Shown here: positions 1 to 64,000 of the stretch, one piece after another
Numbering within the stretch: position 1 is the stretch's first letter
How the letters are laid out: each line of letters starts with the position of its first letter
Assembly: GCA_046052125.1 (NCBI GenBank)
Contig: JBJOMY010000001.1
Location: forward strand, 384,001-448,000
Length of the DNA: 64,000 nucleotides
DNA from: Cyanobacteriota bacterium
GTDB lineage: Bacteria > Cyanobacteriota > Cyanobacteriia > PCC-6307 > Cyanobiaceae
Reading direction: 5' to 3'
The notes under the pieces: generated by a model
What the model was told of the DNA's origin: nothing
Seen by the model: the letters and a program-made list of their open reading frames with translations, nothing else
Database searches by the model: none
Program-made: the position numbers and the translations under genes

Positions 1-1039
1 CTGATCCTCCGCGGGAGGGCCCGCGCCCCTCATCGGCATCACCGCCGCCGAGCAGGAAATCAAGGTTGTCGATGATCGGCTGCATCCAGGGGCCCATCTT
101 TTCCTCGAGGCTGCCCGGCAGAAAACCGATCTCCTTGCCCAGGGAGATCACCGGCCGCGTCACCAGCAGCCGCTCGTAGAGGTGTTCATCGGCCACCTGG
201 TGCAGCCCGGCCGCGAGGGCGAGCAGGGTTTTGCCAGTACCGGCCTTGCCCACCAGGGTGAGCAGCTGCACCGCTGGATCCAGCAGTAAATCCAGGGCAA
301 AGGTTTGCTCGCGGTTACGGGCTCCCACCTTCCCGAGGCGCACCTTGCCGGCGCGCTGCAGTGGCAACAGGCGCTGGCTGGCGGCATCGAATCGGGCCAG
401 CTGCGTGTGGTTGGGCTGGGCCTGATCCACCAGCGTCACGCCTTCATTGGCCTGCAACGCCACTCCAGCGGCAGCCGGGAGATCAGTGAGAGCCAGGCCG
501 CCCTCGCTCTTGAGCTGCTCCATCGCCGTGGCGCTGGCCATCAGCTCGCAGACACCGGGGTAGAGGTCGGCGATGTCGACCTTGTCGGTGGTGTAGTCCT
601 GCGCCGTGAGGCCCACGGCATCGGCCTTGATGCGCAGGTTGGTGTCTTTGGTGACGAGCACCACTGGCGGCTGATCGCTGATCAGCCCGGAGCGCAGCTG
701 CTCGAGGGCCACCGCCAGGATGTTGTTGTCGCCGTTGCCGCCCTTGAGCTCGGGGGGCAGCTGAGCCAGCGTTTCGCTGCGACAGAACACCACCTGGAGG
801 GTGCCGCCGCTGCCGTCATCGATCGGCACCCCATCAGCCAAGTTGCCCTTCTCGCGCAGGGCATCGAGCAGCCGCGAGATTTGGCGCGCATTGCGGCCTT
901 TCTCCGAAGGATCGCGCTTGAAGCGATCGATCTCCTCCACCACCTCAATCGGGATCACCACCGCGTTGTCTTCAAAGCGGGTGAGCGCCTGGGGGTCGTG
1001 CAGCAACACATTCGTATCAAGAACGAAGGTCTTACGCAT
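1..1039 (-). CDS. PIN-PhoH fusion protein (PhoH2/YlaK family), 3' end runs off the window
   Basis: Not in the ORF track (no stop in window). Manual translation from ATG 1039: MRKTFVLDTNVLLHDP...IPIEVVEEIDRFK...DNNILAVA...LVTKDTNLRIKA (PIN domain), then [17 protein letters not shown] (PhoH Walker A) and GFLPGSLEEKMGPW. Confidence 0.9.
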   Translation of the reverse strand, partial: MRKTFVLDTNVLLHDPQALTRFEDNAVVIPIEVVEEIDRFKRDPSEKGRNARQISRLLDALREKGNLADGVPIDDGSGGTLQVVFCRSETLAQLPPELKGGNGDNNILAVALEQLRSGLISDQPPVVLVTKDTNLRIKADAVGLTAQDYTTDKVDIADLYPGVCELMASATAMEQLKSEGGLALTDLPAAAGVALQANEGVTLVDQAQPNHTQLARFDAASQRLLPLQRAGKVRLGKVGARNREQTFALDLLLDPAVQLLTLVGKAGTGKTLLALAAGLHQVADEHLYERLLVTRPVISLGKEIGFLPGSLEEKMGPWMQPIIDNLDFLLGGGDADEGRGPSRGGS

Positions 1040-1125
1040 CACGGGCCTCCCAAGGAGATAGCGCCACGCTAGGCGGCATTTCCAGCAGCAAGCTCTACGC
1101 TCCCGCAGAACTCAAAGCGCTGGCT

Positions 1126-2304
1126 TTGCATCCTCTGCTCGCTGTGTTGTTGATCGCCGCCCTGATCTTTGGGTTGGCGTTGTTGTGGCTGGAGGCCCGT
1201 CACCGGCTGCGGCCCGCCTCGCCTCTGCGGCTCAGCAGCGGCGGCTGGAAAGTGCAGCGCAGCGGCGACAACGTCCTGCGGGTGAAGGGCAGCATTGCCA
1301 TCACCAATCCTCACCCGCGCATGGAGGTGTTCGTGCCGGAGATCGAGCTGAAACCCACCCTGCTGGGTCGCTCGGCTCTCGATGCGATCTCCATTCAGAG
1401 CCGGATCACCCCACAGCATCCCGATGAGGAGGCCAGAGCCGATGGCTACTGGTTCGCCTACATCGTGAAAGGCCGCAAAACCACCCAGGCCGAGATCAGC
1501 TTGGAGATCACGGGTCCTGAAGGCAGTGACCTACGCCAGCTGCTCGACACCCTCTGGCTGGAGATCCTCTGGACGAACTACGGCCCCTTCGGCCGGCTCC
1601 AACATCGCGATGGCGTGCTGATCCCCCTGCGCCGCCCCGCAGCAGCGCAACCCGGCACTGCGCATTGGCGCAGCGGTGATCGCTGCTCGGTGTTGCCGAT
1701 CCGCACCCATCTGCTCGGCACCCTCGACGATCCCGCCGAAGTGCTGCGCCATTACGCCGGCGCCGTGCTCCAACCGGGCGACGTGCTCACCATCGGCGAG
1801 ACCCCTTTAGCGGTGATGCAGGGCCGCTACAACCACCCCGCCAACCTGCAGCCGTCGTCATTGGCTCGCCTGCTGTGCCGGGTGTTCCACCCCACCAGCT
1901 CCCTGGCCACCGCCTGCGGCCTACAAACCCTGATCGACAACGTGGGGCCCGCCCGCGTGCTCTGCGCCTGGCTGCTCGGCACGGCTCTGAAGTTGGTGGG
2001 CTCGAAGGGCTGGTTTTACCGGCTGGCCGGCGAGCAAGCCCGCCTGATCGACGACGTGACCGGCACCACGCCGCCCTACGACCAGACAATCGTGCTGGGA
2101 CCGGCCGACAGCACAGCGGTGTGCCAGCAACTGGCCGCCGAGCTGGGCGTCGCCGTTGCGGTGGTGGACGTGAACGACCTCGGCCGGGTGAAGGTGCTCG
2201 CCTCAAGCCCCGGTTGCGACGAGGAGCTGCTGATGCGGGCCCTCAAACCCAACCCGGCGGGCAATGCCAACGAACGCACACCACTGGTGCTGGTGCGCCC
2301 ATAA
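1126..2304 (+). CDS. F420-0:gamma-glutamyl ligase (CofE)-like protein with N-terminal membrane anchor
   Basis: N-terminal TM helix; C-terminal half has GDVLTIGETPLAVMQG, IDDVTGTTPPYD and VAVVDVNDLG, typical of the cyanobacterial CofE-like family. TTG start. Confidence 0.7.
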   Translation: MHPLLAVLLIAALIFGLALLWLEARHRLRPASPLRLSSGGWKVQRSGDNVLRVKGSIAITNPHPRMEVFVPEIELKPTLLGRSALDAISIQSRITPQHPDEEARADGYWFAYIVKGRKTTQAEISLEITGPEGSDLRQLLDTLWLEILWTNYGPFGRLQHRDGVLIPLRRPAAAQPGTAHWRSGDRCSVLPIRTHLLGTLDDPAEVLRHYAGAVLQPGDVLTIGETPLAVMQGRYNHPANLQPSSLARLLCRVFHPTSSLATACGLQTLIDNVGPARVLCAWLLGTALKLVGSKGWFYRLAGEQARLIDDVTGTTPPYDQTIVLGPADSTAVCQQLAAELGVAVAVVDVNDLGRVKVLASSPGCDEELLMRALKPNPAGNANERTPLVLVRP

Positions 2305-2336
2305 CATTGCAGTAGGCCCAGCTCAGGCTGCGCAAC

Positions 2337-3389
2337 GTGTCTCCAGCAGCACCAGCCCAGCCCAGCACCCAGGCGCCCTGCCTGCATGTGATTCCCCTGC
2401 GGGGCTGGCATCTGCCCCTGCTGCAGGACCCCTGTTTCAGCGATCTCCTGCCACTCCTGCAGCGCGCAGTGCTCCTGCAGGCGCCGGAGCGGCTGCTCAA
2501 CAGCCTCACGGCCCGGCCGCCGCTGGCTCCGGATGTGCTGCTGGCCTACCGGGAGCCTCAACAACCGCTTGGCTTGCTGCTCAGCCAACGGCTCAACCGC
2601 AGCGGCAGCTGCTGGCAGCTGCTCCAGTTGCGCAGCAGTGCGGCGAGCCTGAGCGCCGGCGAGGCGGGCCGGATGGCCATCGAAGCGGCCCTGGTTCGTG
2701 AAGCGATCCAACGCAGCCGCGGGGCAGCCAGCTGGATCGCCACCGCCTCCACCAACGACAGCGACCGCCTGGCCCTGCTGCGTCAGCAGGGATTCCAGCC
2801 CCTACGGCGTGAAACCCTTTGGCGCTGGGAGCCGACCCACGCCACCCGCAACCGGGACCTGCCCGCAGATCTGCAACTGCGCCCCCTCAATCGCCGCAAC
2901 GCCGCAGCCATGTGGCAACTGGAGCAAGCGGCCATGCCCGCCCAGCTGCGCCAACTGCTCGATCGCCGCATCGACGACCTGCTCGATCAGAGCGAGCAGC
3001 CCAGCCTGATGCTGTTTGACAACAACCGGCAGCAGGCCGTTGCCGGTGCCCGCCGCCTCAGGCCAGGCAGCCGCGGCCTACCCGAATTGGAGTTGAGCGT
3101 GCATCCAGGCTGGCAGCACCTGCTGGGTGAGCCTCTGCAGCTCCTGCTGGAACGCAGTGCCGGCGACGCTGATCAGCTGCTGGTGCGCAGCGATGTGCTC
3201 GATCAAGAGCGCAGCCACTGGCTTCAGAGCCTTGGCATGGCGCCAGAGGGAGAGGAGGTGGTGATGGCCCGCAGCGTCTGGCGGCGCCATGCACCTCAAC
3301 AAAGTCCGCAGATGGCCCAGCGCCTGGAGGCGGTCTGGGGCAGGCTGCAACCGGGGCAACGCCCCATCCCCACACCCCTAGGCCGCTGA
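2337..3389 (+). CDS. Conserved hypothetical protein, degenerate GNAT-like fold
   Basis: 350-aa ORF filling the gap between co-oriented genes; 'LALLRQQGFQP' and 'LSVHPGWQHL' resemble GNAT motifs. Confidence 0.6.
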   Translation: MSPAAPAQPSTQAPCLHVIPLRGWHLPLLQDPCFSDLLPLLQRAVLLQAPERLLNSLTARPPLAPDVLLAYREPQQPLGLLLSQRLNRSGSCWQLLQLRSSAASLSAGEAGRMAIEAALVREAIQRSRGAASWIATASTNDSDRLALLRQQGFQPLRRETLWRWEPTHATRNRDLPADLQLRPLNRRNAAAMWQLEQAAMPAQLRQLLDRRIDDLLDQSEQPSLMLFDNNRQQAVAGARRLRPGSRGLPELELSVHPGWQHLLGEPLQLLLERSAGDADQLLVRSDVLDQERSHWLQSLGMAPEGEEVVMARSVWRRHAPQQSPQMAQRLEAVWGRLQPGQRPIPTPLGR

Positions 3390-3869
3390 ATGGGGGCACC
3401 GGCCCCGCGATCCGTGCTCGCTCTGGATGTGGGCCGCAAGCGCATCGGCCTGGCCGGTTGCGACCCACTCGGGCTCACCGTGACCCGACTGCCGGCCTTG
3501 AGGCGCGGGCGTTATCCAGCGGATCTCGAGCTGTTGCGAGGGCTGGTGCAGCAGCGGCGCGTCACGGCCCTGGTGGTGGGCTTACCCCTCGACGCCCAAC
3601 AGGAACCCACCGATCAGGCCGTGCACTGCCGCCGTTATGGCGAACGCCTGGCCCGCCACCTGGATCTGCCCCTGGCTCTGGTGAATGAATACGCCAGCAG
3701 CTGGGCTGCGGGGGAACGGCATGGCCTGCACGGCGACCGCAGCGGAGCCCTGGATAGCGCCGCAGCCGGACTGTTGCTGGAGCAGTGGTTGCAGGAGGGT
3801 CCAGAGCCGGCGCCGGTGGCAGCGTCGGCCCCGGACGTTGGCTCCGGGGCCGACGCCCAGGCATCCTGA
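3390..3869 (+). CDS. ruvX: YqgF/RuvX RNase H-like nuclease
   Basis: VLALDVGRKRIGLA, LVVGLP, VNEYASS and DSAAAGLLLEQWL motifs. Confidence 0.92.
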   Translation: MGAPAPRSVLALDVGRKRIGLAGCDPLGLTVTRLPALRRGRYPADLELLRGLVQQRRVTALVVGLPLDAQQEPTDQAVHCRRYGERLARHLDLPLALVNEYASSWAAGERHGLHGDRSGALDSAAAGLLLEQWLQEGPEPAPVAASAPDVGSGADAQAS

Positions 3870-3888
3870 AGAGACACAGGATCAACCC

Positions 3889-4455
3889 ATGAGCTCAGAC
3901 GGCCCCAGCATGAACGGCGCCGGTGATGTGCCCACCGTGCTGGTACGCGACGGCGACGGCCGTCAGCTGCTCTGCTTCCTCGAGCAGCTGATTCCGCTCG
4001 ATGGCAAGGATTACGCCCTGCTCACCCCGGTGGACACCCCGGTGTGCCTGGTGCGCATCGCCGCTGATGACGACGGCGACGACGAGGTGATCGACGAACT
4101 CGATGGGGCCGAGCCGATCCTCTCGGTGGCCGATGTGGTGCTGCAGGAGCACGACCTCACCCTGGTGCGTTCCGCCGTGACCCTGACGGTGAGCGGCGAA
4201 CTCGAGGAGCCCGACCCCGAAGAGCTCGATGAGGAGATCGACGCTGACGACGACGAGGAAACCGACCTCTACGAAATGCTGATCCAGTTCCGCGCCGAAG
4301 GCGAGGAATATGGATTGTTCATTCCCCTCGACCCCTTCTTTGTGGTGGCACGCATGGAGAACGGGGAGGGAGTCCTGGTAGAAGGCGAAGAGTTCGAACG
4401 GGTGCAGCCGCGCATCGAGGCTGAACTCGACGAACGCGAACTCGGCGAGCGCTGA
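3889..4455 (+). CDS. DUF3727/DUF1292-type acidic cyanobacterial protein
   Basis: YALLTPVDTPV, LTLVRSAVTLTVSG and PLDPFFVVAR; ATG at 3889 just after the ruvX stop. Confidence 0.75.
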   Translation: MSSDGPSMNGAGDVPTVLVRDGDGRQLLCFLEQLIPLDGKDYALLTPVDTPVCLVRIAADDDGDDEVIDELDGAEPILSVADVVLQEHDLTLVRSAVTLTVSGELEEPDPEELDEEIDADDDEETDLYEMLIQFRAEGEEYGLFIPLDPFFVVARMENGEGVLVEGEEFERVQPRIEAELDERELGER

Positions 4456-4474
4456 GCTCACCCGCACCAGCACC

Positions 4475-4996
4475 GTGACGCAGCTCTCCCTGCCGCAACT
4501 GCTCCAGCCCGACCTGGTGGCCCCAGGCACCCTGGCGGAGCTGCCGCTCCACCAGCTGCTGGCCCAGGGCATCCGTGCCCTGGTGCTGGATGTGGATCGA
4601 ACCCTCCTGCCCAGACACTGCAGTGAGCTGCCGCCGGCCGTGGAGGCATGGCTGCGCCGCGCCCAACAGACCCTGCCGCTGCATCTGTTCAGCAACAATC
4701 CCTCCCGCAGCCGCATCGGCGGGGTGGCCGAGCGGTTGGGGGTTGACTTCACCACCAGTGCCGGCAAACCCCGACGCGGTCCGCTGCGCCGCGTGGTGGA
4801 GCAGCTGGATCTGCCCCATGGCCAGGTGGCGATCGTCGGTGATCGGGTGTTCACCGATGTGCTGGCCGGCAATCGCCTGGGCCTCTACACGGTGTTGGTG
4901 AAACCGGTGAACCCGCAGGGCGAACCCTGCCGGCACGACCACTGGCAACGGCTGGAGGTGCGACTGGCTGAGCTGGCGGGGGCAACGCTCCGCTGA
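4475..4996 (+). CDS. YqeG family HAD IIIA phosphatase
   Basis: LDVDRTL, FSNN, AGKP and VGDRVFTDVLAGNRLG. Confidence 0.9.
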   Translation: MTQLSLPQLLQPDLVAPGTLAELPLHQLLAQGIRALVLDVDRTLLPRHCSELPPAVEAWLRRAQQTLPLHLFSNNPSRSRIGGVAERLGVDFTTSAGKPRRGPLRRVVEQLDLPHGQVAIVGDRVFTDVLAGNRLGLYTVLVKPVNPQGEPCRHDHWQRLEVRLAELAGATLR

Positions 4997-4997
4997 G

Positions 4998-6083
4998 ATG
5001 ACGATGCGCCGGGTCATCAAGGTGGGCACCAGCGTGCTGCGCGGTGCCGGTGGACGCACCACCAACGAGGTAATCGCCGACCTGGCGACAAGCCTTTGCA
5101 GCCTCTGGGAGCGACAGGAGCCGGTGGTGCTGGTGACCAGCGGCGCTGTGGGGCTCGGCTGCACTGCCCTAGGCCACAGCCAACGTCCCAGCGAACTGGA
5201 GGGCCTCCAAGCCGCTGCCGCCGTGGGCCAGGGCCGGCTGATGACGCTCTACGACCAAGCCTTCGCCCGCCATGGTCGGTGCGTGGCCCAGGTGTTGCTC
5301 ACCCGTGGCGATCTGGCTTCCCGGAGGCGCTACCAAAACGCCTGTCGCACGCTCGAGCAGCTGCTCGATTGGGGCGTGACGCCCGTGATCAACGAAAACG
5401 ACACCCTCGCCACCGACGAGCTGCGCTTCGGGGATAACGACACCCTCTCCGCGCTGGTCGCCGAAGCCGTGCAGGCCGATGAGCTGGTGCTGCTCACCGA
5501 CATCGACAGCCTGTATTCCGGCGACCCCCGCAGCGACGCGGATGCGAAGCCGATCGCCGAGGTGAACAGCCTCGCGGAGCTTGAGGCACTCAGTGGCGTG
5601 GCCAAAGGCGGCGGCCGCTGGGGCACCGGCGGCATGACCACCAAGCTCTCCGCCGCCCGCATCGCCACCGCCAGTGGGATCCAGGTGCGCCTGGCCGATG
5701 GCCGTGATCCCGCTGTGCTCGATGCCGTGCTTCAAGGCGAAGCGCGGGGCACGTTGTTTCGTGCCAGTGCCACACCCCTGAGCAACCGCAAGGGATGGCT
5801 CGCCCACGCCCTGTTGCCTAAGGGCAGCATCCGCGTGGATGCCGGTGCCGAGCGAGCGCTCCTGCAGCAGGGCGCCTCTCTGCTGGCGGTGGGCGTGCGC
5901 GCTGTGGAGGGGCAATTCAGCCGCAACGACGCGGTGCGGCTGCTCAGCCTCGATGGGCGAGAGCTGGCGCGTGGTCTCAGTGCCATGGACAGCGAGGAGC
6001 TGGAGCAGCGCAAGGGCCAGCGCGGACTGGTGGTGCACCGCAACCAGCTGGTGCTCACCCCGAACGCAGGCGCACCGGCCTGA
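4998..6083 (+). CDS. proB: Glutamate 5-kinase
   Basis: VIKVGTS, QAAAAVGQ, INENDT, FGDNDTLSA, GTGGMTTK; C-terminal PUA domain. Confidence 0.97.
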   Translation: MTMRRVIKVGTSVLRGAGGRTTNEVIADLATSLCSLWERQEPVVLVTSGAVGLGCTALGHSQRPSELEGLQAAAAVGQGRLMTLYDQAFARHGRCVAQVLLTRGDLASRRRYQNACRTLEQLLDWGVTPVINENDTLATDELRFGDNDTLSALVAEAVQADELVLLTDIDSLYSGDPRSDADAKPIAEVNSLAELEALSGVAKGGGRWGTGGMTTKLSAARIATASGIQVRLADGRDPAVLDAVLQGEARGTLFRASATPLSNRKGWLAHALLPKGSIRVDAGAERALLQQGASLLAVGVRAVEGQFSRNDAVRLLSLDGRELARGLSAMDSEELEQRKGQRGLVVHRNQLVLTPNAGAPA

Positions 6084-6125
6084 CCCGCCTACGATCCGCG
6101 CGACCACTCGGTTTCCGCGGCTCCC

Positions 6126-7193
6126 ATGCGCTTCAGCCAATTGCTCAGCCACCTGAGCGAAGTGCAGGCCGCGGGCGGCCCCCAGACCCTGCAGCACGGC
6201 CTAGCGAACGACCCGGAACTGCAAAGCGCAGCTGCCCTCGATCAATCCGGCCCTGGTGACCTGAGCTTTCTCGAACCCGGCAACGCCCTGGCGGCAGGCC
6301 TTGCCGCCAGTGGCGCCAGCGCGGTGCTGCTGCCCGCCAAGGGGGATGAAGCGGAAGCGCTCCAGCAGCAGGCCAGCGAGCGCGGCCAAGCCTGGATTGC
6401 CCTGAAGGATCCGCGCCTGGCCTTTGCCGAAGCGTTGGATGCCCTCTATCCCCGCCAAGCCAAAGCCCCCGGCATCCACGCCAGTGCCGTCGTCGATCCC
6501 GCGGCTGTCGTGGGGATGGGCAGCCATGTGGGCGCCCACGTGGTGATCGGCGCCCAGGTGCAGATCGGCTCCAGCTGCACCATCCACCCCAACGTGGTGA
6601 TCTACGACGACGTGCAGATCGGCGACAGCTGTGAGCTCCACGCCGGCGCCGTACTCCACCCCGGCTCCAGGCTGGGGCGCGGCTGCGTGGTGCACTCCAA
6701 CGCCGTGGTGGGCAGCGAGGGGTTCGGCTTTGTGCCCACCGCTCAGGGCTGGCGCAAGATGCCCCAGACCGGCCTGGTGGTGCTCGAAGACGGCGTGGAA
6801 GTGGGCTGCGGCAGCACCATCGATCGGCCCTCAGTGGGCGAAACCCGCATCGGTGCTGGCACCAAGATCGACAACCTGGTGCATATCGGCCACGGCGTGA
6901 GCACCGGCAAGGGCTGTGCCCTGGCGGCGCAGGTGGGCATCGCCGGCGGAGCGCGCCTGGGGAATGGCGTGATCCTGGCGGGCCAGGTGGGGCTGGCCAA
7001 TAAGGCGGTGATGGGTGATCGCTCCATCGCCTCCTCGAAATCAGGCATCCACGGTGAAGTGGCCGCCGGCGAAGTGGTGAGCGGCTACCCCGCGATCCCC
7101 AATCGCCTCTGGCTGCGTTGCTCAGCCGCCTTCAACAAACTGCCGGAGCTGACCAAGGCGATCCGCAGCCTCGAGAAGAGCCGCACCCCCTGA
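6126..7193 (+). CDS. lpxD: UDP-3-O-acyl-glucosamine N-acyltransferase
   Basis: Hexapeptide repeats, [23 protein letters not shown]. Confidence 0.96.
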
Positions 7194-7256
7194 ACCGCAG
7201 CGCAGCCAACCACTCACGCATCAGCGCGTAGCCTCGCGCCCAGCACCCGCTCGGCC

Positions 7257-8342
7257 ATGACCTCCAGCTACCGGATCACCCTGCTCCCCGGCGACGGCAT
7301 CGGCCCGGAGATCACAGCGGTGGCCCGCCAGCTGCTGGATGCCGTGAGCCGCAAGAACGACTTTGAGCTGATCTACAACGAGCAGCCGATGGGTGGTGCC
7401 GCCATCGATGCCACCGGCGAGCCCCTGCCCGCCAGCACCCTGGAGGCCTGCAAGGCCGCCGATGCGGTGCTGCTCGCAGCGATCGGCTCGCCGCAATACG
7501 ACACCCTTCCCCGCGAGAAACGACCGGAAACCGGCCTGCTGGGACTGCGCGCGGGCATGGGCCTGTTCGCCAACCTGCGGCCGGTGAAAATCATTCCCGC
7601 CCTGATCGATGCCTCCACCCTCAAGCGCGAAGTGATCGAGGGGGTCGATCTCATGGTGGTGCGCGAGCTCACCGGCGGGGTGTACTTCGGTACCCCCAAG
7701 GGCCGCGTGGAGAGCGAGGGCCGGGTGCGCGGCTTCAACACCATGGCTTACTTCGACGATGAGATCGATCGCATCGCCAAGGTGGGCTTCGATCTGGCTG
7801 TGCAGCGCAGCGGCCGCCTCTGCAGCGTGGATAAAGCCAACGTGCTCGATGTGAGCCAGCTGTGGCGCGATCAAGTGGAGGCCATGCACGCCGCCAGCTA
7901 CCCCGGTGTGGAGCTCAGCCACATGTATGTGGACAACGCCGCTATGCAGCTGGTGCGCAACCCCCGCCAGTTCGACGTGCTGCTCACCAGCAACCTGTTC
8001 GGCGACATCCTCAGCGATGAAGCCGCCATGCTCAGCGGCTCAATCGGGATGCTGCCCTCGGCATCGCTGGGCGATGGTGGTCCGGGCCTGTTTGAGCCGA
8101 TCCACGGCTCCGCCCCGGACATCGCCCGCCAGGACAAGGCCAACCCGATGGCGATGGTGCTCAGCGCCGCCATGATGCTGCGGGTGGGTCTTGGCGAAGA
8201 CGCCGCCGCATCCGATCTGGAACGCTGCGTGGATCAGGTGCTGGCCGGCGGCTACCGCACCGGCGATCTGATGTCGGAAGGCTGCACCCAGCTGGGCTGC
8301 AATGCGATGGGCGATCAACTGCTGGCGGCCCTCCCCGGCTGA
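7257..8342 (+). CDS. leuB: 3-isopropylmalate dehydrogenase
   Basis: LPGDGIGPE, LFANLRP, VRELTGGVYFG, NLFGDILSDEA, EPIHGSAPDIA. Confidence 0.98.
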   Translation: MTSSYRITLLPGDGIGPEITAVARQLLDAVSRKNDFELIYNEQPMGGAAIDATGEPLPASTLEACKAADAVLLAAIGSPQYDTLPREKRPETGLLGLRAGMGLFANLRPVKIIPALIDASTLKREVIEGVDLMVVRELTGGVYFGTPKGRVESEGRVRGFNTMAYFDDEIDRIAKVGFDLAVQRSGRLCSVDKANVLDVSQLWRDQVEAMHAASYPGVELSHMYVDNAAMQLVRNPRQFDVLLTSNLFGDILSDEAAMLSGSIGMLPSASLGDGGPGLFEPIHGSAPDIARQDKANPMAMVLSAAMMLRVGLGEDAAASDLERCVDQVLAGGYRTGDLMSEGCTQLGCNAMGDQLLAALPG

Positions 8343-8422
8343 TCCCACGACAAGGCTTTGACGAATCGCAGGAGCGGGCGCCACGACCTGCCAAACTCGC
8401 CGCAGTTCTGCTGATCCTGCGC

Positions 8423-9325
8423 ATGTCGAAGCGTCACCCGGTCGTATCCGTTACCGGTTCCTCCGGCGCGGGGACCAGCACCGTGAAGCGCGCCTTCGAG
8501 CACATCTTCAAGCGCGAAGGCATCACACCGGCCGTGGTGGAAGGCGACAGCTACCACCGCTACGAGCGCGGCCCCATGAAGGAGGCCATGGCCTCCGCTC
8601 TGGCCAAGGGCGAGAACTTCAGCCACTTCGGCCCTGAAGCCAACCTGTTCGACAAGCTCGAGGAGCTGTTCAAGGCCTACGGCGAAACCGGTAGCGGTCA
8701 GAAGCGCTACTACCTGCACTCGGTGGAAGAGGCTGCCGAGCACAACGCTCGCCTGGGCACCAACCTCGAACCCGGCCAGTTCACCCCCTGGGAACCGATT
8801 CCTTCTGGCACCGACCTGCTCTTCTACGAAGGTCTGCACGGTGGAGTGAAGGGTGACGGCTACGACGTGGCCGGCCTGGCCGATCTGCTGGTGGGCGTGG
8901 TGCCGATCGTGAACCTGGAGTGGATCCAGAAGATCGCCCGCGACAACAAGGAGCGCGGCTACTCGGCTGAGGCCACCGTGGACACGATCCTGCGCCGCAT
9001 GCCGGATTACATCAACCACATCTGCCCGCAGTTCAGCCAGACCGACATCAACTTCCAGCGTGTCCCCACCGTGGACACCTCGAACCCGTTCATGATCCGC
9101 GACATCCCGACCCCGGATGAATCGTTCGTGATCATTCACTTCCGCAAGGGCGCTCGCGAGAAGTGGGGGATCGACTTCACCTACCTGCTCGACATGATCC
9201 ACGATTCGTTCATGTCCAGCCCCACCTCGATCGTTGTGAACGGCGGCAAGATGGGCTTCGCCATGGAACTGATCCTCACGCCGATCATCCACCGCATGAT
9301 CGAAGAGAAGAAGAGACTGGCTTGA
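8423..9325 (+). CDS. prk: Phosphoribulokinase (proteobacterial/alpha-cyanobacterial type)
   Basis: VTGSSGAGTS, EGDSYHRY, FYEGLHG, NLEWIQKI, FQRVPTVDTSNPF; strong codon bias. Confidence 0.97.
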   Translation: MSKRHPVVSVTGSSGAGTSTVKRAFEHIFKREGITPAVVEGDSYHRYERGPMKEAMASALAKGENFSHFGPEANLFDKLEELFKAYGETGSGQKRYYLHSVEEAAEHNARLGTNLEPGQFTPWEPIPSGTDLLFYEGLHGGVKGDGYDVAGLADLLVGVVPIVNLEWIQKIARDNKERGYSAEATVDTILRRMPDYINHICPQFSQTDINFQRVPTVDTSNPFMIRDIPTPDESFVIIHFRKGAREKWGIDFTYLLDMIHDSFMSSPTSIVVNGGKMGFAMELILTPIIHRMIEEKKRLA

Positions 9326-9398
9326 GCTTTCACGCCAACTAGGCTGAGGCGCAACTGGCGGACATGGTCCACTCCTGACGGTTGCTCCTCAGCCTCGT

Positions 9399-9722
9399 GT
9401 GAACCCACCGGCCTCCCCATCCTTTGTGATTCGGGGGGCGGTGGGTTCTTCTGTGCAGCCAGCTGCAGGCCAACCCCGTTGGGATCGGATCAACAGTGCC
9501 GTGGTGATCGCCCAGGCCAGGCGCATCTATTTCCACTTTTTGGAATGCTCGCCGAGCCATCACGATCCCCTAGGCGTGGTGATCACCCAACCGCACTCAG
9601 GCCAGGGCCGGGTGGTGTTCGAGCTCCCGGTGCTGCTGCCTGAGGAACAATTCATTCCGCTGGAGCTGGTGCGTGGCCGTGCCGGTCGCAGCCGCTCCAC
9701 TCGATCGCCTCTTCGCGGCTGA
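9399..9722 (+). CDS. Conserved hypothetical protein (picocyanobacterial)
   Basis: 107-aa ORF whose stop overlaps the pilD start (TGATG); [18 protein letters not shown] segment. Start uncertain. Confidence 0.55.
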
Positions 9723-10582
9723 TGCTGGCTCCCCTCACCCCCGAAATCGCTGTAGTTGCGTCCGTTTTGGGGGCCTGCATCGGCAGCTTTCTCAACGTGG
9801 TGGCTTGGCGGCTGCCCCGTCAGGAATCGGTGGTTCGGCCCCGCAGCCATTGCCCCCGCTGCGGCACCACCCTCAGCTGGCACGACAACATCCCGGTGAT
9901 CAGCTGGCTGCTGCTGCGCGGGCGCTGCAGGCATTGCGGCAGCGGCATCAGTGCCCGCTATCCCGCGGTGGAGCTGCTCTGCTCCGGACTATTTGTTGCC
10001 GCTGCCGCCGCGGCATCCACCGTGGCCGCGCCGGCCTCCAACCTGCCGGGTGCACCGGCCCTGCTGGCGGTGCTCGGCGGCTGGCTGCTGATCACCCTGT
10101 TGCTGCCGATGGTGCTGATCGACCTTGATCAGCTGTGGCTGCCAGAACCGCTATGCCGATGGGGTGTGGTGTTGGGCCTGGTGGTGAGCGCCATCGCGGG
10201 CTTCAGCCAAGCCGATGCGATCGGACGCAGCCTGCTGCTGTGGCATTTGCTGGCGGCGAGCGCCGGCTTGCTGGGGTTTGAAGCCACCAGTGCCGTGGCT
10301 CAGAAACTGCTGGGCAAACCAGCCCTTGGACTCGGGGACGCCAAGCTGGCCGCCCTGCTGGGGGCTTGGCTGGGCCTCACCGGCCTGGGCCTGAGCGTGC
10401 TGCTCTCGGTGTTCGCTGGCGCCCTGTTCGGCCTGATCGGCCTGCTCAGTGGCCGCCTCAAGCGCGGCCAACCCTTCCCCTTCGGACCGTTTCTGGCCGC
10501 GGGGGGCTTGGCGGTGTGGTGCCTCGGCAATGGCTTCTGGCTGCAACGCTTCAGCCAGTGGCTGGGCTGGAGCGCCCTTTAA
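9722..10582 (+). CDS. pilD: Prepilin peptidase (A24)
   Basis: GSFLNVV, SHCPRC...GRCRHC zinc motif, LIDLD, GLGDAKL, PFGPFLA. Confidence 0.95.
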
Positions 10583-10617
10583 TGGATTGATCTGTAGTTG
10601 CGGACACCGCTGGCTCG

Positions 10618-11493
10618 ATGTCGCTGTTCGACTGGTTCGCCGATCGCCGCAAAACCGCACCCGCGGTGCGCGTGGCCCAGGAGGTCAACGAAGACGACGG
10701 CCTCTGGAGCAAGTGCCCTGAGTGCGGCCTGGTGGTCTACCGCAAAGATCTAGCCGCCAATGCCAGTGTTTGCGGCGGCTGCGGCTACCACCACCGCATC
10801 TTCAGCGATGAGCGGATCCGCCTGATCGCCGACGAGGGCAGCTTCGAAGCGCTCGACGGTGACCTCAGTCCCACCGATCCGCTGGCCTTCAAAGATCGGC
10901 GTAGCTATGCCGATCGCATCCGCGACACCCAGCGCTCCACCGGCCTCAAGGATGGGGTGATCACAGGGCTGTGTCGGGTTGAAGGACTCCCGCTGGCCCT
11001 GGGGGTGATGGACTTCCGCTTCATGGGCGGCTCGATGGGATCGGTGGTGGGCGAAAAGCTGGCCCGCCTAATCGAGGAAGCCACCGCCCGCCGCTACCCC
11101 GTGCTGATCGTGTGCGCCTCCGGCGGGGCGCGCATGCAGGAGGGCATGCTCTCTCTGATGCAGATGGCGAAGATCTCGGGTGCGCTGGAGCGGCACCGTC
11201 AGGCCGAGCTGCTCTACATGCCGCTGCTCACCCACCCCACCACTGGCGGTGTGACCGCCAGCTTCGCCATGCTGGGCGACCTGATCCTGGCGGAGCCCAA
11301 GGCGCTGATCGGCTTCGCCGGCCGCCGCGTGATCGAGCAGACCCTGCGCGAGAAGCTGCCCGACGATTTCCAGACTGCGGAATACCTGCGCGACCACGGC
11401 TTCGTGGACCACATCGTGCCCCGCACCAAGCTGCGCAGCACCCTGGTGAGCCTGCTGAAGATGCACGGCTGCAATACAGCGGTTTCAGCGTGA
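10618..11493 (+). CDS. accD: Acetyl-CoA carboxylase carboxyltransferase beta subunit
   Basis: LWSKCPEC...CGGCG zinc finger, [33 protein letters not shown]. Confidence 0.98.
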
Positions 11494-11927
11494 AAAGGCT
11501 GACCGCCGTGGTGAGCGGATCGCTGGCTGCCCTACTGGGCCTGCTGCTCGCTCTGATGCCGCTCGCTCCAGCCTGGGCAGGACCGGTGGACTGGCATGAG
11601 GTGCCCGCCACCGAGGACGGCCGCCAGTGGTGGGATGCCGGCAGCCTGCGGGTTAACCGCGACGGCAACCTCACGGTGTTGAGCCGTTTCCAGCCCGCCC
11701 CGCCCAGCGATCAACCTCTCAACCCCGACGGCAGTGAACGCCGCCCTCCAGCCAGCGATCTCTACGTGATGGAGATCGACTGCGGGCAGCAGCTCTTCCG
11801 CGACACCTCGATCAACGGGATTCCGCAGTGGGGCAGCAGCTGGCAGGCCGCCGGCAGTGACGGACTGATCGCCACCACCCTTGAGGCGGCCTGTGAAGCC
11901 GGAGCCCCCCTACTGGCAGGCTTCTGA
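11490..11927 (+). CDS. Exported/lumenal hypothetical protein
   Basis: GTG at 11490 overlaps the accD stop (GTGA); signal peptide ending AWA; W-x-E-V-P...QWWD and EIDC motifs. Confidence 0.7.
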
Positions 11928-11944
11928 GGCTTGATCCGGCGCCA

Positions 11945-13054
11945 GTGACCGCTCCTTCCTCATCGCAGCGTCCCCTCGGGGTGGCCCTTGTGGGTCTCGG
12001 TTTCGGCGAGAAGGTGCACCTGCCGGCTCTCCGCGACTGCCAGCTCACCGAACCGGTTGCCCTCTGGCATCACCGCCCTGAGCGACTCGAGCAGGCCTGC
12101 GCCAGCAGTGGACTACCGGGCTTCTCCAGTTACGAAGCGCTGCTGGCCGATCCACGCGTGGATGCCCTGGTGATCGCCACGCCGCCGGAGCCGCGTTTTG
12201 CCCTGGCCCAGGCCGCCATTGCCGCCGGCAAGCACTTGCTGCTGGAGAAACCCGTTGCGCTGGAGGCCCCCCAGATCGAGGAGCTGCAGCGTCAGGCCCT
12301 GAGCGCCGGCGTCAGCGTGGCGGTGGACTTTGAATATCGGGCTGTGCCGGCGTTTATGCAACTGGCGGCGCTGCTGGAGCAGAACGCCATCGGCACCCCA
12401 TGGCTGGTGAAGCTCGACTGGCTGATGGGCAGCCGCGCTGATGCCAGCCGCCCCTGGAATTGGTATTCCCAGAGGGCAGCGGGTGGAGGCGTGCTGGGCT
12501 CGCTCGGCACCCATGCCTTCGACACGCTGCATTGGCTGCTGGGGCCGGCGCGCCAAGTGAGCTGCTCGCGCAGCATGGCCATCCCCCATCGCCCCCTGGC
12601 CGATGGCAGCGGCCGGCTGGCGGCGGTGGATGCCGAAGACATTGCCCTGCTGCACCTGGAGCTGGAAACGGCTCAGGGCCTGCCGCTACCAGCCCAGGTG
12701 AGTCTGGCCTCCGTGACCCGGCCGGGCCGGGGCTACTGGATCGAGGTGTACGGCAGTGAGGGCACATTGGTGCTGGGATCCAGCAACCAGAGCGATTACG
12801 TGCATGGCTTCCAGCTGTGGCACTCCCAGCAGGGTGGGCCTCTGGAGGAGCTGGCTCCGGATGCCGACCTGGCCTTCGCGCATACCTGGCCCGACGGCCG
12901 TGTGGCTCCGGTGCGGCGGCTGATCGAGTGGTGGGCCCAGGCTTCGCTGGAGGGCCGGCCGATGCGCCCCGGACTGTCGGAAGCTGTGCACAGCCAGTTG
13001 ATCTGCGATCGGGCTCTGCAGGCGGCCGACAGCGGAGTGCGCCAGCCGATTTAG
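11945..13054 (+). CDS. Gfo/Idh/MocA family oxidoreductase
   Basis: GLGFG Rossmann loop, IATPP, HLLLEKP, GGGVLGSLGTHAFD. Confidence 0.9.
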   Translation: MTAPSSSQRPLGVALVGLGFGEKVHLPALRDCQLTEPVALWHHRPERLEQACASSGLPGFSSYEALLADPRVDALVIATPPEPRFALAQAAIAAGKHLLLEKPVALEAPQIEELQRQALSAGVSVAVDFEYRAVPAFMQLAALLEQNAIGTPWLVKLDWLMGSRADASRPWNWYSQRAAGGGVLGSLGTHAFDTLHWLLGPARQVSCSRSMAIPHRPLADGSGRLAAVDAEDIALLHLELETAQGLPLPAQVSLASVTRPGRGYWIEVYGSEGTLVLGSSNQSDYVHGFQLWHSQQGGPLEELAPDADLAFAHTWPDGRVAPVRRLIEWWAQASLEGRPMRPGLSEAVHSQLICDRALQAADSGVRQPI

Positions 13055-13105
13055 GCGAAAAAGGGGCCAGTTAGGATCGCCGGCATTCACACTCCCGGTG
13101 TTCTC

Positions 13106-14179
13106 ATGGCGCTCGTCCCGCTTCGGTTGCTGCTCGACCATGCCGCTGAAAACGGCTATGGCATCCCTGCCTTCAACGTGAACAACCTGGAGCAGGTGCA
13201 GTCGATCATGGAGGCGGCCTATGAGACCGACTCTCCGGTGATCCTGCAGGCCTCCCGCGGTGCCCGTCAGTACGCCGGTGAGAACTTCCTCCGCCACCTG
13301 ATCCTGGCCGCCGTTGAGACCTATCCGGACATCCCGGTGGTGATGCACCAGGACCACGGCAACAGCCCCGCCACCTGCTTCGGTGCCGCCGCCAACGGCT
13401 TCACCTCGGTGATGATGGACGGCTCCCTGATGGCCGACGCCAAGACCCCCGCCAGCTACGAGTACAACGTGGCTGTCACCAAGGAAGTGGTTGACGTGGC
13501 CCACGCCATCGGCGTGAGCGTGGAAGGTGAGCTGGGCTGCCTGGGCTCCTTGGAGACCGGCATGGGCGAGGCCGAGGACGGCCACGGTTTCGAGGGCAAG
13601 CTCGACCACAGCCAGCTGCTGACCGACCCCGCCGAGGCCGCTGACTTCGTGGCCAAGACCAAGGTGGATGCCCTGGCGATCGCCATCGGCACCAGCCACG
13701 GCGCCTACAAGTTCACCCGCAAGCCCACCGGTGAAGTGTTGGCCATCAGCCGCATCGCCGAGATCCACAAGGCCATCCCCAACACCCACCTGGTGATGCA
13801 CGGCTCCTCCTCCGTGCCCCAGGAGTGGCTGGACATGATCAACAAGTACGGCGGTGCCATCCCCGAGACCTACGGCGTGCCCGTGGAAGAAATCCAGGAA
13901 GGCATCCGCAACGGCGTGCGCAAGGTGAACATCGACACCGATAACCGCCTCGCCTTCACCGCCGCTGTGCGTGAAGCCGCCGCCAAGGATCCCGCCAACT
14001 TCGATCCCCGCCACTTCAACAAGCCTGCCCGGGCTTACATGAAGCAGGTGTGCCTGGATCGTTACCAGCAGTTCTGGTGCGCCGGCAACGCCAGCAAGAT
14101 CAAGCAGCGCGACATCAACTACTACGCCGGTCTGTACGCCAAGGGCGAACTCGACCCCAAGACCGCCGTTGCCGCCTGA
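13106..14179 (+). CDS. fbaA: Class II fructose-bisphosphate aldolase (Calvin-cycle subtype)
   Basis: [50 protein letters not shown]. Confidence 0.98.
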
Positions 14180-14225
14180 TCAACGCGATCCCTGATCGGA
14201 GCGTCCCGATCTGATCCACATTCAT

Positions 14226-14251
14226 ACGGGGGCTTAAGCCCCCGTTTTTTT
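14226..14251 (+). terminator. Intrinsic terminator after fba
   Basis: Perfect palindrome ACGGGGGCTTAAGCCCCCGT followed by a T-run, between convergent genes. Confidence 0.88.
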
Positions 14252-14277
14252 ATGGAACCTCTTGCTACGGCCCCCGC

Positions 14278-17121
14278 TCAGGGAGCAGGCGCTGTCGGGT
14301 CTGGCACGGTGAGGGCCTTAACCGGCTGAACGCTGGTGAGCCGAGCCAGTGCATCCTGCAGGTTGCGCTCCATCACGAAGCGGGTGCCGTCGGTGACCAC
14401 CACGCGCACCAGGGTGGGCAGATCGGTGTTCTTGCTCTGCAGATAGATCGGCTCCACATAGAGCAGACCCTTGCCCACCGGCAGCACCAGCAGGTTGCCG
14501 TGGATCAACCTCGAGCCCTCGCGGTTCCACAGGCCGAACTGATAGCTGATGGCCGGGTCCTGCTCGATCAGGGCCGACACCTGTTGGGGGCCCAGCAGCA
14601 AGCGCTGCTGGGGGAAGCGCACCAAGCGCAGCTCGCCGTAGTGGGGAGGGTCGTTGCGCGCCGCCAGCCAACCCACCATGTTGGGCCGCTTCAGAGGCGA
14701 GAACGGCAGCAGCAGCACAAACTCGGGCTTTGTTTCTCCAGGCAGCTGAACCGTCACGTGATACGGCCGAACAGGGGTGTTGGCGCTGCCATAGATCTCT
14801 AGCGGCACCGACCACACGTCATCACCGTTGTAGAAGGTGCGCACGTCGGTGACGTGGTAGCGAAGCAGCCGCTCCGCCTGGATCTGGAACTGGCTCTTGG
14901 GCACCTGAATGTGCGCCAGCAGCGGTTTGGGCATATCCGACAGCGGGCGGAACAGCTCAGGGAAGGCGCGTTTCCAGGTGCGCAGCACTGGATCGCTCGG
15001 GTCGCTCACGTAGAACCACACCCGCCCGTGATAGGCGTCCACCACCGCCTTCACCGGGTTGCGGAAGTAGCGCAAGCCCGCAGGATTGGCGTCGGAATAG
15101 GGGTAGCTGCGGCTCTCGGTGAAGCCATCGAGCATCCAGTACTGATGCTGATTGGGGTCATAGCCCTTGCCGCCGCTCACCTGAGCGGTGACCAGATAAG
15201 GCTGACTTTCAAAGCGCAGGAAGGGGGTCAAGGCGGCAAGACGCTGTTGCACCTGCCTGCGCAGCAGGAGGCGTGAGTCCGGGGTCAACGAACCGGTGAA
15301 CAGCAATCGTGGCTCCGGCAGATAGAGCGCTGCCATCAGGCGGTCAAACGCCCCATGGATGGGCACACCACCAGCGCCGTCGTAGTGGGAATAAACGTTG
15401 AGATCGCCCTCGGGAAAATCGAACTCGCGCACCTGAGAGGGCGCGATCACGTAATGGGATGGGGCGGAGGCGAAATACAGGCGTGGCCGACCCACTGGCA
15501 GGGCCCGCTGCACGTCTTCAGCGTTCAGGCCCAGCTGTTCGATGCCCTGCACCTTGCCGCTGCGGCCCAGGTCCTTCACGAAATACAGGGGTAGACCATC
15601 GGGTCCGAAGGCGTTCACCGTGGAAACGGTGAAGCCGTAGCCGTGGGTGAACACGAGGTGGCGGTTCAGCCAGGTGCGTGAATCACTGGGAAGTGCAGCG
15701 GTATCAAGCTCACGGGCTGCGATCAGCACCTGCTGGGAACCCTGCCGGGCTGAATGACCACTCAGGGGATAACGATCCACCGCCGCTGAGGGGAAGCGGT
15801 AGTAGAGCCGCAGCTGCTGCAGCTGACGGTTGGCTTCCAGCAGCGGCTTGCTGTCCCAGAGGCGGATATTGGCCAAGGTGCCAGGCGCTGCGGCGAGATC
15901 AGCGGCCGTGAGTCGTTGGCGGGGCTCCAGGGCCGTTTGTTTCACCGCCTCCAGGCCAAAGGCCCGGCGGGTGGCATCAATCGAGCGGCGCAGATAGGGC
16001 GTTTCCAGCGCCAGCTCCCGCGGCTGCACCCAGATGCGCTGCACCAGCGGCGCCACAATCCACTCCACAAGCGGCAGCGCAAGCGCCGTCACCGCCAAGG
16101 GGATGAGCGCGCCGCGGCGCAGCCAGTTGCGCGGCAGGGGCACAAGCAAGCCAAGGCCGGCGAGCAACAGCAGCACAGCCAGCAACAAGCGCAGCGGCAG
16201 CCGCACGTGCAGATCCACAAAACCCGCGCCAGCAGCCACGCCGCTACCGCTCACCATCAGATCGAAGGGAGCCAGGGCATTGCTGAGGGAGGCCATCAGC
16301 GCCAGCACCGCCACCTGCGGCTGAAGCACCCGCTGCTGCTCGCGGCTAAGCCCGGGAAAACGGAGATCGCTGAGGCTGCTGCCCTCGCTAAAGGTGAGCC
16401 AAAGACACCCCGCCAACCCCACGATCGCCTGAGCGAGCACAACGCTCACCAGTAGATGAAGCGCTGGCAACCGCAACACCGTGAAGCTGAGATCGAAACC
16501 CGTCAGCGGATCAGCCTCGTTGAAGGGCACCGCCAGCAAGGCCGGCAACCAGAGGCTCCAGCCGCGGGCCACCGCCGTGGCCGAGCCCGCCAGGGCGGCG
16601 GCCAGGGTGATGCGCAGAGTGGTGAAGGGCCAGAGCAGCAGCAGAGGAAGCAGTGCGGCCGCCAGACCGATAAACACAAAGGGCGGCAGGTCCGCCAGCA
16701 CAGGAATACCCGTAATCACCTTGCCGCTGAACGGTGCGGCGATCAGGTCACGGGCCTGCACCATCAGATAGGTGAAGCCACCGGCGAGCAGCAGCAGCAG
16801 CGCCCCGAGCACCACCACTAACCAGCGCGAGCCGAGAGCAATCAGCGGGGCAGCGGGAAGGATTTTCCGAGCAGCCTCCTGGCGCAGGCGCCAGCAACGC
16901 TTGAGCTGCTGAAGCTGCAGGGGGACCCCCAGGCCCAGCACCACCCCAAAACCAAGCAACTGCAGCAACCAGCGCCGCAGGATCACAGGGGCGCTAGCAA
17001 ATTCCGCAAACCACTGCCCCTCCACCAGCAAGCGGGGCAATAGCACCAGGGCCCCCAGGCCAAGAGCCGTGAGCCCCAGCCAGCGCAGGGGCCGGGTGAG
17101 GCGATCAGCGGGTGCCTGCAA
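14278..17121 (-). CDS. UPF0182 family membrane protein
   Basis: Multi-TM N-terminus, NIRLWD, DRYP, ARELD, HLVFTHGYG, YFRNPVKAVVDAY, GNLLVLP, LYVEPIY. Confidence 0.93.
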   Translation of the reverse strand: MQAPADRLTRPLRWLGLTALGLGALVLLPRLLVEGQWFAEFASAPVILRRWLLQLLGFGVVLGLGVPLQLQQLKRCWRLRQEAARKILPAAPLIALGSRWLVVVLGALLLLLAGGFTYLMVQARDLIAAPFSGKVITGIPVLADLPPFVFIGLAAALLPLLLLWPFTTLRITLAAALAGSATAVARGWSLWLPALLAVPFNEADPLTGFDLSFTVLRLPALHLLVSVVLAQAIVGLAGCLWLTFSEGSSLSDLRFPGLSREQQRVLQPQVAVLALMASLSNALAPFDLMVSGSGVAAGAGFVDLHVRLPLRLLLAVLLLLAGLGLLVPLPRNWLRRGALIPLAVTALALPLVEWIVAPLVQRIWVQPRELALETPYLRRSIDATRRAFGLEAVKQTALEPRQRLTAADLAAAPGTLANIRLWDSKPLLEANRQLQQLRLYYRFPSAAVDRYPLSGHSARQGSQQVLIAARELDTAALPSDSRTWLNRHLVFTHGYGFTVSTVNAFGPDGLPLYFVKDLGRSGKVQGIEQLGLNAEDVQRALPVGRPRLYFASAPSHYVIAPSQVREFDFPEGDLNVYSHYDGAGGVPIHGAFDRLMAALYLPEPRLLFTGSLTPDSRLLLRRQVQQRLAALTPFLRFESQPYLVTAQVSGGKGYDPNQHQYWMLDGFTESRSYPYSDANPAGLRYFRNPVKAVVDAYHGRVWFYVSDPSDPVLRTWKRAFPELFRPLSDMPKPLLAHIQVPKSQFQIQAERLLRYHVTDVRTFYNGDDVWSVPLEIYGSANTPVRPYHVTVQLPGETKPEFVLLLPFSPLKRPNMVGWLAARNDPPHYGELRLVRFPQQRLLLGPQQVSALIEQDPAISYQFGLWNREGSRLIHGNLLVLPVGKGLLYVEPIYLQSKNTDLPTLVRVVVTDGTRFVMERNLQDALARLTSVQPVKALTVPDPTAPAP

Positions 17122-17200
17122 GGGATGTCCGACGATGTCAGGAGGCTAGACAGCAGGGGAGGTAGGTCAAGCCCCAACAGGGCTACCGCAACAGCCTCTG

Positions 17201-17227
17201 AATACCCGACCTCTTGGATCGGGTATT
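17201..17227. promoter_or_regulatory. Palindromic operator resembling an IscR/Rrf2-family site
   Basis: AATACCCGA-N9-TCGGGTATT perfect inverted repeat in the divergent intergenic region; arms fit the IscR type-1 consensus ATASYYGAC...GTCRRSTAT at the same 25-bp length. Confidence 0.6.
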
Positions 17228-17282
17228 AATTGGAAGTCAGTGCGGCGTTGCTAAGTTCCACACACCTGATCCAGGTGTGATC

Positions 17283-18554
17283 GTGACGGCGACCCTTTCC
17301 CTCTCCACTGCTGGCCCCACCTTCACGGGCCTGAAGTGCAAGGAATGCGGCCAGCCCTACGAGGCCGGCGCCCGTCACGTCTGCGAAGACGTGTGCTTCG
17401 GCCCCCTGGAAGTGGTCTACGACTACGAGGCGATCAAGAGCCGCGTCAGCCGCGCCACGATCGAAGCCGGCCCCGCCTCGATCTGGCGCTACCGCGAATT
17501 CCTGCCGATCGCCGGCGATCCGATTGATGTGGGCACAGGCTTCACCCCGTTGCTTAAGGCCAACAACCTGGCCAAGCGTCTGGGCCTGAAGAGCCTCTAC
17601 ATCAAAAACGACGGCGTGAACATGCCGACGCTCTCCTTCAAGGACCGCGTGGTGAGCGTGGCTCTCACCCGCGCCCGCGAGCTGGGTTTCAAGACGGTGA
17701 GCTGCGCCTCCACCGGCAACCTGGCCAACTCCACAGCCGCGATCGCCGCCCACGCCGGCCTGGATTGTTGTGTGTTCATCCCCAGCGATCTGGAGCTGGG
17801 CAAGGTGCTCGGCACCCTCATCTACAACCCCACCCTGATGGCGGTGAAGGGCAACTACGACCAGGTGAACCGCCTGTGCTCGGAGGTGGCCAACACCTAC
17901 GGCTGGGGCTTCGTGAACATCAACCTGCGCCCCTACTACTCCGAAGGCTCCAAGACCCTCGGCTACGAGGTGATCGAACAACTGGGCTGGGAACTGCCCG
18001 ACCACATCGTGGCGCCCCTGGCCTCCGGCTCCCTATTCACCAAGATCCGCAAGGGCTTTGATGAATTCATCAAGTGTGGCCTGGTGGACGAGAAGGCCGT
18101 GCGCTTCAGCGGCGCCCAAGCCGAAGGCTGCAATCCCATCGCCACCGCCTTTCGTGAGGGCCGTGACTTCATCACCCCGGTGAAGCCCAACACCATTGCC
18201 AAGTCGATCGCCATCGGTAACCCCGCTGACGGCCCCTACGCCATTGACATCGCCAATCGCACCGGCGGCAGCATCGCTGATGTAACCGATGCCGAAATCA
18301 TCGACGGCATCAAACTCCTGGCTGAAACCGAGGGCGTGTTCACCGAAACCGCCGGTGGCACCACCATTGCGGTGCTTAAAAAGCTGGTGGAGCAGGGAAA
18401 GATCAACCCTGAGGAGCGCACCGTGGCCTACATCACAGGCAACGGCCTCAAGACCACCGAAGCCGTGGTCGATCACATCGGCAAGCCCTACACGATCGAA
18501 GCGCAGCTCGACAGTTTCAACGCGGCCTGGCAGCAAGCTCAGGCTGGCCACTGA
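17283..18554 (+). CDS. thrC: Threonine synthase-family PLP enzyme with N-terminal zinc ribbon (possibly sulfur-carrier dependent)
   Basis: CKECG...CEDVCFGP, PTLSFKDR (PLP lysine), CASTGN, NLRPYYSEGSKT, TGNGLK. Start at GTG 17283 or 17277 is more likely than the track's TTG 17214. Confidence 0.85.
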   Translation: MTATLSLSTAGPTFTGLKCKECGQPYEAGARHVCEDVCFGPLEVVYDYEAIKSRVSRATIEAGPASIWRYREFLPIAGDPIDVGTGFTPLLKANNLAKRLGLKSLYIKNDGVNMPTLSFKDRVVSVALTRARELGFKTVSCASTGNLANSTAAIAAHAGLDCCVFIPSDLELGKVLGTLIYNPTLMAVKGNYDQVNRLCSEVANTYGWGFVNINLRPYYSEGSKTLGYEVIEQLGWELPDHIVAPLASGSLFTKIRKGFDEFIKCGLVDEKAVRFSGAQAEGCNPIATAFREGRDFITPVKPNTIAKSIAIGNPADGPYAIDIANRTGGSIADVTDAEIIDGIKLLAETEGVFTETAGGTTIAVLKKLVEQGKINPEERTVAYITGNGLKTTEAVVDHIGKPYTIEAQLDSFNAAWQQAQAGH

Positions 18555-18608
18555 GCACCGGCTCTCCGGCACCCTTTTTCCCAACCGTCGCTCAACCCAT
18601 CACGATCC

Positions 18609-18884
18609 ATGCCCGTTCAGGTTCTGATCCCCACCCCCCTGCAGAAGTTCACCAACGATGAGGCCAGCGTTGAGCTGGATGCCAGCAGCGTGGATGCCCT
18701 GATCGATGCCCTGGATGGTCGCTATCCGGGTCTGAAGGGTCGTCTGTGTGATGAGGCCGGCAAGCTGCGTCGCTTCCTCAACGTGTACGTGAACAGCGAG
18801 GACATCCGCTTCCTCGAGAACCAGGCCACCGCCCTCAAGGATGGCGATGAGGTGAGCATTGTTCCCGCCGTTGCAGGCGGCTGA
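18609..18884 (+). CDS. MoaD/ThiS/CysO-family ubiquitin-like sulfur carrier
   Basis: 91 aa, V-x-[18 protein letters not shown], ends IVPAVAGG. Confidence 0.93.
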
Positions 18885-18936
18885 ATTCATAGGCTGAACT
18901 GACCGCCCCGATCCGCCTGCCGGCAGGAGTGGCTCG

Positions 18937-19884
18937 ATGACTCAAACCCCAGAGCGCCGTCGCAACGCCGAACCAGCGTGTGCCAAGGCGCTGTTGTTCG
19001 ACTACCGCCAAGCGGCTAACCCGGTGCGAGCCGGGCTCACCGAGCCAATCCCTTACCGCGCCTGGGGACCTGAGCTGCACAGCCAGGGCCCCAGCGGAAT
19101 CATTCCCCTTGATCTCAGCGTTGAGCTTGGGGTGGCTGGCCCAGCCACCAGCCCCGCGCTGGCGGCCCATTTCATCCGGATTGCTGCCGGAGAGGGTGTG
19201 CGTGCGGCCGCAACGGCCACTAGCTCTTTGTTCTTTGTGCTCTCCGGTGCAGGCAGCTGCCGCTACCGGGATCACGCCGACGACACCACGATCACCTGGC
19301 AGGAAGGGGATCTGTTCGTGCTGCCTGCCGGCGGCACCCCACTGCTCGAGGCGGAGTCCACCAGCGTTCTGTACTGGGTGCACGATGCCCCGCTGCTCAA
19401 CTATCTAGGCGTGACCCCCTCGGGCCCGCGCTTCGAGCCGACCCACTACAGCGCCAACTGGCTGCGCAGCGAACTGCAAACCCTGGCCGACCAACCCGGC
19501 AGCGAAGCCAGCAACCGCATCAGCCTGCTCCTGGCGAACCGGGATCTGCCCAGCACCCGCACCGTGACCCACGTGCTCTGGGCGATGTACGGCATTGTTC
19601 CGCCCGGCAGCACCCAGGCTCCCCACCGGCATCAATCGGTGGCACTCGACCTGATCATCGACTGCAAGCCCAGGGTCTACACCTTGGTGGGGACAGAGCT
19701 CGATGACGCGGGATTGATTCGCAACCCGAAACGGATCGACTGGCAGTCCGGTGGTGCCTTCATCACCCCCCCCGGCCACTGGCACTCCCATGTGAATGAG
19801 AGCGGGGAACCGGCCTGGCTACTCCCGATTCAGGATGCCGGCCTGCAGACCTACCTCCGCAGCCTCGACATCCGCTTCGCCTGA
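18937..19884 (+). CDS. Bicupin protein, gentisate 1,2-dioxygenase-like
   Basis: Two cupin repeats (WQEGDLFVLP; FITPPGHWHSHVN); PHRH...WH metal ligands only in the second; AGGAG RBS. Confidence 0.8.
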   Translation: MTQTPERRRNAEPACAKALLFDYRQAANPVRAGLTEPIPYRAWGPELHSQGPSGIIPLDLSVELGVAGPATSPALAAHFIRIAAGEGVRAAATATSSLFFVLSGAGSCRYRDHADDTTITWQEGDLFVLPAGGTPLLEAESTSVLYWVHDAPLLNYLGVTPSGPRFEPTHYSANWLRSELQTLADQPGSEASNRISLLLANRDLPSTRTVTHVLWAMYGIVPPGSTQAPHRHQSVALDLIIDCKPRVYTLVGTELDDAGLIRNPKRIDWQSGGAFITPPGHWHSHVNESGEPAWLLPIQDAGLQTYLRSLDIRFA

Positions 19885-19889
19885 GAGGC

Positions 19890-21695
19890 TCAGAGCGCCG
19901 CTGCCACGGCTGGCTGACGCTCTTCATGGGCCTCCACCAGCGCTGCAAACTCCGGGCCCTCGATCGTTTCACGCTGGATCAGCAACTCCACGAGCTGATC
20001 CATCAGGGCGCGGCGTGGTTGCAACAAGGCCACCGCTTCATCGAGTGAGCGGCGGGCCAGCTGCTGCACCTGGGCATCGATTCGATTGCCGGTCTCCTGG
20101 GAATAGTGAGGCTCCGAACGCAGCCAGTCGCGACCGAGAAACACCTCATGCCCCTCTCCCTCCAGTGAAACCGGGCCGAGGGATGAGAATCCGTAGCGGG
20201 TCACCATCTCGCGGCCGATCCGACTCACCATTTCCAGATCACCGGAAGCGCCCTGGGTGATCTCGCTGGGACCGAACACCACCAGCTCAGCAGCCCGACC
20301 GCCCATGGCGACCACCAGGCGTGCCTGCAGGTAGGCCTTGCTGATCAGGCCGGAGTCGAGCACATCTTCATCGGGCATGGTCCGCGCAAAGCCACCCACG
20401 CCACCAGCGCGCGGGAGCAGCGTCACCTTGTCGAGGCGATCGGCTGCGGGCAAAAGGGTGGTGATCAGGGCATGGCCGATCTCGTGATACGCGATCAGAC
20501 GTTTTTTGGCGCTGTCTTGCAGGGGGGCGGCCGTGAGGCCCATGGTGATGCGCTCAAGGGCATCACCGATGGCGGCATCGTCGATGCAGTCACGCTCCCG
20601 CCGGGCCGTGAGGATTGCCGCCTCGTTAAGGAGGTTGGAAAGGTCTGCGCCGGAGAAGCCCGGGGTGCGGCTGGCCCAGTCGGCCAGGGACACCTCTGGA
20701 TCGAGGGGGCGGCTGCGGGCGTGAACCGCCAGGATCGCTTCGCGGCCGCGGCGATCCGGCAGGTCGACGTGGATGCGACGGTCAAAACGACCGGGGCGCA
20801 TCAGGGCAGCGTCGAGCACATCAGGGCGGTTGGTGGCCGCCAGCAGGATCACGCCGGAGTTATCGGCAAAACCATCCATCTCCGTGAGCAGCTGGTTGAG
20901 GGTCTGCTCCCGTTCGTCGTTGCCACCGCCGATGCCAGCTCCCCGCTGGCGACCCACCGCGTCGATCTCATCAATGAACACGATGCAAGGAGCCTTCTCC
21001 TTGGCCTGGCGGAACAGATCGCGCACGCGGCTCGCGCCCACGCCCACAAACAGTTCGACAAATTCCGAGGCGGCCATCGAGAAAAACGGCACCCCGGCCT
21101 CTCCGGCAATCGCCTTGGCCAGCAGCGTTTTGCCCGTGCCAGGCGGACCCACCAGCAGGACGCCTTTGGGAATCTTGGCTCCCACGGCGGTGAAACGCTC
21201 CGGCTCCTTGAGAAAGGCCACCACTTCCTGGAGCTCTTCCTTGGCCTCCTGGATGCCGGCCACATCTTCAAAGCGCACCGGCACAGCGGCCTCCGCTTGC
21301 ACCATCCGAGCCTTGCTGCGGCCAAAGCCCATGGCGCGATTCGCCACCTGCGCGGAGCGGCGCAGCAACAGCGCCAAGCCTCCGAACAGCAGCAACAGCA
21401 GCAGTCCGTTGGAGACCAGGCTGGCGGTGGCCTGATCCTGGCGCTCATCGCGAACGGTGAGGGGAATGCGCGCTTGTTGGGCCGTGCGCAACAACACCTG
21501 GTCGTTGCTGAACACCGGAACGGTCACTTGCTTGCCGTCGGTGTAGGTGACCTTCACCTGACGTTGGCCAGGAGAGAGCAACAACTCCTTCACCGTGCCG
21601 CCGCGCATCTGTTGCAGCAGCTGGCTATAGCTGGGTTGAGGTGCGCGGGCCAGGCCGAGAACCACTGGCAGATCAGAAGATTTGCTGCTGCTCAC
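19890..21695 (-). CDS. ftsH: ATP-dependent zinc metalloprotease FtsH
   Basis: [43 protein letters not shown]. Confidence 0.97.
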
Positions 21696-21782
21696 GTGGG
21701 TGTCGAGCTTGCGTGGAGCTTAGCGATTTGACGAAAGGGAAGGCGGCAATAGAAACTCTTGGTTTGGCTGATATCAAGCGGG

Positions 21783-21959
21783 ATGGCTGTTCCCAAGAAG
21801 AAAACGTCCAAGGGCAAGCGCAACCAGCGCCATGCCACCTGGAAGGGCAAGGCTGCCATCGCTGCTGCGAAGGCCCTCTCGATCGGTAAGGCTGTGCTGA
21901 GCGGCCGCGCTCAGGGCTTCGTTTACCCCGTGGCTGAGGACGAGTCCGAACAGGGCTGA
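21783..21959 (+). CDS. rpmF: 50S ribosomal protein L32 (Cys-free form)
   Basis: [21 protein letters not shown] from ATG 21783. Confidence 0.96.
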
Positions 21960-22780
21960 TCCAGCCAGGCCAGGGCAGCCTCACCGCTGCCCTCCCACAC
22001 ACTGCGGCGCCGGCCGTCCAGCACTCTCACTTCGTTGGCATGAGCCAACACGGGTAGCTGATACAGGCTTGTCGGCAACGACTGAAGCGTCGCTTGCACG
22101 ATGCTCTCGAGTTGGCTGGCGGGCAACCACCCGCCCCCCTTCCGCCGCTGTTTGGCTTCAGCCTGCAGGCGCCAGCGGCGCGGCAGGCTCCAGCGCAGCG
22201 GCCAGAGCATCACCAGGCGATCCAGCTCAGCCCAGAGGGGCAGATACGCCTCGAGTGCCTGGTTGCAGCGCAGCATCCAGTCGAGTTCAGCGGTGCTGAA
22301 CCGCTTGAGCTGCTCAAGCCCTGCCACGGCATCAAGCTGGGGTCCGGACAGGGGCCGACAGCCCAACAGCCACCCCTCGAGAAGCAGAGCGTCAGCCTCC
22401 CCACGCCAATCCTGCACCCGATCACCCGCTCCCTGACGCAGGGTCTTGTCGAAACGGGGCAGCTGTAAATCAGCCCCGCCGGCCTCGCGCCAGGCGCGGA
22501 TCGCCTCCACCAGGGCCGCTGGATCATGGCTTCCGGGTGGCACGCGATTCACGCCATAGGGGTTCCCAGCCATGGCCTCCAGGCGTGCCTGCCAAGGCAG
22601 ATAGGCGTCATCGATGGACGCCACCGCCAGGCGGAGACCTTCCCTGGCGAAGCCGGCCTGCAGCTGCCTCGAGAGGGTGCTCTTACCGGCACCCACCGGA
22701 CCGTTGAGGCCGATCACAGGCCGGTAGCCGGCTCGCTGCTGATCGGCGCACCAACGCAGCAGCCTCTGCTCAACGCTCAT
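21923..22780 (-). CDS. Plant-type D-glycerate 3-kinase-like P-loop kinase
   Basis: [20 protein letters not shown]-x-[14 protein letters not shown]...[14 protein letters not shown] 22780 overlaps the upstream stop (ATGA). Confidence 0.8.
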
Positions 22781-23121
22781 GAACCGAGCTTGAACGCTTC
22801 GAGCACCACGGCGTACACCAGGCCAAGCCTGAGGTTGTCGGCGATCACCCAGCCGAGGCCAGGACGATCCCCCACGAAGCGACTGCGCAGCCGCACCACC
22901 AACTCCAACAACACAACCAGAACCAGCACCACCACGGGCCGTTGCCCAATCCGCTCCAGCCAGAGGGCGGTGACGTTTTGACCGCCATAGAAGCCCAGAA
23001 GCAAGGCGAGCACCGCAAGGCTGCGGCGGCGCCAACTGCCCTGAAAGCCGCCGAACACAGCCATGCCGATGCGGCGCTGCAATCGATCGAAGCGCGTGCG
23101 CTGGAGCGGTAGGCGCGTCAT
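22777..23121 (-). CDS. DUF565/Ycf20-like membrane protein
   Basis: QRTRF start, LLLGFY-x-G, ends EAFKLGS; ATGA overlap with the cbbY stop. Confidence 0.88.
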   Translation of the reverse strand: MTRLPLQRTRFDRLQRRIGMAVFGGFQGSWRRRSLAVLALLLGFYGGQNVTALWLERIGQRPVVVLVLVVLLELVVRLRSRFVGDRPGLGWVIADNLRLGLVYAVVLEAFKLGS

Positions 23122-23885
23122 CGAGTCGGCAACAGCTGTTGCAGGTAGGAGAGCGTGACCCAGCCCTGCGGGCAAGCCGGTCCGCGACGGACCTGCAGCG
23201 GTTGATCCGGTTCACCCAGGTGATCGAGCTCTGCAGCGGCGGCGGCAAAGGCAGCGGGCAATTCAGCGGCACTGGCACCGCTGCGGGTCACGAGCACCGT
23301 GAGGCCCGCCGCAACGGCTGAGGCCACCCCATTGCCGGAATCCTCGAGGGCAATCACGCGCTCAGCGGGCAGGGCCAAGTGTTCAAGGGCCTGCTGGTAG
23401 GCGGCCGGGTCGGGTTTCTTGCGGGGCACATCCTCGCCGCAAACCCAGAGCTGAATGCAGCTTTGGTGATCGGGCAGGAGCTGATCGAGCAGCGCCTGCA
23501 CCGCCTGGCGGGAGCTGGTGGTGACGATCGCTTGGGGCACACCCTCCTGGGCCGCACTGCGCAGCAACCGCTGCACCCCGGGCCTGAGGGTCAGCGCTCC
23601 AGCAGCTACCAGGGCGTTGTAGGCGCGCTGTTTGGCCACCTGAAGCTGCTCCACCCGCGCAGGATCAGGCCGTTGACCCTCCACTGTTTCGAGATAGGCC
23701 GCGATGCGCTCGCGGCCACCACTGATGGCCAGCAGCCGCTGATAGGTGGGCACATCCCAGTGCCAGGGCAGATCAGCCTCCTCAAAGGCGTGGTTAAAGG
23801 CGATGCGGTGACCATCCAGCTCTGTTTCAGCCAGGGTGCCGTCCACATCCCAGAGCAGCGCGGCTGGCCCGACTGGCATCTGCAT
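23118..23885 (-). CDS. cbbY: CbbY-like HAD phosphatase
   Basis: WDVDGTLAETELDGHRIAFN, GGRERI, LRPGV, KKPDPAAY, LEDSGNG. Confidence 0.88.
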   Translation of the reverse strand: MQMPVGPAALLWDVDGTLAETELDGHRIAFNHAFEEADLPWHWDVPTYQRLLAISGGRERIAAYLETVEGQRPDPARVEQLQVAKQRAYNALVAAGALTLRPGVQRLLRSAAQEGVPQAIVTTSSRQAVQALLDQLLPDHQSCIQLWVCGEDVPRKKPDPAAYQQALEHLALPAERVIALEDSGNGVASAVAAGLTVLVTRSGASAAELPAAFAAAAAELDHLGEPDQPLQVRRGPACPQGWVTLSYLQQLLPTR

Positions 23886-23965
23886 CGCCTGTTTCGGCCT
23901 TGCACCCTACGGACTGGACGCCGTGCGAGCGCCCCTCAGAATGGATCTGTCGCAAGCACCTGGCG

Positions 23966-25870
23966 TTGCTCCCTCAGACCTCCGAGCAGCGCTGGCAACT
24001 GCCTGCACCGATCCAGATCGATCCCGACTTGCGCGGCAGCGGCTTAGCTGACCCGCTGCTGGCGGTGCTTCAACGGCGGGGCTACGGCACCACCGCAGCG
24101 ATCGAAGCCTTACTGGAGCCGCCTGAAGCGCCAGACCCGCGCCGCCATTTCCCCGACCTCGGCAAGGCCGTGCAGCGGCTCAAGCAGGCCTGCAAGCAAA
24201 ACGAACGCTTGGCCATCTGCGGGGATTACGACGCTGATGGCATGACCAGCACCGCCCTACTGGTGGGCGTGCTGCAACAGCTGGGGGCCAGACCTCAGGC
24301 GGCGATCCCCAGCCGACTCGACGACGGCTATGGCCTGAACAGCGGCATGGTGGAGCGCCTTGCGGCCGACGGCATCCGCCTGCTGGTGACGGTGGATAAC
24401 GGCGTTGCCGCCCGCGAAGCCCTGCTCAAGGCCCAGGAGCTGGAGGTGGATGTGGTGGTGACCGATCACCACACCCTTCCAGCAGAGCTTCCGCCACTCC
24501 TGGCGCTGCTGCATCCCGCCTGCACCCCCGAACACTCGCCCTATCGCGGCCTGGCGGGCGTGGGTCTGGCGTACGTGCTGGCCATGGCCCTGGCGCGCAA
24601 CTGCCGCTCCGAACAGGGCCTGGCCATGGCCCGCGATCTCTTCTGCATCGGCACCATTGCCGATATGGCCCCCCTGCAGGGGGTGAACCGCCGCTGGCTG
24701 ATCGATGGCCTGCCCGGCCTGAAGCGCAGTTCGCTGGCGGGGCTTCAGGCGCTGCAACAGGTGGCAGGGCTGGATGACGCCCCCGTGGATGCCGGTGCCG
24801 TTGGCTTCCAGATCGCCCCCCGCATCAATGCGGTTGGTCGCCTGGGTGATCCGCAGCTGGTGGTGGATCTACTCACCACCAACGACCGTGACCAGGCGCT
24901 GGAGCTGGCGCGCCAGTGCGAACAGCTCAACCGCCAGCGCCGCGATCTCTGCGACGCCATCGAGGCCGAAGCTCGGGCCCTGGTGGACGCCGATGGTGAG
25001 CAGCGCAGCCCCTTTCTGCTGCTGGCCCAGAGCCACTGGCACCACGGCGTGATCGGAATCGTGGCCGCACGGCTGGTGGACCATTTCGGCTTGCCGGTGG
25101 CCCTGCTGGCCTCCGAGGGGGATGGTCGGCTGCGCGCTTCCGTGCGAGCACCCAAGGGATTTGCCGTGGATGCAGCCCTGCAGAGCTGCAGCGAGCTGCT
25201 GGAGCGCCACGGCGGCCACCCGGCAGCTGGTGGATTCACGGTGCGCCCCGAGCAGCTCACCCAGCTGCACGAGCGGCTGAACGCGCGCGCTGAGGCCTGG
25301 CTCCAGCTGCAGGGCGGCCTACGGCTGGTGGAGCCGGAGGCGCTGGTGCGGCTTGAGGAGCTCACCCCAGCGTTCTGGAAACAGCTACAGCGGCTGGAGC
25401 CCTTTGGCGCGGGCCACCCGACGCCACTGTTCTGGAGCAGCCGCTGCCGCATCAGCCAGCAACGGCTGCTACGCGGCGGTCATCTGCAGCTCAACCTGCA
25501 GCAAGGGGATGCGCTGATGCGGGCAATCGCCTGGCGCTGGGGCGACAACGACAGCCTGCCGAAGGAGGTGGATGTGGCGTTCCAGTTGCGGCTCAACCGC
25601 TGGAACGGCAGCGAACAGCTGCAGCTGGAAGTGGCGGCGCTGCGGGCCAGCTCAGGCGACACCCTGCTCCTGGAACGCAGCAATCGCCGCTATTGGGTGA
25701 GCCGCGACGGCGAAGCACTGGTGATCCGCAATGCTGCTGGCGATGAATTGCGCGGCCTGCCCAATCCGAGCGAAGGGGGCGCCATGAGCAGCGATCACCC
25801 CAAGGGCGATCATCCCTATCTCCAGGCCCTGCTCCAGGACGCAGCCATGGCCATGGGGCTGGCGGCCTGA
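23966..25870 (+). CDS. recJ: ssDNA-specific exonuclease RecJ
   Basis: GDYDADG, TVDNG, TDHH, GTIADM, PRINAVGRL, GGHPAAGG, LEPFG. Start uncertain (TTG 23900 or 23966). Confidence 0.95.
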   Translation: MLPQTSEQRWQLPAPIQIDPDLRGSGLADPLLAVLQRRGYGTTAAIEALLEPPEAPDPRRHFPDLGKAVQRLKQACKQNERLAICGDYDADGMTSTALLVGVLQQLGARPQAAIPSRLDDGYGLNSGMVERLAADGIRLLVTVDNGVAAREALLKAQELEVDVVVTDHHTLPAELPPLLALLHPACTPEHSPYRGLAGVGLAYVLAMALARNCRSEQGLAMARDLFCIGTIADMAPLQGVNRRWLIDGLPGLKRSSLAGLQALQQVAGLDDAPVDAGAVGFQIAPRINAVGRLGDPQLVVDLLTTNDRDQALELARQCEQLNRQRRDLCDAIEAEARALVDADGEQRSPFLLLAQSHWHHGVIGIVAARLVDHFGLPVALLASEGDGRLRASVRAPKGFAVDAALQSCSELLERHGGHPAAGGFTVRPEQLTQLHERLNARAEAWLQLQGGLRLVEPEALVRLEELTPAFWKQLQRLEPFGAGHPTPLFWSSRCRISQQRLLRGGHLQLNLQQGDALMRAIAWRWGDNDSLPKEVDVAFQLRLNRWNGSEQLQLEVAALRASSGDTLLLERSNRRYWVSRDGEALVIRNAAGDELRGLPNPSEGGAMSSDHPKGDHPYLQALLQDAAMAMGLAA

Positions 25871-25874
25871 CCCG

Positions 25875-25913
25875 AACACAACAAATCCCAGGAGCTGTTC
25901 AAGCCCCTGGGAT
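25875..25913 (-). terminator. Probable terminator of psb30 (between convergent recJ and psb30)
   Basis: ATCCCAGG...CCTGGGAT inverted repeat (25885-25913) followed on the minus strand by TTGTTGTGTT. Confidence 0.6.
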
Positions 25914-25983
25914 GAAGTGGCGTTAGCTCATTGGCGCTAACCCTGAAACCCTGCTGGCGGTGAAACCGCTACAGGTGATCAAA

Positions 25984-26091
25984 TCAGAGGGCGCCGCGAC
26001 GGTAGAAGAGGATGAAGATCACGGCGGGGCCGGCGATCGTGATCAGAAACAGGGCCGCAAAGTTGGCGATCAGATGGAAATCGATTCCCAT
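25984..26091 (-). CDS. psb30: Photosystem II reaction centre protein Psb30 (Ycf12)
   Basis: Below the ORF-track cutoff. Translation [35 protein letters not shown] (35 aa) has the Psb30 signature I-x-IAGP-x-VI...RRG-x-L. Confidence 0.92.
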
Positions 26092-26199
26092 GGGAGAGCG
26101 GCTCTGCAGCGGTATTTGTCGCTTACCAGCCTACGGTCCGCACTCCGGCGAGAGCAGCGGTCCTGCAAGCTGCTGTGACGGGTTGTCACAGCTTCAGGC

Positions 26200-26562
26200 A
26201 TGAGCGAACAACTGCACTGGCGCTGCATCAGCGGTTGTGGGTCGTGCTGCCGGCTGGACCCGGGCGAGCGCAACGAGGCCCTCGATGCCCTCAGCCCGGA
26301 GCAACAGCAGCAATATCTGGAAATGGTGGGGCCCGATGGCTGGTGCATCCATTACGACACCGGATCCAGCAGCTGCCGCATTTATGAGGAGCGGCCATTC
26401 TTTTGCCGCGTGGAGAACTTGGCGGGCTTGTTTGGCGTGGCGGCCGAGGAGGCCAACGACTTCGCCATCGCCTGCTGCCGCCAGCAGATCCGCTGCGAGC
26501 ACGGTGGTCGTGGCATGGTGATGAAACGCTTTGAGCAGGCGATCCGTCAGCCGGCTCCCTGA
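26200..26562 (+). CDS. YkgJ family cysteine-cluster protein
   Basis: CISGCGSCC, WCIHYD, CRIYEERPFFCR, ACC. Confidence 0.9.
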   Translation: MSEQLHWRCISGCGSCCRLDPGERNEALDALSPEQQQQYLEMVGPDGWCIHYDTGSSSCRIYEERPFFCRVENLAGLFGVAAEEANDFAIACCRQQIRCEHGGRGMVMKRFEQAIRQPAP

Positions 26563-26587
26563 CACCAGCGCCCCCACCGCAGAGCCG

Positions 26588-26929
26588 ATGGCCGATCCCA
26601 GCGTGAGTCTCCAGCCTGACGACAGCAAGGCGGGCAGTTTCGGGGCGGTGTTTCTCACCACCTTCACCACCGTGTTCCTGGCGGAACTCGGCGACAAAAC
26701 CCAATTGGCCGCCCTGCTGCTCTCCGCTGAATCGGGCCGGCCGGTGCTGGTGTTCGTGGGGGCATCCTTGGCGCTGATCAGCTCCAGCCTGGTGGGCGTC
26801 CTGCTGGGGCGCTGGCTCTCCAAGGTGTTGCCGCCCCAACAGCTCGAGCGTCTGGCGGGCATTTTGATGATCGGCCTAGGCCTCTGGCTCGGCCGTCAGG
26901 CGGCCATGAGCATGTTTCCCCTCGCTTGA
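26588..26929 (+). CDS. TMEM165/GDT1 (UPF0016) half-size Mn/Ca transporter 1
   Basis: Single FLAELGDKTQL motif, 3 TM segments. Confidence 0.92.
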   Translation: MADPSVSLQPDDSKAGSFGAVFLTTFTTVFLAELGDKTQLAALLLSAESGRPVLVFVGASLALISSSLVGVLLGRWLSKVLPPQQLERLAGILMIGLGLWLGRQAAMSMFPLA

Positions 26930-26934
26930 GTCCG

Positions 26935-27246
26935 ATGCAGCTCCCTCTGTTGGCCTCCACCTTCGTCACGGTGTTTCTGGCGGAGCTGGGTGACAAAACC
27001 CAGCTGGCGATTGTGACGATCAGCGGCACCTCCAACCGCAGCGGCGCGGTGTTTGCAGGCAGCTCGGCAGCGCTGGTGTTGGCGAGCCTGCTGGGAGCCG
27101 GGGCCGGAGGGTCGCTCTCCGCTGTGATCCCCGCCGATGCCCTCCAGCTCGCCGCTTCGGTGGGCTTCCTGGTGATCGGCACACGCCTGTTACTGAAGGC
27201 CGGCGGCGAAAGCGAACAGGTCTCCAGCGACACGAGCGAGCCGTGA
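26935..27246 (+). CDS. TMEM165/GDT1 (UPF0016) half-size Mn/Ca transporter 2
   Basis: Single FLAELGDKTQL motif, 3 TM segments. Confidence 0.92.
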   Translation: MQLPLLASTFVTVFLAELGDKTQLAIVTISGTSNRSGAVFAGSSAALVLASLLGAGAGGSLSAVIPADALQLAASVGFLVIGTRLLLKAGGESEQVSSDTSEP

Positions 27247-27378
27247 GCCGCGTGGGCCGCTTGAGCGATCGCTGTTTAGATTGAACTCGATAGTGCAGTT
27301 CCGGAGGCGTTGGCCGTCTCCAGAGCCAGGCACCCAGAACTTCGGGGCTCCCACCGCCACCGATGCCCCCTGAACATC

Positions 27379-29694
27379 ATGAAATTCACGGTCGCCGATC
27401 TGATCGACCAGCTCCCGGCCCAGGAGCAGCTCAGCCTCAGCCAGCTTGAACAAGCGCTGGGCCTCACCAGCAAGCCGGAGCAAGAGCAGCTGCGGATCGC
27501 CCTCACTGCCCTGGTGCGGGTGGGTGTGCTCGAGGAAAACGAGCAGGGCATCAGCCGTGTAGACGACGAAGGGCTGATCGAAGCGAGGCTGCGCTGCAGC
27601 AGCAAGGGGTTTTGTTTTGCCCTGCGCGAAGACGGCGGCGAAGACATCTATATCCGCGACAACCAGCTCAACCACGCCTGGAATGGCGATCGGGTGCTGG
27701 TGCGCATCACTCGCGAAGGAGGCCGCCGGCGCTCTCCTGAGGGTGGCGTGCAATGCATCCTCGAGCGCAACACCACCAGCCTGCTGGCCCAGCTGGAGCA
27801 ACAGAACGAACGGCTCTTGGCCGTTCCTCTCGACGACCGTCTGCTCACCAGCATCGAGCTGCCTTCCAGCGATAGCCAATACCTGAAGCCGGCCGACGAA
27901 GCCGTGGTGGAGGTGAAGGTGGATCGCTACCCGGTGGGGCAACTGCCCTCCCAGGGCCACGTGGCACGCAGCCTGGCGATCAACGCTGGCCCCGAAGCCG
28001 ATCTCGATCTGCTGATCACCAAGCACGGGCTGCGCGATCGCAGCGCTGCACCGAAAGCATCGCTCAAGAGCCTGGAGCCCAAAGAGCGTGAAGACCTCAC
28101 GGCCCTGCCAACGCTGCAGTTGCAGTGCTGGGGCAGCAGCGAAGCGCCGATCCTCCCGGCCGTGTCGCTCGAGAGCAGCGAGGCTGGCCACCGGCTCTGG
28201 GTGCACGCCCCAGCCGTGGCCGAGCGCTTCGGCTTCGCCAGCGCCCTCGACCTGCACCTGCGTGATCAGGCCGAAGCGCTGTGCTTAGGCACCAGCTGGC
28301 TGCCCCTGCTGCCCGCGGCGCTCACCAAAGCTGCCGCCTTCAAGCCCGGCAGCGCCGAAGCCGCCCTCTCGGTTGTTCTGGAGCTGAGTGCAACCGGTGA
28401 GCTGGAGCACTACCGCTTCTGCCGCAGCACCATCAAGCTGGATGGCGTGGCCGACGCCAAGGCCCTGCAAGCGCTGGCTGAACGCAAACCCAAGGCCCGC
28501 ACCACCCCCGCGGCGCTCAAAGGCCTCAAAGATCAGCTGCCGCTGCTGGAGCAACTGATCCAGCTGGCCCAGCTCCTCCGGGCGCAGCGCCTGGCCTCCG
28601 GATCGATTGATCTGGATCTGGCCATGCCCGCCATCGATGGGCTCGGCGATCTGGCGATTCCCGAACCGGATGAAAGCCGGCAGGGCTGGATGGTGCAACT
28701 GGATCCAGCCACCGAACCCGCAGGTCTGCTGCGGGAACTGGTGCTGCCCGCCCATCGCGCCCTCGGTCGCCACCTGGCGGCACTGGAGTTGCCGGCGATC
28801 TTTGCCGTGAACCCGGCGCCCGATGCCGAAGCGCTCAACGATGTGGCCAAGGCGGCGCTGGCCTTGGAGATCCCTCTGGAACTCTCTGCCGATGGCAACG
28901 CCACAGCCCAGGAACTGGCCCAGGCCTTTGCCAGCAGCGATCGTTGCCGGGTGCTCCAGCAGCAGCTGCGCGAACCGCTCAAACCCGTGACGCTGAGCGT
29001 TGAAGCAGGCCCCAACGCCCTGGCGGGGGAGAGCGTGGCCCTGGCTCCCTGGTGCTGCCCGGCGCTCCACTACGCCGATCTCTGGAACCAGCACGTGCTT
29101 TCGCTGCTGCTGGCCGAGGGCAAGGACCGGCCATCGGTGCGTCACAAAACCCGCGTGGACATTGCGGGTGACAGCAGCCATGGGCTGATCGATTGGCCGC
29201 TGCTACCCCCCAGCCAGATCCAACCTCTGGAGGAGGGCCGCAGCATCGCCCTGCTGCATCGCCTCAACGGCCGCTGCCGCTTCGCCGCCGAACTCCAGAC
29301 CGATGCCCTGGCCCTGGCCCAGGCCCGGCAGGCCGAGCCGCTGGTGGGCCAAACCCTCACCGGTGTGATCAGCGGCGTGCAGAGCTACGGCTTCTTCGTG
29401 GAGGTGCCCCCCTCCCAGGTGGAGGGACTGGTGCATGTGAGCTCCCTGAAAGACGACTGGTACGAATACCGCTCCCGCCAGAACCGTCTGGTGGGCCGCA
29501 AGAACCGCCGCAACTACATGCTTGGCGATGCGGTCGAGGTGACCATCCAGAAGGTGGATGTGCTCCGCCACCAGATCGATCTGGCCGTTGTGCTGCCTGA
29601 GGGCTACGAGGAGTACCGGCCTGATGGCTCTGAGCCCCGTGGCGATCAGACCGACAGCAGCGAGGAGAGTCCAGCCGGCGATCAGGAGGAGTGA
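27379..29694 (+). CDS. RNase R/RNB-family protein (Zam-like), catalytic motifs degenerate
   Basis: Cold-shock domain (KGFCF...EDIYI...AWNGDRV), degenerate RNB core, intact S1 domain (ISGVQSYGFFVE...EGLVHVSSL). ATG at 27379. Confidence 0.85.
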   Translation: MKFTVADLIDQLPAQEQLSLSQLEQALGLTSKPEQEQLRIALTALVRVGVLEENEQGISRVDDEGLIEARLRCSSKGFCFALREDGGEDIYIRDNQLNHAWNGDRVLVRITREGGRRRSPEGGVQCILERNTTSLLAQLEQQNERLLAVPLDDRLLTSIELPSSDSQYLKPADEAVVEVKVDRYPVGQLPSQGHVARSLAINAGPEADLDLLITKHGLRDRSAAPKASLKSLEPKEREDLTALPTLQLQCWGSSEAPILPAVSLESSEAGHRLWVHAPAVAERFGFASALDLHLRDQAEALCLGTSWLPLLPAALTKAAAFKPGSAEAALSVVLELSATGELEHYRFCRSTIKLDGVADAKALQALAERKPKARTTPAALKGLKDQLPLLEQLIQLAQLLRAQRLASGSIDLDLAMPAIDGLGDLAIPEPDESRQGWMVQLDPATEPAGLLRELVLPAHRALGRHLAALELPAIFAVNPAPDAEALNDVAKAALALEIPLELSADGNATAQELAQAFASSDRCRVLQQQLREPLKPVTLSVEAGPNALAGESVALAPWCCPALHYADLWNQHVLSLLLAEGKDRPSVRHKTRVDIAGDSSHGLIDWPLLPPSQIQPLEEGRSIALLHRLNGRCRFAAELQTDALALAQARQAEPLVGQTLTGVISGVQSYGFFVEVPPSQVEGLVHVSSLKDDWYEYRSRQNRLVGRKNRRNYMLGDAVEVTIQKVDVLRHQIDLAVVLPEGYEEYRPDGSEPRGDQTDSSEESPAGDQEE

Positions 29695-29698
29695 GACC

Positions 29699-30328
29699 TT
29701 GAGCGACGCCGAGGTCCGTGCACCGATCGTCTTGGCGGTGTCGGGCGCCAGTGCCCAGCCGTTGGCCGAACGCGCTTTGCAGCTGTTGATGCAGGCCGGC
29801 GAACAGGTGGAACTGGTGGTGAGCCGCGGGGCGATCGGCGTATGGCAGGCCGAACTGGGGGTGCGGGTGCCCAGTGAACCCGAAGCACAGGAGCAGTTCT
29901 GGCGCGAACGCACCGCGTGCGGCAGCGGCAGCCTGCGCTGCCACCGCTGGAACGATCAAGCCGCCGCCATCGCCAGCGGCAGCCATCGCACCCGGGGGAT
30001 GGTGATTCTTCCCTGCTCGATGGGGGCCGTTGGGCGCATCGCCGCTGGCGTGGCGACGGATTTGCTGGAGCGCTGTGCCGACGTGCACCTCAAGGAGGGC
30101 CGGCCCCTGGTGATCTGCCCGCGGGAAACGCCCTGGAACCTCGTGCATCTGCGCAATCTCACCGCTCTGGCGGAAAGCGGCGCGCGCATCGCCCCACCCG
30201 TGCCGGCCTGGTATCACCAGCCGCAACGTATTGAAGACATGGTGGACTTTCTGGTGATCCGGGTGTTCGATTGCCTGGGCTATGACCTGGGCAACCTGCA
30301 GCGCTGGAGCGGCCCGATCCAGCCGTAA
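29699..30328 (+). CDS. ubiX: Flavin prenyltransferase UbiX
   Basis: LAVSGAS, IASGS, PCSM, ERCADVHLKEGRPL, RETP, PAWYHQP; TTG start after AGGAGG. Confidence 0.94.
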   Translation: MSDAEVRAPIVLAVSGASAQPLAERALQLLMQAGEQVELVVSRGAIGVWQAELGVRVPSEPEAQEQFWRERTACGSGSLRCHRWNDQAAAIASGSHRTRGMVILPCSMGAVGRIAAGVATDLLERCADVHLKEGRPLVICPRETPWNLVHLRNLTALAESGARIAPPVPAWYHQPQRIEDMVDFLVIRVFDCLGYDLGNLQRWSGPIQP

Positions 30329-30348
30329 GCCCCACGCCCCATTCGTTT

Positions 30349-30879
30349 GTGCTGCAACGCATCCTGCTGGTTCCGCTGCTCTCGCCGCTGCTGGCGGTGT
30401 TTCTGGTGGCCGCCATCAACCCAAGGCCGTGGGTGAGCGTCCGGCTACTGATCTGGAGCTCCCCCAGCTGGCCGCTCGGCGGATGGATCGCCACCGCAGC
30501 CGGCCTCGGTGCGGCGGTGAGTGGAGCCGGTGCAGCGCTAGCCCTGCAAGCTCAAGGGGTAGCCACGCCGCCACGCCGGCAAGTGAGGCGCCGCAGCGAG
30601 GCCGGCACTGAGCCCGAACGAGCTGCAGAACGGGATGAGGATCGCTGGCAGGCTGCCCCGAAAGCGCCCTGGGCTGGTGTTAGTGCGCCCTGGGCTGGGC
30701 CCAGCCGCGCGGCCAACGAACCAGCTCCAACCGTGTCGGTGCCGTTTCGGGTGATCCGCAAGGGAAAGCCAGCTGCCGCTCGCCAGGCAGACATCACAAG
30801 CCAACCCCAGGCCCAAGCCACCGCCAGCACAGCCCCTGCCGCAGATGACTGGAACGCGGCGGCCAGTGACGACTGGTGA
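30349..30879 (+). CDS. Hypothetical membrane protein
   Basis: Two N-terminal hydrophobic segments, PTVSVPFRVIRK motif, DDW terminus. Confidence 0.65.
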   Translation: MLQRILLVPLLSPLLAVFLVAAINPRPWVSVRLLIWSSPSWPLGGWIATAAGLGAAVSGAGAALALQAQGVATPPRRQVRRRSEAGTEPERAAERDEDRWQAAPKAPWAGVSAPWAGPSRAANEPAPTVSVPFRVIRKGKPAAARQADITSQPQAQATASTAPAADDWNAAASDDW

Positions 30880-30919
30880 TCCCTAAAGTTCACCCGCGTA
30901 TTAACCGAGGCCTGCGACG

Positions 30920-31327
30920 GTGACCGATTCCGCCCAGCCCGCCCAGGCCACTCCGGCCAAACCGCCGGCACCGGAAGAGAAGCCCTTTGCCGACTTCGTT
31001 CCCAACCTGCTGATCCCAGCGATCGCCAAGGAGATCGAGGCCTACGGCGGCCCCGCTTGCACGATCAGCTTCGAGCAGGGCCCAATGCCAGTGGTGGGCA
31101 GCAGCTGCTGGATGGTGATCGGCAACCTTCCCGGTGGTCGGCGCTTCTGGCTTTGCTTCACCAGCGACTCGATCAGCTCCGCCAAGACCATCGCGGTTGC
31201 CGAAGCCGGAGCTGAACCCAGCCTGCTGGAGTCGTTTTTGATCGATGAAAAGAAGATGACCCTGGCCTTGCTGGTCTCGCGACTGGTGCAACGGCTCAAT
31301 GGTCAGAAGTGGCTGGGTGCCAACTGA
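30920..31327 (+). CDS. DUF2996 family protein
   Basis: EEKPF, RRFWLCF, ESFLIDEKK...RLNGQKWL. Confidence 0.85.
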   Translation: MTDSAQPAQATPAKPPAPEEKPFADFVPNLLIPAIAKEIEAYGGPACTISFEQGPMPVVGSSCWMVIGNLPGGRRFWLCFTSDSISSAKTIAVAEAGAEPSLLESFLIDEKKMTLALLVSRLVQRLNGQKWLGAN

Positions 31328-31422
31328 CGGGTTCAGCGCTGATCGGTAGCGGCTGGTGAAGCGGGGCCTCGCCAACCCCGCGTGCCCCCTACGATGGAAA
31401 GCCAGTCCAGAGAAGCAGCCTG

Positions 31423-32517
31423 ATGGTGCCTCCCGCCGTTGCCACACCAGACGCCGCAACAGCCATCGGCACTCCTGACGCGCCAGCGATCAAGGACCCG
31501 GTGAAGGACACGATCCTCACGCCGCGGTTCTACACAACCGATTTCGAGGCGATGGCCGCCATGGACCTCAGCCCCAACGAGGCTGAGCTTGAGGCCATCT
31601 GCGAAGAGTTCCGCAAGGACTACAACCGCCACCACTTCGTTCGCAACGAGGAATTCGAGGGCGCGGCCGACAAGCTCGATCCCGACACCCGCCGGGTGTT
31701 CGTGGAATTCCTGGAGCAGAGCTGCACCTCGGAGTTTTCCGGCTTCCTTCTCTACAAGGAGCTGAGCCGCCGCATCAAAGAGAAGAACCCGCTGCTGGCG
31801 GAGTGCTTTGCGCACATGGCCCGCGATGAAGCCCGCCATGCTGGTTTCCTGAACAAGTCGATGAGTGATTTCGGGCTGCAGCTCGACCTCGGCTTCCTCA
31901 CGGCAAACAAGGCTTACACCTACTTCAAGCCTGAATACATCTTCTACGCCACCTACCTGAGCGAGAAGATCGGCTATTGGCGCTACATCGCGATCTTCCG
32001 CCACCTTGAGAAGAACCCCGACAGCAAGATCTTCCCGATCTTCAACTTCTTCGAAAACTGGTGCCAGGACGAGAACCGCCACGGCGATTTCTTCGACGCC
32101 CTGATGAAGGCACAGCCCAAGAGCGTGACCGGCCTGCGGGCGCGTCTGTGGTGCCGCTTCTTCCTGCTGGCCGTGTTCGCCACCATGTATGTGCGCGACG
32201 TGGCTCGTAAGGAGTTTTACGAAGCCCTCGGTCTCGATGCTCGCGAGTACGACAAGTACGTGATCGCCAAAACCAACGAAACCTCAGCCCGCGTGTTCCC
32301 CGTGGTGCTGAACGTGGAGCATCCCAAGTTCTACGAGCGCCTCGAGCAGCTGGTGCGCAACAACGACCAGCTCAGCGCCGCCGACGAGAGCAATGCGATT
32401 GCACCCCTCAAGCTGCTGCGCAAGCTGCCCTATTGGATCGCCAACGGCGCCGAGATGGCCAAGCTGTTCCTCATGAGCCCGATCCGCAGCGAGCAGTACC
32501 AGCCCGCCGTGCGCTGA
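31423..32517 (+). CDS. acsF: Mg-protoporphyrin IX monomethyl ester oxidative cyclase
   Basis: [44 protein letters not shown] di-iron motifs. Confidence 0.98.
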
Positions 32518-32542
32518 TCGCCGCTCAACCCCCTGATGCGAT

Positions 32543-32570
32543 GGGCCTCGACTGCGGTCGGGGCCTTTTT
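32543..32570 (+). terminator. Intrinsic terminator after acsF
   Basis: GGGCCTCGAC-TGCG-GTCGGGGCC followed by TTTTT. Confidence 0.8.
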
Positions 32571-32627
32571 GCTAGGAAAAACGGCATCCACAGCCCTTGA
32601 GGGCTCCACCTTCACTCCCCTCCCCGC

Positions 32628-34055
32628 GTGATCGCCAACGCCCCGCCGGACACCGGCAACCTCGACAGTCGCTGGACCCCAGCCCTTGAGGATCTGCTGG
32701 CCTGTGGCCGCAGCGCCGGAGCTGATCTCGTTGAGATCTTCCTGGAGCGCACCGACCACCTCGGTGTGTTGGCCGAACAGGACACGATCACCAGCGTGAC
32801 CCCTGCCTTTGGCATGGGTGCTGGCATCCGGGTGTTCCGCGGCCACCGCGATGGATTCGTAAGCACCAACGACCTCAGCCCGTCGGGTCTGCGGCGAGCC
32901 CTAGAGCAGGCGCTGGGCATGCTGGGTCTGGAGGCGTCGCTCCACAGCAGCAGTGGCTTTGAAGGCCTGCCGAATCTCAGAGATTTCGCCACCAGCAAGC
33001 TCGATTGGCTGCAGCACTGCCCGCAGCTCACCGAAGCCACGGCCCGCCTGTTGGAAGGCACCGACCAGCTGCAAAAACACGGCAAACACCTTCAGGCCCG
33101 GCGCGGCAGCTATGCGCGCGACTGGCAGGAAGTGCTCGTGGCCGCCAGTGACGGCACCTTCGGCCGCGACATCCGTCTGCATCAGTCGGTGGGGCTGAAC
33201 GTGCTCGCAGCCGATGGTGAGCACCGCGCGGGAGTGGGCCGGCGCTACGGCACCTCCGATCAACCGGATGACCTGCGCCGCTGGGATGCAACCGCCTCCG
33301 CGGCCGAGGTGTGCACCAGCGCCGGCACCATGCTCTATGCCGACTACGTGGAAGCCGGTCAGATGCCAGCGGTGCTGGCGAATCGTTTTGGCGGTGTGAT
33401 TTTCCACGAGGCTTGCGGCCACCTGCTGGAAACCACCCAGGTGGAGCGCGGCACCACCCCCTTCGCGGAGCAGGTGGGTGAGGTCATCGCCCATGAGGCC
33501 GTAACCGCCATCGATGAGGGCCTCACCGGAGGCGCCTTCGGCTCCCTCTCGATGGATGACGAGGGCATGGAAGCGCAGCGAACGGTGCTGATTGAGAACG
33601 GCGTGCTCAAGCGCTTCATCAGCGATCGAGCCGGTGAACTGCGCACGGGCCACGCCCGCACGGGCAGCGGCCGCCGCCAAAGCCACACCTTTGCCGCCGC
33701 CAGCCGGATGCGCAACACCTACATCGCCGCAGGCCCCCACACACCCGATCAACTGATCGCTTCGGTGGATCGAGGCCTCTACTGCAAATCGATGGGAGGC
33801 GGCAGCGTGGGCCCCACCGGCCAGTTCAACTTTGCGGTGGAAGAGGCCTATCTGATTGAAAACGGCGAGCTCACCAAACCCGTGAAGGGCGCCACCTTGA
33901 TCGGCGAAGCCAAAGAGGTGATGCCGCGGATCTCGATGTGCGCCAACGACCTCGAGTTGGCCGCAGGATTTTGTGGTTCCGTGAGCGGCAGCATCTTCGT
34001 CACCGTGGGCCAGCCCCACATCAAGGTGGATTCGATCACCGTGGGAGGCCGCTGA
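32628..34055 (+). CDS. tldD: TldD metalloprotease subunit
   Basis: [37 protein letters not shown]. Confidence 0.93.
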
Positions 34056-34057
34056 TC

Positions 34058-35452
34058 ATGAACAGCACTGCAACAACCAGCACGGAAACCAACGCCGGCT
34101 TGAACGCTGAAGCCTTGCGCCACAGCCTCGAGCAGATCGCCGCCGCCAACGGCATCAGCCGCTGGGATCTCGGCGCCGCCTGCTCCACCGATCTATCTGT
34201 GCAGGTGGATCGCGGCGAAGCCAAACAGATGAAGGGCGCCCAGCGCAGCTCCATCACAGTGCGGGTGTGGAACGATCAGGGCTTGGTGGGTGTCACCAGC
34301 ACCTCCGATCTCTCCGCCGCAGGGCTCGAGCGCGCCCTCAGCGGTGCCAAGGAGGCCAGCGCCTTCGGCAATGCCGACGACATCCCGGCCTTCTCGCCTC
34401 TGGCCACGGCACCCCTGGCGCAGCTCGATCAACCGATCCATGCCCCGCAAGGCATCCTGCGCCTGCTCGACACGCTCAAGGGCGCCGAGCAAGACCTGCT
34501 CAGCCGCCATGAGGCGATCAGCACCGTTCCCTACAACGGCCTTGCGGAACGCAGCAGCGAACGCATCTATCTCAACAGCGACGGTGCCTGCCGCCAGCAG
34601 AAGCTGACCACCGCCAGCCTGTATCTCTATGCCCGCGCCGAGGAAAGCGGACGCAAACCCCGCAGTGCCGGAGCCGTGCGCCTGGCCTATGGCGCCGGAG
34701 ACCTCGACATTGCTGGCTGCATCAACGAGGCAGCTGAGCGCACGATCAGCCATCTCAATTACGCACCCATCAGCACCGGCCGCTACACCTGCGTGTTCAG
34801 CCCCGAGGCGTTTCTCGATCTGATCGGCGCCTTCAGCAACCTGTTCAATGCCCGCTCCGTACTGGATGAGGTGAGCCTGAGCAACCGCGAATCGATCGGC
34901 GAAAGCCTGGCCGTGCCGTTCCTGGATTTGCACGACAACGGTTTGCACCCGGCCAACATCGGCGCCTCCGCCTTCGATGGTGAAGGCACCCCCACCAAAC
35001 GCCTGGCCCTGTTGGAGGGCGGCGTCCTTCGCAATTTCCTGCACTCCGAAGCCACGGCGCGCGCCTTTGGCGTTGCCCCCACCGGCCATGCGGGCCTCGG
35101 GGCCAAGGTGTCGGTGGGGCCGGACTGGTTCGAGATCGGCCCGACTCCCGGCAGCGGCGGCGGCCAAGCCGGCCTGGATCGCTTCAATGCCGGCGAGCCC
35201 ATTGTGTGGATCGATTCCCTCTCCGCGCTGCACGCCGGTGTGAAGGCCAGCCAGGGTTCGTTCTCGCTGCCCTTCGACGGCTGGCTGATTCAGAACGGGG
35301 AACCCCGTTCAATCGAAGCCGCCACCGTGGCTGGTGATATCCGCCAGGTGCTCAAGGCGATCGTGGGCTTTGAAGGGGAAGCGAAGGTCACACCTGATGG
35401 GCTCTGCCCGATGGTGTGGGTGGAGGGCCTCTCGATCACAGGCGAAGCCTGA
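34058..35452 (+). CDS. pmbA: PmbA/TldE protein
   Basis: FDGEG, TGHA, LHAG, GSFSLP; no HExxxH; directly follows tldD. Confidence 0.9.
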   Translation: MNSTATTSTETNAGLNAEALRHSLEQIAAANGISRWDLGAACSTDLSVQVDRGEAKQMKGAQRSSITVRVWNDQGLVGVTSTSDLSAAGLERALSGAKEASAFGNADDIPAFSPLATAPLAQLDQPIHAPQGILRLLDTLKGAEQDLLSRHEAISTVPYNGLAERSSERIYLNSDGACRQQKLTTASLYLYARAEESGRKPRSAGAVRLAYGAGDLDIAGCINEAAERTISHLNYAPISTGRYTCVFSPEAFLDLIGAFSNLFNARSVLDEVSLSNRESIGESLAVPFLDLHDNGLHPANIGASAFDGEGTPTKRLALLEGGVLRNFLHSEATARAFGVAPTGHAGLGAKVSVGPDWFEIGPTPGSGGGQAGLDRFNAGEPIVWIDSLSALHAGVKASQGSFSLPFDGWLIQNGEPRSIEAATVAGDIRQVLKAIVGFEGEAKVTPDGLCPMVWVEGLSITGEA

Positions 35453-35462
35453 AGCAGCCCTG

Positions 35463-36509
35463 ATGAAGATCCTGTTCTGGGGCACGCCGGCCTACGCCGT
35501 GCCCAGCCTGGATGCGCTGGTGGCGGCGGGCCATCAACTCGTGGGGGTGGTGAGCCAACCCGATCGCCGCCGCGGGCGCGGCAACGCACTGGTGCCTTCA
35601 GCGGTGAAGGCAAGGGCGCTGGAGCTGGGACTACCGGTGTTCACGCCGGAGCGCATCCGCCGCGAGCCGCAATGCCAACAACAGCTTGCGGAGCTGGGTG
35701 CCGATGTCTACGTGGTGGTGGCGTTCGGCCAGATCCTGCCGCCGGAGGTGCTGGCCCAGCCCCCTCTGGGGTGCTGGAACGGTCATGGCTCGCTGCTCCC
35801 GCGCTGGCGTGGCGCAGGCCCGATTCAATGGAGCCTGCTGGAAGGCGATCCACAGACCGGCGTTGGAATCATGGCGATGGAGGAGGGGCTGGATACCGGG
35901 CCCGTGCTGCTGGAGGAGTCGATCCCGATCGGCCTGTCGGAGAACGCACAGCAACTGGCGGCCAGGTTGGCCGAGCTCACCGGCGCGCTGCTGGTGAAGG
36001 CGATGCCGCTGATCGAGGCCGCAGGCCCTGGGCCTGAAGCCGAACGACTGGCGCGGCTGGGGGTTCGCCACCAAAGCGAAGAGGGCATGACCTACGCGCG
36101 CATGCTCAGCAAAGACAACTTCCAGATCGACTGGAGCCAGTCCGCTTTGGCGATCCATCGACGAGTGATGGGGCTCTACCCAGGAGCCGTCAGCAGCTGG
36201 CATGGCAAGCGGATCAAACTGCTGGCCACCGAACCGCTAGTGCAACGGCTGGCAGGCGATCTGAGTCAGGAGGCTCGAGACCTGGCGCAGCGCTGGGGCC
36301 AGGCACCAGGTGCCACGAGGGATGCCGATGCAGCAACCCCTGGCACAGTGCTGGATGTGGTGAGCGGTGTGGGGTTAGTGGTGGCCACCGGCGGCTGTCC
36401 GCTGTTGCTGAAAGCAGCCCAGCTAGAAGGCAAAAGTGCAGCTAGCGGCGGGCAGCTTCTGCAGCAATTGCAGGCCCAACCAGGCGATCAGCTAGGCCAA
36501 GGGAGCTGA
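35463..36509 (+). CDS. fmt: Methionyl-tRNA formyltransferase
   Basis: MKILFWGTP, SQPDR, VVAFGQIL, NGHGSLLPRWRGAGPIQ, GLDTG. Confidence 0.96.
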   Translation: MKILFWGTPAYAVPSLDALVAAGHQLVGVVSQPDRRRGRGNALVPSAVKARALELGLPVFTPERIRREPQCQQQLAELGADVYVVVAFGQILPPEVLAQPPLGCWNGHGSLLPRWRGAGPIQWSLLEGDPQTGVGIMAMEEGLDTGPVLLEESIPIGLSENAQQLAARLAELTGALLVKAMPLIEAAGPGPEAERLARLGVRHQSEEGMTYARMLSKDNFQIDWSQSALAIHRRVMGLYPGAVSSWHGKRIKLLATEPLVQRLAGDLSQEARDLAQRWGQAPGATRDADAATPGTVLDVVSGVGLVVATGGCPLLLKAAQLEGKSAASGGQLLQQLQAQPGDQLGQGS

Positions 36510-36512
36510 TCC

Positions 36513-37283
36513 TCAGGCGATCAACAGCTGGTAAGCCTCGTTGATCCGGCGAAAGGCCTCAGCCTCCCCTCCCATATCGGGGTGGTGTTGCTTCACCAAA
36601 CGGCGATGGGCGCGTTTGATCGCATCGCGCGACGCACCCCACTCCAATCCCAACTGGCGATAGGCCTGCTGGCGCCGCGGATCGCTGCCCTCCCCATGGG
36701 AGCTGCGCTGGTCGGTGCTGCGTTCATCCGTGCGGGTGCGGCGGCCCGTGCTGCGGCGAGAACCCCGATGCTCCTGACGCTGTTGCTGCTGAAGCAGATC
36801 CTGCACAACCCGCTGGGGTGCATCCGAGAGCCATTCGCGTGCACTGACCCCATACAGCGCAAAGGCGGCCAACACCGCCAGGCGTTTCTTGGTGCGCGGA
36901 CCGGCCACTGCCGCCTGCAGGTCCGTGCCGAGGCCTGGAGCGAGGCGGTCCAAGCGTTGCTCCAGCGTGAGCTGGGGATGAAAACTGAGCCGGTTCAACT
37001 CAGCGATCAGGCCCTGGAGACCCGAGCGCTCATCGCCAGCGCGCAGCTGGGCCCAGCCGTTCTGATGGGCCAACAGTTCACCCCATCGCTGCACCTGCTC
37101 GGCGGTGATCCAACTGGATGCCGAGGGGGACCCAGGGTCGCGCTGCAACCGTTCCAGTTGCCGGCGCAAACGCTGCACCTCACGGCGCAGCGCCTCGTTC
37201 TCGGCGAGCAGCCCATCGAGATTGCTGGTGACCTCTGGGGCTCTGCGGGGTGGTGCGTTCCACTGACGCGGATCGAATCCCAT
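36513..37283 (-). CDS. Protein with C-terminal DnaJ domain
   Basis: N-terminal coiled coil; C-terminal AYRQLGL...IKRAHRRLVKQHHPDMGG...INEAY. Confidence 0.85.
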   Translation of the reverse strand: MGFDPRQWNAPPRRAPEVTSNLDGLLAENEALRREVQRLRRQLERLQRDPGSPSASSWITAEQVQRWGELLAHQNGWAQLRAGDERSGLQGLIAELNRLSFHPQLTLEQRLDRLAPGLGTDLQAAVAGPRTKKRLAVLAAFALYGVSAREWLSDAPQRVVQDLLQQQQRQEHRGSRRSTGRRTRTDERSTDQRSSHGEGSDPRRQQAYRQLGLEWGASRDAIKRAHRRLVKQHHPDMGGEAEAFRRINEAYQLLIA

Positions 37284-37303
37284 CCTTCAGGTCACGGCTC
37301 TTC

Positions 37304-38539
37304 TCAGCGGGAGCGGGGCCGGGCGCTTTGCCCCTGGCGACCACGGACACCGCCCCCAGCACCGCCGGCCCCGCGACCGCCACCAGAGCGGCCGCCGCCA
37401 CGACCGCGACCACCGCTGAGATCGAGCGGCGGAGCTGACAGCACCTTGGGCTCAAAACCAGCCACCTCCTGCCGGGGAAGCTGCGTTCCAATCAATCGCT
37501 CGATCGCCCGCAGCAGCTCGTGCTCTTCGGCAGCCACCAACGACACGGCATGGCCGTTGCAACCGGCCCGGCCCGTGCGACCGATGCGGTGCACATAGTC
37601 CTCGGCCTGATTGGGCAAATCCAGATTCACCACATGAGGAAGCTGGTGGATATCAATGCCTCGCGCCGCGATATCCGTGGCCACCAGCACCTGCACCTCA
37701 CCGCTTTTGAAGCCGGAGAGGGCACGGGTGCGCGCGCCCTGGCTCTTATTGCCGTGGATCGCCGCCGCAGTGATGCCCTCCTGGCTGAGGCGATCGGCGA
37801 TCCGATTGGCGCCGTGCTTGGTGCGGGAGAACACCAGCACCTGCTGCCAGTCGTTGCTCTTGATCAAATGACACAGCAAATCCGGCTTGCGCGCCATGTC
37901 GCAGGGATGGAGCAGGTGCTCCACCGTGGCGGCGGTGCGATTTTCTGGCGTGGCCTGCAGGTGCACCGGGTTATGCAGCAACCCGGTGGCCAGCTTCTTG
38001 ATCGAGGCCTCGAAGGTGGCAGAAAACAGCAGGTTCTGCCGCTTGGCCGGGAGCAACGCCAGGATTTTCTGAATGTCGCGGATGAAGCCCATATCGAGCA
38101 TCCGATCGGCTTCATCCAGCACCAGGATCTCCACCCGGTTCAGCTTCACCGCGTTCTGCTGGGCCAGGTCCATCAGGCGGCCTGGCGTGGCAACCAACAC
38201 ATCGGCGCCACCGCGTAGACGCATCATCTGCGGATTGACCTTCACACCACCGAAGACCACATCGGAGCGCAGATCCAGATGGCGCGAGTAGGCGCGAACG
38301 TTGTCGGCCACCTGAGCCGCCAGCTCGCGGGTGGGGGTGAGCACCAACGCCCGCACCACGTTGTTGCGCGCATGGGCGCCGTGGCGCAACCGCTCCAGCA
38401 TCGGCAGGGTGAAGCCGGCGGTCTTGCCGGTCCCCGTCTGGGCAGCAGCCATCACATCCCGGCCGGCCAGCACCGCTGGGATGCACTGGGCCTGAATCGC
38501 TGATGGCTGGGTGTATCCCTTCTCCAGTACGGCCTGCAC
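37304..38539 (-). CDS. rhlE: DEAD-box RNA helicase, RhlE type (true start probably upstream and non-canonical)
   Basis: [39 protein letters not shown] tail. The frame stays open to 38746 and includes the Q-motif F-x-x-LGL upstream of the first GTG. Confidence 0.93.
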
Positions 38540-38751
38540 GATCGGCCGACCAAGGCCCAGGGCCGTGAACGGAGACGAGCTGAGGTCCTCCTCAGTGAGC
38601 GTTGGCGCTTCGGGCGATGGAGTGTTGACTGCGGAGGCGGCTGGAGTGATGCGCCTGATGCGCTGCCGCGACGTTCGCCCGGAGCGCTGCTCCTGACCCG
38701 GAGCTGGGTGAGTGGAGGAGGAGATAGGGCGAGTGCTCTTTGATCCTCACC

Positions 38752-39441
38752 CTACGGGCGAGGCGGCGGACCCATTTCCGTGTAGAGCGCGCGGGCCTGA
38801 TCGAGGGTGAGTTGCAGATCGGCGTCAGCCAGATCCACGGCTTCAGGCCAAGAGGTCTGCAACCAGGAGCGGAAGGCGGCGATGTCGTCGTCGAAGAACC
38901 CGTCCTGAGCAGCCAACACGCGAAATTTCAAAAACTCCAGCAAACGCGGCCGCAGCCGCGCCGGCTGGATCAAGCGGCAGCGGCGTGGGTCCACCCAGAG
39001 GCTGAACCGATCACCAGGCTGAACCGGTCCCAAGGGAGGAGCCAGCAGCTCCAGGAGCCCGGGTGGCTGATGGTGGGCCTGTTTGGTTTCGGGATGGGGG
39101 TAATAAATCAGTGCCGCCACCGGCTCTGCATGGGCCCGATGCGCTTGCAACTGGCATCGCCAGAAGGAGAAGGTTTCCGGCGGATGGCAATCGCTCCAGG
39201 CCAGCCGCTCCACCCGGTGATCCGGATCGCGCAGGCGCCATTCACCAGGACTGAAATCCAGGTTGAGCGTGGCGGACTGAAAGGGGCTGAGATCGATGCC
39301 ATGGGCCGCGAACAGCGGCGCCTGCAAGGCAATGGTGCCGGCGGGATAGGGGCTATCCATGGCACGGCCGGAGGCCACACCATGGCCGCGCAGCAAGCGC
39401 CCGACGCAAGCGTTCTCCTGGGCCAACGCCGGCACGCTCAT
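38752..39441 (-). CDS. Conserved hypothetical protein
   Basis: GHGVASG...SPYP-x-GTI, TLN, ETFSF, IYYPHPETK; ATGA overlap with the upstream gene. Confidence 0.7.
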   Translation of the reverse strand: MSVPALAQENACVGRLLRGHGVASGRAMDSPYPAGTIALQAPLFAAHGIDLSPFQSATLNLDFSPGEWRLRDPDHRVERLAWSDCHPPETFSFWRCQLQAHRAHAEPVAALIYYPHPETKQAHHQPPGLLELLAPPLGPVQPGDRFSLWVDPRRCRLIQPARLRPRLLEFLKFRVLAAQDGFFDDDIAAFRSWLQTSWPEAVDLADADLQLTLDQARALYTEMGPPPRP

Positions 39442-39788
39442 GGCTCTTGCGTTTGCAGGCTGAAGTGGGCGCAGCGCTCACAGGGCCCCTCGGGCAACAC
39501 CGCGCAGCGCAGCAAGGGGCTGCGGGCGTTGAAGCGACAGCTGGGGTCACCGATCACCCAACGGCCCTGCCACCAACGGGCATCGGTTGGCTGCTTCTCC
39601 ACCTTCACCTGCAGCGCGATGGAACTGAGCTCGTAGCGACCACCGCGCAGCTGATAGCGGTGATGGCGCTGCAGCACGAGAAAACTGCGTTCATTCACCA
39701 CGAGCCAGCGGCCGGGCTGGGGGATCTCCTCCAGTTCGAGGCGCTCCAACAGGCGATTGCTCCCGGCCTGACGCAATTCCACGTGCAT
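39438..39788 (-). CDS. DUF6464-type cyanobacterial Cys-rich protein
   Basis: HHRYQL-x-x-GRY, IGDPSCRFNARSPLLRCAV-x-P-x-GPC-x-x-C. Confidence 0.8.
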   Translation of the reverse strand: MHVELRQAGSNRLLERLELEEIPQPGRWLVVNERSFLVLQRHHRYQLRGGRYELSSIALQVKVEKQPTDARWWQGRWVIGDPSCRFNARSPLLRCAVLPEGPCERCAHFSLQTQEP

Positions 39789-39793
39789 GGGCT

Positions 39794-40540
39794 TCAGGGC
39801 GTGATCTCGCCGGGATCAACCGAGGGGTAGCGGCTGGAGAACCCCCAGAGGAACAACAAGCCCACCACCATCAACAACGCCCACTCCGGTGGAACCAGAC
39901 TCGGCAGGGCCAGGCGCAGCAGCAACCTCACCCCCACCAGCCCCACGGCCAGGTAGCCGGCTGTTTCGAGATGCCGAAACACGCCCAGCCAGCGGATGAA
40001 TAGAGCCGAGGTGAGCCGCAGCGCCACCACCCCAATCACCCCGCCCGCCATCACCAGCAGGAGGTTGTCGCTCACCGCAACGGCGGCTGCAACGCTGTCG
40101 AGGGAAAAGGCCAGGTCGGTGAGCGCAAGCGTGCCCACCACCGCCAACAACCCACGGTCGTGATGGGGGGATCCGGGATCTGGAGCGTGATCGGCAGGGG
40201 GCTCGTCGCTAGACCCTGCTGAAGGCAGCAGGTTGGTGACGCAGAGCCAGAGCAGATAAGCGGAGGCCAGCAGTTGCAGCGGCCAGAAATCGAGCACCCA
40301 GCGAGCGACGGCGATCAGCAACAACCGAAACACCAGAGCCAGGCCCAGGCCGAGGTTGAGGGCCTGGGTCTGTTGTCTGGGATCGCGCAGCTGGCGTGAG
40401 ATCGCCGCCAGCGCAATCGCGTTATCGGCGGAGAGCACTGCCTCCAGGGCCACCAGCAGCGGCAGCAGCAACAGCAGCTCTCCCCACTGATCCGCGGACT
40501 GGATCAGTGGGGAGAGTGAGGGAATCGATTCCGCTTCCAT
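39794..40540 (-). CDS. TerC family membrane protein
   Basis: LEAVLSADNA, DLAFSLDSVAAAVA, LETAGY; ATG at 40540. Confidence 0.92.
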   Translation of the reverse strand: MEAESIPSLSPLIQSADQWGELLLLLPLLVALEAVLSADNAIALAAISRQLRDPRQQTQALNLGLGLALVFRLLLIAVARWVLDFWPLQLLASAYLLWLCVTNLLPSAGSSDEPPADHAPDPGSPHHDRGLLAVVGTLALTDLAFSLDSVAAAVAVSDNLLLVMAGGVIGVVALRLTSALFIRWLGVFRHLETAGYLAVGLVGVRLLLRLALPSLVPPEWALLMVVGLLFLWGFSSRYPSVDPGEITP

Positions 40541-40602
40541 CGGGCCGTGCAGCGGATTCCTGAAGCAGGCAGTGTAGAAACGCCGTTCAACCCCTCCACG
40601 CC

Positions 40603-41415
40603 ATGCCGACCACCCCGGTACTGAAGGCGCGGCTGGTGCATGCCGAGCCCGGTCAGCGGGTGGTGGAAGTGAGTGCCTGGCAGGGAGAGCAGTGCCTGGG
40701 CAGTTGCCTGGGGGAGGCAGCCCATGCAGAAGACGCCGAGGAGCGGGCGCAGCAACGCCTTCTGGCACGCCTCAGCAGTACACCTGCGGCGGAACAGCTG
40801 GCCAAGAGCCAGCCTCCGAACGTCCAGCCGCCGAGCCATGCAGCAGCGGCTTCACCGGTCGTGCGCCATCCCGTGGTGCGGCCAACTCCAACGCAGGAGG
40901 AAGCACCGCAGGTGCGCGAGGAACCTGCCATGCCCGAGGGGGCAGAGGGCCAGGCGGATCTTTTTCAGGCATCGGCTCAATCCGCCATCAGTGAGTCCGT
41001 TGAGCCTCCTGCCGATCCCGAGGATTGGAGCGATGAACTGGCTGAGCTGGATGTGCAGCTGCAGCGGATCGGCTGGGATCGCAGCCAAGAAGGGGTGTAT
41101 CTCCAGCGGGCCTTTGGCCATCCGAGCCGCAACCGCCTCACCGCCTACGCCGATCTGGTGGGCTACCTGCGCTGCCTGCGCAACCTGCCGTCCGGCGTGG
41201 ATGCCAACAACGCCCCCGTGCCGCTGCGGCGGAAAGATCTCCTGGAGCAAAGCGATCAGCTGCTGCAATCGCTGCAGTGGGATGCCAACCAGGGGCGTCA
41301 ACTGCTGGAGCAGCAGTTCCAACTGAGCAGCCGCCAGCAACTGAGTGATGAACAGCTGCTGCAGTTCAACATGCTTCTAGAAGAGTCGCTGCTGCAAGCC
41401 AGGCAAACGGCCTGA
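40603..41415 (+). CDS. Conserved hypothetical protein
   Basis: N-terminal domain, Pro/Ala linker, two C-terminal W...SR-x-x-L repeats. Confidence 0.7.
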   Translation: MPTTPVLKARLVHAEPGQRVVEVSAWQGEQCLGSCLGEAAHAEDAEERAQQRLLARLSSTPAAEQLAKSQPPNVQPPSHAAAASPVVRHPVVRPTPTQEEAPQVREEPAMPEGAEGQADLFQASAQSAISESVEPPADPEDWSDELAELDVQLQRIGWDRSQEGVYLQRAFGHPSRNRLTAYADLVGYLRCLRNLPSGVDANNAPVPLRRKDLLEQSDQLLQSLQWDANQGRQLLEQQFQLSSRQQLSDEQLLQFNMLLEESLLQARQTA

Positions 41416-41435
41416 TCAACCCTGTGCTTGCGGCA

Positions 41436-42143
41436 TCAAGCCGAACAATGGGCGGCGAGCAACTGCGCCCCCAGCTCGAGCCGATCCTGATTGGCATAGG
41501 CCTCCGCTTCCAAGGCCTGCTGATGGGGTGTGGCGTTGGCGTAGAGGGGCTCAGCCAGATGCCGTGCCGCTGAGGCATTCAGCCGCTGGCTCAAACCCAG
41601 CAACTGAGGGCGTTCCTGAAACCAGCCGCGGCCCCGGCAGCTCTGGGCCACATGGATGGCTTCGTGATTCAGCACCCGCGCGAATTCGCGGCTGCCCTTG
41701 GCGGGAAGATCAGGCCGAATCCGCAGCACCCTGCGCTGGGGATCCCACTCGCCCGCCGCACCATGCAGACGCGGTTGCCCCAGGGCAACGCTCACCCCGG
41801 TGCGACGCAGGGCGTGGAGCAGCGATCGGACCACCATTCGCTCCTGATCAAAGCGGGGGGGATCGCGCAACAACTGCTTCACCTGATCCACGCTCAGGGG
41901 CGGATCGCCCGTCTGACGTTTGTAGATGTAACGCGAGCCCACCCCCGGGATCAGCTCCACCCTGGGAATCCAGGTGGCATCAGCAGCGCTGAGCTGCGCC
42001 ATCAGGCCTGGTTCCTGCGCAGCAGTCAGTAAAAAGTCGTTCGGTCCAAGCGCCGGAGCGCGCTGCCCTTGCCGCGCCACAGCAGCCAGGCCCGCTGCGA
42101 GCAGAGCCAGCAGCAACACCAACGTGAGCGGCCTGCGTGCCAT
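41436..42143 (-). CDS. Exported HExxH zincin-like protein
   Basis: Signal peptide; LNHEAIHVAQSC and a downstream LEAEAY. Confidence 0.65.
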   Translation of the reverse strand: MARRPLTLVLLLALLAAGLAAVARQGQRAPALGPNDFLLTAAQEPGLMAQLSAADATWIPRVELIPGVGSRYIYKRQTGDPPLSVDQVKQLLRDPPRFDQERMVVRSLLHALRRTGVSVALGQPRLHGAAGEWDPQRRVLRIRPDLPAKGSREFARVLNHEAIHVAQSCRGRGWFQERPQLLGLSQRLNASAARHLAEPLYANATPHQQALEAEAYANQDRLELGAQLLAAHCSA

Positions 42144-42212
42144 CGCTCAATTCTGGCGAGGCCACTCCGGTGTTGAGCTTGCGAGGATGGGCCGCTGTGC
42201 CAAACGAGCTCC

Positions 42213-45200
42213 ATGCCCCTCACCGCCCTGGTGCGCCAGCTGCAGCAGGCTTCGCTCACCAGCGAGGTGCTGCAGCGCTGCCAGCGTCCGGAGCGGTTGC
42301 GATTGAGTGGCGCAGGGCGCGGGGCCCGGGCCCTGGTGAGCAGTGCCCTGGCTGCAGCAGCCGGTGCACCACTGCTGGTGGTGGTGCCCACCCTGGAGGA
42401 GGCAGGCCGCTGGGCCGCTCTACTCGAGTTGATGGGCTGGAGCAGCGCTCAGCTGTATCCCACCAGCGAGGGCAGCCCCTACGAACCCTTTGATCCCACC
42501 AGCGAGATCACCTGGGGCCAGCTGCAGGTGCTCAGCGAATTGCTGGATCTGCCGAGCGATGGCGATGGCACTAGCCAGCGCCTGGCGATCGTGGCCACGG
42601 AGCGGGCGCTGCAACCCCACCTACCGCCGCCACCGGCCCTGAAGGCCCAATGCCAGAGCTTGCGCAAGGGCGACACGATCGATCTCGAGCAGCTGGGCGA
42701 GACCCTCACGCGCCTGGGCTACGAGCGCGTGTCGGCAATCGAGCAGGAGGGCAGCTGGAGTCGCCGCGGCGACATCGTGGATGTGTTCCCGGTGAGCGCC
42801 GAGCTGCCGGTGCGTCTGGAATTTTTTGGGGAGGAGCTGGAGAAGCTGCGGGAATTTGATCCCGCCAGCCAGCGCTCCCTCGACCCGATTGAGGTGGTGC
42901 GGCTCACCCCAAGCGGTTACGGGCCGCTGATCGCGGCAGCGCTGCGCGACGAGATGCCCGATGGGCTCGATCAGCTGCTGAGCCCGGAAGCGCTCGAGCA
43001 ATTGCTGGAAGGGGGCACACCAGAAGGCATGCGGCGGCTGATGGGCTTGGCCTGGAATGAGCCGGCCTCACTACTCAGCTACCTCCCTGCCAACACCCTG
43101 ATCGCCGTGGATGAACGGCGCCATTGCCTGGCCCACGGCCAGCAGTGGTTCGATCACGCCAGCGACCACCACAGCGAAGTGAGCGCCGAGCTGGGGGTAG
43201 AGCTGCCGGCGGTGCTGCATCGCCCGCCCGAGCAAGCCCTCGCCAGCACCGACGCCTTCGCCGGTTTCGACCTCGCCGAGCTGCATGAAAGCGACAGCCA
43301 CGGCAACAGCTTTGATCTGGCCAGCCGGCCCGTGCCGGCCTATCCGAACCAGTTCGGCAAGCTCGCTGAGCTGATCAAGGGCTTCCAACGCGAGAAGGCC
43401 AAGGTGTGGCTGCTCTCAGCCCAGCCCACCCGGGCGGTGGCGCTGCTGGAGGAACACGACTGCATCAGCCGCTTTGTGCCCAACCCGGGTGACATCGCCT
43501 CGATCGAGCGGCTGATCGAGCAGAACACGCCCGTGGCCCTCAAAACCAAGGGAACCGCCGAGCTCGAGGGATTGCAGTTGCCGGCCTGGAAGCTGGCGCT
43601 GATCACCGACCGGGAATTCTTCGGCCAGCAATCACTCACGGCTACGGGGTACGTGCGCCGGCGCCGCAAGGCCGCCAGCCGCACGGTGGATCCCAACAAG
43701 ATGCGCCCCGGCGATTTCGTGGTGCACCGCAACCACGGCATCGGCAAGTTCCTCAAACTCGAGAAGCTGGCGATCAGCGGTGAATCGCGCGACTACCTGG
43801 TGGTGCAGTACGCCGATGGTCTGCTGCGGGTGGCTGCCGATCAGCTGGGCAGCCTCGGCCGCTACCGCGCCACCACCGAGCAGCCGCCCGATCTCAACCG
43901 CATGGGCGGCACCGCCTGGAGCAAGGCCAAGGAGCGGGCCCGAAAGGCCGTGCGCAAGGTGGCGCTCGATCTTGTGAAGCTCTACGCCGAGCGCCATCAA
44001 GCCGCAGGCTTCTGCTTCCCCGCCGATGGCCCCTGGCAAAGCGAACTGGAGGAGTCGTTCCCCTACGAACCCACGCCTGATCAGATCAAGGCGATCGCCG
44101 ATGTGAAGCGCGACATGGAGAAGCCCCAGCCGATGGACCGGCTGGTGTGCGGCGATGTGGGCTTCGGCAAAACCGAAGTGGCGATCCGCGCCATCTTCAA
44201 GGCCGTTACCGCTGGCAAGCAGGTGGCGATGCTCGCGCCCACCACGGTGTTGGCACAGCAGCACTGGCGCTCGCTCTCAGAGCGCTTTGCGCCCTATCCG
44301 ATCAAGGTGAGCCTGCTCAACCGCTTCCGCACCGCCGGCGAACGCAAGGCGATCCAGGAGGGCCTGGTGGAAGGCACCGTGGATGTGGTGGTGGGCACCC
44401 ACCAACTGCTCGGCAAGAGCACCACGTTCAAAGAGCTGGGCCTGCTGGTGGTGGATGAAGAGCAGCGTTTCGGGGTGAACCAGAAGGAAAAGATCAAGGC
44501 CCTGCGCAAAGACGTCGACGTGTTGACGCTCTCGGCAACGCCGATCCCACGCACCCTCTACATGAGCCTCTCGGGTGTGCGTGAGATGAGCCTGATCACC
44601 ACGCCGCCGCCGCTGCGCCGTCCGATCAAAACTCACCTCGCCGCCCTCGACGAGGAAGCGGTGCGCAGTGCCATTCGCCAGGAACTCGATCGCGGCGGCC
44701 AGATCTTCTACGTGGTGCCGCGGGTCGAGGGCATTGAAGAAGTGGCCGAGCGGTTGCGGCTGATGATCCCGGGCCTGCGGCTGCTGGTGGCCCATGGCCA
44801 GATGGCCGAGGGCGAGCTGGAGAGCGCCATGGTGGCCTTCAACGCCGGCGAAGCCGATCTGATGCTCTGCACCACGATCGTGGAGAGCGGCCTCGACATC
44901 CCGCGCGTCAACACGATCCTGATCGAGGACGCCCAGAAATTCGGCCTGGCCCAGCTGTATCAACTGCGGGGCCGCGTGGGCCGCAGCGGCATCCAGGCCC
45001 ATGCCTGGCTGTTCTATCCCGGTGATGCCTCCTTGAGCGAGGCGGCCCGGCAACGGCTGCGGGCGATTCAGGAGTTCGCGCAACTCGGCAGCGGCTACCA
45101 GCTCGCCATGCGCGACATGGAGATTCGGGGTGTGGGCAACTTGCTGGGGGTGGAGCAGAGCGGTCAGATGGAAACCATCGGCTTCGACCTCTACATGGAG

Positions 45201-45785
45201 ATGCTCCAGGAATCACTCGCCGAGATCCAGGGTCAGGACATCCCAGCGGTGGACGACACCCAGATCGATCTACCGATCACCGCCTTCATCCCCGGCGACT
45301 GGATCGCCGACAACGACGAGAAGATGGCCGCATACCGCGCCGCGGCCGACTGCAACAGCCCGGATGCGCTGCTGCAGCTCGCCACCGACTGGGTGGATCG
45401 CTACGGCGCCATCCCCGCACCGGTGATCTCTCTGCTGCAACTGATGGAGCTGAAGCTGCTGGCCAAGCGCTGCGGCTTCTCGCGCATCAAACCGGAGAAA
45501 CCCAACATCGCCCTGGAAACGCCGATGGAGGAGCCCGCCTTCCGGCTGCTGCGACAGGGCCTGCCGCAGCACCTGCACGGCCGACTGGTGTTCCAGGCCG
45601 GCTCGGGCACCACCTCAAAAGTGCTGGCGCGGGGCCTCGGCGTGCTGCCGATGGAGAAGCAGGTGGAGGAGCTGATGACCTGGCTCAAGCAAATGGCGGA
45701 GCAAATCCCGGGTGCCGATGGCCTCACGGATGCCCAGCGCGCCGAGCAACTCAAGGCCAAGAACGAGGCTGTTCTGGCGCTCTGA
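42213..45785 (+). CDS. mfd: Transcription-repair coupling factor
   Basis: [10 protein letters not shown], CarD-like [48 protein letters not shown]. Confidence 0.98.
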
Positions 45786-45878
45786 GCCCTGAATGCGGCC
45801 CAACGCAAGCCAGGGAGAGCGCTCTCTCAGACGCGCAAAAGTCCGTTACAATTGTGAGAACTTCTGTAACGGGCTCTC

Positions 45879-46070
45879 ATGGGCGCTGGGCTGGGCGAGG
45901 TGATCGATCTGGGCACAGGCTTCGGTGGCGGTGGGCTCAGCCTGATCTCCTCCCTGGTGGGCCTGCTTGCCCTGGGTGTTTACGCGCTGCTTCAGGGCGA
46001 CACCGGCAACGACGACGACGACTCCACCCCAGGTGGTGGCTTGATGCAGCCCGTGGGCGGGGCCGCCTGA
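45879..46070 (+). CDS. Small membrane protein with DDDD...GGGLMQP tail
   Basis: 63 aa, one TM helix followed by NDDDDSTPGGGLMQPV; fills the gap between mfd and the convergent protease gene. Confidence 0.7.
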   Translation: MGAGLGEVIDLGTGFGGGGLSLISSLVGLLALGVYALLQGDTGNDDDDSTPGGGLMQPVGGAA

Positions 46071-46072
46071 GC

Positions 46073-47437
46073 TCAGCGGCTTGAGCCGGCCCCGCTCAGG
46101 GCCGCCGGCACATTGGCGCTTGAAGGGTTGTACAGCCGTGCCTTAGTGACGCCGTTGCTGCTCTTCACCTGCTTCAACAGGGTTGATTCAGCCACGCGGT
46201 ATTGGCTGTCCTTGCTGGAGCCAAGATCCTCCAGCCGTAGCTTCTGAGCCTCGGCTGGTGTGAGCTTCGAGCGCACATCCGGATCAATGCCGTGTTTGTG
46301 GATATCGCGGCCATTGGGGGTGAGGTATTTGGCGATGGTCACGGTCATGCCAGAGCCATCAGAAAGCCCCCGAACCGACTGAACCAACCCTTTTCCAAAG
46401 GTGGTCTCACCCACCACCACGGCACGATGATTGTCCTGCAAGGCGCCAGAGAGGATCTCACTGGCACTGGCTGAGCCGCCGTTCACCAGCACGACCAGCG
46501 GACGCTGCGTGAGTGCCCGGCCATTGGCCCGCTTCACATCCTGGATGCCTTCGCGGGTCTTGGTTGAAACAATCACACCCTCATCCATCCATTGGCGGGC
46601 AATGGTGACGCTGGCCATCAACAATCCACCCGGATTGCTGCGCAGGTCGAGAACGTAACCCTGCACGTTTTGGGCCTCAAGCTTCTTCAGCGCTTCCGCC
46701 ATGTCTTGAGCGGCATTGGCGTTGAACTGCTTCAGGCGGATGTAACCGACCTTGGTGCCGTCAGCGCTGGTGTTCACCTGGCTGTCCACCGCGTGCAGCT
46801 CGATGCGAGCGCGCACCAGTGGGGCTTCCACCAGCTTGCCGTCGCGGCGCAATTGCAGGTTCACCGTGGTGCCGGCCTGGCCGCGGATCAGCTTCACCGC
46901 GTCCTCGGTCGACATACCTTTGGTGCTCTTGCCGTCGATCGAAACGATCACATCCTTCGGCATCACACCAGCCCGTGAAGCCGGCGAGCCTTCGATCGGG
47001 CTCACCACCACCAACTCCTTGGTGTCCTTATCCAGGCTCAGCTGAATCCCAACCCCCGAGAGTTCCCCGGAGGTATCGATCTGCATCTCCTTGAACTCAC
47101 GCGGATCGAGGAATCGCGTGTAGGGATCATCCAGGCTGGCCAGCATGCCGCGGATCGCTTCGTAGCTCTCCTTGGTGCTGCCATAGGTTTTGGCCAACAC
47201 CTGACGCCGCAGGGTTCGCCACTTCTCCGGCGTGTATTTGCCGTTGATATCGAGATAGTCGCGGAAGACGATCTGCCAGGTCTGATCGATCACCTCCTTC
47301 GGGCTTTCGCTGATCAGCGAAGCCGCACTCGGGGCGAGCAGCGGGGGTAAGGCAATAGCACTAACAGCGCCGACACCCACCAGCAGCAACAGTCTCGATC
47401 CGCTCAACGCACCCCGAGTATCACCACGGCTGCCCAT
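46073..47437 (-). CDS. Carboxyl-terminal processing protease (S41, Ctp family)
   Basis: Signal peptide, LDDPYTRF, PDZ domain, LDLRSNPGG, SASASEI, TFGKGLVQ. Confidence 0.95.
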   Translation of the reverse strand: MGSRGDTRGALSGSRLLLLVGVGAVSAIALPPLLAPSAASLISESPKEVIDQTWQIVFRDYLDINGKYTPEKWRTLRRQVLAKTYGSTKESYEAIRGMLASLDDPYTRFLDPREFKEMQIDTSGELSGVGIQLSLDKDTKELVVVSPIEGSPASRAGVMPKDVIVSIDGKSTKGMSTEDAVKLIRGQAGTTVNLQLRRDGKLVEAPLVRARIELHAVDSQVNTSADGTKVGYIRLKQFNANAAQDMAEALKKLEAQNVQGYVLDLRSNPGGLLMASVTIARQWMDEGVIVSTKTREGIQDVKRANGRALTQRPLVVLVNGGSASASEILSGALQDNHRAVVVGETTFGKGLVQSVRGLSDGSGMTVTIAKYLTPNGRDIHKHGIDPDVRSKLTPAEAQKLRLEDLGSSKDSQYRVAESTLLKQVKSSNGVTKARLYNPSSANVPAALSGAGSSR

Positions 47438-47520
47438 TTAGCGAGCTCCTCAGCCCTTGCAGTGAACACAAGCTAGCCCCTGAAACAGGACTGAGGGAGG
47501 AGGGAAAACCGCAGAAACGC

Positions 47521-48747
47521 TCAGGGATCCACCCAGCGCCCGTCGTCCTTGATCAGGGCGATCAGGGCATCCACGCCCTCAGCCTCAGGCACGCGGCGGA
47601 TCTCCTCACGACCGCGGTACAGGGAGATCACGCCTGGGGTTTTGCCCACGTAGCCGTAGTCGGCATCAGCCATCTCGCCAGGGCCATTCACGATGCACCC
47701 CATCACGGCGATGTCGAGACCGGTGAGGTGAGCGGTGGCACTGCGCACCTTGTGGAGCACTTCCTCCAGGTTGAAGAGGGTGCGGCCGCAGCTGGGGCAG
47801 CTCACGTACTCCACCATCGTTTTGCGGAGTCCCAGCGCCTGAAGGATCGCGTAGCAAACCGGGATCTCCTTCTCCGGCGCTTCGGTGAGCGAGACGCGGA
47901 TGGTGTCGCCCAGCCCTTCGCTCAACAGGGTGGCGATGCCTGCGGTGCTCTTGATCCGGCCGTAATCACCATCACCGGCTTCGGTGACCCCTAGGTGCAG
48001 GGGGTAATGGAAGCCTTCGGCATCCATCCGGTCGGCCATCATCCGGTAGGCGGCCAGCATCACCGGCGCCCGCGACGCCTTCATCGAAATCACGATGTTG
48101 TGGAAGTCGAGGCGGTCGCAGATGCGGATGAATTCCAGGGCGCTTTCCACCATTCCCAGGGGCGTGTCGCCGTAACGGAACAGCATCCGCTCGGCCAGAG
48201 AGCCATGGTTCACGCCGATGCGCAGCGCCTTGTCCTGCTCCTTGAGCAGCTTCACCAACGGTTCGAAGGTTTCGGTGATGCGATCGCCGATCGCCGCGAT
48301 CTCCGCATCGGAAAACTCCGTGCGGTTGGGATCGGGCTTATCAAACACAAACAAGCCTGGGTTGATGCGCACCTTGTCCACGTGCTGCGCCACTTCCAGG
48401 GCGATCTTCATGCCGTTGTGGTGCACATCGGCCACCAGCGGCACCGGCTTGTAGGTACTTTCCAGGCGCTGGCGGATCTCACCCATGGCCTTGGCATGGG
48501 CCAGCGACGGCACCGTGACCCGCACGATCTCGCAGCCAGCTTCATGGAGGCGGCGAATCCCGGCGGTGGCACCCTCAATATCCAGGGTGTCTTCGTTGAT
48601 CATCGACTGCACCACCACCGGGTGGTCGCTGCCCATCCAGATGTCGCCCACCCGCACGCTTCGGGTCTTGCGACGCCGGATCACCGTGTCGTAGCGGGAG
48701 TTCAGCGCGTCCTCGGTTGCCGGAGCAGAGGCCAGGGAAGCTGTCAT
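47521..48747 (-). CDS. ispG: (E)-4-hydroxy-3-methylbut-2-enyl-diphosphate synthase
   Basis: [50 protein letters not shown]. Confidence 0.98.
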
Positions 48748-48790
48748 GGCAGCGGCGAGGGCAGGGGCCGAAAGATGTGGCGCAAGCCTG

Positions 48791-49432
48791 TCACAGCGGA
48801 GCGTTCAATTGGGCCAGGCGCCGTTGCACATCCTGCAGGTCGTGCCAAGTGAGCCATTTGGGTGAGCCCCGCTCCTTGGAGGCATTGCGCAACAGATACG
48901 AGGGATGGAAGATCGGCATCAGCCAGCGACCCTCGAGGCTGCCGCCCTCACCGCGGCGCCACTGGCCGCGCAGCTTGGTGATGCCGCCCTTGATGCCTAA
49001 CAGACCTTCCACGGCGGTGGCCCCAGCCAGCAGGATCACGGCTGGATTCACCAGCTGAATCTGCTGATCGAGCCACGGTCTGCAGGCCGCCATCTCCAGA
49101 GCCGTGGGTTTGCGATTCTCCGGCGGCCGGCACTTCACGATGTTGCACACGTAGGCATCGCGGTTGCTGTCGATCCCCACGCTCTCGAGCATCCGATCGA
49201 GCAGTTGGCCGGAGCGCCCCACGAAGGGCTTGCCCTGCTCGTCCTCCTGAGCACCCGGGCCTTCACCGAGCACCATCAGAGGAGCCTTTGGGTTGCCGCG
49301 GCTCACCACCACGTTGAGGCGGGTAGCGCCGAGACCACACCGCCTGCAGCCGTCACAGGCCTCGGCCAAGCCAACCAACTCCTGCTCCAGATCAGGCGCA
49401 GCAGCGCTGGGGATGGAAGGAAGCAAGCTCAT
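48791..49432 (-). CDS. Family-4 uracil-DNA glycosylase (Fe-S)
   Basis: C-x-x-C-x-[31 protein letters not shown] at 49432. Confidence 0.93.
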
Positions 49433-49442
49433 GGCGGCGACT

Positions 49443-49844
49443 TTATGAATCGCGGACCAGCAACAGCAGAGCGTTGTCCTCCGGATCCAGCAGCCACACC
49501 TCTGAACCGAACGATTCCTGGCGGGGCGCATCGAGCCGCTGGGCGCCAAGGCCGATGGCCTGCTCCATCCAGTCCGCCAGCACCGCCGCATCGCCATTGC
49601 GACGCAGACACACCGCCAGGCGGCCGCGCTGGCGCGGCTGGGGCCGGCTGCGGCTGGGTTGATACACCTCCAACCAGCCCGCGGCGGGCAGGGCCACGCG
49701 CCAGTGGCGGCTACTCAAACCAGGCTGGAGCGGCTGATCCACCAGGGCGGCATAGAAACCGGCCAGGGCCTGGGCGTCATCGGCGGCCAGCACCAGCGCG
49801 GCTTCAGGGGGAGAGATCAAGTTGAAGCGATCGATGATGGCCAC
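49443..49844 (-). CDS. VOC/glyoxalase family protein
   Basis: LAGFYA, ESFG-x-E-x-W-x-x-DPEDN. Confidence 0.8.
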   Translation of the reverse strand: MAIIDRFNLISPPEAALVLAADDAQALAGFYAALVDQPLQPGLSSRHWRVALPAAGWLEVYQPSRSRPQPRQRGRLAVCLRRNGDAAVLADWMEQAIGLGAQRLDAPRQESFGSEVWLLDPEDNALLLLVRDS

Positions 49845-50001
49845 TCGCCCGTGGTAGCAGGACCGGCGCGCTGATCACCAGAGCACCAGAGTTCCAGGCC
49901 AAAGAGTGTGCACTGAACGAATCGCGGGATAGGGAATACGGCAGGATGAACACCACACCGGCAAAGCCTCAGGGCGATGCCTTTTTTATGTCGCTGCGCC
50001 G

Positions 50002-51195
50002 ATGCTGCGCCCGCCCTCTCAGCGCCCATTGACGCTGTCCGCCCGGGCCGAGGCTCTTCAGCCTTCCCTCACCCTGGCCATCGCCGCCAAAGCCAAGGCG
50101 CTGAAGGCCGAAGGCCACGACATCTGCAGCCTCAGCGCCGGCGAGCCCGACTTCGATACCCCAGCCTTCATCTGCGAGGCGGCCGCAGAAGCTCTGCGCA
50201 GCGGCCACACCCGCTACGGCCCGGCTGCCGGTGAACCGGCTCTACGGGAGGCGATCGCCGCCAAGCTCAGCCGTGAAAACCAGGTGCCCACCCGCACGGA
50301 GCAGGTGCTGGTGACCAATGGCGGCAAACAGGCGCTCTACAACCTCTTCCAGGTGCTGCTCGGCCCGGGCGATGAATTGCTGCTGCCCGCGCCCTACTGG
50401 TTGAGCTACCCGGAAATCGCTCAGCTGGCCGGCGCTTCCGTGCGGATCCTGCCGAGCGCCGCTGCCGATGGCTTCCGCCTCGACCCGGCCCAGCTGGAGG
50501 CGGCCATCAGCCCGGCCAGCAAGCTGCTCGTGCTCAATAGCCCCAGCAATCCCACGGGCATGGTGCTGAGCCGCGCGGAGCTCGAAGCCATCGCTGCTGT
50601 TCTGCGCCGCCATCCCCAGGTGGCGGTGGTCTGCGATGAGATCTACGAGTTTCTGTTGGCCCCAGGCCACCAGCACCACAGCCTGGCGGCGGTGGCTCCA
50701 GATCTGGCGGATCGGATCTTCAGCGTGAACGGCTTTGCCAAGGGTTGGGCGATGACGGGCTGGCGCATCGGCTGGCTGGCTGGCAATAGCGAGGTGGTGA
50801 AGGCCGCAATCGCCCTGCAGAGCCAGAGCACTAGCAATGTGTGCAGCTTCGCCCAGTTCGGCGCCCTCGCAGCGATCGAGGCCTCCCGCGACTGCGTGCA
50901 AGCCATGGCCAGCTGTTTCAACGAACGGCGCCAGCTGCTCAGCGACGGACTTCAGGCCATCGCCGGACTGCAGCTGCTGCCGCCGGAAGGTGCGTTTTAC
51001 GCCTTCCCCGATGTGAGCAGCACGGGCCTCGACTCGATGACCTTCTGCAATCGCCTGCTCGATGAGCAGGGCCTGGCCGTGGTGCCGGGTGTGGCCTTCG
51101 GCGATGACCACTGCATTCGTCTGTCGTGCGCTGCAGGCAACGCCACCATCGAAGACGGGCTCGCCCGGCTGGAGCGCTTCATTACCAGCCTTTAA
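50002..51195 (+). CDS. aspC: Aspartate aminotransferase-family PLP enzyme (class I)
   Basis: GEPDFDTP, NGGKQAL, NSPSNPTG, DEIYE, NGFAKGWAMTGWRIG. Confidence 0.88.
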   Translation: MLRPPSQRPLTLSARAEALQPSLTLAIAAKAKALKAEGHDICSLSAGEPDFDTPAFICEAAAEALRSGHTRYGPAAGEPALREAIAAKLSRENQVPTRTEQVLVTNGGKQALYNLFQVLLGPGDELLLPAPYWLSYPEIAQLAGASVRILPSAAADGFRLDPAQLEAAISPASKLLVLNSPSNPTGMVLSRAELEAIAAVLRRHPQVAVVCDEIYEFLLAPGHQHHSLAAVAPDLADRIFSVNGFAKGWAMTGWRIGWLAGNSEVVKAAIALQSQSTSNVCSFAQFGALAAIEASRDCVQAMASCFNERRQLLSDGLQAIAGLQLLPPEGAFYAFPDVSSTGLDSMTFCNRLLDEQGLAVVPGVAFGDDHCIRLSCAAGNATIEDGLARLERFITSL

Positions 51196-51255
51196 TCAGC
51201 GTTGCTGCCGGAGAATCGGGCCGCACCTTCGTGGCGGACCTCTCCGCAGCGCAGC

Positions 51256-52215
51256 ATGTTCAGCCTTCTCCCCCGCGGCCGAGAACGTTCGGCCGCCGTG
51301 CTGGCCGGCCTCAGCCTGGCCCTCACTCCGGCGGCCCTTCCTGTTGTTGCGCCGGCGTTGCAGCCCCTGCCGGCAGCCCAGGCCCAGCAGAGCAACAAAC
51401 CGGTGCTGCGCATCGGCGCCATCCCCGATCAGAAGCCTGAGAAGCTGAACCGGCTCTACGGACTGGTGGCCAACGAGCTGAGCAAGCAGCTCGGCGTGCC
51501 GGTGCAGTACCTGCCCGTGACCAATTACGCCGCAGCGGTGAGCGCCTTCCGCACCGGCAACCTCGATCTCGTGTGGTTCGGCGGCCTCACCGGCGTGCAG
51601 GCCCGTCTCCAGAAACCCGGCGCCCAGGTGCTGGCGCAGCGGGACATCGACGCCTCCTTCCACACCATCTTCATCGCCAACACCAAGAGCGGTCTCAAGC
51701 CCGTCACCAACGTGAAGGGCTTGAGCGAGCTGAAGGGCAAGCGCTTCACCTTCGGCTCCGACAGCTCCACCTCAGGCCGGTTGATGCCGGAATACTTCCT
51801 CGGCCAGGCGGGTGTGAAGCCGTCCCAGTTCGCCGGCGGTGCGGCGGGCTTCAGCGGCAGCCATGACGCCACCATCGCCCTGGTGCAGAGCGGCGCCTAT
51901 GACGCCGGCGCCGTGAATGAACAGGTGTGGCGCTCCAGCCTTCACGACGGCAAAGCCAACCGCTCCAAGGTGATGGCGATCTGGAAGACCCCGGGCTACC
52001 CCGACTACCACTGGATCGCTCAGCCCAACCTCGATAAGCGCTTCGGCAAAGGCTTCACCGGTCGGATCCAGAAGGCGATCCTCAGCTGGCGGCCCAGCAA
52101 CCCCGAACAGAAGCAGATCCTGAGCCTGTTCGGAGCCCAGCAGTTCACCACGGCCAACGCCAACGCCTACGGCCGGATCGAACAGGTGGGTCGTCAGATC
52201 GGGAAAATCCGCTGA
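51256..52215 (+). CDS. phnD: Phosphonate/phosphite/phosphate ABC substrate-binding protein
   Basis: IGAIPDQ, TNY, SSTSG, GSHD, YPDYHW motifs; signal peptide. Confidence 0.88.
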   Translation: MFSLLPRGRERSAAVLAGLSLALTPAALPVVAPALQPLPAAQAQQSNKPVLRIGAIPDQKPEKLNRLYGLVANELSKQLGVPVQYLPVTNYAAAVSAFRTGNLDLVWFGGLTGVQARLQKPGAQVLAQRDIDASFHTIFIANTKSGLKPVTNVKGLSELKGKRFTFGSDSSTSGRLMPEYFLGQAGVKPSQFAGGAAGFSGSHDATIALVQSGAYDAGAVNEQVWRSSLHDGKANRSKVMAIWKTPGYPDYHWIAQPNLDKRFGKGFTGRIQKAILSWRPSNPEQKQILSLFGAQQFTTANANAYGRIEQVGRQIGKIR

Positions 52216-52279
52216 TCGCGGGCCTTCAGACGCAGCAGGCAGCAGAATCGGGAGGCAACAAGCGCTGGCGCTTCTCCCG

Positions 52280-52507
52280 ATGACGCTGCTGCTCGATCTG
52301 GTGCTGGTGGTGGCAGGGCTGCTGCTCTGGCAGCGGAGTTGCAGCGAGGGTGATGACGTGTGGGTGCTGTTTCTGCGCTCCCTGGCGGTGATCGATCTCG
52401 CCGTGATCGCCCTCGGCAACGGGGTGCTGTGGCTCGAGATTCCGCTGCTGGTGTTGGCCCTCACCCTGCCATCGGTAAAACGCATCGATGCGGAGGAACG
52501 GCGCTAA
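52280..52507 (+). CDS. Small membrane protein (75 aa)
   Basis: ATG-initiated, 2-3 hydrophobic segments, fills part of the phnD-phnC gap. Confidence 0.6.
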   Translation: MTLLLDLVLVVAGLLLWQRSCSEGDDVWVLFLRSLAVIDLAVIALGNGVLWLEIPLLVLALTLPSVKRIDAEERR

Positions 52508-52593
52508 TGAATCCCCGCGGGCCTGACATCATCGAGCTGATGCTGGTGGGGCTAATCCTGGCGTTGATGGCCTTCCGCTTCAGCACGCTCTGA
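52507..52593 (+). CDS. Putative 28-aa single-TM peptide
   Basis: TAATG stop/start overlap; MNPRGPDIIELMLVGLILALMAFRFSTL. Confidence 0.45.
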   Translation: MNPRGPDIIELMLVGLILALMAFRFSTL

Positions 52594-52626
52594 GCCAGTT
52601 CCGGCCGGCAGGCACAGTGGGATGCC

Positions 52627-53415
52627 ATGGCGGCACCCTCACGTCCCGGCTTTGGTGAAGGCGGTAGCCCCGTACTGGAGCTGCGTGTCATCCATGTGCC
52701 TGGCCGCCAGCAGCCCCGCCTCGATGGGATCTCACTGCGGCTTAAGGCTGGTGAGCGCGTGGCGCTGCTGGGGGCCAGCGGCGCGGGCAAAAGCACGCTG
52801 CTGGCAGTGGCCAATGGCCTGCTGCAGCCCGAGCATGGCGAGGTGCTCTGGGGCGGTGAACCAATGGCACACCGGCGGCGTTCGCGGCGGCGGCAGCAGG
52901 CCCGGATCGGCACCCTGTGGCAAGACCTGCGCCTGATCGAAGAACTCAGCGTGCAGCAGAACCTCAACAGCGGTCGGCTGGCCAGCTGGGGCTGGCCCAG
53001 GGCGCTGCTCAACCTGCTGCTGCCGCTGGAGAGCGAAGCCTGCTCCCAGGCCCTGCGCCAGGTGGATCTTGATCCTCAGCTGCTGAATCAACCCGTTGGA
53101 GAGCTGTCGGGCGGACAACGGCAGCGCGTGGCCATCGCCCGCCTGCTGCGCCAGCAACCAGAGCTGCTGCTGGCCGACGAGCCTTTGGCAAGCCTCGACC
53201 CACGCCTGGTGAGGGATCTGCTGGAGCTGCTGCTGGAGCAGGGCAGGGCACCACGGGCCCTGCTGCTGAGCCTGCACCGCCCGGATCTGCTGGATGGATT
53301 TGATCGAGTGATCGGTCTGCGCCAGGGCCGCCTTTGCTTCGATCGAGGGATCCAGGAGCTGAGCAGCAGCGAGGTGGAGGCTCTGTATGCCGGCCTTCAA
53401 CCGGTGCCGGCCTGA
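52627..53415 (+). CDS. phnC: Phosphonate-type ABC ATP-binding protein
   Basis: [37 protein letters not shown]. Confidence 0.88.
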   Translation: MAAPSRPGFGEGGSPVLELRVIHVPGRQQPRLDGISLRLKAGERVALLGASGAGKSTLLAVANGLLQPEHGEVLWGGEPMAHRRRSRRRQQARIGTLWQDLRLIEELSVQQNLNSGRLASWGWPRALLNLLLPLESEACSQALRQVDLDPQLLNQPVGELSGGQRQRVAIARLLRQQPELLLADEPLASLDPRLVRDLLELLLEQGRAPRALLLSLHRPDLLDGFDRVIGLRQGRLCFDRGIQELSSSEVEALYAGLQPVPA

Positions 53416-54956
53416 TGAAACCGGCTGCCCCACTGCTGGTGCTGGCGCCGGCGCTGGTGTTGCTGCCTGTGCTGCTGCTGCTCCCCTCGCTGCTGCACGG
53501 CGGCGGCTGGGATCTGATCGGCCAGTTTCTGCTGGCAGCGGTGCAGCCCTCCACCGATCCCGTGGTGCTCAACGCGCTGCTGCACGGGCTAGGCATCACC
53601 GCCGGCATGGCCCTGCTGGGCTGGTTCTGCAGCCTGTTGCTCGGGGTGGTCGCTGGCCTGGCCAGCTCACGCTTGCTTTGGCGCACCCTCATCGGCCATG
53701 CCTGGCCAGCGGAACTGCTGCGCCGAGTGCTGGCGATCCCTCGCTCGATTCATGAGCTGATCTGGGGCCTGCTGCTGCTTCAACTGGTGGGTCTGCAGCC
53801 GGCGATCGCGGTGCTCGCCATCGCGATTCCCTACGGCGCCTTGGTGGCCCGGGTGGTGAGCGACCTGCTCGATGCATTGCCCGACTCAAACCTCCAGGCC
53901 CTGATCACCGCGGGCAGCCCTGCACCTGCTGCCCTGCTCACAGCCATGGGACCGCCGCTGCTGCCGGGGCTGATCAGCTACGGCGGCTACCGCCTTGAAT
54001 GCGCCCTGCGCAGCGCCACGTTGCTGGGGGTGTTCGGGCTGGGTGGCCTGGGTAATGAGCTGCTGCTCACCCTGCAATCACTCGAATTCCGTGAGCTGTG
54101 GAGCGGCCTGTGGCTGCTACTGGCGGTGATGCTCAGCCTTGAAGCGCTGACTGGAAGCCTGCGCAGGCGCTGGGGGATGCCGGCGCGGTTCAGCCTGAAG
54201 AGTTCGGGCGTGGGACGACGTGGCCGGGAACTGGTGCTGGCGGCAGTGATCCTGGTGCCCGTGGTGTTTGGCGTGGGCCGCGCCATGGCCATCGATCCTG
54301 CAGCTGTGTTGCATTGGCAGGCCTTGCCGCCCGTGGCCCCAGGAGGCTGGGGATCGGCCCTGGCCCTGCCCTGGCCCAGCCTGGTGTTCAACACGGTGCT
54401 GCTCACCCTGCTGGCGGCGGCGCTGGCCGTTGGGGTGGCGCCGCTGTTGCTGCTGTTGGTGGCGCCATGGCCCTGGGGGCAACAGCTGCTGCAGCTGTTC
54501 TGGGCGATCGGGCGACTGTGGCCACCACCGCTCACGGCACTCCTATTGCTGTTCGTGCTCAAGCCAGGCGTGATCACCGCCGCCCTGGCCCTGGGCTTCC
54601 ACAACCTGGGCATCCTTGGGCGGCTGTTGCTGGAGGGCAGCGAGGCAGCAGGTCCTGAGCAGCAGCAGGCCCTGGAGTGCGCCGGCTGCGGCCCGCGGCT
54701 CGCTTTGCTCTATGGGCGCTTCAGCGGGCTTGCACGTTCGTATCTGGCCTACGGGGCCTATCGCGCCGATGTGATCCTCAGGGAAACGGTGGTGGTGGGA
54801 TTGGTGGCAGGCACCGGGCTGGGCAGCCAGCTCACCGAAAGCCTCAGCTCGTTCGCCTTCGATCAGTTGCTGCTGCTGCTCGGGGCTTACGCCGTGCTCA
54901 CCCTGCTGGGTGAAGATCTCAGCGACCGCGCCCGCCACCGGCTGCTGCAGCAATGA
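53415..54956 (+). CDS. phnE: Phosphonate-type ABC permease, two fused domains
   Basis: RSIHELIW, YRLECALRSATLLGVFGLGGLG and a second repeat YRADVILRETVVVGLVAGTGLG; TGATG overlap with phnC. Confidence 0.88.
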   Translation: MKPAAPLLVLAPALVLLPVLLLLPSLLHGGGWDLIGQFLLAAVQPSTDPVVLNALLHGLGITAGMALLGWFCSLLLGVVAGLASSRLLWRTLIGHAWPAELLRRVLAIPRSIHELIWGLLLLQLVGLQPAIAVLAIAIPYGALVARVVSDLLDALPDSNLQALITAGSPAPAALLTAMGPPLLPGLISYGGYRLECALRSATLLGVFGLGGLGNELLLTLQSLEFRELWSGLWLLLAVMLSLEALTGSLRRRWGMPARFSLKSSGVGRRGRELVLAAVILVPVVFGVGRAMAIDPAAVLHWQALPPVAPGGWGSALALPWPSLVFNTVLLTLLAAALAVGVAPLLLLLVAPWPWGQQLLQLFWAIGRLWPPPLTALLLLFVLKPGVITAALALGFHNLGILGRLLLEGSEAAGPEQQQALECAGCGPRLALLYGRFSGLARSYLAYGAYRADVILRETVVVGLVAGTGLGSQLTESLSSFAFDQLLLLLGAYAVLTLLGEDLSDRARHRLLQQ

Positions 54957-55630
54957 GCCTCACCATCCCCCGCAAGCTGATCGTGCTCGGGGACAGTGGC
55001 GTGGTGGGCTGGGGGGATCCAGAGCAGGGCGGCTGGTGTGAACGGCTGCGGCGCCATTGGATGGGCCTGCCCAATGGGCCGGTGCTTTACCCCCTGGGGG
55101 TGCGCGGCGATGGGCTGGAACGGGTGGCAGCGCGGTTAGTTCCTGAGGTGAACTGTCGCGGAGAGCTGCGCCGCCAGAGGCCCCAAGGCATCCTGCTGGC
55201 GATGGGCCTCAACGACAGTGCGCGGGTGGGCCGAGCCGATGGCCGCCCTCAGCTGGATGCGGAAGGGTTTCTGTTTGGCTTTCAGCAGCTGCTGCTGCAG
55301 GCGAAACAACTCGCTCCAGTGCTGGTGCTGGGGCTCACGCCGGTGGATGAAGCCGTGATGCCCTATGCCGAGCTGCTCTGGTATCAGCTGGAGCAGGTGC
55401 GGCGCTACGAAGCTCTGCTGGAGGAGGCCTGCCTGGAGGCAGATGTGCCGTTCCTTCCCCTGCTCGAGTCGCTGCTGAGCGATCCGAATTGGCTGCAATG
55501 GCTAAGCAGCGATGGGATCCACCTCAACAGCGAAGGGCATCGCCAGGTGTATGAGCGGGTCTGCCGCTGGCCGGCTCTGTTGCGTTGGGCCGATCTCGAA
55601 CCGCTGGCACTCAACAGCGTGAGTTTCTGA
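54953..55630 (+). CDS. GDSL/SGNH esterase
   Basis: LGDS, GVRGD, GLND, DGIHLNSEGH. Confidence 0.9.
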   Translation: MSLTIPRKLIVLGDSGVVGWGDPEQGGWCERLRRHWMGLPNGPVLYPLGVRGDGLERVAARLVPEVNCRGELRRQRPQGILLAMGLNDSARVGRADGRPQLDAEGFLFGFQQLLLQAKQLAPVLVLGLTPVDEAVMPYAELLWYQLEQVRRYEALLEEACLEADVPFLPLLESLLSDPNWLQWLSSDGIHLNSEGHRQVYERVCRWPALLRWADLEPLALNSVSF

Positions 55631-55745
55631 GGCCACGCGCCCCAGGGATCCATCCCCCCATCGGGGGATCGTGATTCCGCCTCAAGGGGGAGTGGCCGAG
55701 CAGCCCAAGCGAATGAGCGTGGAATCACGCCATGGCTCTCTGCCG

Positions 55746-56537
55746 ATGACAACCTTCCACGCCTGCTCCGACCACAGCCAACGCAATGCCGAGCTGCTGG
55801 CCGCTTATCAGCGCTGCCGCAGCGCCAGCAACCGCAATGCGGTGATCCGCGCCAACCTGCCGCTGGTGTGGCGAGTAGCGCGCCAGGAGGCCAAACGCAG
55901 TGGCCACAGCTTTGAAGACCTCACCCAGGAAGGCTCACTCGGGCTGATTCAGGCTGTGGAGCGATTTGACCCCAGCCGCGGTCACACCCTCAGCACCGTG
56001 GCAACGCCCTGGATTCGCGGAGCGATCCGGCACTATCTGCGCGACCGCTGCCATGGCGTGAGCGGCAGCCATCACCTGCTGGATCTGTATCGCCGCGGCC
56101 AGGCGCTCCTGCAGCAGCGGCAGCAGCAGGGGCTGCCGAGCCTCGATGGCGACGCGCTGGCCCAGGCCCTTGGCTGCACGCAGGAGCGCTGGGAGCTTGC
56201 CCTCGCCCGCCAGCGCAGCCTGCAGCTCGCCAGCCTGGAGCAGCCGCAGCTCGATGAGGAGGGCAACGCCAGCCCGCTGAGCGATCTACTTGCCGATCCA
56301 CGGCCCCAGGAGCGCTACGCCCAAGCGATCCGCTGGGAGCAGCGCCGTCATATCTGGCGAGTCCTGCGCCGGCTGGAGCGCAAGCAACGGCATTTGGTTC
56401 TCGGGCGCCTGCTGCAGCGGCTCACCTGGCGTGAATTGGCACGTCGCTACAACCTCAGCCCGAAGGTGGCCCAACGCAGCGGCGAGCGTTTGATACTCGA
56501 CCTGCGCCAGCAGCTGCTGCCCCTGCTGGGCAGCTAA
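55746..56537 (+). CDS. Group 3 sigma-70 factor (SigF-like)
   Basis: NLPLV, EDLTQEGSLGLIQAVERFDP, PWIRGAIRHYLRD; degenerate region 4. Start uncertain. Confidence 0.85.
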   Translation: MTTFHACSDHSQRNAELLAAYQRCRSASNRNAVIRANLPLVWRVARQEAKRSGHSFEDLTQEGSLGLIQAVERFDPSRGHTLSTVATPWIRGAIRHYLRDRCHGVSGSHHLLDLYRRGQALLQQRQQQGLPSLDGDALAQALGCTQERWELALARQRSLQLASLEQPQLDEEGNASPLSDLLADPRPQERYAQAIRWEQRRHIWRVLRRLERKQRHLVLGRLLQRLTWRELARRYNLSPKVAQRSGERLILDLRQQLLPLLGS

Positions 56538-56540
56538 CGC

Positions 56541-57305
56541 TCAGGCCAGGCCCAGCGAAGCCGCCACCGCCATCGCCAACAGGGCTGCGATCAGGGTCTG
56601 CAGGGCGTTCACCAGTTCGTTGCTCAACCAGGGGCAGCGCTGCTGCAGGCCGGCGCCGATCACGCTCTCCAGCAGGGTGGCCACCAGCCCCACGATCACC
56701 ACCAGCAGCCAGGCCGCCGCTCCTTCGAGCAGGCCCAGCTGCTGCATCACCAAGGCCATCAGGGCACTGCCGAGCAGGCTGGCCAGCGTGCCCTCCAGGC
56801 TGATCCCCCCCTCCGTGCCTGGCGGCACAGGCTGCAGGGTGGTGATCAACAGCGTGCGGCGGCCCCAGCGCTTGCCGATCTCACTGCCGAAGGTATCGGC
56901 CAGCTTGGCGCTGAAACTGGCGGCAAACCCCAGCTTGAGCAGCAGCACCGGCGCCGAGGGCAACACGGTGAGCAACGCCAGTGCTGCACCGGTGGATGCC
57001 GATCCCCACACGTTTTCTGGCCCGCGGCGACCGCCGCGGGCTTCCGCCAGACCCTGATCCTGCTTGCGGCGAAAACCGAGGCGTGTGACCAGCGATCCGA
57101 GGGCCAGATAGAGCACCACCGCCCACCAGCCCGGCCAATCGAGGCTGCCCAGCAGCAGGGTGCCGAGCACCCCGGCATGCACCCAGCCCGCCCGGGTGAG
57201 CAGGGGCAAGCGCTGGGCCAGCGTAATCAGCACCCCATTGATCAACAGGGCCACAGCCCAGTGCTGGAGGCGATCGGCACTTAGCAGAACCTGAAGTTCA
57301 AGCAT
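56541..57305 (-). CDS. DUF92/TIGR00297 membrane protein
   Basis: GRRGPENVWGS, KLADTFGSEIGKRWG, PGTEGGISLEG, ES-x-IGA, NELVN. Confidence 0.9.
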   Translation of the reverse strand: MLELQVLLSADRLQHWAVALLINGVLITLAQRLPLLTRAGWVHAGVLGTLLLGSLDWPGWWAVVLYLALGSLVTRLGFRRKQDQGLAEARGGRRGPENVWGSASTGAALALLTVLPSAPVLLLKLGFAASFSAKLADTFGSEIGKRWGRRTLLITTLQPVPPGTEGGISLEGTLASLLGSALMALVMQQLGLLEGAAAWLLVVIVGLVATLLESVIGAGLQQRCPWLSNELVNALQTLIAALLAMAVAASLGLA

Positions 57306-57450
57306 GCACAGCAGGCTCGGCACTGCCAAGCGCAAGACACCGCCCCAGCACAACACGGCGCTGGCCAGTTCTGTTGCACTGCCCTAAGGGATCCAGCCCG
57401 AAGCCCCTGCGGCAGCGGATAATCCAGCCATCCGCCACACGATCGGCGCC

Positions 57451-57849
57451 ATGGTGTTCAACCGCAAGGGCAGCTTCTTCCTCAACCTCGATGAGAAGGC
57501 GCCCACTGCGCCGGCCACCGTGGCACCCGTCGCCAAGCCTGAAGCCAAGGCCGCCGCGAAGCCCAAGAGCGCAGCTGAACCGGCCGTCGCCGTGAACGCA
57601 GCCGCTGCAGCAACGCCCGCAGCTGAGCCCAGCAGCGCAGCAGCCCCCAGCGGCAACGTGCTCACCACGGCCGAAGCGATCGCCGCTGAACTGGCCGCCG
57701 AGCAGGCCGCCAAGCCCGCAACCAACGACTCCACCTTTGCTCCCGAGTGCGTGACCGCCGGAGGAGCGCTGCCGATGCGCCGCCGCCGTGGTGGCGCCAA
57801 CCTGGCCAGTTTCCGCAGCATGGCCGGCGGACTCTTCGGCAAGAAATAG
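57451..57849 (+). CDS. Hypothetical Ala/Pro-rich protein
   Basis: FFLNLD N-terminus, TFAP and RRR-x-GAN...FRSMA C-terminus; strong codon bias. Confidence 0.7.
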   Translation: MVFNRKGSFFLNLDEKAPTAPATVAPVAKPEAKAAAKPKSAAEPAVAVNAAAAATPAAEPSSAAAPSGNVLTTAEAIAAELAAEQAAKPATNDSTFAPECVTAGGALPMRRRRGGANLASFRSMAGGLFGKK

Positions 57850-57858
57850 TCCCGGGTT

Positions 57859-58611
57859 CTAGGTGTGGCTGGCGCGCCATCCGCTCAGCCAGGCCGCTCC
57901 AGCCACACACGCTGTTGAGCTGCGCAGGATGGTGGGGCCCAGCTGAACCGGTTGCCAGCCCTGCCCCTGGGCTTGCTGCTCCTCAGAGGGGCTCCACCCC
58001 CCTTCCGGTCCACAGGCCAACCAGATCTCCTCAATCCCTGGCTCGAGCGTCTGCAGGTGATCGACCAATAGCGGCAACTGTTGCTGGCGAGTCGTCGCCC
58101 AGAAACGCACCGCCCGCCGAGGCGATGGCAACAACACCTCGCTCAGGCGATGGGCCTCCTCGATCCTGGGCAACCAGAGCCGTTCACATTGCTCGGCGGC
58201 TTCGGCAGCAATGCTGAGCCAACGCTCCGGCCGCAGCTGACCCAGCACCGCCGTGCGCTCACAGAGCAGAGGCACCAGGCGATCCACGCCCAGCTCCACC
58301 GCCATCCGCACCACCAGGTCAAAGTCACGCTTCACCACCGCAGCGGCGAGCACCAGGGCGGGCTGAGGCGCTGGCTCTGCGCTGAGCGGCTGATCGAGGG
58401 GCTGGAGCAAACGGGCCCGCTCGCGATCCAGCAATTCGGCCTCCCAGAGATGGCCAACCCCATCCACCACCGCAAAAACGGCCCCGGGGCTGTAGCGCAA
58501 CACCTTGGTGAGATAGCGGCTGTGCTCAGCGCTGAGCAGAAACACACCATCAGCGCCGGCATCTAGCAGGTGCTGCGGTGGGATCAGCAGGCGCCGGCAC
58601 TCACGCGCCAT
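57859..58611 (-). CDS. rsmE: 16S rRNA m3U1498 methyltransferase
   Basis: YLTKVLR, VELGV, EAAEQCER, GPEGGWS, LGPTILRSSTA. Confidence 0.95.
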   Translation of the reverse strand: MARECRRLLIPPQHLLDAGADGVFLLSAEHSRYLTKVLRYSPGAVFAVVDGVGHLWEAELLDRERARLLQPLDQPLSAEPAPQPALVLAAAVVKRDFDLVVRMAVELGVDRLVPLLCERTAVLGQLRPERWLSIAAEAAEQCERLWLPRIEEAHRLSEVLLPSPRRAVRFWATTRQQQLPLLVDHLQTLEPGIEEIWLACGPEGGWSPSEEQQAQGQGWQPVQLGPTILRSSTACVAGAAWLSGWRASHT

Positions 58612-58613
58612 GC

Positions 58614-59072
58614 TCAGGCATCGGGATCGGAGAGCGGAAACAGGCTGTCGGGATGGTCTTCCACGGGCCAGTCGTCGTTCACGCCACCGATCAATAGCTC
58701 CACGATCTCCACCACATCGGTGTCGAGCTGGCGCAGGGTGTTGATCAACACGTCAAGCGCCAGTGCATCACTGGTGCCCAGATCCAGCCAGCAGCGGGCC
58801 CACTCACCGCGGTATTCCATCTCGCCCATGTTGTGCATCAGGGCGGGCATGGCGCGGGCGGCGGTGTCGGCGTCATAGGCCATGCCGCTGAGCTCAGCGC
58901 CCTCCTCCTGCACCTGCAGGTTCTCGGCGTTGAAGCCACCCAATTTGCCGAGGAAAAACCAGCTGTCGAACACGGTGTCGATGTAACCGCGCTCCCCTTG
59001 GCCAGGGGCATGGTTGAACCGCAACCAGATCCAGCAATTGAACGGATCGAACTCGCGGAAGCGAATCTCCAT
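58614..59072 (-). CDS. DUF3531 family protein
   Basis: FREFDPFNCWIW, SWFFLGKLGGFN, MHNMG, WLDLGTSD. Confidence 0.85.
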   Translation of the reverse strand: MEIRFREFDPFNCWIWLRFNHAPGQGERGYIDTVFDSWFFLGKLGGFNAENLQVQEEGAELSGMAYDADTAARAMPALMHNMGEMEYRGEWARCWLDLGTSDALALDVLINTLRQLDTDVVEIVELLIGGVNDDWPVEDHPDSLFPLSDPDA

Positions 59073-59142
59073 TGGGCCTTGGGCTGCGCAGCGTTGCCTC
59101 CATCAAACATGCTGGGGGCACCTGCAGGCCATGCCGCCGCTG

Positions 59143-59802
59143 ATGCTCGAGCTGAGGTCGCTGCACTACCACCCCGCCACGGCGGCCGAACCGGTGCTGC
59201 GCGGCCTCAACCTGCAGTTGCAGGTGGGGCAGCCGGCCTTGATTGCTGGCCGCAGCGGCTCCGGCAAATCCACGCTGCTCGAACTGATCTGTGGCCTGGC
59301 TGAGCCGAGTGGGGGCCGCAGCGGCGGCAGCATTCTCTGGAACGGCCATGCACTCAATGCCCGCCAGCGGCGCTGGCTCTGCGGGCTGGTGTTTCAGTTT
59401 CCCGAACGCCATTTCCTCGGCCTGAGCGTGGGGCAGGAACTGAAGCTGGGGCAACGGCGCCTGCCATCAGAAAAGGTTGCAGCGGTGCTGGAGCAGGTGG
59501 GTTTATCGGGGGTGTCGCTGCAGCAGGCGCCGGAGGCGCTGAGTGGCGGCCAGCAGCGCCGCCTAGCTCTGGCGGTGCAACTGCTGCGCAATCCGCGCGT
59601 GCTGCTGCTCGATGAGCCCACGGCCGGCCTGGATTGGTCGGTGCGCGGCGAAATTCTCGAGCTCTTGGCTCAGCTGGGGCGCGATCGGGTGTTGCTGGTG
59701 GTGAGCCACGAGCCGGAGTTGTTCGAGGCGTGGGTCGAGCCGGAGCAGCGCTACCAACTCGTGGGCGGGCAGCTGCTGCAAGCACAGACCACAGGCCGCT
59801 GA
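59143..59802 (+). CDS. ABC ATP-binding protein (ECF/CbiO-like)
   Basis: GRSGSGKST, VFQFPERHF, LSGGQQRR, LLDEPTAGLD. Confidence 0.88.
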   Translation: MLELRSLHYHPATAAEPVLRGLNLQLQVGQPALIAGRSGSGKSTLLELICGLAEPSGGRSGGSILWNGHALNARQRRWLCGLVFQFPERHFLGLSVGQELKLGQRRLPSEKVAAVLEQVGLSGVSLQQAPEALSGGQQRRLALAVQLLRNPRVLLLDEPTAGLDWSVRGEILELLAQLGRDRVLLVVSHEPELFEAWVEPEQRYQLVGGQLLQAQTTGR

Positions 59803-59853
59803 AGCCTGGCCGCTGAATACAGTGCGCTCTCTGGGGTGCAGCGGGTTTCGGCG

Positions 59854-60768
59854 ATGGCGGATCAGTTGGTGCGGGCGACGGCAGCCGGCGGTGGCATTCG
59901 CCTGGTGGCAGTGAGCACCAGCACCACGGCCCGCTACGCGCGGCGCCGCCACAACCTCTCCTTTCTCACCACCGCCCTGTTGGGCCGGGCGATGACCGCC
60001 GGCCTGCTGCTGGCCAGCTCGATGAAGGTGCGGCACGGGCGGGTGAACTTGCGCATCGCTTCCGATGGCCCCCTGCGCGGCCTGATGGTGGATGCCGGCC
60101 GCGATGGCACGGTGCGCGGCTATGTGGGCAACCCTGAACTGGAGCTCGATCTGGTGCAGGAAGCCGATGGGCTGCACCACTTCGATTTCAAGCAAGCCAC
60201 TGGCACCGGTTACCTGCATGTGGTGCGGGATCTGGGCGAGGGCGAACCGTTCAGCTCCACCGTGGAATTGGTGAGCGGCGGCATCGGCGACGACGTTGCC
60301 TCCTATCTGCTGCACTCCGAACAGACCCCTTCAGCGGTGTTTGTGGGCGAGCAGATCGACAGCTCAGGCCTGAAGCATTGCGGCGGTGTGCTGGTGCAGG
60401 TGCTGCCCAAAGCAGCCCGTGAGCCGGCCCTGGTGGCCCTATTGGAGGAGCGCTGCAAGGAGATCAGCGGCTTCAGCGAAAAGCTGGCTGCCTGTGAGGG
60501 CAACCTGGAAGCCCTGCTGCGGGAGATCTTTCCGGATCTCGATCCCCAGCTGCTCGATGACGCCGAGGCCAGCCAGGAGATCACCTTCCACTGCCCCTGC
60601 AGCCGCCGCCGCAGCGTGAACGCCCTGAAGCTTCTCGGTAGCGCCGAGCTCAGCGACATGCTTCAGAGCGAAGGCAAGGCCGAACTCACCTGCCACTTCT
60701 GCAATGAGGTGTACGAAGTGGGCGGCGGTGAACTGCAGGAACTGATCAACGAGCTGGCCGCTGCGTGA
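59854..60768 (+). CDS. hslO: Hsp33 redox-regulated chaperone
   Basis: [17 protein letters not shown]-x-C (CPCS) and CHFC zinc centre. Confidence 0.96.
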
Positions 60769-60788
60769 TCAGCTAGCGATCTAAAGCC

Positions 60789-61493
60789 TTAGGAGATCAG
60801 GAGCGCACCAAGCACCAGCAGAACCAGAGCCGGCAGGCTCTGCACCTGCTGCGGACTCAGCGGCAAACCGAGAGGCAGAGAGGGATCGATCGCCTGTACC
60901 AGCAGACCACCCAGCAGCAGACCGAGGCTGAGCAGCAGCACGCTCCAGCCCACCGATGGCAGCAAACGCCCCTGGCGTCGCTGCAGGTTCACCACCGTGA
61001 GAACGGTGGCGAAAGCCAGCACGAGCTCCGCGCTCGCGGCCGGTGCAAACAGCAGGATCACCAACAGCAATCCACCGCCCACCACGGGGAACCAGCGCTC
61101 TCGCCCTTCGGCCAGGGCGAAACGGGGCAGCGCAGGGGCGCTGAACTTGAGGGCCGGTTTGGGCAGCGCCGGCAGGCTGGGCAGGGCCGGCAGTGAGGGC
61201 TTGGGCAGGGAGGCACCGGCGGAGGGCCGCGCCGCTTCCCGTTGGGAAGCGTTGAGGGCAGCAGAGCTCACCTTGCCCTGTTGACGCTCCTTGAGCCGAT
61301 CCATCAACACCGCGTCGTAGGCGGCTTCGATGCGGGCCCTGGCCTGGGGGTCATCGCCCACCTCGGCGAAGCGGGCCTGCTTGGCCGCCTGCACATCATC
61401 GAAGCTGGCATCAGGACTGATCCCGAGCCGCTCATAGGGATTCAATGAGCCGGGCTGGGCAGGGCCTCCGGTTGGATCAGTTCCCTGGGTCAT
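60789..61493 (-). CDS. CPP1-like (DUF3353) J-like membrane protein
   Basis: NPYERLGI...IEAAYDAVLMDRLKERQQGK, no HPD, C-terminal TMs. Confidence 0.88.
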   Translation of the reverse strand: MTQGTDPTGGPAQPGSLNPYERLGISPDASFDDVQAAKQARFAEVGDDPQARARIEAAYDAVLMDRLKERQQGKVSSAALNASQREAARPSAGASLPKPSLPALPSLPALPKPALKFSAPALPRFALAEGRERWFPVVGGGLLLVILLFAPAASAELVLAFATVLTVVNLQRRQGRLLPSVGWSVLLLSLGLLLGGLLVQAIDPSLPLGLPLSPQQVQSLPALVLLVLGALLIS

Positions 61494-61559
61494 GCCGCGG
61501 CTGGAAGCTTCAGTGCTGTGGGCTCAGCCTAGGGAGCCGGAGCCAGGAAAGATCCCTGC

Positions 61560-61796
61560 TCAGAAAAGGGGATCGCTGTGGCGATAGCCGCCCTCGAGCT
61601 GCAGGCGGCGGCGCTGCTGCTCCGCCTCATCGCGCTGCAACCAGCAACGGCGTTTCAACAGGGGCATCTGCGGGGGCAGATGGCTGCCTTCCCGCATCTC
61701 AACAGACGCTGAGCCTGGAGTGGAACCAGGCACGAAGTTCACGTAGTCGCATCCCCCGTCGTTACGGGGTCGAATGAGCCAGAGGGGCCTCGCCAT
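61560..61796 (-). CDS. Small conserved hypothetical protein
   Basis: 78-aa ATG ORF filling the gap between co-oriented genes; PPQMPLLKRR motif. Confidence 0.6.
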   Translation of the reverse strand: MARPLWLIRPRNDGGCDYVNFVPGSTPGSASVEMREGSHLPPQMPLLKRRCWLQRDEAEQQRRRLQLEGGYRHSDPLF

Positions 61797-61895
61797 CGCC
61801 AGAACCGCCGTTGTGACCTTTCTTCGTAAAGATTCTGGCGAGCTCGAAAGCCCGCCGTGGCTCGCGCGCAGGATCCCTGGGAGATCACACGGGAA

Positions 61896-63542
61896 TCAAA
61901 GCGCGATCGGCTCCACACCGCTCACCACCGGTGCCACGGCGCTGAGTTCGAGATCGGGATGGTCTTCACCCAGCTGGTTGAGGTTCCACTCGTTTTTGAA
62001 CAGCAGCACCGGCCGGTCCCAGGCATCGCGCACGGTTTTGCAGTTGAAGATGCGGCCCACCTTTTCCAGGGCTGGCCAGCCGCCCACCACCCAGCGCGCC
62101 ACAGAAAAACCGAGGGGCTCGAGGCGGGTCTGCACGCCGTATTCGTTTTCCAGGCGGTACTGCACCACCTCCAGCTGCAGCTGACCCACAGCCGCAAGGA
62201 TTGGATCGCGCTTGCTCTGGTCGGTGTCGTAGAGGACCTGCACCGCCCCCTCTTCTCTCAGTTCGTTCACGCCCTTGCGGAAGCTCTTGAAGGCTGAGGG
62301 GTTGGGGTTGCGCAACCAGGAGAAGATCTCGGGGCTGAAGCAGGGGATGCCCTCGTATTCCACCTTCGGCCCCAGATACAGGGTGTCGCCGATGGCGAAC
62401 ATGCCGGGGTTGTTCAGACCAATCACATCACCGGGGTAGGCGTCTTCCACCACCTCGCGGTCTTGGCCGAACAGCTTTTGGGGGCGTGAAAGGCGGATGG
62501 TCTTGCCGGTGCGGGCGTGCTGCACCGTCATGTCCTTCTCAAACTTGCCGCTGCAAACCCGCACAAACGCCACGCGGTCGCGGTGGCGGGGATCCATGTT
62601 GGCCTGGAGCTTGAACACAAAACCGCTGAAGCCGGGGCGCACCGGCTCGATCTCGCCGGCGCTGCTGCTGCGGGGGATCGGCTTCTGCGCCAGCTCGAGG
62701 AAGGCATCGAGGAAGGGGCGCACGCCGAAGTTGGTCATCGCCGAGCCGAAGAACACCGGGCTGAGCTCACCGGCATGCACCAGCTCGAGATCAAGCTCAT
62801 TGCCGGCGGCCTCCAGCAGCTCCAGCTCCTCGAGGGCCGCATCCAGCAGCTCAGCTTCCACGGCGCCGCTGCTGCGCGCTTCCTCCACGCTCAGCACCTT
62901 CTCTTCGGAAGTGCGGCCGCGCTCGGCCCTCAGGAACAGGATCACCTGCTGGCTGCGGCGATCGATCACGCCGCGGAAGCGATCGCCGCTGCCGATCGGC
63001 CAGTTCACCGGCCAGCAGGCCAGCCCCAGCTCCTGTTCGATCTCATCGAGCAGCTCGAGGGGCTCACGCCCCGGCCGGTCCATCTTGTTGATGAAGGTGA
63101 AGATGGGGATGCGCCGCATGCGGCACACCTCAAACAACTTGCGGGTCTGCGGCTCGAGGCCCTTGGCCGCGTCTTCCAGCATCACCGCGTTATCGGCGGC
63201 GGCGAGGGTGCGGTAGGTGTCTTCTGAAAAGTCCTGGTGGCCGGGGGTATCGAGCAGGTTGATCGTGCTGCCGCTGTAGTCGAACTGCAGCACCGTTGAG
63301 GTGATCGAGATGCCGCGCTGCTTCTCCAGCTCCATCCAGTCGGAGGTCACCTTGCGCTGCTCGCCCTTGGCCTTCACGGCACCGGCCTGCTGAATCGCAC
63401 CCCCGTACAGCAGCAGCTTCTCGGTGAGGGTGGTTTTACCCGCGTCGGGGTGGGAAATGATCGCGAAATTGCGGCGGCGCGCCACCGCCTCGGCCAGGGC
63501 CTGAAGCTCGGGAGTGGTGGCGGGAGCTGTGGTGCTGGTCAT
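61896..63542 (-). CDS. prfC: Peptide chain release factor 3
   Basis: [49 protein letters not shown]. Confidence 0.98.
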
Positions 63543-63554
63543 GCGGCAAGCCTC

Positions 63555-64000
63555 TCAGAGCAACCGCCCCCACACCTCTAGATAGCGATCGTCGAGCGCT
63601 CCCACCTGCAGCTGCTGCGCCAATCCAGCCGCCTCAAGCTGCGCGCGCACCTCATCGGGGCTGAAGGCGGCGTGCAGGGAGGCGATGTAGTCGTGCTGCA
63701 GCACAGGCGGCGCATCCGCCAGATAGCGCTGCTGCAGAGCCAGCACCGCCTCAGGGCTGGACGGACGGCGCAGGTCTTTGATGTACACGCAGGCGCCAGA
63801 ACCTCCCAGCTGGCGCACTGTGCGCCACAGCACCGCTGGGTCATGCAGATGGTGCAGCAGGCTGTTGCTGAGCACCGCAGTGAAGCCGCCCTTCAGGTGC
63901 GGATCGGGCAGACAGTGCTGCTCAAAGCGCAGGCGCTCCTGCAGCCCAGGCTGCTCAGCCAAGGCCTGGTGGGCCAGGTCGAGCATGGCCGCCGCACCAT
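63555..64000 (-). CDS. Class I SAM-dependent methyltransferase, 5' end outside the window
   Basis: DGAAAML, SNSLLHHLHDP, DLRRP, SLHAAF. Confidence 0.8.
   Translation of the reverse strand, partial: GAAAMLDLAHQALAEQPGLQERLRFEQHCLPDPHLKGGFTAVLSNSLLHHLHDPAVLWRTVRQLGGSGACVYIKDLRRPSSPEAVLALQQRYLADAPPVLQHDYIASLHAAFSPDEVRAQLEAAGLAQQLQVGALDDRYLEVWGRLL

What the first reader, a model, noticed from the sequence alone, without database searches (positions are those of the whole stretch)
17283..18884. ThrC-like PLP enzyme paired with a ubiquitin-like sulfur carrier: candidate carrier-dependent homocysteine/cysteine synthase
Seen: a zinc-ribbon threonine-synthase-family gene (PTLSFKDR) followed 54 bp later by a 91-aa beta-grasp protein ending AVAGG, with no molybdopterin or thiamine genes nearby. 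Established: a true threonine synthase needs no sulfur carrier, whereas mycobacterial CysM uses thiocarboxylated CysO on O-phosphoserine. From memory, a ThrC-homologue/carrier pair (MetM/MetO) making homocysteine from O-phosphohomoserine has been reported in Streptomyces. The homoserine-to-homocysteine step is poorly resolved in many cyanobacteria. Inference: this pair is a misannotated sulfur-insertion module rather than the housekeeping thrC.
Basis: partly seen in the sequence, partly recalled or inferred. Interest (0 to 1): 0.8.

Follow-up and report, generated by a model that had tools for sequence, protein, structure and literature searches.

The report
Cyanobacterial MetM/MetO-type homocysteine synthase pair
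A gene labelled "threonine synthase" and the small sulfur-carrier gene behind it most likely make homocysteine, the precursor of methionine, by a route described in Streptomyces in 2024, so this is a mislabelled member of a known system rather than a new one.

Summary
Window 17283-18554 (+) encodes a 423-aa zinc-ribbon ThrC-family PLP enzyme. After a 54-nt spacer, 18609-18884 (+) encodes a 91-aa ThiS/MoaD-fold protein ending AVAGG.

- The genome has a second, canonical thrC, plus ilvA, thrB and metH.
- It has one MoeZ/MoeB-type E1 with a rhodanese domain, placed next to a JAMM protease.
- No MoaE, MetX, MetA or Cys/Met-PLP enzyme was found.
- The pair sits in a well-supported carrier-linked clade, separate from canonical ThrC.
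- In other phyla this clade carries SAM-I riboswitches (12 of 26 loci scanned) and neighbouring E1/JAMM genes.
- In a sample of 251 genomes, all 95 oxygenic cyanobacteria outside the window's own family carry both genes. In 94 of the 98 genomes with both, the carrier lies directly downstream.

This matches the MetM/MetO route of Streptomyces albulus (Hasebe 2024, known to me only through citing papers). This scan has reached the same verdict on other DNA.

One caveat is new here. The genome also has a DUF39 (HcyBio) gene and a NIL/ferredoxin gene with the same distribution, so the pair is not the only candidate route to homocysteine.

A complex prediction never ran. No biochemical test in cyanobacteria has used the loaded carrier.

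The parts
17283..18554 (+). metM-like gene: a ThrC-family PLP enzyme, 423 aa from GTG 17283. The start is uncertain (in-frame GTG 17277, TTG 17214).
   Evidence: PF00291 242 bits, TIGR00260 332 bits. Orthologues in cyanobacteria are 73-100% identical. It belongs to a carrier-linked clade with 100% SH-aLRT support. It holds all clade-signature residues: L147, E171, N196, R216, Y219, K254, K307, G358-G359, T391.
17337..17396 (+). N-terminal zinc-ribbon motif C19-x2-C22-x11-C34-x3-C38
   Evidence: Visible in the translation. C34 is invariant and C19, C22 and C38 are at least 90% conserved in 69 clade members. The motif is absent from the 17 canonical cyanobacterial ThrC sequences. It is also present in Zn-ribbon ThrC-like proteins without a carrier, so it does not identify the clade on its own.
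17640..17642 (+). Codon of Lys120 in SFKDR, the predicted PLP Schiff-base lysine
   Evidence: Invariant in all 126 aligned ThrC-family sequences. It aligns with the SFKDR lysine of the solved threonine synthases 2zsj, 6cgq and 1uim.
18555..18608 (+). 54-nt spacer between the two genes
   Evidence: No terminator-like site was found in 16900-20000. One contig from an RNA library (X3 record 17, 18473-18642, no differences) bridges it. This is a weak hint only: a contig across two genes does not prove a single transcript, and DNA can be present in RNA libraries.
18609..18884 (+). metO-like gene: 91-aa ThiS/MoaD beta-grasp sulfur carrier ending Gly90-Gly91 then a stop
   Evidence: The closest solved relatives are 3dwg chain C (named '9.5 kDa culture filtrate antigen cfp10A'; from recall this is M. 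tuberculosis CysO in complex with CysM), E 2e-20, and 4n6e chain B, E 7e-20. Orthologues in cyanobacteria are 58-100% identical. 45 of 46 cyanobacterial-type carriers end GG-stop. The only similarity to the genome's ThiS is in the last 16 residues.

Best explanation
The two genes are the cyanobacterial form of the MetM/MetO system, a homocysteine synthase that depends on a protein thiocarboxylate.

Proposed course (steps 1-5 are inferred from homology; none was shown here):
1. Homoserine kinase (ThrB, contig C3) makes O-phospho-L-homoserine.
2. The single E1 of the genome (ThiF domain plus rhodanese domain, contig C6) adenylates Gly91 of the carrier and converts it to a thiocarboxylate.
3. The ThrC-like enzyme binds O-phosphohomoserine on PLP (Lys120) and eliminates phosphate, as threonine synthase does. 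Instead of adding water at C-beta, it lets the carrier's C-terminal thiocarboxylate attack C-gamma.
4. The acyl-homocysteine product is released from the carrier. This may happen directly, or after an S-to-N shift by the JAMM hydrolase encoded next to the E1.
5. MetH methylates homocysteine to methionine.

Threonine itself is made by the separate canonical ThrC. The pair contributes to methionine synthesis, but I cannot say it is the only route, because a DUF39 gene and a NIL/ferredoxin gene are also present.
For: Anatomy:
- PLP fold with the catalytic lysine, next to a GG-ended carrier whose nearest solved relative is 3dwg chain C.

Genome inventory (completeness 99.96%):
- Second canonical thrC, 330 bits and 36% identical.
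- IlvA, 824 bits.
- ThrB, 252 bits, above its cut-off.
- MetH, 1426 bits.
- One ThiF-family E1 of 390 aa with a rhodanese CKLGGR loop (PRK07411 696 bits). It lies 28 nt after a Prok-JAB protein whose HSHPx7SxxD motif is intact.
- No MoaE, no MetX, no MetA. The best PF01053 hit scores only 27.8 bits.
- Three CysK-type enzymes; none passes the CysM cut-offs.

Distribution in a phylum sample of 251 genomes:
- 98 have both genes, and in 94 of those 98 the carrier is directly downstream on the same strand (gap 49-536 nt).
- All 95 same-class genomes outside the window's family have both.
- All 103 same-class genomes also keep a canonical ThrC.
- 66 of the 98 pair-holders have no PF01053 enzyme at E<=1e-40.
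- The 5 family members without the pair each have two PF01053 genes, one of them adjacent to a MetA-family gene.

Other phyla (30 loci, 59-66% identical):
- Carrier downstream in 28 of 30, E1 in the same locus in 15 of 30, JAMM in 7 of 30.
- A SAM-I riboswitch directly upstream on the same strand in 12 of the 26 loci scanned. This ties the clade to methionine/SAM rather than threonine.

Tree (91 rows):
- Canonical ThrC and the Zn-ribbon group are separated with 100% SH-aLRT support.
- The carrier-linked clade has 100% support. The cyanobacterial proteins form one group inside it (100%), next to actinobacterial members.

Signature residues:
- The clade differs from both canonical and other Zn-ribbon ThrC at conserved positions. 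For example, the Arg of the ThrC 'NPYR' motif is moved to 'LRPYY' (R216, Y219).

Literature:
- The Microcystis orthologue is reported to be 51.6% identical to S. albulus MetM and its neighbour 47.25% identical to MetO. Both are induced by threonine (10.5-fold and 6.8-fold), and thrC induction is reversed by methionine (PMC12172450; passages).
- P0001 is 78% identical to a Microcystis locus (L062).
Against: - The enzyme passes the curated threonine synthase model TIGR00260, and every source names it threonine synthase.
- The purified Microcystis orthologue turned over O-phosphohomoserine in vitro. The authors read this as threonine synthase plus threonine deaminase activity and saw no clear homocysteine with Na2S. 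Vmax was only 0.0176 umol/mg/min, and carrier thiocarboxylate was not tested (PMC12172450 section 7 and discussion passages).
- I could not compare P0001 with S. albulus MetM directly. The paper is not held, and no Streptomyces sequence was reached.
- No SAM riboswitch or other Rfam element lies upstream in the window or in the 8 cyanobacterial loci scanned.
- With a single-protein query, the JAMM gene is still found in 4 of the 5 family members that lack the pair, so it is not dedicated to the pair.
- The single E1 must also serve ThiS.
- The gap argument is not exclusive. The genome has a DUF39/HcyBio protein (166 bits, full length) and a NIL plus two-[4Fe-4S] ferredoxin protein. These have the same distribution as the pair.
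- The co-loss in the window's family may be a single evolutionary event.
Confidence: 0.72

Rival explanations
1. It is a genuine threonine synthase paralogue, possibly moonlighting as a threonine deaminase as proposed for Microcystis, and the carrier next to it has an unrelated role.
For: TIGR00260 scores 332 bits, above the 167.1 cut-off. The catalytic lysine and many ThrC residues are shared. In vitro, the Microcystis orthologue consumed O-phosphohomoserine and formed keto acid from threonine (PMC12172450 abstract and section 7).
Against: A canonical ThrC is present here and in all 103 same-class genomes sampled, and IlvA is present here, so neither activity is needed. The carrier is adjacent in 94 of 98 cyanobacterial genomes and 28 of 30 loci of other phyla. 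SAM riboswitches, not threonine-related control, stand upstream in 12 of 26 loci of other phyla. Clade-specific changes affect conserved ThrC positions.
Confidence: 0.07
2. The pair is a carrier-dependent sulfur-insertion module, but its product is not homocysteine. It could make cysteine from O-phosphoserine as CysM/CysO does, or another thiol amino acid or cofactor precursor. In that case homocysteine in this organism would come from the DUF39 plus NIL/ferredoxin system.
For: The carrier's nearest solved relative is 3dwg chain C, which from recall is M. tuberculosis CysO, the carrier for cysteine synthesis. DUF39 (166 bits) and NIL/ferredoxin are present. They are found in 94 of 95 and 95 of 95 same-class genomes outside the family. 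In Desulfovibrio and methanogens such proteins make homocysteine without homoserine (PMC5764234 passages).
Against: The partner enzyme belongs to the ThrC family, not the CysK/CysM family, and three CysK-type enzymes are already present. SAM riboswitches in other phyla point to methionine. 27 of the 30 genomes of other phyla that carry the pair show no DUF39, so the pair works without it there (these are MAGs of unknown completeness). Expression in Microcystis responds to methionine. The function of the cyanobacterial DUF39 is untested, and two searches found no paper on it.
Confidence: 0.12
3. The adjacency has no functional meaning: a MoaD or ThiS gene simply happens to lie beside a thrC paralogue.
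For: The carrier also matches moaD_arch (51 bits) and SAMP1 (56 bits).
Against: MoaE was not found, and the genome's ThiS lies elsewhere beside a TMP-synthase gene. The order and strand of the two genes are kept in 94 of 98 cyanobacterial genomes and 28 of 30 loci of other phyla. The two genes are also absent together in the 5 family members that lack either.
Confidence: 0.02

Closest known systems
MetM/MetO (with Mec and MoeZ) of Streptomyces albulus, which makes homocysteine from O-phospho-L-homoserine and MetO thiocarboxylate. Source: Hasebe et al. 2024, Appl Environ Microbiol 90:e01247-24. The paper is not held; I know it only from passages in PMC12172450 and PMC13759103 / bioRxiv 10.1101/2024.10.14.618325.
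   Same: A ThrC-homologous PLP enzyme is followed by a GG-type ThiS/MoaD carrier. A MoeZ-type E1 with rhodanese and a JAMM hydrolase are in the genome, and ThrB supplies the substrate. The enzyme is annotated 'threonine synthase' everywhere. Actinobacterial members group with the cyanobacterial clade.
   Different: There is no SAM riboswitch upstream. The carrier ends exactly at GG, so it needs no C-terminal maturation (45 of 46 cyanobacterial-type carriers do). E1 and JAMM lie on another contig, and the JAMM gene is not strictly co-distributed with the pair. A DUF39 gene and a NIL/ferredoxin gene coexist with the pair. Activity is untested, and identity to S. albulus MetM is known only indirectly (51.6% for Microcystis, per PMC12172450).
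CysM/CysO/Mec/MoeZ of Mycobacterium tuberculosis, which makes cysteine from O-phosphoserine and CysO thiocarboxylate. The mechanism is recalled; the structure is 3dwg.
   Same: The carrier is the closest solved relative (E 2e-20). The logic is the same: an E1 plus rhodanese loads the carrier, a PLP enzyme uses a phosphorylated hydroxy-amino acid, and a JAMM hydrolase is present.
   Different: The PLP enzyme here is of the ThrC family, not the CysK/CysM family. The expected chemistry is gamma-replacement on a four-carbon substrate rather than beta-replacement.
Canonical threonine synthase (ThrC; TIGR00260; solved structures 2zsj, 6cgq, 1uim, 2d1f)
   Same: The fold, the PLP lysine, many active-site residues and the probable substrate O-phosphohomoserine are shared.
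   Different: It is only 36% identical to the genome's own ThrC. It has an extra zinc ribbon, forms a separate clade and has clade-specific substitutions at conserved ThrC positions. It is always paired with a carrier.
DUF39 (HcyBio, COG1900) + NIL/ferredoxin route to homocysteine from aspartate semialdehyde, known in methanogens and Desulfovibrio (PMC5764234 passages)
   Same: It has the same end product, and in the cyanobacterial sample it has the same distribution as the pair.
   Different: The proteins and chemistry are unrelated, and it has no carrier and no PLP enzyme. It is encoded elsewhere in the genome (contigs C5 and C2). Its role in cyanobacteria is untested.

Membership tests
MetM/MetO thiocarboxylate-dependent homocysteine synthase system | ThrC-homologous PLP enzyme with the catalytic lysine | tested here: met
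   PF00291 242 bits, TIGR00260 332 bits, and K120 invariant in SFKDR.
MetM/MetO thiocarboxylate-dependent homocysteine synthase system | Orthology with the characterised S. albulus MetM (same clade) | tested here: inconclusive
   The S. albulus sequence could not be obtained. Indirect evidence: the protein lies in the carrier-linked clade (100% SH-aLRT) together with actinobacterial proteins (P0127, 52% identical). The Microcystis orthologue is reported to be 51.6% identical to MetM (PMC12172450).
MetM/MetO thiocarboxylate-dependent homocysteine synthase system | Adjacent ThiS/MoaD-fold carrier with a C-terminal Gly-Gly | tested here: met
   A 91-aa protein ending AVAGG lies 54 nt downstream. 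The arrangement is conserved in 94 of 98 genomes and 28 of 30 loci of other phyla.
MetM/MetO thiocarboxylate-dependent homocysteine synthase system | MoeZ-type E1 (adenylyltransferase + rhodanese) available to load the carrier | tested here: met
   One ThiF-family gene of 390 aa with a C-terminal rhodanese loop. PRK07411 scores 696 bits (cut-off 633); the MoeZ model scores 502 bits (below its 647 cut-off).
MetM/MetO thiocarboxylate-dependent homocysteine synthase system | JAMM (Mec) hydrolase | tested here: met
   Prok-JAB at 63 bits with the HxHx7SxxD motif, 28 nt upstream of the E1. Caveat: it is also found in 4 of the 5 relatives without the pair.
MetM/MetO thiocarboxylate-dependent homocysteine synthase system | Supply of O-phosphohomoserine and a consumer of homocysteine | tested here: met
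   ThrB at 252 bits (cut-off 168) and MetH at 1426 bits.
MetM/MetO thiocarboxylate-dependent homocysteine synthase system | SAM riboswitch upstream (reported for S. albulus metM) | tested here: not met
   None was found in the window at the gathering score or at E<=10 in 16950-17400, and none in the 8 cyanobacterial loci scanned. It is present in 12 of 26 loci of other phyla. This is a regulatory feature, not a catalytic one.
MetM/MetO thiocarboxylate-dependent homocysteine synthase system | Homocysteine formation from O-phosphohomoserine and carrier thiocarboxylate | not testable with these tools
   This needs biochemistry. The only cyanobacterial assay in the held library used Na2S, not a loaded carrier (PMC12172450).
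Threonine synthase (housekeeping ThrC) | Scores above the curated equivalog cut-off | tested here: met
   TIGR00260 scores 332 bits against a cut-off of 167.1. PRK08197 scores 279 bits, below its cut-off of 303.
Threonine synthase (housekeeping ThrC) | Groups with canonical ThrC and keeps its clade-conserved residues | tested here: not met
   It falls in a separate clade with 100% SH-aLRT support. About 29 positions outside the N-terminal ribbon that are conserved in both groups differ between them.
Threonine synthase (housekeeping ThrC) | Needed as the genome's route to threonine | tested here: not met
   A canonical ThrC is present in this genome and in all 103 same-class genomes sampled.
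CysM/CysO cysteine synthase system | Carrier-using enzyme of the CysK/CysM family | tested here: not met
   The neighbouring enzyme is of the ThrC family. The three CysK-type genes elsewhere pass the cysK or cysteine synthase A cut-offs but not the cysM cut-offs, and none is next to a carrier.

The most novel reading that the evidence does not exclude
In oxygenic cyanobacteria the MetM/MetO pair and the DUF39 plus NIL/ferredoxin proteins may not be two redundant routes. They may be one co-inherited four-gene system, with two possible forms. In one, DUF39/NIL-ferredoxin delivers reduced sulfur to the carrier or to the PLP enzyme. In the other, the two routes are switched by oxygen, light or sulfide. 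All four genes are near-universal in the class and are missing together in the picocyanobacterial relatives that use metY-metA instead.
Probability: 0.15. Interest if true: 0.65.

Novelty: new member of a known kind. Interest (0 to 1): 0.33.

Why it matters
Methionine synthesis before MetH was described as undetermined in the model cyanobacterium Synechocystis as late as 2020 (PMC7133116 section 5.5). If the reading is right, nearly all oxygenic cyanobacteria make homocysteine from O-phosphohomoserine with a protein thiocarboxylate. That would mean thousands of database entries named "threonine synthase" and "MoaD family protein" are mislabelled, and metabolic models of cyanobacteria should be corrected.

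The reading also offers a simpler account of the one experimental paper on the cyanobacterial enzyme, which called it a moonlighting threonine synthase/deaminase. It is not a discovery of a new kind of system: the pathway was published in 2024, its authors already noted cyanobacterial homologues, and this scan has reached the same verdict before. The open point worth an experiment is which of the two co-distributed candidate routes (MetM/MetO or DUF39 + NIL/ferredoxin) carries the flux.

Tried and rejected
It never ran, so there is no result either way.
2. Hasebe et al. 2024 could not be read by PMC id or DOI.
3. No Streptomyces MetM sequence was obtained. The genome-contig scan kept only the 80 closest loci, at 59% identity or more. 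A search from the Micromonosporaceae relative listed only closer kin.
4. Rfam found nothing in the window at gathering scores. At E<=10 around the 5' region it gave only chance-level hits.
5. The promoter/terminator scan of 16900-20000 found no sites.
6. A 7-bp inverted repeat upstream is conserved in 8 picocyanobacterial loci. I tested it as a possible methionine-regulon operator. The genome has 15 exact core matches, and none lies upstream of metH, thrB, DUF39, NIL/ferredoxin or the JAMM-E1 genes. The most similar match lies inside a phycobiliprotein gene. The regulon idea is rejected.
7. JAMM as a marker of the pathway fails. A single-protein search found it in only 49 of 251 genomes, including 4 of the 5 relatives without the pair. 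The query is poorly conserved, so absences mean little.
8. Depth of RNA-library contigs cannot rank genes, and parts without cover prove nothing.
9. The search of earlier findings by place returned nothing for this genome.
10. MetX in the window's family gave only one weak hit, 81 bits in G110.
Full report
**Observation.** The + strand carries an ORF ending at 18554, with in-frame starts at TTG 17214, GTG 17277 and GTG 17283.
- From 17283 the protein (P0001, 423 aa) has a C-x2-C-x11-C-x3-C motif at residues 19-38 and the motif PTLSFKDR with Lys120.
- It matches PF00291 (242 bits) and the curated threonine synthase model TIGR00260 (332 bits, cut-off 167.1). It scores 279 bits against PRK08197, below that model's cut-off of 303.
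- After a 54-nt spacer, 18609-18884 encodes a 91-aa protein (P0002) ending AVAGG-stop. It matches PF02597 ThiS (68 bits), moaD_arch (51 bits) and SAMP1 (56 bits).
- The neighbours scanned are not molybdopterin or thiamine genes. They are a divergent UPF0182 gene, a bicupin 52 nt downstream, FtsH, a GFO/IDH/MocA oxidoreductase, class II aldolase, a P-loop protein and a HAD hydrolase.

**Whose genome.** Source names on the closest proteins (84-98% identical) are Cyanobium, Synechococcus and "Prochlorococcaceae", and all call the protein threonine synthase. The genome held for the window has 2.64 Mb in 10 contigs and is 99.96% complete.

**Inventory of the genome.**
- There are two proteins above the thrC cut-off: the one in the window, and a ribbon-less one on contig C2 (330 bits; 36% identical to P0001).
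- IlvA is present (824 bits). Three CysK-type enzymes are present, and none passes the CysM cut-offs.
- ThrB (252 bits) and MetH (1426 bits) are present.
- MetX, MetA and MoaE gave no match. The best Cys_Met_Meta_PP match scores 27.8 bits, which fits an unrelated aminotransferase-type fold.
- The genome has only two ThiS-family genes: the one in the window, and a 75-aa ThiS overlapping the end of a ThiD2/TMP-synthase gene on contig C4. The two carriers are alike only in their last 16 residues.
- There is one ThiF-family E1 of 390 aa with a C-terminal rhodanese loop CKLGGR. PRK07411 "MoeB" scores 696 bits; the MoeZ model scores 502 bits, below its cut-off.
- The E1 starts 28 nt after a 165-aa Prok-JAB protein with an intact HSHPx7SxxD motif.
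- So every component listed for the Streptomyces pathway has a counterpart here, and threonine and 2-oxobutyrate synthesis are covered by other genes.

**What is known.**
Passages in GapMind 2026 (bioRxiv 10.1101/2024.10.14.618325 and PMC13759103) describe MetO, Mec, MoeZ and MetM of Streptomyces albulus after Hasebe et al. 2024. [quoted passage not shown]
- The Hasebe paper itself is not held.
- Kim et al. 2025 (PMC12172450: abstract, sections 7 and 9, and passages) studied the Microcystis orthologue.
  - They report 51.6% identity to MetM and 47.25% identity of the neighbouring gene to MetO. They note that Hasebe et al. found homologues "distributed among cyanobacteria".
  - They nevertheless interpret the enzyme as a moonlighting threonine synthase/deaminase.
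  - Their organism also has a canonical ThrC2 and IlvA. Their Vmax on O-phosphohomoserine is 0.0176 umol/mg/min, and they offered Na2S rather than a loaded carrier.
  - Both genes were induced by threonine, and methionine reversed thrC induction. I read that as a methionine-starvation response.
- Mills et al. 2020 (PMC7133116 section 5.5) state that Synechocystis lacks MetA, MetB and MetC, and that the steps before MetH are undetermined.
- Four searches found no paper in the held library showing the pathway experimentally in a cyanobacterium.

**Conservation.** In an even sample of 251 genomes of the phylum:
- 98 have both a strong orthologue of the enzyme (73-100% identity) and of the carrier (58-100%).
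- In 94 of those 98 the carrier lies directly downstream on the same strand (gap 49-536 nt, median about 144). In the other 4 the genes are 18 kb or more apart or on different contigs.
- All 95 same-class genomes outside the window's family have both. In the window's family 3 of 8 do (G000, G110, G142).
- The non-photosynthetic lineages lack the pair. The 8 "enzyme only" and 4 "carrier only" rows there are weak matches of 34-43% identity.
- A canonical ThrC orthologue (67-81% identity) is present in all 103 same-class genomes, so the window's enzyme is never the only ThrC.
- A Cys_Met_Meta_PP enzyme (E<=1e-40) is present in only 31 of the 95, and in G142 but not G000 or G110. Hence 66 of the 98 pair-holders have none.
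- The 5 family members without the pair each have two such genes. One of them is adjacent to a MetA-family acyltransferase gene (200-209 bits, below the equivalog cut-off).
- The family therefore shows three states: pair only, both, and metY-metA only.

**Other phyla.** A scan of species-representative genomes returned 80 loci.
- 50 are cyanobacterial-type (75-94% identical). Two of those records bear non-cyanobacterial MAG titles, which is probably a binning error.
- 30 come from other groups at 59-66% identity: Nitrospirota, Planctomycetia, Chloroflexota, Actinomycetota, Aquificaceae, Elusimicrobia, Nitrospinota, Omnitrophota and others.
- The carrier is directly downstream in 46 of the 50. 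Two loci are cut at the gene end, and two Pseudanabaena loci have none within the flank.
- The carrier is directly downstream in 28 of the 30. One locus is cut, and one Aquificaceae locus has none.
- An E1 lies in the same locus in 15 of the 30 and a JAMM in 7 of the 30 (one of these is weak). Neither was found in any of the 50 cyanobacterial-type loci.
- Rfam finds a SAM-I riboswitch immediately upstream on the same strand in 12 of the 26 non-cyanobacterial loci scanned, and in none of the 8 cyanobacterial loci scanned. This is independent evidence that the clade serves methionine/SAM metabolism.
- 45 of 46 cyanobacterial-type carriers end exactly at GG. In other phyla 16 of 27 have residues after GG, some apparently fused to the next gene. 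The cyanobacterial carrier therefore needs no C-terminal processing.

**Phylogeny and residues.** The tree has 91 rows (IQ-TREE quick search, LG+G4, SH-aLRT support only). For speed I used every third cyanobacterial and every second other-phylum MetM-like row.
- The 17 canonical cyanobacterial ThrC sequences separate from all Zn-ribbon proteins with 100% support.
- A 49-row clade (100%) holds every carrier-linked protein.
- The cyanobacterial ones form one group (100%) nested among carrier-linked bacterial ones. They lie close to Actinomycetota loci that have both a riboswitch and a carrier, and to a Micromonosporaceae protein (52% identical to P0001).
- Zn-ribbon ThrC-like proteins from non-photosynthetic cyanobacterial lineages, which lack a carrier, fall outside this clade. 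The ribbon alone therefore does not define it.
- Two rows (L114, L116) had very long branches, probably from imperfect frames, and should be ignored.
- The PLP lysine is shared. The carrier-linked group differs from canonical ThrC at about 29 positions outside the N-terminal ribbon that are conserved within each group, and at many of these it also differs from the other Zn-ribbon group. Examples are L147 (against T or A), R216/Y219 (against N/R; the Arg of 'NPYR' is shifted to 'LRPYY'), K254, K307, G358-G359 and T391 (against D).
- From memory, the ThrC Arg in that motif binds the substrate or product phosphate that steers water to C-beta. Its relocation would fit a changed fate of the intermediate. 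This is inference.

**Mechanism.** The steps in Best explanation follow from homology with the S. albulus system and with CysM/CysO/Mec/MoeZ of M. tuberculosis. The carrier's nearest solved relative is 3dwg chain C (E 2e-20). None of the steps was shown here.

**A caveat found on the way.** I had assumed the pair was the only candidate for homocysteine synthesis. It is not.
- The genome encodes a full-length DUF39/HcyBio protein (PF01837, 166 bits; contig C5) and a 138-aa protein with a NIL domain and two [4Fe-4S] motifs (contig C2).
- These are the components that make homocysteine from aspartate semialdehyde in Desulfovibrio and methanogens (PMC5764234 passages).
- In the same 251 genomes they follow the same pattern as the pair.
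  - DUF39 is in 94 of 95 same-class genomes outside the family, and NIL/ferredoxin is in 95 of 95.
  - Within the family, both are present only in G000, G110 and G142.
  - Both are also present in three genomes of another lineage that lacks the pair.
- Outside cyanobacteria, only 3 of the 30 genomes carrying the pair show DUF39 (MAGs of unknown completeness), so the pair does not need it in general.
- The co-loss within the window's family may be a single event, so the coupling is suggestive, not demonstrated.
- Two searches found no paper on DUF39 in cyanobacteria.

**Other small points.**
- Contigs from RNA libraries with few or no differences cover both genes. One bridges the 54-nt spacer (X3, 18473-18642), and two bridge the carrier-cupin junction. 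This is compatible with co-transcription but does not prove it.
- The JAMM gene is not dedicated to the pair.
- No promoter-like or terminator-like site and no Rfam element were found near the genes.

**Verdict.** It is a member of a system published in 2024, whose presence in cyanobacteria was already noted by its discoverers. Earlier follow-ups of this scan on other DNA reached the same reading (for example e1-3132595). I rate it a new member of a known kind, of moderate interest. The unresolved and more interesting question is how the MetM/MetO pair and the equally widespread DUF39 + NIL/ferredoxin genes share the task of making homocysteine in cyanobacteria.

Noticed in passing
Own genome outside the window: G000:C5:43893-44906 (L118 1426-2568) and G000:C2:512710-513123 (L119 1495-1911): A DUF39/HcyBio protein (PF01837, 166 bits) and a NIL + two-[4Fe-4S] ferredoxin protein, the components of the methanogen/Desulfovibrio homocysteine route. 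In 251 genomes of the phylum they have the same presence/absence pattern as the metM/metO-like pair: 94 of 95 and 95 of 95 same-class genomes outside the family, and within the family only G000, G110 and G142. DUF39 scores 470-515 bits in most cyanobacteria but only 166-191 bits in the window's family.
   Followed up: partly
window 17203-17225: A perfect 7-bp inverted repeat, TACCCGA-N9-TCGGGTA, about 60 nt upstream of the GTG start and overlapping the TTG at 17214. Its core is conserved in 8 picocyanobacterial loci. It could be an operator or an RNA hairpin. No similar site was found upstream of other methionine genes.
   Followed up: partly
window 18937-19884 (+): A 315-aa bicupin (Cupin_2, with weak matches to gentisate and 5-aminosalicylate dioxygenase models) starts 52 nt after the carrier. 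It is conserved in that position only in 6 close Cyanobium-type loci. RNA-library contigs bridge the junction. Its function is unknown, and so is any link to the pair.
   Followed up: partly
Own genome G000:C6:79946-81226 (L010 1435-3132): The only E1 of the genome passes NCBI's 'molybdopterin-synthase adenylyltransferase MoeB' model (PRK07411), although MoaE was not found. That name is probably wrong here. The E1 should serve ThiS and the MetO-like carrier. It is preceded by a JAMM gene.
   Followed up: partly
G174:C1:1469351-1470931, G131:C1:1499646-1501274, G192:C27:18454-20071 (handles): In three genomes of one genus (g39) the JAMM homologue lies about 150 nt downstream of the canonical thrC, not of the metM-like gene. 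Two of these matches contain an in-frame TGA.
   Followed up: no
Loci L067-L097: In other phyla 16 of 27 carriers continue beyond the Gly-Gly. Some continue with long tails that look like the start of the next (E1) gene, which suggests carrier-E1 fusions or a need for JAMM maturation.
   Followed up: no
L061 and L064: Two records titled as Chitinophaga pinensis and Acetobacteraceae MAGs carry metM-like genes 90% and 80% identical to the window's. L061 also shares the Cyanobium-type neighbours. These are probably cyanobacterial contigs binned into the wrong genome.
   Followed up: no
window 14278-17121 (-): A 947-aa UPF0182 membrane protein is transcribed divergently from the metM-like gene. 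This arrangement is kept in the 7 closest loci.
   Followed up: no
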